Shown here: positions 1 to 31,109 of the stretch, one piece after another
Layout: each line of letters begins with the position of its first letter
Numbering within the stretch: the stretch's first letter is position 1
Assembly: GCA_016840465.1 (NCBI GenBank)
Contig: JAEOSH010000019.1
Coordinates: 1 to 31,109 of the forward strand
Direction: 5' to 3'
Source of the DNA: Candidatus Baldrarchaeum yapensis
Lineage (GTDB): Archaea; Asgardarchaeota; Baldrarchaeia; Baldrarchaeales; Baldrarchaeaceae
DNA: 31,109 nt
Program-made: the position numbers and the translations under genes
The notes under the pieces: model-generated
The model's database searches: none
What the model was told of the DNA's origin: nothing
What the model saw: the letters and a program-made list of their open reading frames with translations, nothing else

Positions 1-79
1 GGCATCGGCCCGGGGGCGTCGGTCGCTGGTCCGAACGGCGCTGTCCGTCTCTGCCCCCTCGGGCCTCATCCTTTCCGCA

Positions 80-897
80 TCACACGCACGTCTTTCCGGT
101 GGCGATCCGCTCCACGTTCAGCGCAAGCGACAGCCACTTCACGAGGGCGTCTGCGCTCTCCACGAGCGCATACCTCAACGACCTCTTGAGTCTCGCCTTG
201 AGCCTCGAGCAGAAGCGCTCCCCCTCACTCCTGTGTCGGTACAGGTGTCTGAGGGCCTCGAAGACCCCCTCGTACCTCGCGGTCCACCCACGTCGTCTTC
301 CCCGGCGCGACGGCCTTCTCGGCTTGACGAGCAGGAACGCATTTCTCTCCAGGGTCTCTTCCACAACGCCCTTGCCGGAGTACGCGAAGTCCGCGAGGAC
401 GATGGCCTTTTCGGGGACGAATTTCAGGAGCGCCCTGTAGCCCTGAATGTCGGCTGTGGAGCCGTGAGTTGCGGTTGCCGCCACCACGATGTCGGATCGT
501 ATGTCGTAGAGGAAGTGCACCTTGAGTTTGAGGCCCTTTCGGCGGTGTGGGATTCCGGTGGAATCAGTGACTAGGAGGTTGGGGCTTCCGGCCATTTTCG
601 CGGCCGTTTTCATTGCCCAGTCCTTGAGTTTCGTCCACGCCCTATGGATTATTGCGGGCTGGGCGACGCTCCCACGATGAGGGGTGCGAGCTCCGCGGTT
701 CTCTTGAACGTCAGGTTGAGGAGTGCCTTTAACGCGCAGAGTGTGGCCAGCTGCCAGGGCTCTTACTTCGGCGGTCGTCCCCTTCGGCATCGTCTCTCCC
801 GTTCCCTCGGCGCTAGCCGGGTTGCCACATCGATGATAGCTTTAATAACGTTGCACTCACGTGGTATACTTGTGGGCTGGTCGGTGCGGGGGTGCAT
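80..897 (-). pseudogene. Disrupted DDE transposase
   Basis: The C-terminal frame has DSTG, ADFAYS and HRSEGER (DDE triad-like). The plausible N-terminus is in another frame from ATG 897: MHPRTDQ...RRGRPPK*EPWQLATLCALKALLNLTFKRTAELAPLIVGASP. It has an in-frame TAA at 765-763 (RGRPPK[Y]) and a 1-nt frameshift near 655-665. Confidence 0.75.
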
Positions 898-930
898 GGG
901 TCTATGGGGGCGGGCCGCCCCTATAGACCC
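898..930. repeat. Near-perfect 33-nt palindrome GGGTCTATGGGGGCGG-G-CCGCCCCTATAGACCC
   Basis: 16-nt arms with one G/T mismatch, directly abutting the inferred transposase ATG (897-895). Confidence 0.85.
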
Positions 931-1224
931 TAACCTTTACTTTTGTAAAATTATGAAACAGCCTCGCCGTAGTACCTATCGTAGCAAGCAATAGCTTCGT
1001 CTCTGAAATTTTTGCGTCCCCACACTATTTTGAACAAGAGTGTCGGTCATGTTGGTGCAAGAATCGAGATGCCAGAAATATTCATTTTTATCAATTTACA
1101 GTTTGATCATGGCATGCTCCTAGCAATTTTAATGTAATGTCGCGATTTTGAAGGAGATAATGAGTGAAGGATATTTGTGTGACGTTTCTTCTAGCCGTAT
1201 CACTCTATGTCTTTTTGCTTCATC

Positions 1225-1382
1225 GTGACACGGCCTCATCGGTTCCGCCTCGCCCAGAGGGCTCGCCTCCACGCCTCATCCCGTAGGGTCATGGGCGGCG
1301 GTCGAGGTTAACGGCACGGGCCTCCCATCCACGCTCAGCCCCGCGGGCTCGGAGCGCTGTTCTCATCGCCCGCGCACCCGTG
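1225..1382 (-). ncRNA. GC-rich structured RNA with several K-turn/C-box-like motifs; possible orphan TnpB omega-RNA-like (IS200/IS605 right-end) element
   Basis: 109/150 GC over 1231-1380, in AT-rich flanks. Stems: CGCTC-AGCCC/GGGCT-GAGCG (1332-1356), ATGGG/CCCAT (1291-1328), GCCC/GGGC (1252-1262), CACGG/CCGTG closure. GATGA motifs at 1363-1367, 1276-1280, 1236-1240 and 1220-1224. TATA-like element ~25 nt upstream. The strand assignment is inferred. Confidence 0.55.
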
Positions 1383-1400
1383 AAAATGATGGCGCACCAC

Positions 1401-1415
1401 ATTGTAAACGTTTTC
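1401..1415 (-). promoter_or_regulatory. Putative BRE/TATA-like promoter (GAAAACGTTTACAAT) for the structured RNA
   Basis: Purine-rich run plus TTTACAA ~25 nt upstream of the GC-rich block. Non-consensus TATA. Confidence 0.3.
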
Positions 1416-1456
1416 CCCGAAACACTATGACACAAAATCCTATAAAACGCTACAGT

Positions 1457-2110
1457 TTAATGTTTCTGCCCCTCACTCGTTGTCTTCGCGTCCAGCACGC
1501 CCTTCTTCTTTCTCAGCTCCACCTCTATTATCATCCTCGCGAGTTTGTAAAATGCCTTATCTACATTATCACCTCGTATCGCGCAAGTCTCGATATAAGG
1601 GACAGGAAGCTCAAGTATATTTTCGAGTTCCTTTGCAAGTTCCATTCCCAACTCCGTAGTGATGTGCGGAAATACCTTATCTCGTAAGTCTATCTTATTT
1701 GCGACAAGCACTATGGGAACCTTGTACCCGCAGTTCTTCAGGAGTTCCATTACCCAGAGCGGTACGTTTCTGAACGATGCGAGGTTTGAAACGTCATATA
1801 CGACCATAGCCCCGCGTGCGCCTTTATAGAAAGGCGCCCTTACTTCCTTAAAATGTGGTTGTCCCGCAAGATCCCAAATTTGGAACGTTATCATAGCTCT
1901 ATTTCCGATGGTTATCCTTTTTATTGAGAAATCGACGCCGAGGGTGGGAATATACTCCTCATGCAAACTCTCTCCCATAAATTTCTTCCTTAGAGTCGTC
2001 TTTCCGCAACCTCCATCCCCTATGAGGACAATCTTGCACGCTATGTGAATTTGACTCATAAACATGACCTCAAAGTCGCGTTTTCTGAGAGCAAACCGGA
2101 ACGTGCTCAT
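1457..2110 (-). CDS. Rab-like small GTPase (Ras superfamily)
   Basis: G1 GDGGCGKT, G2 YIPTLGVDF, G3 WDLAGQ, G4 NKID, G5 TCA. RabF-like LGVDF, FQIW, FYKGA and VVYDVS. No C-terminal Cys prenylation motif. The start may be a downstream Met. Confidence 0.93.
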   Translation of the reverse strand: MSTFRFALRKRDFEVMFMSQIHIACKIVLIGDGGCGKTTLRKKFMGESLHEEYIPTLGVDFSIKRITIGNRAMITFQIWDLAGQPHFKEVRAPFYKGARGAMVVYDVSNLASFRNVPLWVMELLKNCGYKVPIVLVANKIDLRDKVFPHITTELGMELAKELENILELPVPYIETCAIRGDNVDKAFYKLARMIIEVELRKKKGVLDAKTTSEGQKH

Positions 2111-2191
2111 TATCGATATTCGCTGACCACAATATTATGCGATTTCTTCTCCTAAATACTTTTTTCAGAGAGATGGTTGTGGGAGGATGTT

Positions 2192-3244
2192 TTATTCCAA
2201 ATTGCCTAGGGCATCTACAAAGCCCTTCACGAGTTCAATTGCGTTCTCCAAATCTCTCAGATCCAATAATGACGCCGCGCTATGGATATACCTCGTAGGA
2301 ACGCTCACAACACCGGATGGAACTCCGGATTTCGATACGTGGATTGCACCTGCATCGGTGCCGCCTGAAATTGTCTGTTTAAACTGATATGGTATTCCCA
2401 ACCTCTCTGCAACTTCCACCAGCAATTTCACAACCTTAGGATGCGCAATTAACGTATTATCAGCAATGGTAATCGCTGGGCCGCCACCCACCTTCGTTGA
2501 TGCCAGATGATCGGGAGTACCGGGAGTATCGGACGCCGTTGTCCCCTCTAGAGCAAGTGCAACATCGGGTTCTATCTGCCAAGCGGCAGTCCTTGCTCCC
2601 CGTAGCCCTACTTCCTCCTGTACGGTTGCTACCCCATAAACCGTGTATGGAGAGTCTTTTAGTAATCGCATAACCTCGATTAGCACCGTACACCCCGCGC
2701 GATCGTCAAACGCTTTACCAAGTACTCTGTTATTTCCTAAATCTACTAAGTTCGTTGCAAATACCGCTAGGGACCCTATCTTCACTCCTAAGTTCTTTAC
2801 CTCCTCTCGCGAAGACACGCCCACGTCTATGAAGAGTTGATCCACATCGGGTACGGTCTTTCTCTCCTCCGGCTTCAGCAAGTGCGGAGGTTTGGCGCCA
2901 ATGTACCCGTAAACTACCCCTTTATCCGTTTTTATCATAACCCTCTGCCCGTAGAGGGTCCTAGGATCTATACCCCCCAGATTAAAGAACCTGAGAAAGC
3001 CTTTATCGTCGATGTGCGTTATGAGGAGGGCAACCTCATCCATATGAGCTGAAAGCATAACCTTCGGTCCCGACCCCTCATGAACCGCTATTACGTTCCC
3101 CAGCTTGTCGACTCTGACTTCATCGGCCACACCTTCCAACTCCCTAATCATGATCTCCCGAACCTCATCCTCATATCCAGGAGGACCGTACGCCTCGGAG
3201 AGTTCCTTAAGCAGAGACAATATTCTGAGTCTGGCGTTTTCCAT
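2192..3244 (-). CDS. M42 family (TET-like) aminopeptidase
   Basis: HMDE, KAFDDRAG, QEEVGLRGA, GGTDAG and RYIHS motifs; GGAGGTGA RBS 4 nt before the ATG. Confidence 0.95.
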   Translation of the reverse strand: MENARLRILSLLKELSEAYGPPGYEDEVREIMIRELEGVADEVRVDKLGNVIAVHEGSGPKVMLSAHMDEVALLITHIDDKGFLRFFNLGGIDPRTLYGQRVMIKTDKGVVYGYIGAKPPHLLKPEERKTVPDVDQLFIDVGVSSREEVKNLGVKIGSLAVFATNLVDLGNNRVLGKAFDDRAGCTVLIEVMRLLKDSPYTVYGVATVQEEVGLRGARTAAWQIEPDVALALEGTTASDTPGTPDHLASTKVGGGPAITIADNTLIAHPKVVKLLVEVAERLGIPYQFKQTISGGTDAGAIHVSKSGVPSGVVSVPTRYIHSAASLLDLRDLENAIELVKGFVDALGNLE

Positions 3245-3255
3245 GTCTTCACCTC

Positions 3256-3519
3256 CTACTCTTCATATTTCTCAACATCTTCAAGTTCTCCCATGGCCTT
3301 CAACATTTCTCTCTCCCACTGTGCTCTTCTTATGAAAAATTCTTCCATTTTAACGTCCTTTTGAGTATTTATGCAGTCAGGGCAGAAGAACTTCGGCTCA
3401 ACGCCAGCACATCCGCTTGGCCAGAAATCCAACTCCACGCAATCCCAACATAAAGGCTTCCCGCAACTCTCACATTTTAAAGGGGCCTCTTCGGCCCCGC
3501 AGATGGCACACTTTACTAT
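3256..3519 (-). CDS. Small Cys-rich zinc-finger protein (87 aa), apparent ATA start
   Basis: The frame is open 27 codons upstream of the tracked GTG: IVKCAICGAEEAPLKCESCGKPLCWDCVELDFWPSGCAGVEPKFFCPDC, then a helical tail. GGGGGTGA RBS followed by AAGACA-ATA, with an in-frame TGA just upstream. The stop overlaps the RBS of the M42 gene. Confidence 0.7.
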   Translation of the reverse strand: MVKCAICGAEEAPLKCESCGKPLCWDCVELDFWPSGCAGVEPKFFCPDCINTQKDVKMEEFFIRRAQWEREMLKAMGELEDVEKYEE

Positions 3520-3631
3520 TGTCTTTCACCCCCGTGTGCCTGTTCTAAGAAGGTATCCTTAATTAGCGATAATAATCTTGCTACATTCTTGGCATGTGAG
3601 AGCGCACGGCGGGGTGTTTCTGATAAGGTTA

Positions 3632-4771
3632 ATGTACATGGTCACGCTGATGCCCGGACTCGAAGAAGTAGCGTCGCAGGAAATCTCCGAGTTGGGAGGA
3701 AAGATAATCGAGATAAGATCGGGTCACGGAAGGATTCTCTTCGAGGGAGATATCGACCTGATACCCAAACTTAACTATCTCGCGAGGACGATAGAAAGGG
3801 TCCTCGCCCTGCTAACAGTCGAGAAGTTTCAAACGCTCGATGACATATACAAGATAGTGAAGTCGCTCGACTTCCGCGAGTGGATAAGGCCTGACCAATC
3901 CTTTGCAATAAGACCACTAAGGGTGGGGGAGCATGACTTTACATCGATAGATGTCGGGAGAGTTGCGGGTCAGGCGGTCATAGACAACTACCTCGAGGCC
4001 AAAGGCGTCCGGTTAAAGGTAAACCTCAACAATCCAGATGTGATAATAAGAGTGGACGTGATATTCGACACCGTATACGTGGGTATCGATACCACAGGGG
4101 ATACGGCACTTCACAAACGCGGATACAGGATCTACCAGCACCCGGCTCCTTTAAATCCATCTATTGCCGCATCACTCATCCGGCTTGCCGGATGGAAGGT
4201 AGATGAAAGATTTCTCGATCCCATGTGCGGTAGCGGCACAATACTAATAGAAGCGGCCATGATGGGGCGTAATATCCCTCCCGGAAAATTCAGAGTTACA
4301 AATTATGCCTTTCATAAAATACTCGGGGAAGATACACTGAAAAGGGTCATGGCGTCTGTTCAAGAGAAAAGGGATCTCTTAATGGAACTGTATGGGGTGG
4401 AGAAATTCAGGAAGCACATCAAGGGAGCACTTATAAACGCGGACAAGGCGGGAGTGTTTGACACCATAACAGTAATAAGAGGCGATGCAACCCGGCTCGA
4501 GGAACTTTTTAGAGATCCGTTCGACGTCGTAGTCGTTAATCCTCCTTACGGTTTGAGGATTGCAAGAAAGGGCATAATCAGGGATTTGTACTTTGGTTTT
4601 CTTAGATCGCTGAAAAACCTGTTGCATGAACGGTCACGAGTCGTAATAATAACATCTGAGGACGAAGTTCTCAGAAGCGCAGCCATGAAGAACAAGTACG
4701 TGATACGTAGGGAAATGCGAGTAAAGTACGGCGACCTGGACACAACAGTTTTCCTCATGGGGATAACTTAA
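3632..4771 (+). CDS. trm14: THUMP-domain tRNA m2G methyltransferase (Trm14-like)
   Basis: N-terminal GLEEVASQE, THUMP region, LHKRGYR, DPMCGSGT and NPPYG. Start is 3614 (GTG) or 3632 (ATG). Confidence 0.85.
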   Translation: MYMVTLMPGLEEVASQEISELGGKIIEIRSGHGRILFEGDIDLIPKLNYLARTIERVLALLTVEKFQTLDDIYKIVKSLDFREWIRPDQSFAIRPLRVGEHDFTSIDVGRVAGQAVIDNYLEAKGVRLKVNLNNPDVIIRVDVIFDTVYVGIDTTGDTALHKRGYRIYQHPAPLNPSIAASLIRLAGWKVDERFLDPMCGSGTILIEAAMMGRNIPPGKFRVTNYAFHKILGEDTLKRVMASVQEKRDLLMELYGVEKFRKHIKGALINADKAGVFDTITVIRGDATRLEELFRDPFDVVVVNPPYGLRIARKGIIRDLYFGFLRSLKNLLHERSRVVIITSEDEVLRSAAMKNKYVIRREMRVKYGDLDTTVFLMGIT

Positions 4772-6120
4772 CACGCCCGTATTCTTCTAGAGATAGCCCA
4801 GTAGACGAACTCGTATAGGTCCCTGAGATTGCTGACATGGAAGCACTTCGCACCCGCCGCTTGATAGTAGATAACGGCAGAGTCCCCTGTGTTCCAGCGG
4901 CTTGGGTCCTCCGGATTGAGAATAATGACATCTTTACATTCTCTTGCCATTTGCTCAATATATTTCGAAGATATCGGACCTTCCTCGGTCCACGTGCCCA
5001 GATGATCGCGGCAATCCGATAATATCATCACAATAGATTTCTTAGAACGATATCCCCTCGTTCTCTCCAAAAACTCCTTAAACGCCGTTTCCATATTACT
5101 ATGAGAACCTCCGACAAGATCCCACAGCGAAGAAACCTGCTCAAAAAGGCTCTCCATAAGATTCACATCTAACTTCTCGGACACGTCAAAGACCTTATCG
5201 GTAAAGAGGTAGCACCTCACGTTCCTCAATGCCCTCTTGATGCCAACCGTAAGTATTAAAAAGAACTCGGAAATCCACGCCATACTTCCAGACACGTCAC
5301 ACAGCACAAAAAGATCCGGTTTTTCAACCCGTCTGGCTTTAAATGCTGGTTCTATAAGTACACCTCCGTGTTCCACGGACTTCCTTATCGTCTTTCTGAG
5401 ATCTATTCTCCCACGTTTTGCAATCTTCTCTCTTCTTATGAGGCGCGTTGCAAGAACACGCGATAACCTCCTGAGAATTCTCTCGACTCTCATTACATTT
5501 TCCAGAAAGAACGAGATGTCTCCGAGGTATTCGTCAAACCTCATGTTCAGAAAGTCCCTTTCTTCAAAGTTCTCCAGCGCTTCCATCACGGAAGTGTACT
5601 CCTCCGGCCCCAACTCCTGCAAAATTTTAGATTTTGCAAACTCTAATCCCTCATTAATAGCATTTAGCCTCCTATCAAATTCCTCAAACGTCCTGCTCTC
5701 GAGAGCGGCCACTGCTCGCAACACATTGGCGGTCTGCTGAAGAGCGGATCCTACAGTTGGAGCCTCACCAGATCCCATCAGGGCTAGATGCACAAGAGCC
5801 TCACCTATAAGTGTACTATCTCCCTCCAGAACCCCCCTCACGGCATCCTCAAACGTTAATCTTTCACCATCTTTTGCAACGTCTGATGTCTTTTGGACCT
5901 CCTCGGCAATCTTCCCAAAGAACATATCAAAGACTTCGTCGAATATTCTCCTATCTTCATGTCTCTTTACCAGACATGCAGCAAGCCCCTCCCTTAAGGT
6001 TTCGACATCTAAATCCAGAATTGTAAGTGCAAGATTCGCATCAATCGCCTCCGATACTCCTACATTTACACCTCTTGCCCTTAAGGCCCTTATGAACTCC
6101 TCCAGCAAACCAGTCACCAT
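4768..6120 (-). CDS. CoxE-like VWA-domain protein
   Basis: LRARGVNVG N-terminus, GRIDLRKTIRKS, MIDAS DVSGS, ILSD and ILNPE motifs; adjacent to a MoxR ATPase. Confidence 0.88.
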   Translation of the reverse strand: MVTGLLEEFIRALRARGVNVGVSEAIDANLALTILDLDVETLREGLAACLVKRHEDRRIFDEVFDMFFGKIAEEVQKTSDVAKDGERLTFEDAVRGVLEGDSTLIGEALVHLALMGSGEAPTVGSALQQTANVLRAVAALESRTFEEFDRRLNAINEGLEFAKSKILQELGPEEYTSVMEALENFEERDFLNMRFDEYLGDISFFLENVMRVERILRRLSRVLATRLIRREKIAKRGRIDLRKTIRKSVEHGGVLIEPAFKARRVEKPDLFVLCDVSGSMAWISEFFLILTVGIKRALRNVRCYLFTDKVFDVSEKLDVNLMESLFEQVSSLWDLVGGSHSNMETAFKEFLERTRGYRSKKSIVMILSDCRDHLGTWTEEGPISSKYIEQMARECKDVIILNPEDPSRWNTGDSAVIYYQAAGAKCFHVSNLRDLYEFVYWAISRRIRAC

Positions 6121-6998
6121 TTACCTGAACTATCTCCCTGAAGGAGTTTTTCGAGGCCATAATCGAGTACCATGTCTATATCATTCTGAACTTTAAGTAA
6201 GGTTGTGAGAAGGTCCTCAACTATCCTCGGGTCCAGATCGGTAATGTTCATCGCCATTACTGACTTCGCAAAGTCTATGGCCTCCGAAATTGACGGAACC
6301 TTCTGCAACTTCATTGAACGTAGCCTATTTACGAACAGAACTATCTTTTCAAGAACTTTCTCCTCTATTCCCGGGCAATGCGCCTTTATGATCCTCTTTT
6401 CCAACTCCATAGGCGGAAAGTCGAGATAAAGATATATGCACCTCCTTCTCAGGGGCTCTGATAGTTCACGTGAGTTGTTCGATGTAATGACAGTGTAGAG
6501 TTTCTGCCCCTCGGGGGCCCTTATTGTTCCGAGCTCGGGGATCGTTATCTGTCTCTCTCCGAGAAACTCTAAGAGGAAAGCCTCGAACGCCTCATCCGCC
6601 TTATCTATTTCATCTATCAGCAGCACCGCCTTTTCAGATCTTAGCGCCTTGAGGAGAGGACGTTCAAGCAGAAACTCCTCCGAAAAAATCGACGCCTCTG
6701 TGTCATCTAAGGATCCACGCGCACTGTCTATCTGTATCCTCAGGATCTGCTTATGGTAGTTCCACTCGTATATTGTCTGCTCCACGAGGATTCCCTCGTA
6801 GCACTGAAGTCTTATGAGGGGATACCCCAGCATCTTCGAAAGCGCTATCCCGAGGCTTGTCTTACCACATCCAGCTGGTCCCTCGATTAGGAGCGGCTTT
6901 TCCAAGTTCAACGCTAGAAAGACGGCTGTTACGATCTTTTTGCTGGGAATGTAACCTACATCAATAAGTCTCTTTTCGATCTCCTCCATCGTAAGCAT
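6114..6998 (-). CDS. MoxR-family AAA+ ATPase (CoxD-like)
   Basis: Walker A GPAGCGKT, RLQCYEG, Walker B LLIDEIDKAD, TSN and LRRRC; overlaps the VWA gene. Confidence 0.92.
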   Translation of the reverse strand: MLTMEEIEKRLIDVGYIPSKKIVTAVFLALNLEKPLLIEGPAGCGKTSLGIALSKMLGYPLIRLQCYEGILVEQTIYEWNYHKQILRIQIDSARGSLDDTEASIFSEEFLLERPLLKALRSEKAVLLIDEIDKADEAFEAFLLEFLGERQITIPELGTIRAPEGQKLYTVITSNNSRELSEPLRRRCIYLYLDFPPMELEKRIIKAHCPGIEEKVLEKIVLFVNRLRSMKLQKVPSISEAIDFAKSVMAMNITDLDPRIVEDLLTTLLKVQNDIDMVLDYGLEKLLQGDSSGKW

Positions 6999-7430
6999 CT
7001 TATCATCCTCGCGACACTTTCAGGTTTAACGTTATCATTACCGAATCGTCGTGACAAGCAAGATTGCATATACCGGGTACTCACTATACTCCTAGGGGAA
7101 ACAAAAATCTACCCATTTAGAATCGCTAAACGACAATATCAGTCCCCAGATGGAATTTAAAAACTAAATTTTTCGTTTAAAAGTATTATCGATGATATGA
7201 GCGATGGTCTTCGGCTTTAATGTCCAAATTTTTCAATTTTTAAAGATCTCCTCATCATTACGCCTTTACGCAGTGGAATCACCACAAAAATAGGATATGA
7301 TCAAAAATCTAAGCAACAAAAATGATAATTTTCAAGTTGCGTGGTGGCATTATTAATAGCATTCTCGGCAGGGGCGGTGTGTTTTATTTTCTTTTAGGTG
7401 TAGGTGAGTACGACGACTACGAGGACCTTA

Positions 7431-7924
7431 GTGGGGAGATTTAAACGTCTTCATAGATACGGAAATCTGGGCGTACGCCTATAAGAAGCCGAATAGGAGG
7501 TTTTTCCCTACCGAGGAAGAGTACCGGAAGAACCTTGGACTCCATAAGCGTGCAAATGATTTCTTAAAGACGATGCTTAGAACGGCGACAATATACATGA
7601 GTCTTCATCAGCTCTCCGAGATCTATCACGTCCTCGCCTATAAGGGGAAGGGGGCCCTAGCTAAAGATTTTGCGAAATCAATAATTAATTCGATTATTGG
7701 GAGCGACCGTGTAGTAATCGTGAATGTGAAGCGGGCGCACTTCAACGGGGGCGCTTGAGCGCAGCGTTCGTAGCTACATACACATCTGGGACTTCCTGTG
7801 CATAATCCCCGTAAAGGATGAGATAGATGTCGCGTACTCCATGGACAAGCACTTCCTTCACCGCGAAATAAGGAGCCTCGTCCCGAGAGTCGAAAACCCC
7901 ATCGGGGAATGGAAAATCCTGTGA
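7431..7924 (+). pseudogene. Disrupted PIN-domain (VapC-like) toxin, with a possible antitoxin 3' remnant just upstream
   Basis: VFIDTEIWAYAY begins at 7447 with no in-frame start. An extra G in the G5 run at 7747-7751 splits it from the frame ALERSVRSYIHIWDFL...AYSMDKHF...WKIL* (ends 7924). A short acidic frame ...GVGEYDDYEDLSGEI* overlaps its 5' end. Confidence 0.75.
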
Positions 7925-8070
7925 CGTGAGCAAGTCCATTCTGTTTCATTATGGCTTTTAGTATGTATAGTTTCTTAGGAGACCTGTCCGGTTTTGAAAT
8001 ATAAAAGAAATGCATACCGGTACTTTAATGGCCAATCTGTCATGGACAAAATTAAAATCTTAATAATTCT

Positions 8071-8778
8071 TTAGAACGCAAGTATCCCCTCCTCTTGTGC
8101 CCTCTTAAGTATTCTAAGAACTTCCTCATCGGAAAGATCATGCCACTCTTGGTACGCATCTGCAACTGCATACACCAGTCCGCGCCGGGCATTAAGGCAT
8201 ACGAGAAGATCGACATCCCTTTTAAGCCGCATTGCGGATTCAACGTGGCACGTCGGAACCGCAATTATAACTTCCTTCGTACCAAGTCTTTTCAGAAATC
8301 TGACAGCAGAAAACATCGTGTAACCGGCCGCAATCCCATCGTCTACGACTATAGCCGTAACTCCATCCAACCGCTCATAATCTTTCCCCGCTCTAAAAAT
8401 TCTAATGCGTCTCTTTATTTCGTACAACTGTTCATCCACTGCCGCTCGGACGTCCTCATCCGTTAGTCCTAACTCCCGTGCAAAAACCTCATTTATGAAA
8501 ACCGTACCATCCGGCGCCACAGATCCAAACCCCGCCTCCCTATTCCATGGAATCAACACCTTCCTGCATATTAGCACATCCAATTTCGTATTCAGAGCCT
8601 TTGCTACTTCATAACCTACGGGAACCCCACCCGCTGGTATTGCGAAAACTATGTCTCCTCTTATGTCAAGCTCTTTTAATTTCTCCCCGAGACGTCTACC
8701 CGCATCAGCCCTATCCTTGAATACATAAAACTTATCCGAGAGTTCTTGGTCACATACGAACTTTCCCATGGCCACCAC
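8071..8778 (-). CDS. Type I phosphoribosyltransferase-family protein
   Basis: FKDRADAGRRL, AIPAGGVPVG, and PRPP loop IVVDDGIAAGYT. Confidence 0.9.
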   Translation of the reverse strand: MVAMGKFVCDQELSDKFYVFKDRADAGRRLGEKLKELDIRGDIVFAIPAGGVPVGYEVAKALNTKLDVLICRKVLIPWNREAGFGSVAPDGTVFINEVFARELGLTDEDVRAAVDEQLYEIKRRIRIFRAGKDYERLDGVTAIVVDDGIAAGYTMFSAVRFLKRLGTKEVIIAVPTCHVESAMRLKRDVDLLVCLNARRGLVYAVADAYQEWHDLSDEEVLRILKRAQEEGILAF

Positions 8779-8880
8779 ACACTACCACCACTGCAATATG
8801 ATAATTTGTACCACTATTTTTATATGCCAATCACGGCGGAAAGTTACGTCAGCGCCGTTAAACTCGTCGCGCGGGATTTT

Positions 8881-10068
8881 TTGACACTCGAGAAGGGTGA
8901 CGCTCCAATGCAAACGGATGCAATACATGGAAGCGAGTACTTTGATGAGGACACCGGAACTTTCATTGTGCCGATTTTCCAGACGGCGATTTTCGAACTT
9001 GAAAGGAATAGGGGTCTTCCGAGAAAGAGCGACCGCGGTAAGGATCTAAAATACTCCAGAGAGGAAAATCCAACGGTACGCGCACTCGAGAAAACCCTTG
9101 CCAAGATAGATAAAGGTGAAGATGCCCTCTCGTTTTCAAGCGGCATGGCCGCAATTTCTTCCGTTTTCCTCGCATTCCTCAAAAGTGGCGGGGAGATCGT
9201 AATAGCAAAAGAGGTCTATGGAAGCACGCTCCAACTGGCTTTAAGTCTAAAGAAGTTCGGGGTTAAAGTCACCGTGGCTGGTCCTGACACCGAGCAAATA
9301 ATTGAATCCATCTCGGAAAGAGTCTCACTGGTGTTCGTGGAAACGATGACAAACCCCATGCTCAGAGTACTTGACATCCCCGCGATAATTAAAAGGTGCA
9401 AGGAAGTAGGAGCCACCATAATCGTTGATAACACGTTTGTCACTCCTGTCATCTACCGCCCACTACTAGATGGCGCGGACCTTGTCATACACAGCGCAAC
9501 TAAGTACCTGGCGGGTCACAATGATGTGATTGCCGGGGTAATAGTGGGGCCTCGTAGGCTGATTTCCGACATCTTATGGGATTGGAGAAGGCTGCTCGGT
9601 TGTATAATATCTCCATTTGACGCTTTCCTTGTATTAAGGGGACTAAAAACGCTGGAACTCAGAGTAAAAAAGCACTGTGAGAACGCAAAGGCAGTAGCAG
9701 AGTTCCTAAATGAACATCCTAAGGTCTCGGAAGTGTTATACCCAGGTCTCCCGGACAACAAGTACCACGGCATTGCGCGCAGACTTTTCAGCAATGGCAT
9801 GTACGGGGGAGTTGTCAGTTTTAGAGTCAAAGGAAACATGAATTCGGTCATCAGAGTAATGAGCGCGTTGAAAATGATAAAGATTTCACCAAGTCTTGGC
9901 GGGACGGAAAGCATAATGACGTATCCGATCGTTACGGGTGCCGCAACGATGCCCCCAGAAATAAGAGAAGAACTGGGAATAACTGAAGATCTGCTCAGAC
10001 TATCGGTGGGTCTCGAGGACGTCAACGACATAATAGAGGATCTGGATCGTGCACTTAAGGCAGCATAG
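8881..10068 (+). CDS. metB: PLP-dependent trans-sulfuration enzyme (cystathionine gamma-synthase / methionine gamma-lyase family)
   Basis: YSREENPT, SSGMAA, ETMTNP, VDNTF, HSATKYLAGH (PLP Lys), SLGGTES and RLSVGLED. Start is 8881 (TTG) or 8908 (ATG). The exact activity is unresolved. Confidence 0.88.
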   Translation: MTLEKGDAPMQTDAIHGSEYFDEDTGTFIVPIFQTAIFELERNRGLPRKSDRGKDLKYSREENPTVRALEKTLAKIDKGEDALSFSSGMAAISSVFLAFLKSGGEIVIAKEVYGSTLQLALSLKKFGVKVTVAGPDTEQIIESISERVSLVFVETMTNPMLRVLDIPAIIKRCKEVGATIIVDNTFVTPVIYRPLLDGADLVIHSATKYLAGHNDVIAGVIVGPRRLISDILWDWRRLLGCIISPFDAFLVLRGLKTLELRVKKHCENAKAVAEFLNEHPKVSEVLYPGLPDNKYHGIARRLFSNGMYGGVVSFRVKGNMNSVIRVMSALKMIKISPSLGGTESIMTYPIVTGAATMPPEIREELGITEDLLRLSVGLEDVNDIIEDLDRALKAA

Positions 10069-10085
10069 TGGCGTGGTGCTTACCG

Positions 10086-10667
10086 GTGATAGAGGTAGAG
10101 GTGAAGGCCTGGGTTAAGGACAGGAGAACATTTGAAGATCTTCCCCGCAGGATAGCCCAGTTAGGTGTACTTGAGGAAAAAAGTTACACACAGCGGGATA
10201 TCTATTTTGCTCACCCCTCGCGGAACTTCCTTCTGACAGATGAGGCACTACGCATTAGAATAGAGGATGGAAAGTGTGAAATGACATATAAGGGTCCTAA
10301 GATCGACAAATTGTCAAAAACGCGGGTCGAAATAACATTAAAGGTCGATAATTGTGAAAAAGCCATCGAGTTCCTGCGAAGGCTTGGCTTTTCTGAGGTT
10401 ATGGAGGTCGTGAAAGAACGGAGAGTCTTCAAAGTTCCGTATAAGGGACGTGAGGTGAAAGTGTCCCTTGACGAGGTTAAAAACTTAGGAACATTCATAG
10501 AACTCGAATGTACCGTTGATAATGAGGAAAAGATTCCTCATGCGAGGGACGATCTTCTCTCGCTCCTAGAATGCCTCGGAATTTCCAAGGAAATGACCGA
10601 GAGAAGGTCTTATCTCGAATTACTACTTTTTTCGGAAGAGGCCGCAAACCATAATGTGACAAATTAG
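10086..10667 (+). CDS. cyaB: CYTH-superfamily protein (class IV adenylate cyclase / triphosphate tunnel metalloenzyme)
   Basis: EVEVK motif, DIYF, LRIR, TYKGPK, SKTRVE, KERR and FIELE. Confidence 0.88.
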   Translation: MIEVEVKAWVKDRRTFEDLPRRIAQLGVLEEKSYTQRDIYFAHPSRNFLLTDEALRIRIEDGKCEMTYKGPKIDKLSKTRVEITLKVDNCEKAIEFLRRLGFSEVMEVVKERRVFKVPYKGREVKVSLDEVKNLGTFIELECTVDNEEKIPHARDDLLSLLECLGISKEMTERRSYLELLLFSEEAANHNVTN

Positions 10668-10779
10668 CAAATCTACTTTACGATTTTCTCAGAACTCTGT
10701 TCTCGAATAAATAAAATTCGCGGTGCATTAATGAGTGTCCGACCGATGAGTTAAAAACCTCTGGATGAATTATTAAGGA

Positions 10780-10842
10780 GGGAAGATGATGATTATCCGG
10801 CAAGGAGGACTCTGATGACTGCTCATAGTTACGCTGATTCCC
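10780..10842 (+). ncRNA. C/D-box sRNA (2'-O-methylation guide)
   Basis: Terminal stem GGGAA/TTCCC; C box ATGATGA 10786-10792; degenerate D' AGGA; C' TGATGA 10813-10818; D box CTGA 10834-10837. TTAAAAA ~25 nt upstream and a T-run downstream. Lies in the gap between convergent genes. Confidence 0.85.
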
Positions 10843-10849
10843 GTCTTTT

Positions 10850-11740
10850 CTAAACCTTCTGACTCCGATGGGACAGAATATCGACGCTCCCGTCCCAATA
10901 TATTCTTGCAGTCACTCTTCTTGCAGCCCAACATTGGAATATTATTCCCACCGGAAAACTCGCGGGGTGCCTATGTGCAACCTCTATATTGACGGCGAGA
11001 GATGTGGTTTTTCCGCCTAAGCCCATAGGCCCAATTTCCAATTTGTTTATTTCCTCTAAGAGTTCCATCTCGAGTTTGGAGATCTCATTAACCGGATTTC
11101 TAACGTTTATCGGTCTCAGTAACGCCTTCTTTGCAAGCTTCATACATAAATCCGCAGATCCCCCTATCCCCACACCTATTATTGTCGGCGGACACGGTTT
11201 TCCGCCCGCCTCTGCCACCGCCCTTATCACCACTCTTTTCACACCCTCCAGTCCCTCGGCGGGGTTTATCATGAAAAGGCGCGAAACATTCTCGCTCCCC
11301 CCGCCCTTCGGAAGTATAGAAATCTCCAAGAAATCGATATCATAGTCCAGCTCTGTATGTATAATGGGAATGTGCCTCCCCGTATTGTCACCACTGTTGA
11401 CTCCGGTGAGCACGTCGACCGCATTCGGCCTCAATGGGATCTCTCTTGTCGCCCTAGCAGTTGCTCTCTTAATACATCCGATGAGGTTCTTCACATTAAA
11501 CAAAGTGGGATTTGCCCTCATGAAGAAGGTGAGCGTACCAGTATCCTGACATATAGGTCTGCGCAGGGATTCCGCCAATCTTATGTTCTCTAGTATCGCT
11601 TTAAGGTGATGCCTCGCTAACTCGTTAGTCTCCGATCTATAAGCCTCCTTGAGGGCGAACTTCACGTCATCCGGCAACGCGACGACTGAGAGACCTATTA
11701 ACCCTACAAGCACATCTTCTATTTTCGTCAAATTGATCAT
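10850..11740 (-). CDS. Fe-S hydro-lyase alpha subunit (class I fumarate hydratase / tartrate dehydratase alpha)
   Basis: CQDTG, PKGGGSEN, PCPP, GPMGLGG and CWA motifs. The beta subunit is not adjacent. Confidence 0.92.
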   Translation of the reverse strand: MINLTKIEDVLVGLIGLSVVALPDDVKFALKEAYRSETNELARHHLKAILENIRLAESLRRPICQDTGTLTFFMRANPTLFNVKNLIGCIKRATARATREIPLRPNAVDVLTGVNSGDNTGRHIPIIHTELDYDIDFLEISILPKGGGSENVSRLFMINPAEGLEGVKRVVIRAVAEAGGKPCPPTIIGVGIGGSADLCMKLAKKALLRPINVRNPVNEISKLEMELLEEINKLEIGPMGLGGKTTSLAVNIEVAHRHPASFPVGIIFQCWAARRVTARIYWDGSVDILSHRSQKV

Positions 11741-11863
11741 AGAGGCCCTCCTTAACCGTTATCGCCGATCACTTTAAGGAAAAATGCTGTTAGAGGTGTG
11801 AAAAACTTGTCAAGCACGGGAAGTTAATGTAAGTAAAAAGAAGCTATATAATGAATGGTAGAA

Positions 11864-11879
11864 TGTACTAAGTAGTACA
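11864..11879 (+). promoter_or_regulatory. Palindromic operator TGTACTA-AG-TAGTACA upstream of the antitoxin
   Basis: Perfect 7-bp arms between a TATA-like CTATATA (~11844-11850) and the ATG at 11898; typical of TA autoregulation. Confidence 0.6.
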
Positions 11880-11897
11880 CAGTACCGGTGGCCTACG

Positions 11898-12131
11898 ATG
11901 TACGTGAGGGTGACGCGTAAGTATCAGGTGACAATTCCAAAAAGAGTAAGAGAACTTCTAAAAATCCGCATCGGAGATCTAATGAAAGTCAGCGTTCAGG
12001 ATCATAAAATAATTCTAGAGTCCGTTGTTAAAAGGACGGAAGATCCGGTGGAGGACATGCTCAACTTAATTAAGAAGCCCATGGATGTAGACGCAGTAAA
12101 ACTCGTTGAGGAGTCTTGGAATGAAGATTGA
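11898..12131 (+). CDS. vapB: AbrB/MazE/SpoVT-family antitoxin
   Basis: VRVTRKYQVTIPKRVRELLKIRIGD signature; overlaps the PIN gene. Confidence 0.9.
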   Translation: MYVRVTRKYQVTIPKRVRELLKIRIGDLMKVSVQDHKIILESVVKRTEDPVEDMLNLIKKPMDVDAVKLVEESWNED

Positions 12132-12624
12132 GAGGAAAAAGGCCTATATAGACACGAACATAATCGTGTACGCGGTGATTCATCATCCGGTTTTTGGAAA
12201 TACTTGCGCCGAGATCCTGCGAGACATGAGGAGGGGGCTTTTTCAAGCATACGGGTCTATATTCGTGGCAATAGAGTTGCTGGACGCACTATCTAAGATA
12301 GACACTTACGTGGCAGGGAGGGCCGTTAACAATTACCTGGCATTCCCTATGGAGTTCCTAGAAATGGACGAAAGCGTGATCAGGGCCTCCGCAATAATAA
12401 ATGAGGTTACAAGGATCAGATACGACTCCGTACATGCCGCCTTAATGCTCCTAAACGACATAGCCGCGGTGATCACAAATGACGAGGATGATTGGCGAAA
12501 ACTTAAACAAAACTTGGATGAGGTCAAGAAAAGGTTTCTCGAGGAGGGTTTCATTACTAATGTGAGGGAACTTGAGGTGATAACCCCAGCCAACTATAAA
12601 GAGTGGCGCTCCCAACGCGAATAA
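12121..12624 (+). CDS. vapC: PIN-domain toxin
   Basis: AYIDTNIIVYA, an E in VAIEL, YDSVHAA and ITNDEDD acidic tetrad. Confidence 0.88.
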   Translation: MKIERKKAYIDTNIIVYAVIHHPVFGNTCAEILRDMRRGLFQAYGSIFVAIELLDALSKIDTYVAGRAVNNYLAFPMEFLEMDESVIRASAIINEVTRIRYDSVHAALMLLNDIAAVITNDEDDWRKLKQNLDEVKKRFLEEGFITNVRELEVITPANYKEWRSQRE

Positions 12625-12660
12625 CGTTTATACTAAAATCCGTCTCAAGTTTAATTAGGG

Positions 12661-13059
12661 GTGATTACACTGAGTTTTGAATGCTTTTTGAAGTCCATTG
12701 TTACAAGATGGCGGAGGGAGTTCGGAACTCTTGAAGAGTTGGCAAGGATGTCTGAGGAAGATCCAGCGTTGCTGGAAAGAAGTATAAGGGAAATGCTCAC
12801 CGGGTGGCACGTGATACTATGCAGGACAATACTCCGCTACTTCAAAATGGTGCGCGAAGGGAAACCTTGGTACGACCTCATCGACAGGTTTGCTAGAGAA
12901 ATCTTGGAAGTGTTCGGAACAACCAGAGGTGATGTGCCAATTCACGTCTGGGAGGCAATTCTTAACCTCGCCGCCATGATATTCGACATAGTTTATGAGG
13001 AATGCAAACGTATTTTCCTATTCGAACTCTCAAGCCATCTCGCATTAGAAGAAGAATAA
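12661..13059 (+). CDS. Hypothetical alpha-helical protein
   Basis: 132-codon ORF with host-like codon use; no motif recognised. Confidence 0.6.
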   Translation: MITLSFECFLKSIVTRWRREFGTLEELARMSEEDPALLERSIREMLTGWHVILCRTILRYFKMVREGKPWYDLIDRFAREILEVFGTTRGDVPIHVWEAILNLAAMIFDIVYEECKRIFLFELSSHLALEEE

Positions 13060-13071
13060 AACAAAGGATTA

Positions 13072-14352
13072 TTATGGCTTTTCCACGGCTTTCAAGACCT
13101 TTCCACGAGTCTCCGGAAATGCCCATACGAACAACGCCAGCATGACGTTGAACATGGCAGCGATGGAAATCGCACCGCTCAATCCCCACTGCACCGCGAC
13201 AAGCGCAACAACTATGGGAGCGACAGCCGATAATCCTCTCGCAACATTGAAGCAGAAGCCCGCAGCCGTTGTCCTTACATGCGTTGGAAATATCTCTGTG
13301 TACAGCGGACCATAGCCGCTGAAGAAGCCTGTGCCCAGGCCCATGAAGAACAGAGGTATCAGTGCATATATCGGGTTCTTCGCAAATACTGAGATCATAT
13401 GCATCAGTATGAATATTGAGACGGCCTGCGTCAATGAGAATATTGTAAACGCCGGTCGCCGCCCAATCCTATCCGCAATTGGGCCGAATGACAGATACCC
13501 TATTAACGCTCCCATCTGTGAAATAAATACCCACAACCCCGAACCCGCAAGCCCGATGCCCATCTCCTCGCTGAGACACTTGGGGAGCCAGCTGAAGATG
13601 AACCAATAAGCGTACATGCCGAATGTTGCAAGCAAGAGACCCTTAGCGGTGCTCCCTATAATCTCCTTGTCAAATATTCTGATCAGAGGATTCCTTCCGA
13701 GCCTCTCTGCCCATTCATCTGGAAGCTCTCCTCTGTGCAGCATCTCCCTGAAGTGTAACCATAAATCGCTTTCAGGCATCCCCTTTCTTATAAAAACTAC
13801 CATGAATGCGGGTAAACTCGAAAGAAAGAATGTCATCCGCCACCCTATCACTGGACTTACAAATCCCCCAACGAGAGAGGCCACCGCCACACCGACCGGC
13901 ACACCTGACTGCATTAAGGCCGCCCCACGCGCTCTCATCTTAGGTGGCCATGTCTCACCTACGAGGGTTTGCCCGACTGCCCACTCTCCTCCTATTCCAA
14001 GGCCCGCAACGAACCTTAGGATCAGAAGTTGCCAAATATCGGTGGCAACGGCACACAGCGCGGTTCCGATAGAATATATAAGTATCGTCCATTGGAGCAC
14101 AGGCTTTCTTCCGTAAATGTCCGAAAGGTAGCCAAATAGTATGCCGCCGATTGCAGTAGCGGCAAGCGACGCTGCATGCACGATTCCCAGTTCCACATCG
14201 GTCACATGGAACTCTTTGCCTATCTCTATCAGTAGGAATGTGTAAAGAATCAGATTGTAAAAGTCAAAGACCCACCCGGCCCAACTGAAGCCCAGAATTG
14301 CCCAATGTTCCCTTGTTGGCCTCTCATATTCGTATAAGAACTTTTTCGACAT
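13072..14352 (-). CDS. MFS transporter (carboxylate / aromatic-acid type)
   Basis: About 12 hydrophobic segments; GYLSDIYGRK, GIGGEW, ETWPPKMRARG, ADRIGRR and PETRG. Confidence 0.93.
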   Translation of the reverse strand: MSKKFLYEYERPTREHWAILGFSWAGWVFDFYNLILYTFLLIEIGKEFHVTDVELGIVHAASLAATAIGGILFGYLSDIYGRKPVLQWTILIYSIGTALCAVATDIWQLLILRFVAGLGIGGEWAVGQTLVGETWPPKMRARGAALMQSGVPVGVAVASLVGGFVSPVIGWRMTFFLSSLPAFMVVFIRKGMPESDLWLHFREMLHRGELPDEWAERLGRNPLIRIFDKEIIGSTAKGLLLATFGMYAYWFIFSWLPKCLSEEMGIGLAGSGLWVFISQMGALIGYLSFGPIADRIGRRPAFTIFSLTQAVSIFILMHMISVFAKNPIYALIPLFFMGLGTGFFSGYGPLYTEIFPTHVRTTAAGFCFNVARGLSAVAPIVVALVAVQWGLSGAISIAAMFNVMLALFVWAFPETRGKVLKAVEKP

Positions 14353-14433
14353 TTTAGCCTACGCCCGCTGTCCTGTTTTGGGAACACTGAGATACATACC
14401 CAAACTCTTCTATAAAAGCCTCGGGTACAACAT

Positions 14434-15342
14434 TCATCTCAAAATTCCGAGGCCCCGCAGGAGACCATATGCCATTGGTTCGAAAACCACCTCTCTGAAC
14501 TTCGGAGGGAAAACTTCCAACCTCTCATAATACTTCTGCTTCAATGAGGATGCAACGCCTGCGATGTCCTTGCTTTTTTCGTAAGCGTTTAAGGCGATGC
14601 TCTTCCAATCCTCTAACACCTCCAGCGCAGTATGAATTACGTTAGAAGCATCCGGCCCGATGACCGCGCCGAAATGCGCAAATGCTACTATTTTCAGATC
14701 AAAAGATAGTATTTTCTCGAGAGATCTTTTGTACTCCTCATACTTGAAACTCGGAGGGAAGGATGTTGGAATTGGAGTTCTGCTCCTCGCACCAAATATC
14801 CCAGCACCATCCCCGCAAAATATCATCTTTGAGCCTTTCTCGTAAAACATCAGGTGGTCTGACGTATGGCCCGGCGTGTGTACAACTTCTATTTCAACAC
14901 CCCTCCCTATGTCTATGACTTCACTGCCTTTCACGACCATTAGACGCGTCTCGTCCTCAACCTTATCAATGGGCTCCCCGAACTCCCCAAATAACTCTCT
15001 TGTCGCAACATTGATCCTAGAGGGGTCCTTATACGTCTCTATCGTGTACTTATGTCCCACAAGCACGGAGTTGGGCATGTGGGCAAGTAATGGTGGGCCC
15101 CCACCCGCATGATCGGAATGCCTGTGACTGACGAGAATGTACTTGACGGCATTGAAATCTATCTTGAAGCTCCTGAGCCCTTCTATTATGTTGGCGGCGC
15201 AACTCCTGTGCCCGGGTTCTATTATCGCAACATCCTTCCCAATGAGAACGAACGTCGATGTGGTCTTTGGGAACTTCCAGCCTATGACATCCAACATCAG
15301 AATATTTTCAGAAATCCGTCCCGGTTCTGTTACTACCTCCAC
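14434..15342 (-). CDS. Metallo-beta-lactamase-fold hydrolase
   Basis: SHRHSDHAGG, HTPGHT, FCGD and FAHFG motifs. Confidence 0.92.
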   Translation of the reverse strand: MEVVTEPGRISENILMLDVIGWKFPKTTSTFVLIGKDVAIIEPGHRSCAANIIEGLRSFKIDFNAVKYILVSHRHSDHAGGGPPLLAHMPNSVLVGHKYTIETYKDPSRINVATRELFGEFGEPIDKVEDETRLMVVKGSEVIDIGRGVEIEVVHTPGHTSDHLMFYEKGSKMIFCGDGAGIFGARSRTPIPTSFPPSFKYEEYKRSLEKILSFDLKIVAFAHFGAVIGPDASNVIHTALEVLEDWKSIALNAYEKSKDIAGVASSLKQKYYERLEVFPPKFREVVFEPMAYGLLRGLGILR

Positions 15343-15354
15343 CCTACCACCTCG

Positions 15355-16113
15355 TCACCTCATAAGTATCGTCGTAACCACATCCACTAACTGGTAAAGG
15401 TCATGCACTATAAAGTCGGGCTCGATGGGGGCTCTCCTTAAAACTTCATAAACCCTTGATGGCTCTCTGAGCAGGAGCACTGCAGTCATACCGACACTTT
15501 TCGCGCCCACGATATCCTTTGTCAACAGGTCTCCAACCATGACCGCCTCATTTGGTGAAACGCCTGCACTCTCCAATGCGTGGAGGAATATCTTCTTATC
15601 AGGTTTTTCGGCGCCCGCATCACTAACCGTAGTTATGCTGTCGAATAGGTAACGTATTTTTAGCGCCTCTAACTGCATTTCTATATAGCTGCGATTCGCA
15701 TCCGTGATGAGCCCTATGTGCATGCCTAAGTTCTTAAGGCGTATGAGAGTTTCCCTAACATCGGGATATAGGCGCACGTACTTCGCATGGTTTCTCTTCC
15801 AGCACTCGCCACACCAGATTATGTCGTCCTTTGTGAAGTTTACTCCGACGTCAGACAGCAGATATTCGAACGTGATCTCGTAGTACTCTCTCCCGGGAAT
15901 AGGATTCCGAACGAACTCATTATAGGCACGTTCGGCACATTTAGTGTACTTCTCGAGTAACTCATCAACCGAAAGGTTTAGCCCGAACCTCTCCTTTATC
16001 TCCTCAACTATGTGTCTGTGCGCCTCCACATCAGATTTTTCATCCATCAACGTGCCGCCAAAGTCAAAAAATATTGCTCTACATACCATAATCTTCATCT
16101 CCCATCTCCACAA
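15355..16113 (-). CDS. HAD-family hydrolase (subfamily IA)
   Basis: FDFGGTL, ITD, EKPDKKIF and MVGDLLTKDIVGA motifs. Confidence 0.92.
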   Translation of the reverse strand: MWRWEMKIMVCRAIFFDFGGTLMDEKSDVEAHRHIVEEIKERFGLNLSVDELLEKYTKCAERAYNEFVRNPIPGREYYEITFEYLLSDVGVNFTKDDIIWCGECWKRNHAKYVRLYPDVRETLIRLKNLGMHIGLITDANRSYIEMQLEALKIRYLFDSITTVSDAGAEKPDKKIFLHALESAGVSPNEAVMVGDLLTKDIVGAKSVGMTAVLLLREPSRVYEVLRRAPIEPDFIVHDLYQLVDVVTTILMR

Positions 16114-16368
16114 AAAGCATACGTGACCGCATAAAAATGTATTGGCGAATCGGCACTGCTTTAAAATTGCTCATATCCAATAATTCGAGAGCATACTCTC
16201 ATTTGCATAAAGTACTGGAAATAGGATCAATTTTGCCTTTTTCACTATTAGCTTTAGCTTCTTAATCATTCTAACTTTGTTAAGGTCGATGCAGAAATTA
16301 AATCCGTGGTGGTTGCCCGTGCTGACATCGTCTCACTACGATGTACAAAAGTAGTTTTGAAGGACGTT

Positions 16369-18103
16369 TCAAATTTGCAGTTTATCTGGCGACAGAACTT
16401 TATGTCTTTGTCTTCTTCGAATTACATATACGATCGCCCCAACAGAAGCTATTATCGCTGTTGTAATAATTATGTAGAGGTACGATGAGGGAATTTTGAA
16501 AATGGTGGGCTTTACAACATTGAAAACTACAGATACCATTTTCTCGTTACCTGCTAAGTCCACTGCCTTTATTTTCACTATGTGGGATCCCAAGGTTAAA
16601 TTGAAAAGCGTGTAGCTATTACTTCTGCCTATATCAACCTAAGGCCCATTATCAATACTTATACAGAAGTGATCCACTGCGGTTTCGTCATCTCTTGCCA
16701 TCCACTTAATAGTCACATGATTTTCTCCGATAGATGATCCGTTTTGGGGAGATGGAACAGTTATCGTGGGCGGATTCTTGTCGATAGTCTTGAACTCTCC
16801 GTAGTAAATGTAGCGTGGATCCAAATATATAGCTCTGGTGCTTCCATAAGTTAAATTCGAAAATTCGTAAGTTACCGTCACATAGGAGATTTCATTCTTC
16901 ATTTGCGTTATGGTCACTTCCGCCTGTCTAGCAACGTAACTAGTTGCGTTAATGCCGAGAAATTCTCTATCAAGATGGACCGTAGAAATGGTCCTATTAT
17001 TGTACTCGTAAACGTAAGTACCATTTTCAAACTGCTTTGAAGGCAAAATGCTTGTTACATTAAAATAGCCCGGACTTATTTCTTTTGTCACCACTACATC
17101 GTGAATAATTATCATTTTTATTGAAAAAGACTCTCCGGCCTCTAGTTCCTTATAATTGTCATCGATGAGTTCATAAATCTTGAAGTCTGCAACGTCGATT
17201 ATGAAACTAACCTTTAAATCGATCCTATCCTCCTTTTTCACCACTGTGGTTACAAAGTGCACGGTAACATTTGAAACATGATCACCGAAGCGTGCTGTCA
17301 CATTGTGAAACGTAGTGTTCCATCGAATTACAGGATATATGCCATCGTAGGCTGTAGAGACATTGGAGATCGACACCTTGCTTACATTGTAAAAGTCCAC
17401 CTTTATATCATGGATCCATATCGCATTGATCATTGCAACAGACATGAGTGTCTCCTGCCCCATCTTGTAGTAGTAGGAGAAATCGTATCTTGCGTATCCT
17501 TCTACAAAATTCTGGCCGTACTTTGTTTCATTTTCTATCCATTTTGCTACATGTATCAATAAGTAAACGTCTTTCGAAATCGAGACGTTCAGTCTATGTG
17601 AAAATAGCCACGTTATTTTCATGTAAATGTCATCTCTTACATTGACGGAGGAAGTATTATAACTGCTAGTCAGATCGTAATGCGGCATAGAGAGTCTTAA
17701 TACCTCTTCAGGAACCTCTATAAGCATTTTATCCGAGGAAATGTTATTTCCGGCGCCGTCGACCGCCACCACGAACCACGTGTAATTACCGGCTCTCTCA
17801 AATTTGATCGCTTTCTCGTAATATCCGCTTGTCGCGTTAAAGATCATCTCCCAGCTAGTCGAATTGATAACTAATAGAGACATTTACGATATCGTTGTCC
17901 GGGTCTGTAATATTTGCGCAGAAAACTACTACACTGGTATTTACTACCGAATTGTTACTTGGTAATAAGGATACTATGACAGGTGGAGATTGTTTCTCTG
18001 CACATACAGGTTTTCCTGTTTGAAGAAGGGGAATGAATGGTGAAACTCCTAAGAAGATCAGTATTGTTAGTACAGAAAGAACAAAATCATATTTTTTTCT
18101 CAC
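16369..18103 (-). pseudogene. Secreted, C-terminally anchored Ig-like surface glycoprotein, split into three tracked ORFs
   Basis: Signal-like N-terminus (17855-18103). Frameshift at an AG repeat ~17876-17880 (NDIVNVS/LLVINST). In-frame TAG at 16641-16639 in DNGP*VDIG, expected W. Ig-like VVAVDGAGN and VKIKAVDLAGN motifs, many N-x-S/T sequons, C-terminal TM plus RRRQR. Confidence 0.8.
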
Positions 18104-18540
18104 AGAAATACCCTCTCGCGACTTTTGGATACTTACGTAGCATCGATCTTTTAAGCGTTATGATGACAATTTCAGGCAACATCAACTCTGATGCGGATCC
18201 GCCACTATATAACAGTCCAAACATTCGATCACACTCGGCAATTTTTCCTCTTTTACATAAAGAGTGAGATCTTCTGGAGATTTGTAGATCCCCAAGAAGT
18301 TAGGATTGACTTTCTTTTAGATGCATTAATGACATCGTATAAAAAACGTATAAGAAGCCTTGTTCGCGTTATGAATAATGGTGCATAGTATTCTCCGGCT
18401 TAAATGAACTCGTAATCTAATGTCATGAGAAGATATTAAGGAATGGCGATTTCTTTTATTTATTGACGGGTAAAGACTATAACGACAAGAAGTGGGATGT
18501 GGTGGTTATTTTGCCAATAAAGAGCGGTGATGATTTCGAG

Positions 18541-19071
18541 ATGGAAGCAGTGCTAAGAGTCGGTGAGTTAATGGCTATAAGTGCGCGCACCGCTCCCAAA
18601 GCACGCGGAGTAGATGACATAGAAGTCGCATTGATATACGGCGAGGAAAAGGAAAAACTCGCCGAGCAGATGCAGAGAATTGGAGAAATGACCGGTCTCC
18701 CTCAGTTCAAGAGAGATGCTGAGGGCGTCAGGGGGGCGCACGCGGTCTTATTAGTGGGTGTTAGAGGTACAAACCCCCTAGGACTAAATTGCGGAATGTG
18801 TGGGTTTAGATCCTGTGATGAGTACTCAAAAGCGAAAAAGATAGACACAGGCGGAGTGAGAGGACCCCTATGCGCATTTAAACTCCTAGATCTCGGAATA
18901 GCAGTCGGGTCCGCAGTAAAAACGGCAAGCATACATAATGTTGACAATAGGGTTATGATAACGGTCGGAATCGCGGCACGTATGATGAAGCTACTAAAGA
19001 ATTCGGATGTCATACTGGGCATCCCGATAGTGGCCGCTGGAAAGAATCCATTCTTCGATAGGAAGACGTGA
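18541..19071 (+). CDS. DUF2148 / ferredoxin-domain-containing protein
   Basis: SARTAPKARG, GLNCGMCGFRSC, GPLCAFKLLDLGIAVGSA and VDNRVM; GGTGA RBS before ATG 18541. Confidence 0.8.
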   Translation: MEAVLRVGELMAISARTAPKARGVDDIEVALIYGEEKEKLAEQMQRIGEMTGLPQFKRDAEGVRGAHAVLLVGVRGTNPLGLNCGMCGFRSCDEYSKAKKIDTGGVRGPLCAFKLLDLGIAVGSAVKTASIHNVDNRVMITVGIAARMMKLLKNSDVILGIPIVAAGKNPFFDRKT

Positions 19072-19080
19072 GGTGATATC

Positions 19081-20229
19081 ATGAGGATTAAGGAGGTTAA
19101 AGGCTATCTCCTAAAGGTGCCATATCCGGAGAAAAAGGCCTTCGCTGCCGCCTGGGAACCCGCACCTCATAAGGACTTCACATTTACACTCGTAGAAGTG
19201 ACCACCGATGAGGGAATCTCGGGATACGCGGGGATGATCTCACGAGGCTTTGAGGTCATCGCATTCATAAAAAGTGCAGTTAGCGAGTTTCTCAAAAGGG
19301 TACCAATCGATCCATTTTACGTCGAAATATTAACGAGACCCTTACGCATAGGTTCCTACTTTGGGCCGCGTGTCGGGCTCGTTGATATAGCGCTCTGGGA
19401 TATCATAGGTAAATCCTTAGGAAAGCCTGTCTACAAACTCTTAGGTGCGGCTAGAGACTACGTTAAAGCGTATATGAGCACGGGGCAGATAAAGAAGGCA
19501 AGAGATCATATAAACGACTTTGAGGAAGCTAGGTCAAAATACGGCTTCAAAGCTGTGAAGTTAAGGTTCCACAGGATGAAATGGGAGGATGATCTGAAGG
19601 TTTTAAAGGAATTCAGGGAGGCATTTCCCGAAATAGAAATAATGGTCGATGCAAACCAAGCATGGACGTACTTCCCTCCTTACTGGGATAGAAAAACAGC
19701 ACTTGCAGTCGCAAAAGAACTGGAAAAGCTTGATGTAGTGTGGCTCGAAGAACCACTACCCATAACGGATCTTGAAGGATATGCAGATCTTCGTAGAAGA
19801 ACATCAGTGAGGATTGCTGGTGGAGAACTGGAGTATGGTCTGCACAGGATAAGAGAGCACTTGGAGAGAGGATGTTTCGACGTAATACAGCCGGATCCAT
19901 GTCTAAGCGGTGGAATTACCGAAATGAAGAAGGTCGCGGCACTTGCAGAAGCGTTCCATGTTTGGTATGTTCCTCATGGGTGGGAGCCCGGGATAGGTCT
20001 GGCCGCATGCCTGCAACTAATAGGAACCATGCCCGACTATTTGTGCCCCTACTTGGAGTATCCTCTTGATCCTCCATTAACTCCGGAAGTTAGAGACGCA
20101 ATACTGACCGAGCCGATAGAACCCCGCGGAGGCTTTGTCAAGATACCCGATAAACCCGGTCTCGGCATAGAAATAGATATGAATGTCGTCAAAAAGTACA
20201 TGATTAAGGAAGTTACCGAGGAAGCGTAA
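19081..20229 (+). CDS. Mandelate racemase / muconate-lactonizing (enolase superfamily) enzyme
   Basis: VKLR (KxR), MVDANQ, WLEEP and AGGE metal ligands, PHGW, and GLGIE. Confidence 0.92.
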   Translation: MRIKEVKGYLLKVPYPEKKAFAAAWEPAPHKDFTFTLVEVTTDEGISGYAGMISRGFEVIAFIKSAVSEFLKRVPIDPFYVEILTRPLRIGSYFGPRVGLVDIALWDIIGKSLGKPVYKLLGAARDYVKAYMSTGQIKKARDHINDFEEARSKYGFKAVKLRFHRMKWEDDLKVLKEFREAFPEIEIMVDANQAWTYFPPYWDRKTALAVAKELEKLDVVWLEEPLPITDLEGYADLRRRTSVRIAGGELEYGLHRIREHLERGCFDVIQPDPCLSGGITEMKKVAALAEAFHVWYVPHGWEPGIGLAACLQLIGTMPDYLCPYLEYPLDPPLTPEVRDAILTEPIEPRGGFVKIPDKPGLGIEIDMNVVKKYMIKEVTEEA

Positions 20230-20240
20230 AAAATCCTTTA

Positions 20241-20320
20241 TGGGGGAACGGTCGGTCAGCTCACCCACTACCGCATCGCCGACGCTCGGCCAGTGGAGAG
20301 TTCGCTCATCCCGTCCCCCA
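20241..20320 (-). ncRNA. C/D-box sRNA with variant boxes
   Basis: Minus strand reads TGGGGGACG-GGATGA(C)-GCGAACTCTCCA-CTGG(D')-CCGAGCGTCGG hairpin-CGATGC(C')-GGTAGTGGGTGAG-CTGA(D)-CCGACCGTTCCCCCA. Long terminal stem, two 12-13 nt guides, GC-rich, in a convergent intergenic gap. Confidence 0.72.
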
Positions 20321-20344
20321 TTTTTAATATTTTTAGTTCTTGAG

Positions 20345-21916
20345 TTAGAAAATGTTTTCCTTCTCGACCCACTCTGGGAACCACATGTAGTGCTCAAGCG
20401 GGTACGCTTTCTTCAGCCCTGCGTATGTTGGCCTTACCATGGCAATTCTTCCTTTTCTATCCCTGAATAGCTTTACAAGACCCTTTTCTTCGAGAGATAG
20501 CAGTATCTGATCGAGTCTATCGTCACTGACCTCTATATAATCCTTTATGTCGTCTTTTGTCATGTAAAGACCCGGATTCACGACGTAGTTGTCTGCCAGT
20601 ATTTTCAGAATGTCCTCCTCGGTAACCTCGTCTTTCTTTATTTTTTGAGGTGGAATGTTCGTCGGAATCGGGACCTTGATCTCGGGGTCGAAGTAGCGGT
20701 AGACTTTCTTAAATACGTCCCTCATGATCCTGGGTCCCTGCCTGAAGAGTATCAGGCGCATGATCTCGTTTGTTCCGGCAACTATTGGCATTACACGTGC
20801 GGCTCTCCATATCGACTCCACGGGGTAGAACTTCGTCCAGCCGTCCCCTCCCATGCACCGTATTGCATCGTCCGCTATTTTCAGTAGTGACTCGCTGGCA
20901 AAGAGTTTAGCAGCAGTTGCGTCGAGAAGAGGTTGATATCCTTGATCCATCATGTACGCAGTGTAATAAATGAGCAATCTGCTGAGCCTATACCTCCAAA
21001 TCATGTCCGCGATCTTGAACTGGTTGTTGACAAGATCTGATGTCCTCGCGTTAAACTGCACCCTTCTTGTAGTGTGATAAAACGCATTCCTAATAGCTTC
21101 TTTCATCGGCCCCAGACATCCCGCCGCCACAACCGTCCTCTCAAGGTTGAATCCACTCATCATAATGAGCCAGCCATCTCCCTCTCTTCCCAGCCTATTC
21201 TCAACGGGAACCCTGACCTCATCGAGGTCTAAGTATCCGTTATAGACTCCTTCCCATCCGCATAACTCGTTTATTCTCTCCACCTTGAAGCCGGGTCTTC
21301 CCTTCTCCACAATAAACGCGGAAAGGTGGCGATACCTTGCTCTGTCCTCGGGTTTATCGCTTGTGCGTGCATAAACTATATACATGTCGGCAACTCCGGC
21401 ATTCGTGATATATCTCTTCTTCCCGGTTATTACATATTCATCTCCGTCCCTGATGGCTACAGTCTCTACGCTTGCGGCATCTGATCCAACATAAGGCTCG
21501 GTAACGCACACTCCTGTGAGAATTTCTCCTTTTGCTATCTTAGGAAGCCATTTCTCCTTTTGCTCCTTTGTCCCAAAATGAACAATCTGATGCGTACCTC
21601 CGAACATCGTGTCACTAAATGCGGTCCCAACAGCCCCTAGTCTCGACAGCTCTTCAGCAAGAATGCAACATCCGGTCACTCCGTAGTCTTTGCCAAGCCC
21701 TTCGTACTCCTCAGGAATCAGAACGCCGAACCATCCTCTCTTTGCAACTTCCTTTATCAGTTCCCATGGAAACTTACGCTTCCACATGTAAATGTATGAC
21801 TTATGCAGGTTTTCATCCGCGAACACCTCAACCTCGTCGGCAAGCTTGCGTTGCTTTTCGTTCCACCATGGGAACTTCTCCAAGATGATCCCCTCACGAG
21901 TTTTAGCCTGCGGCAA
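20345..21916 (-). CDS. Acyl-CoA dehydrogenase with a ~125-aa C-terminal winged-helix-like extension
   Basis: VTEPYVGSDA, GKKRYITNA, helix-G FNLERT (IVD/LCAD-type Glu), MGGDGW and GTNEIMR; C-terminal LEEKGLVKL-type wHTH segment. Confidence 0.9.
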   Translation of the reverse strand: MPQAKTREGIILEKFPWWNEKQRKLADEVEVFADENLHKSYIYMWKRKFPWELIKEVAKRGWFGVLIPEEYEGLGKDYGVTGCCILAEELSRLGAVGTAFSDTMFGGTHQIVHFGTKEQKEKWLPKIAKGEILTGVCVTEPYVGSDAASVETVAIRDGDEYVITGKKRYITNAGVADMYIVYARTSDKPEDRARYRHLSAFIVEKGRPGFKVERINELCGWEGVYNGYLDLDEVRVPVENRLGREGDGWLIMMSGFNLERTVVAAGCLGPMKEAIRNAFYHTTRRVQFNARTSDLVNNQFKIADMIWRYRLSRLLIYYTAYMMDQGYQPLLDATAAKLFASESLLKIADDAIRCMGGDGWTKFYPVESIWRAARVMPIVAGTNEIMRLILFRQGPRIMRDVFKKVYRYFDPEIKVPIPTNIPPQKIKKDEVTEEDILKILADNYVVNPGLYMTKDDIKDYIEVSDDRLDQILLSLEEKGLVKLFRDRKGRIAMVRPTYAGLKKAYPLEHYMWFPEWVEKENIF

Positions 21917-22194
21917 ATATCCTTAAAAGTTGATAAAAATAAAGGTTCTCTCGCAGCCGAAGAGGTCTTAAATCCCCCATTCAACTAATTGAGTCGTCAG
22001 ATAGCTATGGACAAATATCATTGCCCATAATCCTCCCCTAAAGCCTTCCTCCTAATCACGGCTCCTCCTTTTATACATGCACTCTCGAGGCGATCCAATA
22101 AATGCTGACGAAAAACACTAAGTCTGTAGCCCCCACATCACTCTCTGTATGTCTGGGGTAATTCGAAATTTTTACTTTCCAACTTTACAAGTTT

Positions 22195-23105
22195 TTACTT
22201 TATTGCTTCCCAAACGCCATTAATCATCTTTTCGTATTTTGTGAGGCTTAGTACATCTCTCGCGGAGCTTATTCCTCCCTTCCTGTGTGCAATAAGTAGA
22301 TATTCCCTGACCCTTTCAATATGCCTTCTCACCTCAGGATCGGTGTCCGAGCATCCTATGTCGTAGCTTATTAGTAGGTAAAAACCGTTCCCGATATCTT
22401 CGATGAACATCTTCTCATCACCCGTTATGAACGATGTACAAGCATAACCTTTTGATTTCAGCCTTGTCATAAGCGTTGCGAGTATCGACGCCTCAAATGC
22501 TATTTTATCGGTATTAACATCTTCCTTTTCTCCCCCTTTCATAGTTGTATGCAAATAATGGAACTCGGGCTTCACTAAATATCATCATCCTACGTGGGCG
22601 AGGCCTTACCTGTTTCTTTCGTCCTCTTAGGGTTGATATCAGAATCGACGGAAGAAAGCCCCCGATAAATGTTAGCAGTATTAAAAGTTGCAATGGCAAC
22701 GGTAGCTGTACAACTTCTCCCCGCGGCTGTGCGGCTGTACGAGAACAACGACCGTTATATTCAAGTCAACCGGAAACTCAACATACTTCTTGCCCATCGA
22801 GTACACGACGAGAACTAGTGTACAGGTGCCATTTACCCAACCGTCAGACGGCATTACATATCCACTTATTGAAAAGCTTTGCCTGCTGGTGATCGTAACG
22901 TTTGCGATGAAGTTCTCACAAAGCGCATTGTCTCCCAATAGGAGTCTTGCGTATATTGATAGAACTTTGCGGTAGGCCGATGGATCCTATTACTGAAGAT
23001 TGCCTCGAACACTAACGGTGAGTCTTGTAATATCCTGTCATTCAATACTCCAAAGTTCACAAGTTCTCTGAATGACGTCATGAACGTCACGTTAATGTTT
23101 TTCAT
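22195..23105 (-). pseudogene. Fragmented membrane protein: beta-rich ectodomain, TM helix and cytoplasmic longin-like domain
   Basis: Four tracked ORFs join after three lesions: a 1-nt shift near 22985, an 8-bp tandem duplication at 22723-22738, and an extra base in the run at 22532-22536. TM LPLQLLILLTFIGGFLPSILIST, then a basic stop-transfer segment, then a longin-like pattern. More degraded sequence may extend to ~23517. Confidence 0.6.
22723..22738 (+). repeat. 8-bp tandem duplication GCGGCTGT-GCGGCTGT
   Basis: Seen directly; deleting one copy restores the frame VQPRGEVVQLPLPL. Confidence 0.85.
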
Positions 23106-23775
23106 TGTTACGACTTCCGAAAAAAATAATTTATGTGCTTTACGGGAATAAGTTCTCCAATGCTCTCCCTCTATCTAAGTCTACTTGCGATTGTTCATTT
23201 ATTTCATGGAATGAGAGTGATCTTGATGAATTTCTTTAATGGAACGAATCAAACGCCTTTTTCCATTCGCATAATGACACTCTGCATGAGTATTATGATT
23301 CCGTCGGCATATGTTTTAGCGATGCTATTTTGTGTACTCGGTCTCATAGCGGCATTAGGGATCAGCGTAATGATAGCGGTGTCATATGGACTTTTTCTGG
23401 CTTAAAGAGCAGTTTGGAGTGGAGGTATCTTCCTGGTATTTTCATCTCGGCGGCTGTTTCAACATTTATTGTGATTTTGCTGAAAAGTTGTTTTAATCCG
23501 AAGTCCTTGTTTGGCAATGTTCTTTACCTTTTCACGAGTGGTATTATATAATTTTTTATACAATATTATACGACGTTATTGCCAATATTTGGCGGCATTA
23601 ACGCCAAAGATCTGAGAAATATTGGGAGATTTTTCGAAGAAATGCGAATAATCGGGAAATTTGTAAAGTTTGCACTGAGAGTTGAAGAAAAGGTGCTACG
23701 GATGACGAGGAAGTTCCGATCCTAGTAACAACTGTTATGAATTTTCCGTGATGACTTTTATAATGGGTGATAGTA

Positions 23776-24879
23776 ATGGCATCTCCGGTAAGAAAACTAG
23801 CAGACTTAATTGCGGGATATAGTGTGGAGGTTAGGAAGAGTGATGATGTTGTAATAAGAGCTACCATGGCAGCAATGCCGCTCTTAGTGGAACTTTACAG
23901 AGCGATCGTTGAGAGAGGTGGGTACCCAATACCTATGCTTACCGATGAGTTGCTCATAGAGACGTTTTACAGATATGCGGATGATGAAGTTCTGAAGCAC
24001 GTCTCACCGATTGAAAAGTTCATTCAGGAGAAAGCAAATGTCATGATAAGGATACTCTCCGATACCCACACGAAGTTCATGAGTTCGATAGACCCCGAGA
24101 AGGTGAAGATTGCCAACGCGGCGAGAATAGAGCTTACGAAAATATTTCTCGAGAGGAGTGCGAAGAAGGAGTTGAGATGGACCGTTGCACCGTATCCCAC
24201 GAAGGCGCTCGCCCAGGAGGCAGGTATGAGCTTCTTCGAGTATGAAGAGTTCGTTTATAGAGCGTGTGCTGTTCATCTCGATGATCCGATTTCCTTCTGG
24301 AAGAAGAAGGGAGAAGAGCAGAAAAAGATAATAGAACTATTGAGTAAGGTCTCGGAGCTGCGCTTTGTTGCCGAGGATACGGATCTAACTGTTAGGGTGG
24401 ATGGTAGAGTCTGGGTCAACGATGATGGTCATGAGAACATGCCGGGCGGGGAAGTCTTTACAGCACCGATAGAGGATAGCGTCGAGGGGCGGATAAGGTT
24501 CACATACCCGGCGATTTGGAGAGGTGTGGAGGTTGAGGATGTCATGTTAGTTTTCAGAAAAGGGGAGGTTGTCGAGGCGAGGGCCAGACGCGGGGAGGAG
24601 TTCTTAAGAAGGATCTTAGAAACCGACGAGGGCGCAAAGAGGGTTGGAGAGTTGGCGTTCGGTCTAAACTACTACATAGATAAATTTACGAAGAACATAC
24701 TGTTCGATGAAAAGATCGGTGGAACTATACACATGGCACTGGGTGCCGCTTATCCGGAGACAGGAGGCAAAAATGTTTCCGCCATTCACTGGGATATGAT
24801 AAAAGACATGAAGAGGGGAAAGGTTTACGCGGATGGAGATTTGATATACGAGAATGGAAAGTTTGTTGTGGAGTTGTAG
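23776..24879 (+). CDS. M29 family aminopeptidase (AmpS/PepS-like thermophilic metalloprotease)
   Basis: ENMPGGEVFTAP, GELAFG, LFDEKIGGTIHMALG and SAIHWDM. Confidence 0.93.
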   Translation: MASPVRKLADLIAGYSVEVRKSDDVVIRATMAAMPLLVELYRAIVERGGYPIPMLTDELLIETFYRYADDEVLKHVSPIEKFIQEKANVMIRILSDTHTKFMSSIDPEKVKIANAARIELTKIFLERSAKKELRWTVAPYPTKALAQEAGMSFFEYEEFVYRACAVHLDDPISFWKKKGEEQKKIIELLSKVSELRFVAEDTDLTVRVDGRVWVNDDGHENMPGGEVFTAPIEDSVEGRIRFTYPAIWRGVEVEDVMLVFRKGEVVEARARRGEEFLRRILETDEGAKRVGELAFGLNYYIDKFTKNILFDEKIGGTIHMALGAAYPETGGKNVSAIHWDMIKDMKRGKVYADGDLIYENGKFVVEL

Positions 24880-24880
24880 C

Positions 24881-26254
24881 TCATAGATTTCCGATTTCTC
24901 TCCTCACGCTCTCTATGTACCTTTTTATATCGTCCTCTGTTGGGTGATAGTTCAGCAGTTTACCAGATAGGTATTCGTCATACGCTGTTAGATCCAGTAG
25001 CCCATGTCCTGAGAAGTTGAATGCTATTACTTTCTTTTCTCCAGTTTTCTTGCATTCTAGAGCCATGTCTATTGCGGCTTTTACAGCATGGGCGGTTTCA
25101 GGAGCCGGTACATAACCTTCGCACGCCGCAAATATTCTTGCTGCCTCAAACACCTCCGTCTGGTTATAGGCTACGGCTCTTACGACCCCCTCATTTACTA
25201 ATGCACTGAGCGTAGGTGCTACACCGTGATAACGAAGCCCGCCAGCGTGGATGGGCGGTGGGCGGTACACATGCCCTAAAGTGAACATTTTGAGTAACGG
25301 TGTGAGTTTACCGGTATCCCCGTAATCATACATGTAAACTCCTCTTGTCATGGTAGGTACAGCTTTAGGCTCTACGGCTATAACATCAATGTCATCCTTA
25401 CCTGAGAGAATATCAGCTATGAACGGATACGTGAAGCCAGCGAAGTTCGATCCACCGCCAACGCATCCTATCAGTACGTCTGGGTACTCTCCTATAGCCT
25501 CGAACTGCGCTTTCGCCTCCAGCCCTATTACCGTTTGATGTAAAAGTACGAAGTTCAGCACGCTTCCTAAGGAGTATTTCACGTTTTCATGAGTTAGACA
25601 ATCTTCGAGCGCCTCACTTATTGCTATTCCAAGACTACCGGGGTGATTTGGATCCTCTGCTAGGTACTTTCTTCCAACCTCAGTTCTATCGCTTGGAGAT
25701 GGAAACACCTCAGCGCCATATAGTTCCATGAGCACCTTACGGTAGGGTTTCTGTAGATAGGAGGACCTTGTCATGTATACGGTTATCTTTATGCCAAAGA
25801 GTGCACCAGCAAGCGATAGTGCACTACCCCACTGCCCGGCGCCCGTTTCTGTTGTAAGTCTCTCGACTCCCTCCTCACGAGCGTAGTACGCTTGGGCGAC
25901 GGCGGTGTTAACTTTATGACTTCCGGTCGGGGAAAGATCCTCCCTTTTGTAGTATATCTTTGCTGGGGTTCCGAGGAACTTCTCTAATCTGCGTGCTCTT
26001 TGGAGGGGTGTTGGCCTTCCTAACCTCATATACACCTCTCTGATCTCCTCAGGTATCGGAACGAACCTCTGTGTGGAAACCTCCTGTCGCACACACTCTT
26101 TAGGAAAGATCCTTTCGAGTCTACTGGGATCTACGGGAGCCTTTTCTCTCGGATCAAGTGGAGGTGGTAGTGGCTTTCCCAAATCGGCGAGGATGTTGTA
26201 CCAGTGTCTCGGAACCTGTTCTACATCGAGCAGAACTTTGACTTCAGATCTCAT
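24881..26254 (-). CDS. trpB2: Tryptophan synthase beta chain type 2 (TrpB2)
   Basis: 457 aa; [11 protein letters not shown]-terminus, [14 protein letters not shown] (PLP Lys), [18 protein letters not shown] and SGHG. Confidence 0.93.
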
Positions 26255-26612
26255 CTTTTTCCCCCTCCGAGTCCAAGGCTTCGGCTATGAGCTCCCCCAC
26301 GGACGATAACCTCAGGGGAACTCCTCTCTCGTACTCGACAAGACCGCACTCCCTCAGACTTTTCAGTATCCTTTTCACTGTGCTTAGCGGTATCCCCGTG
26401 GACTCAGAAAGCCTCGCCGAGAACTTACTATAACTTGTATTGTCTTGCTCTCTTAGAAGCATGCGCAGAACAAATTTCTGTTTTTGTGTCAACCTCCTCT
26501 TGCAGATGCTCACAAGAACACGAATAATTTCGGAGTATGCTGGTCTTCTCTTAACCGTAGGGGACACGCCCACGGGGGTATATCTCAAGAAGTTAGACCC
26601 AAATAGAGTCAC
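26244..26612 (-). CDS. Winged-helix DNA-binding protein overlapping trpB2
   Basis: LTQKQKFVL...[30 protein letters not shown]-wing pattern. Start uncertain. Confidence 0.75.
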
Positions 26613-26619
26613 CCATCAT
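26593..26619 (-). other. Micro-[11 protein letters not shown] behind a perfect SD; possible leader peptide or frameshifted 5' end of the wHTH gene
   Basis: GGAGGTGA (26630-26623)-AAC-ATG ATG GGT GAC TCT ATT TGG GTC TAA. Confidence 0.35.
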
Positions 26620-27096
26620 GTTTCACCTCCACGCACGGATCTTTTCACAGGATCTTGATAAAAGATTTTTGGGCCACTAAAATGATCCAGCGTTATGAGA
26701 TCCCTTTGTCTTATACGCCCTATGTGTTCTCCTAACACTTCAGGCGTAATGTTATCCGAGGTCACAATTCCTAAGTAAAGAGAGGAAAGATTGCTACCGC
26801 AAAATTTCGTTCTGAGGATTCTATGTTGTGGAGATATTAGAAATTTCACATGTCGTAATATTCGATCTTAACCATGTGGCCATACTGTCCATTCTCATAT
26901 GTGACATATACCTCATACCCGCCATTTGCCAAATATTGATATTGTTCTCCAATGATACATTGACAAAATTTTTATTTTGCCGATATATAGCATTTTGCTG
27001 CAGTTGACGATTTCGTAAAAAAGTACTCTTACCCCCTTGTAAGTGCGATAACATTCGAACTTTACAAAACACATTTGGTATACATCTTTATAATTG

Positions 27097-27115
27097 GGAA
27101 GTTGGATAAACTTCC
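27097..27115. promoter_or_regulatory. Inverted repeat GGAAGTT-N5-AACTTCC upstream of the thiolase-like operon
   Basis: Perfect 7-bp arms in an AT-rich intergenic region ~190 nt before 27303. Confidence 0.35.
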
Positions 27116-27302
27116 TTAACCACTATTTAAAATCCGAGAAAGGTTCCAGTAGGTCCGATTTTTAGAAGATTTTTTCGCTAGTTTTCGGCACATTACCGAA
27201 TTCTTGCATTAATCGTTTGAATGGGAAAATTTTGAAATATAGGAGCCCTCCATATGATCGTGTTACCTAATATCTTTAAGAAAATACCAATGAGGTGGGC
27301 AT

Positions 27303-28457
27303 GTGACCCGGAGGGTCGCGATCGTCGGGGTAGGGTATAGCGACTTTAGACCGGCAACTCCCGATGTTGCCTTCCATGAGATGATGTTCGAGGCCGCGGT
27401 CAAGGCGTACGAGGATGCGGGTGTCAACCCCCGCAAGGATATCGATAGTTTCATTGCATGCTCCGAGGACTACTGGGAGGGCTTCAGCATCTTTGACGAA
27501 TTCGTTCCTGACCAGTTGGGTGCCGTATTGAAGCCTGTATGCACAATTTCGGCGGATGGGATGTATGGAGTGATAAATGCGTACCTTCAGATAAGAACAG
27601 GCGCCTTCGACATTGTTGCAGTTGAAGCGCATAGCAAGGCTAGCGATATTGTCAATATGTGGCATGTGATGGCGTTTGCCTTCGACCCCATCATAAACAG
27701 GCCACTGAAGATGCATCCCTACGTCATTGCTGGCCTGGAGATGATGAAGTTCCTTAAGGACTCCGGCAACACCGAAGAACACTGCGCGATGGTCGTTGCT
27801 AAGAACAAGAAGAACGCAATGAAGACCCCTTATGCATCTTATGGTTCAATAATAAGTCCAGAGGACGTTCTGACATCTGAGACTCTATTCCACCCACTTA
27901 AGAAGTTGGACGCAAGCGAGTTTGTGGACGGAGCAGTAGTTATTGTTCTAGCGGCAGAAGAGGTTGCTCGTAAACTCACCGATACCCCGATATGGATAAA
28001 AGGAGTTGGCTGGTGCACGGATACTCCATGGCTTGAGTTCAGGGACTGGTCCAGAGCTGTTTATGCAGAAATGGCCGCAGAAATGGCATATAAGATGGCG
28101 AGGATTCATGAGCCTGCAAAGCAAATAGATTTCGCCGAAATTGACGATAAGTTCTCGTATAAGGAATTACAACACATGGAAGCGCTAAGACTATGCAGAA
28201 AAGGAGAGGCGGGTCTTTTAGTCGAGGAAGGAGTTACCGAGAGGGATGGGGACCTGCCAGTTAACCCCTCCGGTGGGTTCTTGGGGGTTGGCAATCCGCT
28301 CGAGGCGGGTGGACTTGTCAAGATACTCGAGGCGGTACTACAACTGAGAGGAGAAGCGGGTAAGAGACAGGTTCCAAAAGCGGAGGTTGCGGTGACGCAG
28401 ATATGGAGAGGAGTTCCCACAACTTCAGGTGCTGTTGTTGTTTTAGGTAGGGAATGA
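27303..28457 (+). CDS. Thiolase-fold protein (SCP2/Ltp-like) lacking canonical catalytic residues
   Basis: RVAIVGVG N-terminus and NPSGG. ISADG replaces the CxSG nucleophile site, DDKF replaces HDCF, and GNP replaces GHP. Confidence 0.88.
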   Translation: MTRRVAIVGVGYSDFRPATPDVAFHEMMFEAAVKAYEDAGVNPRKDIDSFIACSEDYWEGFSIFDEFVPDQLGAVLKPVCTISADGMYGVINAYLQIRTGAFDIVAVEAHSKASDIVNMWHVMAFAFDPIINRPLKMHPYVIAGLEMMKFLKDSGNTEEHCAMVVAKNKKNAMKTPYASYGSIISPEDVLTSETLFHPLKKLDASEFVDGAVVIVLAAEEVARKLTDTPIWIKGVGWCTDTPWLEFRDWSRAVYAEMAAEMAYKMARIHEPAKQIDFAEIDDKFSYKELQHMEALRLCRKGEAGLLVEEGVTERDGDLPVNPSGGFLGVGNPLEAGGLVKILEAVLQLRGEAGKRQVPKAEVAVTQIWRGVPTTSGAVVVLGRE

Positions 28458-29639
28458 TTGGGGGTGTGTGATGTGATTATTAAGAGGAAAGTTGCGGTAG
28501 TTGGTGCCGGTTTGACGCTCTTCAGGAGGAGAATGCAGGAAACATCGAGGGAACTCGCATGGGAAGCGACCAAGATGGCCCTAGAGACCGCTGGTATCGA
28601 ACTTAAGGACGTAGAATGTGTAGTGATGGGATCTGCTCCCGATGCGTTTGATGGTATTCATATGAAGGGCGAGAACTTGGCGGATGGATGCGGTGGCTGG
28701 AGGAAACCCTACACTAGGGTGTTCGTTGGCGGTGGAACTGGGGTTTTCGTTCCAATAGCCGCGTGGTGGCATGTTGCCTCCGGGCATTTTGATATATGCC
28801 TAGCCGTTGCTGAGGAGAAGATGAGCCCTTGTCATCCACATCCTCAGTGGGCGTTCCACACGATATTCGACCCGATACTTTCTAGGCCCCTCGGGGTCAA
28901 TCTGATATGGATATTCGCGCTCGAGATGCACCGCTACATGTACAAGTATGGCATAAAGAAAGAGGATATTGCTCTAGTTTCGGTGAAGAACAAGGCGAAC
29001 GCACTTGATCACCCGTGTGCACAGCTTGCTGCGAAAATTACTGTTGAGGACGTGTTGAATTCCGAAGTGCTAGTATGGCCCGTTCAGAGATTGGATATCA
29101 GCCCGATAACAGACGGTGCAGCGGCAATTGTGTTGGCGTCTGAGGATGTTGCCAAAAAGCTTACTGATTCACCTGTATGGATAGAGGGTGTCGGATGGTG
29201 CCTTGATTCAAGATACTGGACGAACAGAGATCTTGCCTATCCAAAGTACGTCGAGTATGCAGCGAGAATGGCATATAAGATGGCGGGAATCCATAACCCG
29301 CCCAAGGAGATAGACGTTGCGGAAGTGTATGACCCGTTCGACTACAAGGAATTGCATCACATGGAGGGTCTCCTATTAGCTAGAAAGGGCGAAGCGCCGA
29401 AGCTTACGAAGGAAGGAGTCACTCAGAGAGACGGAGACCTTCCGATAAACCCATCCGGAGGACTACTAGGCGTAGGAAACCCGATCGCTGCAGCGGGGTT
29501 AATGAAAGTTTGCGAGATATTCTGGCAGTTGAGGGGAGAGGCGGGCAAAAGGCAAGTTCCTGGAGACCCGAGGACCGGACTTGCTCAAGCTTGGGGAGAC
29601 CTGATGCAGATAGGTACTGTTATTGTGATGAGGGCGTGA
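28458..29639 (+). CDS. Second thiolase-fold protein lacking the nucleophilic Cys
   Basis: RKVAVVGAG, VGGGTG at the CxSG site, YDPF, NPSGG and GNP. The start may be GTG 28473. Confidence 0.88.
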   Translation: MGVCDVIIKRKVAVVGAGLTLFRRRMQETSRELAWEATKMALETAGIELKDVECVVMGSAPDAFDGIHMKGENLADGCGGWRKPYTRVFVGGGTGVFVPIAAWWHVASGHFDICLAVAEEKMSPCHPHPQWAFHTIFDPILSRPLGVNLIWIFALEMHRYMYKYGIKKEDIALVSVKNKANALDHPCAQLAAKITVEDVLNSEVLVWPVQRLDISPITDGAAAIVLASEDVAKKLTDSPVWIEGVGWCLDSRYWTNRDLAYPKYVEYAARMAYKMAGIHNPPKEIDVAEVYDPFDYKELHHMEGLLLARKGEAPKLTKEGVTQRDGDLPINPSGGLLGVGNPIAAAGLMKVCEIFWQLRGEAGKRQVPGDPRTGLAQAWGDLMQIGTVIVMRA

Positions 29640-29643
29640 GGAG

Positions 29644-30186
29644 GTGGTTAAGGTGAGTGAGAAGATAAAGGAGTATCCGGGGCATCCCCTATCTGAGCAG
29701 GATATCTCTACTGGCAAGGTTTTAACAACAAAATGGCGCCCTAAGGCCAGATATATGTATGCTGCTGGAGTTGCGATAAGCAAGTTTCTCGAAGAATTGA
29801 AAAACGGGAGAATTGTGGGAAGAAAGTGCAGAAAGTGCGGAAGGATCCTCGTGCCACCTCGAATGTACTGCGAGTGGTGCTTTAGACCGACGGACGAATG
29901 GGTTTACGTCAAGGACACGGGCAGGGTCGTTACTGCGGTCATAAGTTACATAGCCGCCGATAGGGCAAGGCTCGAAAAGCCGGAGATAATTGCAGTTATA
30001 GAGTTGGACGGCGCGTCACCCGGTATGGGCATTCTCCACAAACTCGGTGAGGTGGATCCCGAGGACGTAAAGAATATGAAGGTCTTCGGGATGAGGGTAA
30101 AAGCTGTATGGAAGCCACCTGAAGAGAGGGAGGGGTCGATTACCGACATTCTATACTTCAGACCATTAAAGGAGGGTGAGGAGTAA
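29644..30186 (+). CDS. DUF35 Zn-ribbon/OB-fold protein
   Basis: GRKCRKCG...PPRMYCEWC and GMRVKAVW. Confidence 0.92.
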   Translation: MVKVSEKIKEYPGHPLSEQDISTGKVLTTKWRPKARYMYAAGVAISKFLEELKNGRIVGRKCRKCGRILVPPRMYCEWCFRPTDEWVYVKDTGRVVTAVISYIAADRARLEKPEIIAVIELDGASPGMGILHKLGEVDPEDVKNMKVFGMRVKAVWKPPEEREGSITDILYFRPLKEGEE

Positions 30187-30659
30187 TGTCGCTTGAGAAG
30201 ATTAGGGATCCCGAAAGAATGAGACGCTGGCCGGGTCATATGGAAACTGATTATGTTTACACAGTTGGCCTAGCGGGCGAGAGATTCTTCAGGGAAATAA
30301 AGGATAACGGCAAGTTTTATGGCACGCGTTGCGAAAAATGCGGAATAACTTACTTCCCGGCGAGGACCTTCTGCGAGAGGTGCCTCTCGGAGTTAAAGGA
30401 GTGGGTTGAGGTATCCCCGCGGGGATACGTTGAGATGTATACTATCGCATATATGGATCTCGAGGGCAATAAGTTAGAAAAGCCGGAGATCTGGGCGTTC
30501 ATAAGGTTTGAAGGAGTATTCGGTGGCTTGGTTCACAAGCTTGGCGAAGTGAAGCCTGAGGAAGTCAAGATAGGAATGGTGGTCGAACCAGTTCTAAAGC
30601 CTAAAGAGCAACGCGAAGGATCAATCACTGACATTCTCTATTTCAAACCAGCGAAGTGA
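30186..30659 (+). CDS. DUF35 Zn-ribbon/OB-fold protein
   Basis: GTRCEKCG...PARTFCERC and IGMVVEPV. Confidence 0.92.
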   Translation: MSLEKIRDPERMRRWPGHMETDYVYTVGLAGERFFREIKDNGKFYGTRCEKCGITYFPARTFCERCLSELKEWVEVSPRGYVEMYTIAYMDLEGNKLEKPEIWAFIRFEGVFGGLVHKLGEVKPEEVKIGMVVEPVLKPKEQREGSITDILYFKPAK

Positions 30660-30729
30660 TCTCAGGTATTATCTTTTCATTTTTAATCATTATTTAAGAC
30701 GAGAAAAGTATTTCGGAGTGGTGAGGCAT

Positions 30730-31109
30730 ATGCTTTTGAGTCCCTTTGGCCCCGAGTTGGAGAAGTTTAGGGAAGAAGTAATATCATTTCTCGAGAGGGA
30801 GTTGGTTCCGCTAGTTGACAAAATAGAGAGGGAGAATTACTTTGCTAGGGAGTTCATAGAGGCCTGCGGGCGGGAGGGATATCTAGGATCCCTTTTTCCT
30901 AAAGAATATGGAGGGACGGAAAGAGGCGCGATGGCAGAGGTGATAATCGCGGAGGAAACCGCAGCGGTATGCCCTGCCATAGAGATGGCGAGAGCCTCCA
31001 GTTGCGTACTCTTCGCGTTCCCCGTTTTTAAGTTTGGTACCGAGGAACAGAGGAGAGAATATCTTGCTCCGGTGATTAAGGGAGAGAAGTTAGGAGCATT
31101 GGGAATAAC
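30730..31109 (+). CDS. Acyl-CoA dehydrogenase, 5' part (runs off the window)
   Basis: MLLSPFGPELEKFREEV...FPKEYGG...AEE...FGTEEQRREYL...GEKLGALGI; GGTGAGG RBS. Not in the ORF track because there is no stop in the window. Confidence 0.9.
   Translation, partial: MLLSPFGPELEKFREEVISFLERELVPLVDKIERENYFAREFIEACGREGYLGSLFPKEYGGTERGAMAEVIIAEETAAVCPAIEMARASSCVLFAFPVFKFGTEEQRREYLAPVIKGEKLGALGI

Follow-up and report, generated by a model that had tools for sequence, protein, structure and literature searches.

What kind of sequence forms the GC-rich island near the start of this 31,109-nt stretch from the Asgard archaeon Candidatus Baldrarchaeum yapensis (the whole stretch is termed the window here, and coordinates are counted from its first nucleotide), and is it a structured RNA gene in its own right? 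The host is represented by an archaeal metagenome-assembled genome (MAG) of 2.27 Mb (100 contigs, 46% GC, 96% complete), and its GTDB class contains five genomes only. The initial annotation had placed a 73% GC island at 1205-1415 and read it as an orphan structured RNA resembling the right end of a TnpB omega RNA; the GC value was recovered as 72.7% over the 150 nt at 1231-1380 (71% at 1226-1378), while the interval 1205-1415 as a whole reached only 63%. A tRNA scan of the window found none, and Rfam, which had been suggested as a check for HgcC and IS605-associated models, returned zero families within 1205-1415 at the gathering score and at E values up to 10 (families considered: HgcC, IS605-orfB-type, RAGATH-type, SRP RNA, RNase P RNA, and C/D and H/ACA sRNAs), and the full-length relatives and the C96 element described below had no relevant matches either. 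The SRP RNA and RNase P RNA of the host genome map to other contigs. At 1 to ~965 the window carries a DDE (PF01609) insertion sequence, a distinct multi-copy element separated from the island by ~217 bp of AT-rich single-copy DNA. In what follows, the window copy (WIN) lies on contig C9, C24, C72 and C96 are other contigs of the same genome, and L-numbers denote copies from elsewhere.

The island is the core of a mini-transposon, not a free-standing RNA gene. Positions 1182-1468 of the minus strand make up a 287-bp, MITE-like, protein-less derivative of an IS607 element, and the copy in the window is most likely an immobilised and decaying relic. The repeat nature of the island is seen in the contigs of four vent/sediment metagenome runs, which covered 1177-1344 at 2-10x the depth of the flanks and ended loosely at 1183, where they split away from the window; homology among the copies extends to 1182/1183. 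None of the contigs from these four runs joins 1181 to 1469, as an empty-site allele would, a result that does not speak against the existence of such an allele. Within the host genome, a second copy was present on C24 (76-86% identity, with 32 nt missing), and at C72:9873-10016 a hidden Markov model (HMM) of the family located a third copy, which has diverged. Scanning species genomes for exact words yielded one real homologue, L056, from a Thermoproteales MAG, and a two-block pattern scan of metagenomes yielded eleven matches, nine of them real homologues and two (L063, L071) due to chance; the scan of viral contigs produced chance matches only.

The relatives fall into full-length copies, which reveal the origin of the island, and copies that lack tnpB. 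In the full-length copies (L065, L067, L068, L070, L072 and L073; for L067 and L065 the ORFs themselves show it, for the other four the coding sequence conserved downstream), homology to the island falls on the final ~200 nt of a tnpB ORF, which is 434-435 aa long in L067/L065 and lies on the strand equivalent to the minus strand of the window. The product of this ORF is a TnpB protein (PF07282, E 1.7e-12; NF040570, E 1.6e-24), and upstream of it in L067, at 2228-2863, lies an ORF with Resolvase (E 1.5e-27) and HTH_17/MerR matches, that is, a serine-recombinase TnpA. The order of a MerR-HTH plus resolvase TnpA before tnpB identifies L067 as an IS607-type element, so that the proposal of a non-autonomous IS200/IS605 derivative was right as to a derivative of the superfamily and wrong as to the family.

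The resemblance of the island to a tnpB 3' end with no tnpB adjoining, which had been noted from the letters alone, was borne out by homology. In an nhmmer search with the family HMM the window matched at E 3.9e-45 over 1167-1379, and the same model matched tnpB 3' ends in other Asgard genomes (L074, L075, L076 and L077) at E 1e-45, 7.6e-44, 2.9e-40 and 3.1e-14, these matches showing compensatory changes in the central hairpin (GGGAGCCG...CGGCTC versus GGGAGGCT...AGCCTC). With BLAST, the island had no significant match in genomes of the host's family and class or in 400 genomes of its phylum, a failure of sensitivity, because the family HMM turned up copies linked to tnpB in three of the genomes searched. 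Proteins like the L067 TnpB occur at 62-74% identity in two other Asgard genomes, with a 43% relative in a third. The cognate TnpB was not found in the 96%-complete host assembly, where the best match, on C96, was 35% identical, and blastn of the island against the host genome's own tnpB 3' ends gave zero matches. A cognate IS607 copy could be absent from the 100-contig MAG assembly only, since repeats often fail to assemble.

Two peptides that had been likened to archaeal TnpB C-termini, GLSVDGRPVPLTSTAAHDP and LWARRN, were both located on the minus strand and align to real TnpB C-termini. The first belongs to a relic of the TnpB C-terminal frame at 1279-1341 (minus strand), which reads GLSVDGRPVPLTSTAAHDPTG and runs into a stop (HDPTG*), with another in-frame stop upstream; the second, RALWARRN at 1242-1265 (minus strand), is in a different frame, so a frameshift lies between the two. 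The C-termini of the full-length proteins read ...LDGRLVPLASTATHDP...SLWARWN..., and in tblastn with the L065 and L067 TnpB C-termini against the window (401 window bases searched) the stretch GLSVDGRPVPLTSTAAHDPTG was identical at 15 of 21 positions (E 9e-9).

The copies without tnpB (WIN, C24, L064, L066, L056 and L069) have unrelated flanks and define the limits of the element. On the far side of the scaffold from its right end they run on for ~90-130 nt and finish in AATGTTTC(T/A)GCCCC, in the sense orientation GGGGC(A/T)GAAAC, a left terminus common to C24, L064, L069 and L056 (the L066 variant is AGGGCAGAAAC). In each of the six copies CAGAAAC or CTGAAAC follows GGGG, in one case AGGG. 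In the window, GGGG at 1469-1472 (minus strand) adjoins the left end and sits where the TAM and core GG of an IS607 element would be, which makes it a putative TAM. The left end itself spans 1409-1468 (minus strand; sense 5'-CAGAAACATTAAAC...). This left-end motif was not found in the fetched full-length relatives, and the left end of L067 differs from it; the cassette of the mini-element may be chimeric. A Rab-like GTPase ORF (1457-2110) lies on the strand of the element and its 3' end falls inside the left end, its last four codons and stop being drawn from 1457-1468 together with the GGGG at 1469-1472. A transposon-supplied end explains why this gene finishes with four codons and a stop belonging to the element.

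A TATA-like element upstream on the minus strand had also been reported, and two such boxes were located. The first, A/T-rich, lies within the left end (1447-1440, minus strand; TTTTATAG), and the second, conserved box (TTTACAAT, 1401-1408, minus strand) stands ~20-25 nt ahead of the point where the conserved scaffold begins. The second box occupies a single alignment column in WIN, C24, L064, L066 and L056 and is absent from L069; in the relatives it reads TTTATAGT or CTTATAAT/CTTATAGG (sense CGTTTAYARTG-like). It may act as a promoter.

Downstream of the conserved box, the omega-RNA scaffold homologue, which is at the same time the relic of the tnpB 3' end, occupies 1183-1380 on the minus strand (~200 nt, the 5' limit being approximate). 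Its last part forms a terminal hairpin, read from the sequence, at 1194-1234 (minus strand; GCCGUGUCAC, a 21-nt loop and GUGAUACGGC), which C24 and L064 retain with G-C pairs changed to G-U and which is matched at the same place in the full-length relatives by a hairpin of 11-13 bp. The motif GTGTCAC, taken in the initial annotation for the end of the element at 1225, lies at 1232-1226 and is the 5' arm of this hairpin, with homology continuing to 1182/1183. The right-end terminus is at 1182-1188 (minus strand, sense GAAACGT), where conservation in the alignment stops. Among the 11 aligned copies, full-length and short, nine end in AAACGG (CCGTTT on the opposite strand), WIN in AAACGT and L069 in AAACTG; the right end of L056 could not be traced.

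The guide of an omega RNA is the flank immediately 3' of the right end (PMC10691335). In the window the equivalent flank is 1162-1181 (minus strand; sense CACACAAATATCCTTCACTC), directly 3' of the right end, and 1181-1162 would be the guide given transcription through that end. The guide predicted earlier, 1224-1205, takes in the loop of the terminal hairpin and some of its 3' arm; this sequence is conserved from copy to copy and hence is not the guide, which should vary. Searches of the host genome with the 20-mers 1181-1162 and 1224-1205, allowing up to 3 mismatches, returned the self match only in each case.

Several stems had been proposed for the island. Structure is supported at the level of the family, while the island folded singly was no better than shuffled sequences on either strand (z = -0.09 and -0.30). 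RNAalifold on eleven sequences gave 29 pairs in six helices. The covariation sought as a check was present at the family level: 95.1% of cells were paired and 9 of the 29 pairs showed compensatory changes (0 of 500 shuffles were as good, and slid controls were 35-50% paired), values to be read with the structure having been derived from the same alignment and with coding constraint, which preserves sequence independently of RNA structure because most of the region is protein-coding in the full-length copies too. The alignment thus supports a conserved structure predicted for the family, not for the window copy alone. Watson-Crick pairs number 26-29 of the 29 in the full-length copies and 22 in WIN, which has in addition 2 G.U pairs and 4 A.C mismatches; in L066 the A.C mismatches number 3, and the deletion in C24 has cost that copy 13 pairs. 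L064 and C24 close the terminal hairpin with the stem GAACC/GGUUC, for which WIN has GAACC/GGCUA. An RNA read from the plus strand was also considered, two of the WIN helices showing U.G on the plus strand and A.C on the minus strand; this reading was dropped, the other copies pairing canonically on the tnpB strand with WIN as the outlier.

Published work on an IS607 element describes a GG core, a TGGG target/TAM and a scaffold ending in ...UCGG (10.1101/2023.11.20.567912). At the level of the family, the present sequences appear to conform to these rules, with GGGG as the putative TAM beside the left end, GG-containing junctions, a right end in ...ACGG and no target duplication. The motif adjoining the left end resembles the right-end terminus and differs from it at position -3 (GGGG versus ...ACGG), as in the published pair TGGG/TCGG. 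GG was found as the core at both junctions in nine of the 11 aligned copies; WIN has GG on the left and GT on the right.

The copy on C24 has probably inserted into a gene and left a trace of the event. Excision of 254 nt in silico joins two frames (...RVDTAP-HLISYPGHIH...) without duplication, and the left piece matches positions 2-45 of 81 of the Pfam TumE profile, up to the junction; the match is weak (E 0.062), and the right-hand piece gave no Pfam or NCBIfam match, so that it is this weak match and the in-frame join together that point to a TumE-like gene. Insertion of the element would explain the split of that gene.

On the model that we favour, an internal deletion would have removed tnpA and nearly all of tnpB from an IS607 parent, leaving four parts: the left end by its GGGG motif, the TATA-like box, the last ~200 nt of tnpB as scaffold, and the right end. 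By analogy with IS607/IS605 studies, the element would depend for its movement on a serine-recombinase TnpA acting in trans and recombining at the GG core; transcription that starts near 1380 or reads through from the GTPase gene would yield the scaffold joined to a guide derived from the flank; and a cognate TnpB loaded with that RNA would cut the empty donor site, so that the element would be restored by recombination. Read-through could produce the scaffold as tnpB mRNA does, because the GTPase gene is on the strand of the element and ends in its left end.

A second family of mini-elements in the host genome shares this design. It is 271 nt long and present in at least 16 copies, and runs from the left end GGGGCAGAAACGTATAGTGTTGC through a TATA box (CTTATAAA) and a GC-rich scaffold to the right end CAGAACGG. 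Over the final 115 nt it matches the 3' end of the intact resident tnpB on C96 with 93% identity; this contig carries an autonomous IS607 element with intact TnpA and TnpB genes and a left end reading GGGCTGAAAC. The two families are identical in architecture (left end GGGGCAGAAAC, right end ...AACGG) and have the GGGGC(A/T)GAAAC terminus in common. They differ in abundance, the window family being the rarer, with two genomic copies and the diverged C72 relative against at least 16, and in the source of the scaffold, which in the sister family matches the resident C96 element, whereas that of the window family belongs to a TnpB type that was found in other genomes and not in this one. Given how alike the termini are (GGGGCAGAAAC here and GGGCTGAAAC on C96), the resident C96 TnpA might once have moved the element of the window.

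Could the window copy still be a working stand-alone omega-RNA gene, with its own TATA box and a trans-acting TnpB from elsewhere that cuts the empty donor site or another target? A case can be made from the alignment column of the TATA-like box, kept in five tnpB-less copies, from the 24 of 29 family pairs that still form in WIN, and from the intact IS607 TnpA and TnpB genes on C96; trans-acting stand-alone omega RNAs have moreover been published (PMC10691335), and PATE elements often encode omega RNAs (PMC10055086). Against it, the nearest TnpB in the genome is only 35% identical to the cognate type, and its 3' end has no detectable similarity to the island; the guide-equivalent 20-mer matches its own flank only; and WIN combines four A.C mismatches across two helices, a weakened closing stem of the terminal hairpin, a TATA that is the weakest variant in the family (TTTACA) and a right end in ...CGT instead of ...CGG. 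We regard a working gene as unlikely, and the trans-acting role proposed at the outset is without support, given the missing cognate TnpB, the structure-breaking mutations and the lack of a second genomic target for either 20-mer. The window copy is instead most likely an immobilised, decaying relic, to judge from these changes, from the stop and the frameshift in its tnpB relic, and from its core dinucleotides: in a published assay mismatched core dinucleotides abolished excision (10.1101/2023.11.20.567912), and with GT on the right and GG on the left excision should, by that assay, be blocked. The label 'decayed' has to be read as a judgement and not a measurement where the helices are concerned, in view of the tolerance of some RNAs for A.C mismatches.

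More speculative, and in our estimation improbable, is that the cassette as a whole is still used, being transcribed, loaded by a TnpB and moved by the resident C96-type TnpA. Transcription would then start from the TATA box of the left end, or the Rab-like GTPase mRNA, which ends inside the cassette, would carry the scaffold in its 3' UTR. Loading would fall to a divergent resident TnpB or to one from a co-resident element or virus; combined with the sister family of at least 16 copies, the cassettes would amount to a dispersed, promoter-driven library of guides outnumbering the nucleases in an Asgard archaeon.

That the locus is instead the remnant of a full-length IS607 element which lost tnpA and tnpB here, by local deletion, and was never mobilised as a mini-element is very improbable. 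The stop and frameshift in the tnpB relic are what is expected of a gene decaying in place, and the mutated core dinucleotide of the right end would fit as well, but the junction of left end and scaffold, the length class and the TATA box recur in five other tnpB-less copies with unrelated flanks, of which four come from other assemblies and one, on C24, interrupts a gene. Independent local deletions would not repeat the same junction and are accordingly an unlikely source.

An origin as a new structured RNA unrelated to TnpB, whether multi-K-turn (L7Ae-binding) or of another housekeeping kind, is refuted: the four minus-strand GATGA motifs (starts 1367, 1280, 1240 and 1224) that had prompted this alternative are real and exceed chance (mean of 0.62 in dinucleotide shuffles, P = 0.0006), and the layout of the terminal hairpin (stem, GAU, GA ... 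GA, stem) is like that of a K-turn, but the homology to tnpB 3' ends is unambiguous, the element is multi-copy with one copy interrupting a gene, SRP RNA and RNase P RNA lie elsewhere in the genome, there is no Rfam match, and the GATGA motifs are conserved within the tnpB-less subfamily only, the first being GATGG in nearly all relatives, with the A of the first GATGA in WIN a copy-specific mutation that breaks a helix pair. A C/D architecture was not found in the element, and L7Ae binding to the terminal hairpin would be compatible with the mini-transposon.

With the mini-transposon reading, the region gains exact annotation of its ends, TATA box, scaffold and guide position, and there is one apparent unknown structured RNA fewer in this genome. 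The window copy would represent a guide-only cassette that outlived its nuclease or became separated from it. The sequences also define an archaeal IS607-type omega-RNA family that is not in Rfam, with members in Asgard genomes, a Thermoproteales MAG and unbinned metagenome contigs; stand-alone omega RNAs as a kind have already been published.

Among the systems described previously, the IStron of Clostridium botulinum (10.1101/2023.11.20.567912) resembles the window family in its GG junctions, which nine of the 11 aligned copies show, in a G-rich motif beside the left end (TGGG there, GGGG here), in a scaffold and right end terminating in ...CGG by which own DNA would be told apart from target at position -3, in the apparent absence of a target-site duplication, and in an omega RNA that overlaps the 3' end of tnpB. 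Unlike the IStron, the cassette in the window has no genes and no group I intron, its right end reads ...CGT, and it belongs to an archaeal family without an Rfam model. A likeness in size and habit also exists within the Archaea, to an element dependent on ISC1733, which is made up of a resolvase and orfB (IS607-type). SMN1 is a 320-bp MITE of Sulfolobus islandicus dependent on the ISC1733 transposase (PMC3718332); like the window element it is archaeal, ORF-less, ~300 bp long and served by a transposase in trans, a likeness of description, and the paper on SMN1 makes no mention of an omega RNA.

The closest counterparts in kind are the stand-alone omega RNAs, which have been mobilised without effector or transposase and act in trans (Altae-Tran et al. 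2021, as summarised in PMC10691335), and the protein-less PATE elements of IS605, which 'often encode omega RNAs' (Meers et al., PMC10055086). Both are mobilised cassettes, as the window element would also have been, of transposon ends and scaffold, with no nuclease or transposase gene and with the guide beyond the right end. The ends of the window element are of the IS607 type (serine recombinase, GG core), whereas those of IS605/PATE are hairpins moved by a Y1 transposase, and its host is an Asgard archaeon in whose genome no compatible effector was found, whereas the published stand-alone omega RNAs sit beside compatible effectors. Notwithstanding these differences, the element extends the known stand-alone omega RNAs by an example of the IS607 type from an Asgard host.

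The insertion of the tnpB-less IS607 derivative at 1182-1468 (minus strand) has left its mark on the neighbouring Rab-like GTPase gene (1457-2110, minus strand), which at 1457-1472 overlaps the left end of the element and the adjoining target motif, such that the final four codons (GQKH) and the stop are supplied by the GGGG target motif together with the left end of the mini-transposon. When 1182-1468 was deleted in silico, the GTPase frame lengthened through the opposite flank (1162-1181) to end ...TTSEG-HTNILHSLSPSKSRHYIKIARSMP*, giving a protein of 238 aa with no Cys; the GTPase thus owes its present C-terminus to the insertion. The second copy of this family in the genome, on contig C24, interrupts a TumE-like toxin gene (140-576 of the C24 piece L002), where taking out 151-404 puts ...RVDTAP in frame with HLISYPGHIHLF..., although the match to PF20126 is weak.

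In the full-length relatives on metagenome contigs L067 and L065, the TnpB ORF spans the entire omega-RNA scaffold, nearly up to the right end (scaffold-overlapping 3' coding region at 937-1130 in L067 and 5391-5580 in L065). The PF07282 domain ends at residue 372, leaving approximately 60 C-terminal residues beyond it that are, because the ORF runs through the scaffold, encoded by structured RNA sequence; despite this, they contain the conserved peptide DGRL(V/I)PLASTATHD. The 3' region of tnpB in these elements is under coding and RNA constraint together. L067 also carries two serine-recombinase genes (2228-3344): the second (3075-3344, plus strand, incomplete at the contig end) faces the tnpA that belongs to the full-length element, which places a pair of IS607 copies head to head.

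Two further observations concern the window itself. Positions 1-965 belong to an insertion sequence whose DDE_Tnp_1 transposase is encoded by a 236-aa ORF at 80-790 on the minus strand, the contig start falling inside the element; its GC content is 60-66%, it has a GC-rich hairpin at about 900-930, and it is multi-copy, with many variants in metagenomes. The 11-mer of the left-end terminus, GGGGCAGAAAC, has a single further match in the window, a minus-strand one with its end at 6510 (region 6490-6512), which is followed by an apparent ribosome-binding site and no GC-rich scaffold; chance alone would give about one match to this 11-mer in a genome like this.

Other mini elements are present in the same genome. 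A second type, a gene-less IS607 mini element of 271 nt, has at least 16 copies (contigs C11, C27, C28, C39, C55, C57, C69, C71, C75, C76, C80, C82, C89, C92 and others), with a flank beyond CAGAACGG that differs from copy to copy, and its scaffold is 93% identical over 115 nt to the tnpB 3' end of the autonomous resident IS607 on C96. A third, shorter type of about 205 nt (C72, 9875-10078, and C60, near 7015) has the left end GGGCAGAAACGTTTAAAT and the right end GGGACAAACGG, and its compact scaffold is distant kin of the family of the window element (nhmmer E 6.5e-7).

Follow-up and report, generated by a model that had tools for sequence, protein, structure and literature searches.

Longin and roadblock domains are docking platforms that place small GTPases on membranes in eukaryotes, and many are found in Asgard archaea. 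The known longins include synbindin/TRAPPC4 (2zmv), Bet5/Trs23, VAMP7, Sec22b (1ifq), AP sigma, COPI zeta, Lst4, Nprl2 and Fuzzy and, from Asgard archaea, the Lokiarchaeal Roadblock-Longin (8yqg). Longin SNAREs are tail-anchored, with the longin domain at the N-terminus and without an ectodomain. The Roadblock/LC7, MglB and LAMTOR platforms are alike in that small GTPases dock, close to the membrane, on a related alpha/beta sandwich. A longin domain has a five-stranded antiparallel sheet and the element order beta-beta-alpha-beta-beta-beta-alpha-alpha, whereas the roadblock order, alpha-beta-beta-alpha-beta-beta-beta, has a helix at its start and no second helix at the C-terminal end. Asgard longin/roadblock proteins have been described as soluble, or in fusions with GTPase, roadblock, TRAPPC3 or Vps28-C domains (PMC10933270, PMC11188069). 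Unlike the known longins, the proteins considered here, a broken gene product and its intact relatives, have their longin domain (a putative one in the broken gene) on the C-terminal side of a membrane helix that follows an extracellular domain. We found no description of an ectodomain–transmembrane–longin protein in the literature. If a surface protein bears a longin directly behind its membrane helix, this would be a simple physical link from the cell exterior to the GTPase-platform machinery.

The window, that is the whole stretch of DNA analysed, comprises 31,109 nucleotides from Candidatus Baldrarchaeum yapensis. The relic lies on its minus strand at 22195–23105, in four overlapping open pieces (22866–23105, 22681–22938, 22514–22699 and 22195–22575), and all of the peptides quoted in the preliminary description are indeed present there, spread over three frames. 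The ectodomain and the first two pieces are one and the same segment, and its apparent start is a fortuitous ATG. A membrane-proximal Ig-like beta-sandwich (22681–23105) leads to a predicted transmembrane helix of 26 residues in the third piece (LPLPLQLLILLTFIGGFLPSILISTL, 22628–22705), recognised as a hydrophobic run, and then, in the translation, to a basic juxtamembrane stretch (RGRKKQVRPRPRR, 22589–22627). The remaining ∼130 residues (22198–22588, read through one extra base) form an alpha/beta domain; as the basic RGRKKQVRPRPRR follows the helix, the positive-inside rule would put this C-terminal part in the cytoplasm. We consider it probable that the relic is a decayed Asgard gene for a type-I surface protein, which would have had Ig-like beta-sandwich domains outside, one helix, a highly basic segment next to the membrane and, in the cytoplasm, a ∼130-residue domain that was probably a divergent longin-type tail.

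Intact counterparts, for which the preliminary description had suggested a search in related genomes, were reached through weak matches of the second piece. They are proteins of 524–553 aa from one genus of the same GTDB phylum, hosted by Njordarchaeales-type Asgard MAGs (Candidatus Njordarchaeota archaeon GB_136, JZ-1.bin_83). That the phylum is Asgard is indicated further by Fuz_longin_1 matches in 312 of its 400 genomes, by the 11 Ras-family and ten Robl_LC7 matches in the window's own genome, and by the taxa of the Atlas clusters. In each of these proteins a signal peptide is followed by a beta-sandwich ectodomain, which has weak hints of NPCBM_assoc/PEGA type, a single membrane helix and, at the C-terminal end, a conserved domain of ∼135 aa. 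The family is small, with four clusters among 5.8 billion proteins and four loci in 185,579 species genomes; within the phylum it is present in four of the five genomes of the genus's family and nowhere else among 400 genomes. The AF2 model of the C-terminal domain, built from six sequences, has a pLDDT of 86.7, a pTM of 0.82 and the element order E-E-H-E-E-E-H-H, and the top rows of a Foldseek search with it are nearly all from the roadblock/longin superfamily. Roadblock chains align to this model only as far as about residue 120, and with lower Z. The relatives' cytoplasmic domain is thus confidently modelled as a longin fold. A complex prediction with two copies of the domain scored 0.01, which has no bearing either way. 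The whole longin model of the relatives also matches an ESM Atlas cluster of 88 Promethearchaeota proteins of ∼764 aa over residues 6–146 (TM 0.63 by query), which may represent another large protein with a longin module.

The connection between the relic and this family was established with an HMM of six intact relatives. It matches the Ig-like piece of the window with an E of 4e-13 and, when searched against the six-frame set of the whole genome, gives its match at 7e-12. On the read-through protein, residues 5–149 align with HMM positions 238–381 of 527 (60.6 bits), a span made up of the last Ig-like domain (positions 238–353), the linker and the membrane helix. In tblastn, the Ig-like piece shows 31–39% identity to the six relatives over 67–90 residues (E 7e-10 to 1e-7). 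Since the read-through aligns to a single family HMM across Ig-like domain, linker and helix, these pieces were formerly one gene. Relic and relatives are alike also in the order of their parts and in having a cytoplasmic domain of equal size straight after the basic stretch; the relatives differ in being intact, with a signal peptide and ∼235 further ectodomain residues. HMM positions 1–237, which cover two N-terminal ectodomain modules and the signal peptide, found nothing to align before residue 5 of the read-through; a tblastn search for the missing N-terminal ectodomain in 23106–23766 gave nothing, and no signal peptide is present in the remnant. The proposed order of ectodomain, helix and tail is a true one and is complete in the relatives; in the relic, the first ∼235 codons of the receptor gene, signal peptide included, are gone. 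Pfam and NCBIfam searches with all four pieces gave only noise, with no Pfam match at E up to 1. Weak matches of the Ig-like piece in two genomes (G010 and G145) were to unrelated enzymes, and those in giant Asgard surface proteins of 2,700–4,800 aa were to internal Ig-like repeats that lack the membrane-proximal position.

Public data allowed the breaks in the reading frame to be compared between assemblies. At least 92% of the sampled words of the stretch occur in each of five public metagenome runs, whose labels are hydrothermal vent, sediment or seawater, and Logan contigs were compared from four runs of four studies (depth 31–95), each spanning 21900–23800 in one piece. All four have an extra C behind 22985 and an extra TTTCT behind 23548, three of the four have a T>G change at 22227, and over 21900–23800 there are no further differences from the window. 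At 22985–22986 the window thus has CC where the public assemblies have CCC; inserting this C gives a continuous first ORF of 141 aa, reading ...AIFSNRDPSAYRKV... in frame. As the frame is restored in four of four assemblies, the apparent first frameshift is probably an assembly error or a rare variant in the window's assembly. With bases missing at both 22985/22986 and 23548/23549, other indels of this MAG may likewise be assembly errors.

The other two breaks are of a different kind. An 8-bp perfect tandem duplication, ACAGCCGC ACAGCCGC, is read directly at 22723–22738 and shifts the frame just ahead of the membrane helix; with one ACAGCCGC copy removed, the frames of the second and third pieces are joined (...VLVQPRGEVVQ...). 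Between the third and fourth pieces there is a +1 frameshift, for which one base must be skipped within 22517–22574, an interval open in both frames. The likeliest site is the G5 run at 22532–22536 with the neighbouring A runs, two of which fall within the interval. Both lesions are identical to the window in all four independent assemblies and are hence real. In the protein catalogue the last piece occurs in eight near-identical versions (NCBI, ENA, JGI, GEM and Logan), all of 115–126 aa, so the gene is split wherever it has been assembled.

Upstream, the relic meets the remains of a second gene. A Wzx/MATE-type polysaccharide flippase remnant begins on the plus strand as an ORF at 23133–23405 and continues in another frame to ∼23618. 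A 546-aa Polysacc_synt protein encoded on contig C68 of this genome (G000:C68; L062:1298–2938, minus strand) shares 40% identity with it over residues 356–433, and 23133–23618 corresponds to the C-terminal third of such a gene, frameshifted and 5'-truncated. The flippase homology begins at residue 13 of the ORF starting at 23133 and the receptor homology at residue 5 of its own, so that two 5'-truncated genes meet head to head within ∼60 bp, leaving a breakpoint interval of 23106–23168. Because the two truncated genes abut, a single deletion is the simplest reading: from the arrangement of the remnants, one event probably took both gene heads and the region between them. No ancestral arrangement of the receptor and flippase genes was found.

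The receptor gene is a pseudogene: it has real disabling lesions, its 5' end is gone, and no intact or second copy was found elsewhere in its own genome. The earlier impression that this copy is dead was correct. Inactivation came about in at least three ways. A deletion took away ∼235 codons from the 5' end, the signal peptide among them, and probably also the head of the divergent flippase gene together with any shared promoter region; the 8-bp duplication shifts the frame before the membrane helix; and the 1-nt indel in the homopolymer region severs the first two strands from the cytoplasmic domain. Deletion, duplication and indel together would leave the relic without a present function. 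The locus is a clean case of gene decay in an Asgard MAG.

The nature of the cytoplasmic domain had to be approached indirectly. When the last piece was compared exhaustively by phmmer with 1.84 billion representatives, it matched nothing but itself, and the genome contains no paralogue of the tail; weak matches of the last piece in relatives proved to be HisA and were hence spurious. Despite the homology of the adjoining parts, the relic tail has no sequence similarity to the relatives' longin tail. The relatives' HMM did not match the third and fourth pieces, a comparison by hhalign between the read-through tail and the alignment of the relatives' longin domains gave a probability of 0.3%, and the invariant motifs of their tail (SGEW, NAEKWIF and C-H-A-NE) are missing from the read-through. 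The longin-type Pfam families (PF13774 Longin, PF19036 Fuz_longin_1, PF01217, PF04099 and PF04628) gave no match, and a profile of 24 Asgard Fuz_longin_1-type proteins stayed at noise level. Semi-global alignments with shuffles gave z values of 1.2–1.4, with the positive control equally silent (z 1.1). The validated longin of the relatives is likewise unmatched by the Fuz_longin_1-type profile and by the Pfam longin models; as it fails the same tests, these are without power and the silence of the sequence counts for little. The roadblock/LC7 model PF03259 did not match the relic tail either, while giving ten other matches in the genome.

The read-through protein of the tail was built with a single four-letter step (P0010), and its elements, as read from the sequence, follow the order beta-beta-alpha-beta-beta-beta-alpha-alpha with no helix ahead of the first strand. 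Modelled by AF2 without an alignment, it reached only low confidence (pLDDT 53.6, pTM 0.50), with strands merged or missing and an order of E-H-E-E-H-H-H. In an ESM-Atlas feature search the nearest clusters are Asgard proteins of 108–151 aa, with longin clusters at 0.86–0.89, where scores below 0.9 are to be read as leads only. The nearest named clusters are longin-type (0.86–0.87), namely the FUZ/MON1/HPS1 first longin and the clathrin-adaptor small chain; one neighbour carries Fuz_longin_1 on 34% of its members, followed by SRP-alpha_N and Sybindin. A control with the relatives' longin domain retrieved the same top-ranked named cluster (438 members) at 0.80, as well as a clathrin-adaptor cluster identical in both name and size and a FUZ/MON1/HPS1 longin cluster with a similar name. 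The relic tail also equals the relatives' longin domain in position and size. On the basis of element order, equivalent position and size, and these neighbours, we favour a longin-like fold for the relic's cytoplasmic domain, with somewhat less assurance than we have in the surface-protein gene as a whole. The longin tail of the preliminary description is thus probable for this copy; AlphaFold modelling, put forward there as a check, gives a poor model for the repaired tail of the relic and a longin fold for that of the relatives.

Three other explanations of the locus were weighed against this one. It is very improbable that the gene is intact and functional in the organism, with its breaks either errors of assembly or bypassed by programmed frameshifting. 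One of the three breaks is indeed missing from the four other assemblies, the 1-nt shift sits in a homopolymer region, and no in-frame stops have accumulated within the three reading segments. However, the duplication and the 1-nt shift recur unchanged at depths of 31–95 in assemblies made independently, the catalogued gene calls are all split, and programmed frameshifting would look unlike a locus in which the two shifts run in opposite directions and both the signal peptide and the promoter side are missing. Nor do we think it at all likely, if a little less remote, that the last piece (22195–22575) is a small gene in its own right, lying after a broken gene for a surface protein and continuous with it by accident. 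Gene callers from several sources do report it as a protein of 115–126 aa, and it shows no homology with the tail of the relatives; yet it has no homologue among the 1.84 billion representatives, and along homopolymer runs it shares ∼60 nt with the preceding frame, which supplies, right behind the basic linker, two strand-like segments that complete the domain. The intact relatives, moreover, have a domain of equal size at this place.

A more serious competitor, to which we give a minority share of belief, is that the tail had another small alpha/beta fold, whether roadblock, ferredoxin-like or lineage-specific, so that stalk and helix were joined to an unrelated module. The lack of similarity to the relatives' longin, when the adjoining Ig-like domain retains 31–39% identity, speaks for this, as do the ferredoxin-like best matches obtained in wide Foldseek and VIA-align searches, but the tail model used in those searches is too poor to carry weight. 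The element order fits a longin, and a roadblock domain would need a helix ahead of the first strand, where the relic has its membrane helix and basic linker. The Atlas neighbours, too, are nearly all longin-type, and the top-ranked named one is common to the relic and the validated longin. A divergent longin therefore remains our preferred reading of the tail, and the comparison with the relatives suggests that proteins of this kind combine a constant stalk with a variable inner module.

Because the copy in the window is dead and divergent, no functional study is possible on it; what it has led to is an intact and confidently modelled Njordarchaeales-type family that is open to expression and testing. 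In these relatives, a glycosylated Ig-like ectodomain would make contact with a ligand, with the cell envelope or with another cell, and the longin, tethered just beneath the membrane, could offer a docking platform to a partner in the cytoplasm; going by other longin/roadblock platforms, a small GTPase or an adaptor might fill this role. A wider generalisation is that the relic and the Njord-type proteins belong to a broad and hitherto undescribed Asgard class of single-pass receptors, in which the longin would act on small GTPases or trafficking machinery, by recruitment or regulation, and would be swapped between lineages while the Ig-like stalk and helix were kept; we regard this as speculative and rather unlikely.

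The preliminary description had linked the protein to small-GTPase signalling, citing a Rab-like gene in the same window. That gene is real (1457–2110, minus strand; Pfam Ras E 7.5e-43), but it lies 20 kb from the pseudogene and belongs to a set of 11 Ras-family matches dispersed among ten contigs of the genome. The four Njord-type genomes have 5–12 Ras-family genes each, the nearest being 17 kb or 56 kb from the receptor gene or on another contig. No GTPase gene is linked to the receptor in its own genome or in the relatives; a functional pairing of the relic or the relatives' receptor with a GTPase is thus unsupported. The genome encodes at least nine roadblock/LC7 proteins (ten Robl_LC7 matches, nine of them above the curated cut-off), and several of its Ras-family genes, on contigs C83, C30 and C64, lie within 1–2 kb of Robl_LC7 genes (C83, 4123–4596 with 5619–5858; C30, 40820–41152 with 41594–41866). 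Pairing of GTPase and roadblock genes is therefore a feature of this genome, though not at the relic.

The surroundings of the intact receptor gene are shared by two Njord-type genomes of one genus (L026 8283–14401, G023:C3; L027 578–6669, G033:C11). On the 3' side of the receptor gene come a 342-aa secreted Ig-like protein and three family-less helical proteins of 193–211 aa, followed by an AAA ATPase whose N-terminal region, before the AAA domain, is helical, by a protein of 397 aa and by a membrane protein of 224 aa. The alignment between this ATPase and the CdvC model runs from one end to the other and scores 201.7 bits, under the curated cut-off of 650, and the enzyme's N-terminal region can be read from sequence as a putative MIT-like domain; the neighbourhood may be an ESCRT-III/Vps4-like set. 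Under the wider and rather unlikely generalisation given above, a CdvC/Vps4-like AAA ATPase among the neighbours would mean that the output of these receptors could be membrane remodelling and not GTPase signalling.

Elsewhere in the window, the minus strand at 16372–17883 encodes a 414-aa Ig-domain surface protein with weak Big_7 and Big_3_4 hints, which an in-frame TAG cuts off midway through an Ig-like domain. Past the TAG, the frame stays open for another 89 residues that comprise the rest of the Ig-like domain, a membrane helix and RRRQRHK. Either a second gene for a surface protein is broken here, or its stop is read through. At 20345–21916, also on the minus strand, is an acyl-CoA dehydrogenase of 523 aa with ∼130 residues past its last ACAD domain that have no Pfam match. 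The contig start (1–1000) is GC-rich, at 0.61 against ∼0.47, and a DDE transposase ORF lies at 80–790 of the minus strand (PF01609, E 3.6e-12).

Follow-up and report, generated by a model that had tools for sequence, protein, structure and literature searches.

Can two adjacent thiolase-fold proteins that both lack the nucleophilic cysteine, and that are encoded together with two DUF35 proteins, be thiolases, and if not, what chemistry could such an assembly carry out? This question is raised by the last four kilobases of a contig of Candidatus Baldrarchaeum yapensis (JAEOSH010000019.1), which was analysed as a window comprising the entire contig (C9) of 31,109 nucleotides. Full-text literature searches returned no paper on either of the two protein families concerned, PRK06065 and PRK06066.

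The four-gene module and its neighbours

All genes described here are located on the forward strand. Gene A (27303..28457) specifies a Cys-less thiolase-fold protein of 384 aa (P0001) that belongs to NCBIfam PRK06066; it begins with GTG, 4 nt downstream of a GAGGTG Shine-Dalgarno sequence. Gene B (28458..29639) encodes a second Cys-less thiolase fold (P0002, NCBIfam PRK06065), which has 393 aa as the listed open reading frame. A GGGGTG Shine-Dalgarno sequence is found 6 nt upstream of the GTG at position 28473, which is probably the true start and would yield a protein of 388 aa, the same length as its orthologues. The DUF35-1 gene (29644..30186; 180 aa) starts 4 nt past the B stop codon, and the ATG of DUF35-2 (30186..30659; 157 aa) overlaps the DUF35-1 stop codon by 1 nt. 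Each DUF35 protein is composed of a zinc ribbon and an OB-fold (PF12172 and PF01796). The CxxC...CxxC ribbon is intact in both, being CEKC...CERC in DUF35-2, and cysteines C62, C65, C76 and C79 of DUF35-1 are invariant among 23 orthologues.

About 80 loci spread over many archaeal phyla share the order A-B-DUF35-DUF35 as a conserved module. Of 73 related loci, at least 62 have an A-type gene immediately upstream of B; at least one DUF35 gene follows B in at least 65 of 69, and the median intergenic gaps within the module are 3 to 9 nt. In one bacterium, a contig carries a natural B-DUF35-DUF35 fusion of 731 aa (P0128) behind an A-like gene. The first DUF35 domain of this fusion shares 49% identity with DUF35-1, while DUF35-2 matches the first domain at 44% identity (99 bits) and the second at 32% (73 bits). 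The N-terminal segment of DUF35-2 also aligns with the second DUF35 domain. Given the conserved four-gene order and the natural fusion, a hetero-oligomer is the natural reading of the module, and the earlier note's proposal of a hetero-oligomer with DUF35 partners is supported.

The module is followed by an acyl-CoA dehydrogenase (ACAD) gene, which the earlier note had counted as part of the operon. The N-terminal part of this gene (30718..31109; PF02771, E 4e-28) is all of this ACAD that lies within the contig, the remainder being severed by the contig end, and its start is probably the ATG at 30730. Between DUF35-2 and this ATG is an AT-rich spacer of 70 nt (30660..30729) that contains a run of T residues and a TATA-like TTATTTAAG element, possibly a terminator and a promoter. 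With such a spacer in between, the ACAD gene may be a separate transcription unit rather than a member of the operon. The encoded protein is 41% identical to an ACAD that adjoins the module in a Hodarchaeota MAG; an ACAD gene is encountered within 8 kb of the module in only 14 of 80 loci, so that the ACAD, lying behind a T-rich spacer as well, is not a core member.

Neighbouring genes otherwise vary with lineage and include a methylmalonyl-CoA mutase operon, ACADs, a HAD hydrolase and a canonical thiolase, and they point to no particular substrate. The earlier suggestion of isoprenoid or phytanyl substrates found nothing in its favour: an enoyl-CoA hydratase gene occurs within 8 kb in none of the 80 loci of this orthogroup. 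Among other B-like cassettes, a hydratase adjoins four of the five contexts with readable neighbours (L090/L091, L104, L105 and the P0126 contig) and is missing from the fifth (L102); a 3-hydroxyacyl-CoA dehydrogenase is found in none of them. The genome itself (G000) holds a complete set of beta-oxidation genes, so the module is an addition to that pathway and not a replacement.

Loss of the thiolase motifs and constraint on subunit B

Archaeal ACATs are defined by three motifs, CxS, HDxF and GHx (PMC12960953). Alignment to PDB entries 7yvy and 6esq and to the canonical PRK06064 neighbour found at other loci shows that all three are absent from A and from B, and the thiolase-like motifs quoted in the earlier note were all found where it had placed them. 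In B, the motif VGGGTG aligns Gly92 with the nucleophilic Cys of 7yvy and 6esq, VYDPF replaces HDCF (His to Tyr and Cys to Pro), and GVGNP replaces GHP (His to Asn). In A, the motif CTISADG has Ser83 at the nucleophile position, with a flanking deletion of three residues in the alignment; IDDKF (Asp281-Asp-Lys) stands in place of HDCF and GVGNP (Asn331) in place of GHP. A and B thus cannot be canonical thiolases, and annotation as acetyl-CoA acetyltransferase would be misleading, as had been anticipated.

The fold, in turn, is that of a thiolase. A matches PF22691 (E 5e-36) and scores 540 bits against NF004722, the PRK06066 equivalog (cut-off 516). B scores 720 bits against NF004721, the PRK06065 equivalog (cut-off 455); the thiolase fold is further supported by PF22691 and PF00108, and the AlphaFold2 model of B (pLDDT 93.6) superimposes on the archaeal thiolase 6esq with a TM score of 0.93.

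The altered motifs of the two proteins have fared differently. Gly92, Tyr291-Asp292-Pro293-Phe294 and Asn341 of B are identical in 86 of 86 orthologues, as are the surrounding VGGGTGVF, E-x-YDPFDYKE and SGGLLGxGNP stretches, and this invariance implies that the substitutions are not due to chance. The equivalent motif positions of A drift among 68 orthologues (D/H/N/C, L/M/R/T/K and Y/N/W/H). Polar or aromatic residues conserved at 98% or more number 21 in A versus 71 in B. Over the same 22 loci, mean pairwise identity is 85.9% for B versus 79.9% for the adjacent canonical thiolase; the values are 72.8% for A, 70.4% for DUF35-1 and 65.9% for DUF35-2. These patterns mark B as the constrained subunit of the module, and probably the catalytic one, whereas A is probably a degenerate, non-catalytic structural partner.

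Comparison with retro-aldolases and other DUF35 complexes

By sequence and by fold, B is nearer to archaeal thiolases than to the thiolase-fold aldolases. Its closest relatives are 6ESQ/6ET9 (the archaeal acetoacetyl-CoA thiolase of a thiolase/HMG-CoA synthase/DUF35 complex) and Pyrococcus 7YVY, at 152-172 bits and TM 0.92-0.93 (172 bits for 7yvy), compared with 86 bits and TM 0.83 for Ltp2 and 77 bits and TM 0.86 for Sal. These thiolases also operate with a DUF35 protein, yet they possess the Cys, HDCF and GHP used in Claisen condensation and thiolysis, all three of which have been lost from A and B.

Two retro-aldolases offer a parallel for the remodelled site. TcLtp2-ChsH2(DUF35), which acts on the steroid C3 side chain (PDB 6OK1), resembles B in having a thiolase fold without the nucleophilic Cys and a Tyr as the first residue of the HDCF-equivalent motif; its DUF35 partner is obligatory, and here the two DUF35 genes directly downstream of B encode the predicted partners. 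CtSal-CtShy(DUF35), which acts on the bile-acid C5 side chain (PDB 9MYR), has a Gly at the nucleophile position (PMC12329534), as does B at Gly92, and a catalytic Tyr within Y-D-x-x, a role that Tyr291 may share. In both enzymes mutagenesis has identified the Tyr of this motif (YDHF in Ltp2, YDCY in Sal) as the catalytic base (PMC12329534). In alignments, Tyr291 of B takes the place of the HDxF His, the position of TcLtp2 Tyr294, where A has Asp281. The earlier note was therefore correct that Ltp2 uses a Tyr at this motif, and B retains it invariantly.

The parallel is incomplete at the second catalytic residue. Ltp2 is a homodimer that combines YDHF with a second catalytic Tyr344, whereas B combines YDPF with an Asn; Asn341 lies 50 residues past Tyr291 and is matched to Tyr344 by spacing only. 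Sal, likewise a homodimer, has a DUF35 protein that belongs to a hydratase; it carries an amide residue (Gln352) at the same 50-residue distance but requires Cys304 of YDCY, since its C304A, C304S and C304H variants are inactive (PMC12329534). In B, the invariant Pro293 occupies the place of the Ltp2 His and of Sal Cys304. With Pro293 and Asn341 at these sites a complete aldolase catalytic pair is not recognisable, and aldolase chemistry is an inference rather than a match. Of the acyl-CoA aldolase proposed in the earlier note, what stands is the catalytic-base Tyr in B; the second catalytic residue is replaced by Pro293, and only one of the two thiolase folds looks catalytic.

A further comparison is provided by the Rv3521/Ltp4/Ltp3-type trios of actinobacterial sterol side-chain catabolism, for which homologues encoded on plasmids of Tsukamurella tyrosinosolvens and Streptomyces clavuligerus (L100, L101) were used. 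As in the module, an A-like and a B-like Cys-less paralogue and two DUF35 domains are encoded in one cassette; the B-like protein (PRK08313) resembles B in having a Gly at the nucleophile position, Y-x-P-F (YVPF) and N-P, and the A-like protein (PRK07937) is degenerate, as is A. Beside the trios are genes for an ECH and an AMP-ligase, a counterpart of echA19/fadD19. Unlike the module, the trios have both DUF35 domains fused in one upstream protein, giving the order DUF35x2, A-like, B-like, and similarity falls far below orthology cut-offs (A against PRK07937, 140, cut-off 419; B against PRK08313, 273, cut-off 514). In a tree of 109 proteins, A is placed with Ltp4-type proteins in the starred A-like clade and B among the B-like rows, in a clade distinct from that of PRK08313; canonical thiolases form a separate clade. 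Ltp3 and Ltp4 had been cited in the earlier note as established retro-aldolases; as represented in papers citing Wilbrink 2012, they are linked to the retro-aldol step by genetics only.

The Friedel-Crafts acyltransferases PhlABC and MucABC are similar to the module in being heteromeric thiolase folds with one degenerate subunit and a DUF35 protein that holds the assembly together. Their catalytic subunits (PhlC/MucB) differ from A and B in that the CxS Cys and GHx His are kept (PMC12960953), and their partner subunit is HMGS-like, whereas A is an SCP2-thiolase paralogue.

Candidate functions of the module

We favour, at a probability of roughly 0.45, the reading that the module encodes a heteromeric, Cys-independent C-C lyase for an acyl-CoA substrate. 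A, B, DUF35-1 and DUF35-2 would be subunits of one enzyme with the architecture of known thiolase/DUF35 complexes, with a heterodimer of A and B at the centre and the two DUF35 proteins on its flanks, A serving as the degenerate structural partner. The pocket of B would have been rebuilt without cysteine, with Gly92 in place of the nucleophile, Tyr291 at the catalytic-base position of Ltp2 and Sal, and Asn341 in place of the oxyanion-hole His. The enzyme would most likely break or form a C-C bond of an acyl-CoA by way of an enolate, either through retro-aldol cleavage of a 3-hydroxyacyl-CoA to acetyl- or propionyl-CoA and a ketone or aldehyde or through the opposite reaction, and would supplement the rich beta-oxidation set found in the genome. 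The hydratases beside other B-like cassettes count in favour of this reading; the missing second aldolase residue in B, the closer resemblance of B to true thiolases than to aldolases and the lack of an enoyl-CoA hydratase gene within 8 kb at all 80 loci count against it.

The same pocket could instead support enolate chemistry that makes or breaks no C-C bond to a carbonyl partner, for example (methyl)malonyl-type decarboxylation, 2-methylacyl-CoA epimerisation, isomerisation or hydration, with Asn341 steadying the thioester enolate and Tyr291 acting as proton donor or acceptor. This is unlikely but has some support: B has no recognisable second aldolase residue, the related Cys-less TbSLP weakly decarboxylates malonyl-CoA (PMC12329534), and an operon for methylmalonyl-CoA mutase, its B12 subunit, MeaB and adenosyltransferase lies directly downstream of the module in 25 of 80 loci. 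That linkage, however, is seen only in Bathyarchaeia related to one another, where the gene order may simply have been inherited. In most genomes with both mutase and module, a carboxyltransferase (26 of 34) is also encoded, as is a canonical methylmalonyl-CoA epimerase above cut-off (22 of 35), so that the pathway has no missing step for the module to supply, and the module is kept in G000 and other Asgard carriers from which the carboxyltransferase is absent.

A less probable proposal gives the module no catalytic role and sees it as a scaffold or acyl-CoA-binding adaptor that organises or regulates other enzymes, in the manner of the DUF35 and degenerate HMGS-like subunits that hold together PhlABC/MucABC and the archaeal FAS-like complex. 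A candidate client would be the canonical PRK06064 thiolase and DUF35 pair encoded divergently upstream of the module in about 35 loci. Every thiolase catalytic residue is gone from both A and B, and both inactive thiolase-fold subunits within DUF35 complexes (PMC12960953) and assemblies mediated by DUF35 proteins (bioRxiv 10.1101/2024.07.05.601840) have been described. A pure scaffold, however, would be expected to drift at the former active-site motifs, as A does, and B is invariant there, with its many near-invariant polar and aromatic residues and a slower rate of evolution than the adjacent real thiolase; in the window's own locus, moreover, no canonical thiolase adjoins the module.

A true thiolase using another nucleophile, such as Cys80 of A (the 'PVC' cysteine to which the earlier note had pointed) or the nearby Ser83, is highly improbable. 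Of the 68 A orthologues, 49 have Ser83 at the nucleophile position, but T, G, A, C or P replaces it elsewhere, and 48 have Phe instead of Cys80. The best conserved Cys reaches 58 of 68 orthologues in A and 70 of 86 in B with none invariant in either, which makes thiolysis through another Cys very unlikely. Both proteins also lack the acid/base Cys and the histidines of HDxF and GHx.

If the module is indeed a Cys-independent C-C lyase, PRK06066, PRK06065 and the two DUF35 proteins may, as a tentative extension, be the archaeal prototype of a class of heteromeric thiolase-fold enzymes that is large and has gone unrecognised. Members of this class would combine a catalytic B-like subunit, with a Tyr/Asn centre unlike that of Ltp2 or Sal, and a pseudo-enzyme A-like subunit, and would act on hydroxyacyl-CoAs beyond normal beta-oxidation in Asgard archaea, Bathyarchaeia and many other archaea. 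Many of the 'thiolase/DUF35 pairs' in reconstructions of archaeal lipid metabolism would then not be thiolases.

Genes of the module and their thiolase motifs

Five ORFs run in one direction from position 27303 to the end of the contig, the window being the entire contig C9 of a 2.27-Mb MAG that is 96% complete. On the + strand, the first two encode thiolase-fold proteins, here termed A (27303-28457, 384 aa), which reaches the cut-off of PRK06066, and B (28458-29639), which reaches that of PRK06065; both equivalogs are named merely 'thiolase domain-containing protein' in NCBIfam. They are followed on the same strand by DUF35-1 (29644-30186) and DUF35-2 (30186-30659), each with PF12172, PF01796 and an intact four-Cys ribbon, and by the first ~130 residues of an acyl-CoA dehydrogenase (ACAD; 30718-31109) that runs into the contig end. 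The stop codon of A directly abuts the ORF of B, a gap of 4 nt separates B from DUF35-1, and the two DUF35 genes overlap by 1 nt. At the junctions a GAGGTG Shine-Dalgarno sequence precedes the GTG start of A; B most likely starts at GTG 28473, yielding 388 aa as in its orthologues, and the ACAD most likely at ATG 30730. The spacer between DUF35-2 and the ACAD is AT-rich, spans 70 nt and carries an oligo-T run and a TTATTTAAG element, and the ACAD may form a transcription unit separate from the module of A, B and the two DUF35 genes.

Archaeal acetyl-CoA acetyltransferases are defined by the motifs CxS, HDxF and GHx (PMC12960953). All of the deviating motifs quoted in the earlier note are present in A and B. 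When B is read from HMMER alignments to the solved archaeal thiolases 7yvy and 6esq, Gly92 occupies the position of the nucleophilic Cys, Tyr291 and Pro293 those of the His and Cys of HDCF, and Asn341 that of the GHP His. In A these positions hold Ser83, which lies beside a three-residue deletion, Asp281 and Lys283, and Asn331. The thiolase fold is kept by both proteins, with PF22691 recognized in each and PF00108 in B.

Several other genes of the window are of note. Upstream of the module, at a distance of 5.4 kb, is a second, complete ACAD (20345-21916, - strand); it has 523 aa, about 130 of which are extra residues at the C-terminus. Directly upstream, on the opposite strand (23767-26612), are a 457-aa PLP-dependent enzyme of the PALP family and an overlapping 122-aa winged-helix regulator, preceded by an M29 aminopeptidase; none of these three is kept beside the module in other loci.

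Distribution, linkage and conservation

Relatives of B were sought in one genome per prokaryote species; 472 were found, and the best 80 loci of these were analysed. The 80 loci are 74-86% identical to B and come from Bathyarchaeia, Hod-, Prometh- and Baldrarchaeota, Nitrososphaeria, Geothermarchaeota, Marsarchaeota, Thermoplasmatota and Methanofastidiosia, the nearest named one being L067 from a Baldrarchaeota MAG (85%). A PRK06065 member is also present in Sulfolobus acidocaldarius, which served as a control. The distribution is patchy, with 8 positives among 41 genomes (the host genome and 40 relatives).

Gene order is well kept within the module. By counts that are lower bounds, as they stem from crude ORF calls, the gene immediately upstream of B is of A-type in at least 62 of 73 loci; downstream, at least 65 of 69 loci have one or more DUF35 genes and at least 53 of these 69 have two. 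Median intergenic gaps are 3 to 9 nt. A natural fusion of B with two DUF35 parts (P0128, 731 aa) is encoded on a bacterial contig (L099:2585-4780) immediately after an A-like gene, and provides Rosetta-stone evidence that the B and DUF35 parts act together. On this contig a penicillin-binding protein adjoins, and the second DUF35 domain of the fusion is without zinc-ribbon cysteines.

The genes flanking this four-gene core vary by lineage among the 80 loci. A split operon of methylmalonyl-CoA mutase type lies directly downstream in 25 loci (for example L054:7647-11255, L047 and L020), nearly all of them Bathyarchaeia or Bathyarchaeota by label. It encodes the large and the B12-binding subunit of the mutase, the GTPase MeaB and a corrinoid adenosyltransferase. 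A PLP enzyme of Cys/Met metabolism often stands between it and the module, and a carboxyltransferase and an epimerase occur elsewhere in the same genomes. Upstream, a divergent pair of canonical PRK06064 thiolase and DUF35 protein is found in about 35 loci. HAD-superfamily hydrolases adjoin the module in 29 of the 80 and belong to two unrelated clusters (examples are L082:8020-8760, L083, L078 and the cluster-4 genes in Bathyarchaeia loci); in Geothermarchaeota the hydrolase is immediately upstream on the same strand. No enoyl-CoA hydratase was found within 8 kb of the module in any of the 80 loci. The ACAD, which the earlier note had taken as a fifth member of the operon, adjoins the module in just 14 loci and there belongs to at least three different clusters; the window-type ACAD is downstream in the window, yet upstream and divergent in the Asgard relatives L009, L016 and L067. 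Because clusters and placement differ between loci, it is a recurrent neighbour, not a module member.

The two thiolase-fold subunits differ in how they are conserved. Among 86 orthologues of B the stretches VGGGTGVF, E-x-YDPFDYKE and SGGLLGxGNP are invariant, and conservation of at least 98% is reached by 71 polar or aromatic residues. The 68 orthologues of A differ from one another at the corresponding positions (D/H/N/C, L/M/R/T/K and Y/N/W/H), and only 21 such residues are conserved in them. Over the 22 loci holding all five genes, mean pairwise identity is 85.9% for B, 79.9% for the canonical thiolase, 72.8% for A, 70.4% for DUF35-1 and 65.9% for DUF35-2. Because the motifs of B are invariant, those of A drift and the proteins rank in this order, B has the profile of a catalytic subunit whose pocket was rebuilt, and A that of a degenerate partner. 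That B keeps 75-85% identity across archaeal phyla and exceeds a true thiolase in conservation points to an important reaction, and a pure scaffold role for the module is hard to square with the invariance of B. Thiolysis through some other Cys is very unlikely: there is no invariant Cys in the 68 A or 86 B orthologues, and Cys80 in the 'PVC' of A, put forward as an alternative nucleophile, is Phe in 48 of the 68.

Relationship to thiolases and Cys-less aldolases

An exhaustive search of 50%-identity representatives showed that two Cys-less classes have radiated widely alongside the canonical thiolases, a B-like class of the pattern G...Y...N and an A-like class with x-D-G and otherwise variable motifs. 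An unrooted FastTree phylogeny of 109 sequences, with poor resolution of its deep branches, places the canonical thiolases in one starred clade, the A-like proteins (including A) in another, and the B-like proteins in two starred groups.

The solved retro-aldolases of this fold offer a partial match. In TcLtp2 the base is Tyr294 of Y-D-H-F and the acid is Tyr344; in CtSal, Tyr302 and Cys304 of Y-D-C-Y are catalytic, Gln352 takes the position of Tyr344, and a Gly that of the thiolase nucleophile (PMC12329534). B has the Tyr of both enzymes and, like Sal, the Gly; its Asn341, 50 residues after the Tyr, is an amide residue as Gln352 is. B differs from both enzymes in the invariant Pro293, which is unable to replace the His of Ltp2 or the Cys of Sal, and the Sal variants C304A, C304S and C304H are dead (PMC12329534), so that the match of B to known aldolases is incomplete. 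In sequence and fold, B stands closer to true archaeal thiolases (172 bits against 7yvy; TM 0.93 against 6esq for its AlphaFold2 model of pLDDT 93.6) than to Ltp2 (6OK1; 86 bits, TM 0.83) or Sal (9MYR; 77 bits, TM 0.86), and its catalytic set therefore appears, from alignment and model, to have been lost and rebuilt independently of both. PDB 4YZO (Sulfolobus tokodaii ST0096, 'thiolase-like') was considered as a solved family member and set aside, as it keeps the HD.. and GHP histidines and is of a different type. With 31% identity to B, it represents another non-standard archaeal thiolase-fold type; we know of no publication on it.

The closest parallel in architecture is actinobacterial. Plasmid-borne cassettes there encode three proteins: a double-DUF35 protein, an A-like PRK07937 'lipid-transfer protein', and a B-like PRK08313 protein that carries YVPF, NP and a Gly in place of the Cys. 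They have enoyl-CoA hydratase and AMP-ligase neighbours (compare echA19 and fadD19), and their layout is the Rv3521-ltp4-ltp3 arrangement, with gene order confirmed. Genetically, C24-branched sterol side chains require Ltp3 and Ltp4, which are proposed aldol-lyases. The archaeal module shares the architecture of this trio, but A and B score far under the PRK07937 and PRK08313 cut-offs and are thus not orthologues of its proteins. Among other B-like cassettes, an enoyl-CoA hydratase adjoins in four of the five contexts with readable neighbours and a 3-hydroxyacyl-CoA dehydrogenase in none, which fits a hydratase-then-lyase logic; the 80 loci of the module's own orthogroup, however, show no such hydratase within 8 kb.

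Candidate reaction and significance

The best-supported mechanism is Cys-independent enolate chemistry in B, with Tyr291 as the putative base and a thioester enolate that Asn341 and backbone amides would stabilise. Cleavage of a 3-hydroxyacyl-CoA by a retro-aldol step, or condensation in the reverse direction, is the most plausible reaction, and we assign it a probability of about 0.45. A complex prediction of A, B and DUF35-1 with alignments is non-discriminating on binding, as a control with B replaced scored high too. The host genome holds a full beta-oxidation set (four 3-hydroxyacyl-CoA dehydrogenases, eight enoyl-CoA hydratase matches, three MaoC matches, six further thiolase-fold genes and nine DUF35 domains), and the module is therefore an accessory function there.

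Other readings fare less well. A decarboxylase or epimerase filling a pathway hole for the adjacent mutase is rejected, since 26 of 34 module-bearing genomes with the mutase have the carboxyltransferase and 22 of 35 a canonical epimerase, and Asgard carriers keep the module without the pathway. An analogue of HMG-CoA lyase supplying acetoacetate to acetoacetyl-CoA synthetase is unsupported in the host genome: HMG-CoA lyase has no match over cut-off there, and neither acetoacetyl-CoA synthetase nor the leucine-catabolism carboxyltransferase was found. Aldehyde products or lipid substrates could be argued from L016, a Hodarchaeota locus where two SCP2 sterol-carrier-type genes and an aldehyde:ferredoxin oxidoreductase follow the module (12268-16767), but this is the sole such locus and too thin a basis; for the isoprenoid or phytanyl substrates suggested in the earlier note no pointer was found.

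Literature searches found no published study that characterises Cys-less archaeal proteins of the thiolase/DUF35 kind. The family is a variation on the theme of Cys-less thiolase-fold/DUF35 lyases, to which the window contributes an Asgard example with an adjoining ACAD. Such genes bear the name acetyl-CoA acetyltransferase or 'thiolase domain-containing protein' in hundreds of archaeal MAGs, and by that annotation are likely counted as thiolases in reconstructions of butyrate, fatty-acid and mevalonate routes in Bathyarchaeia and Asgard archaea, and among ketothiolase/DUF35 pairs. Cys-less modules of this kind, though not ketothiolases, are probably included in published counts of these pairs per archaeal genome, such as 3.8 for each Asgard genome and seven for S. 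acidocaldarius (bioRxiv 10.1101/2024.07.05.601840). Should B prove to be a Tyr/Asn-based lyase, the thiolase fold would have a third catalytic solution to retro-aldol chemistry, and its first beyond steroid catabolism; B would also give a biochemical handle on the Ltp3/Ltp4 step.
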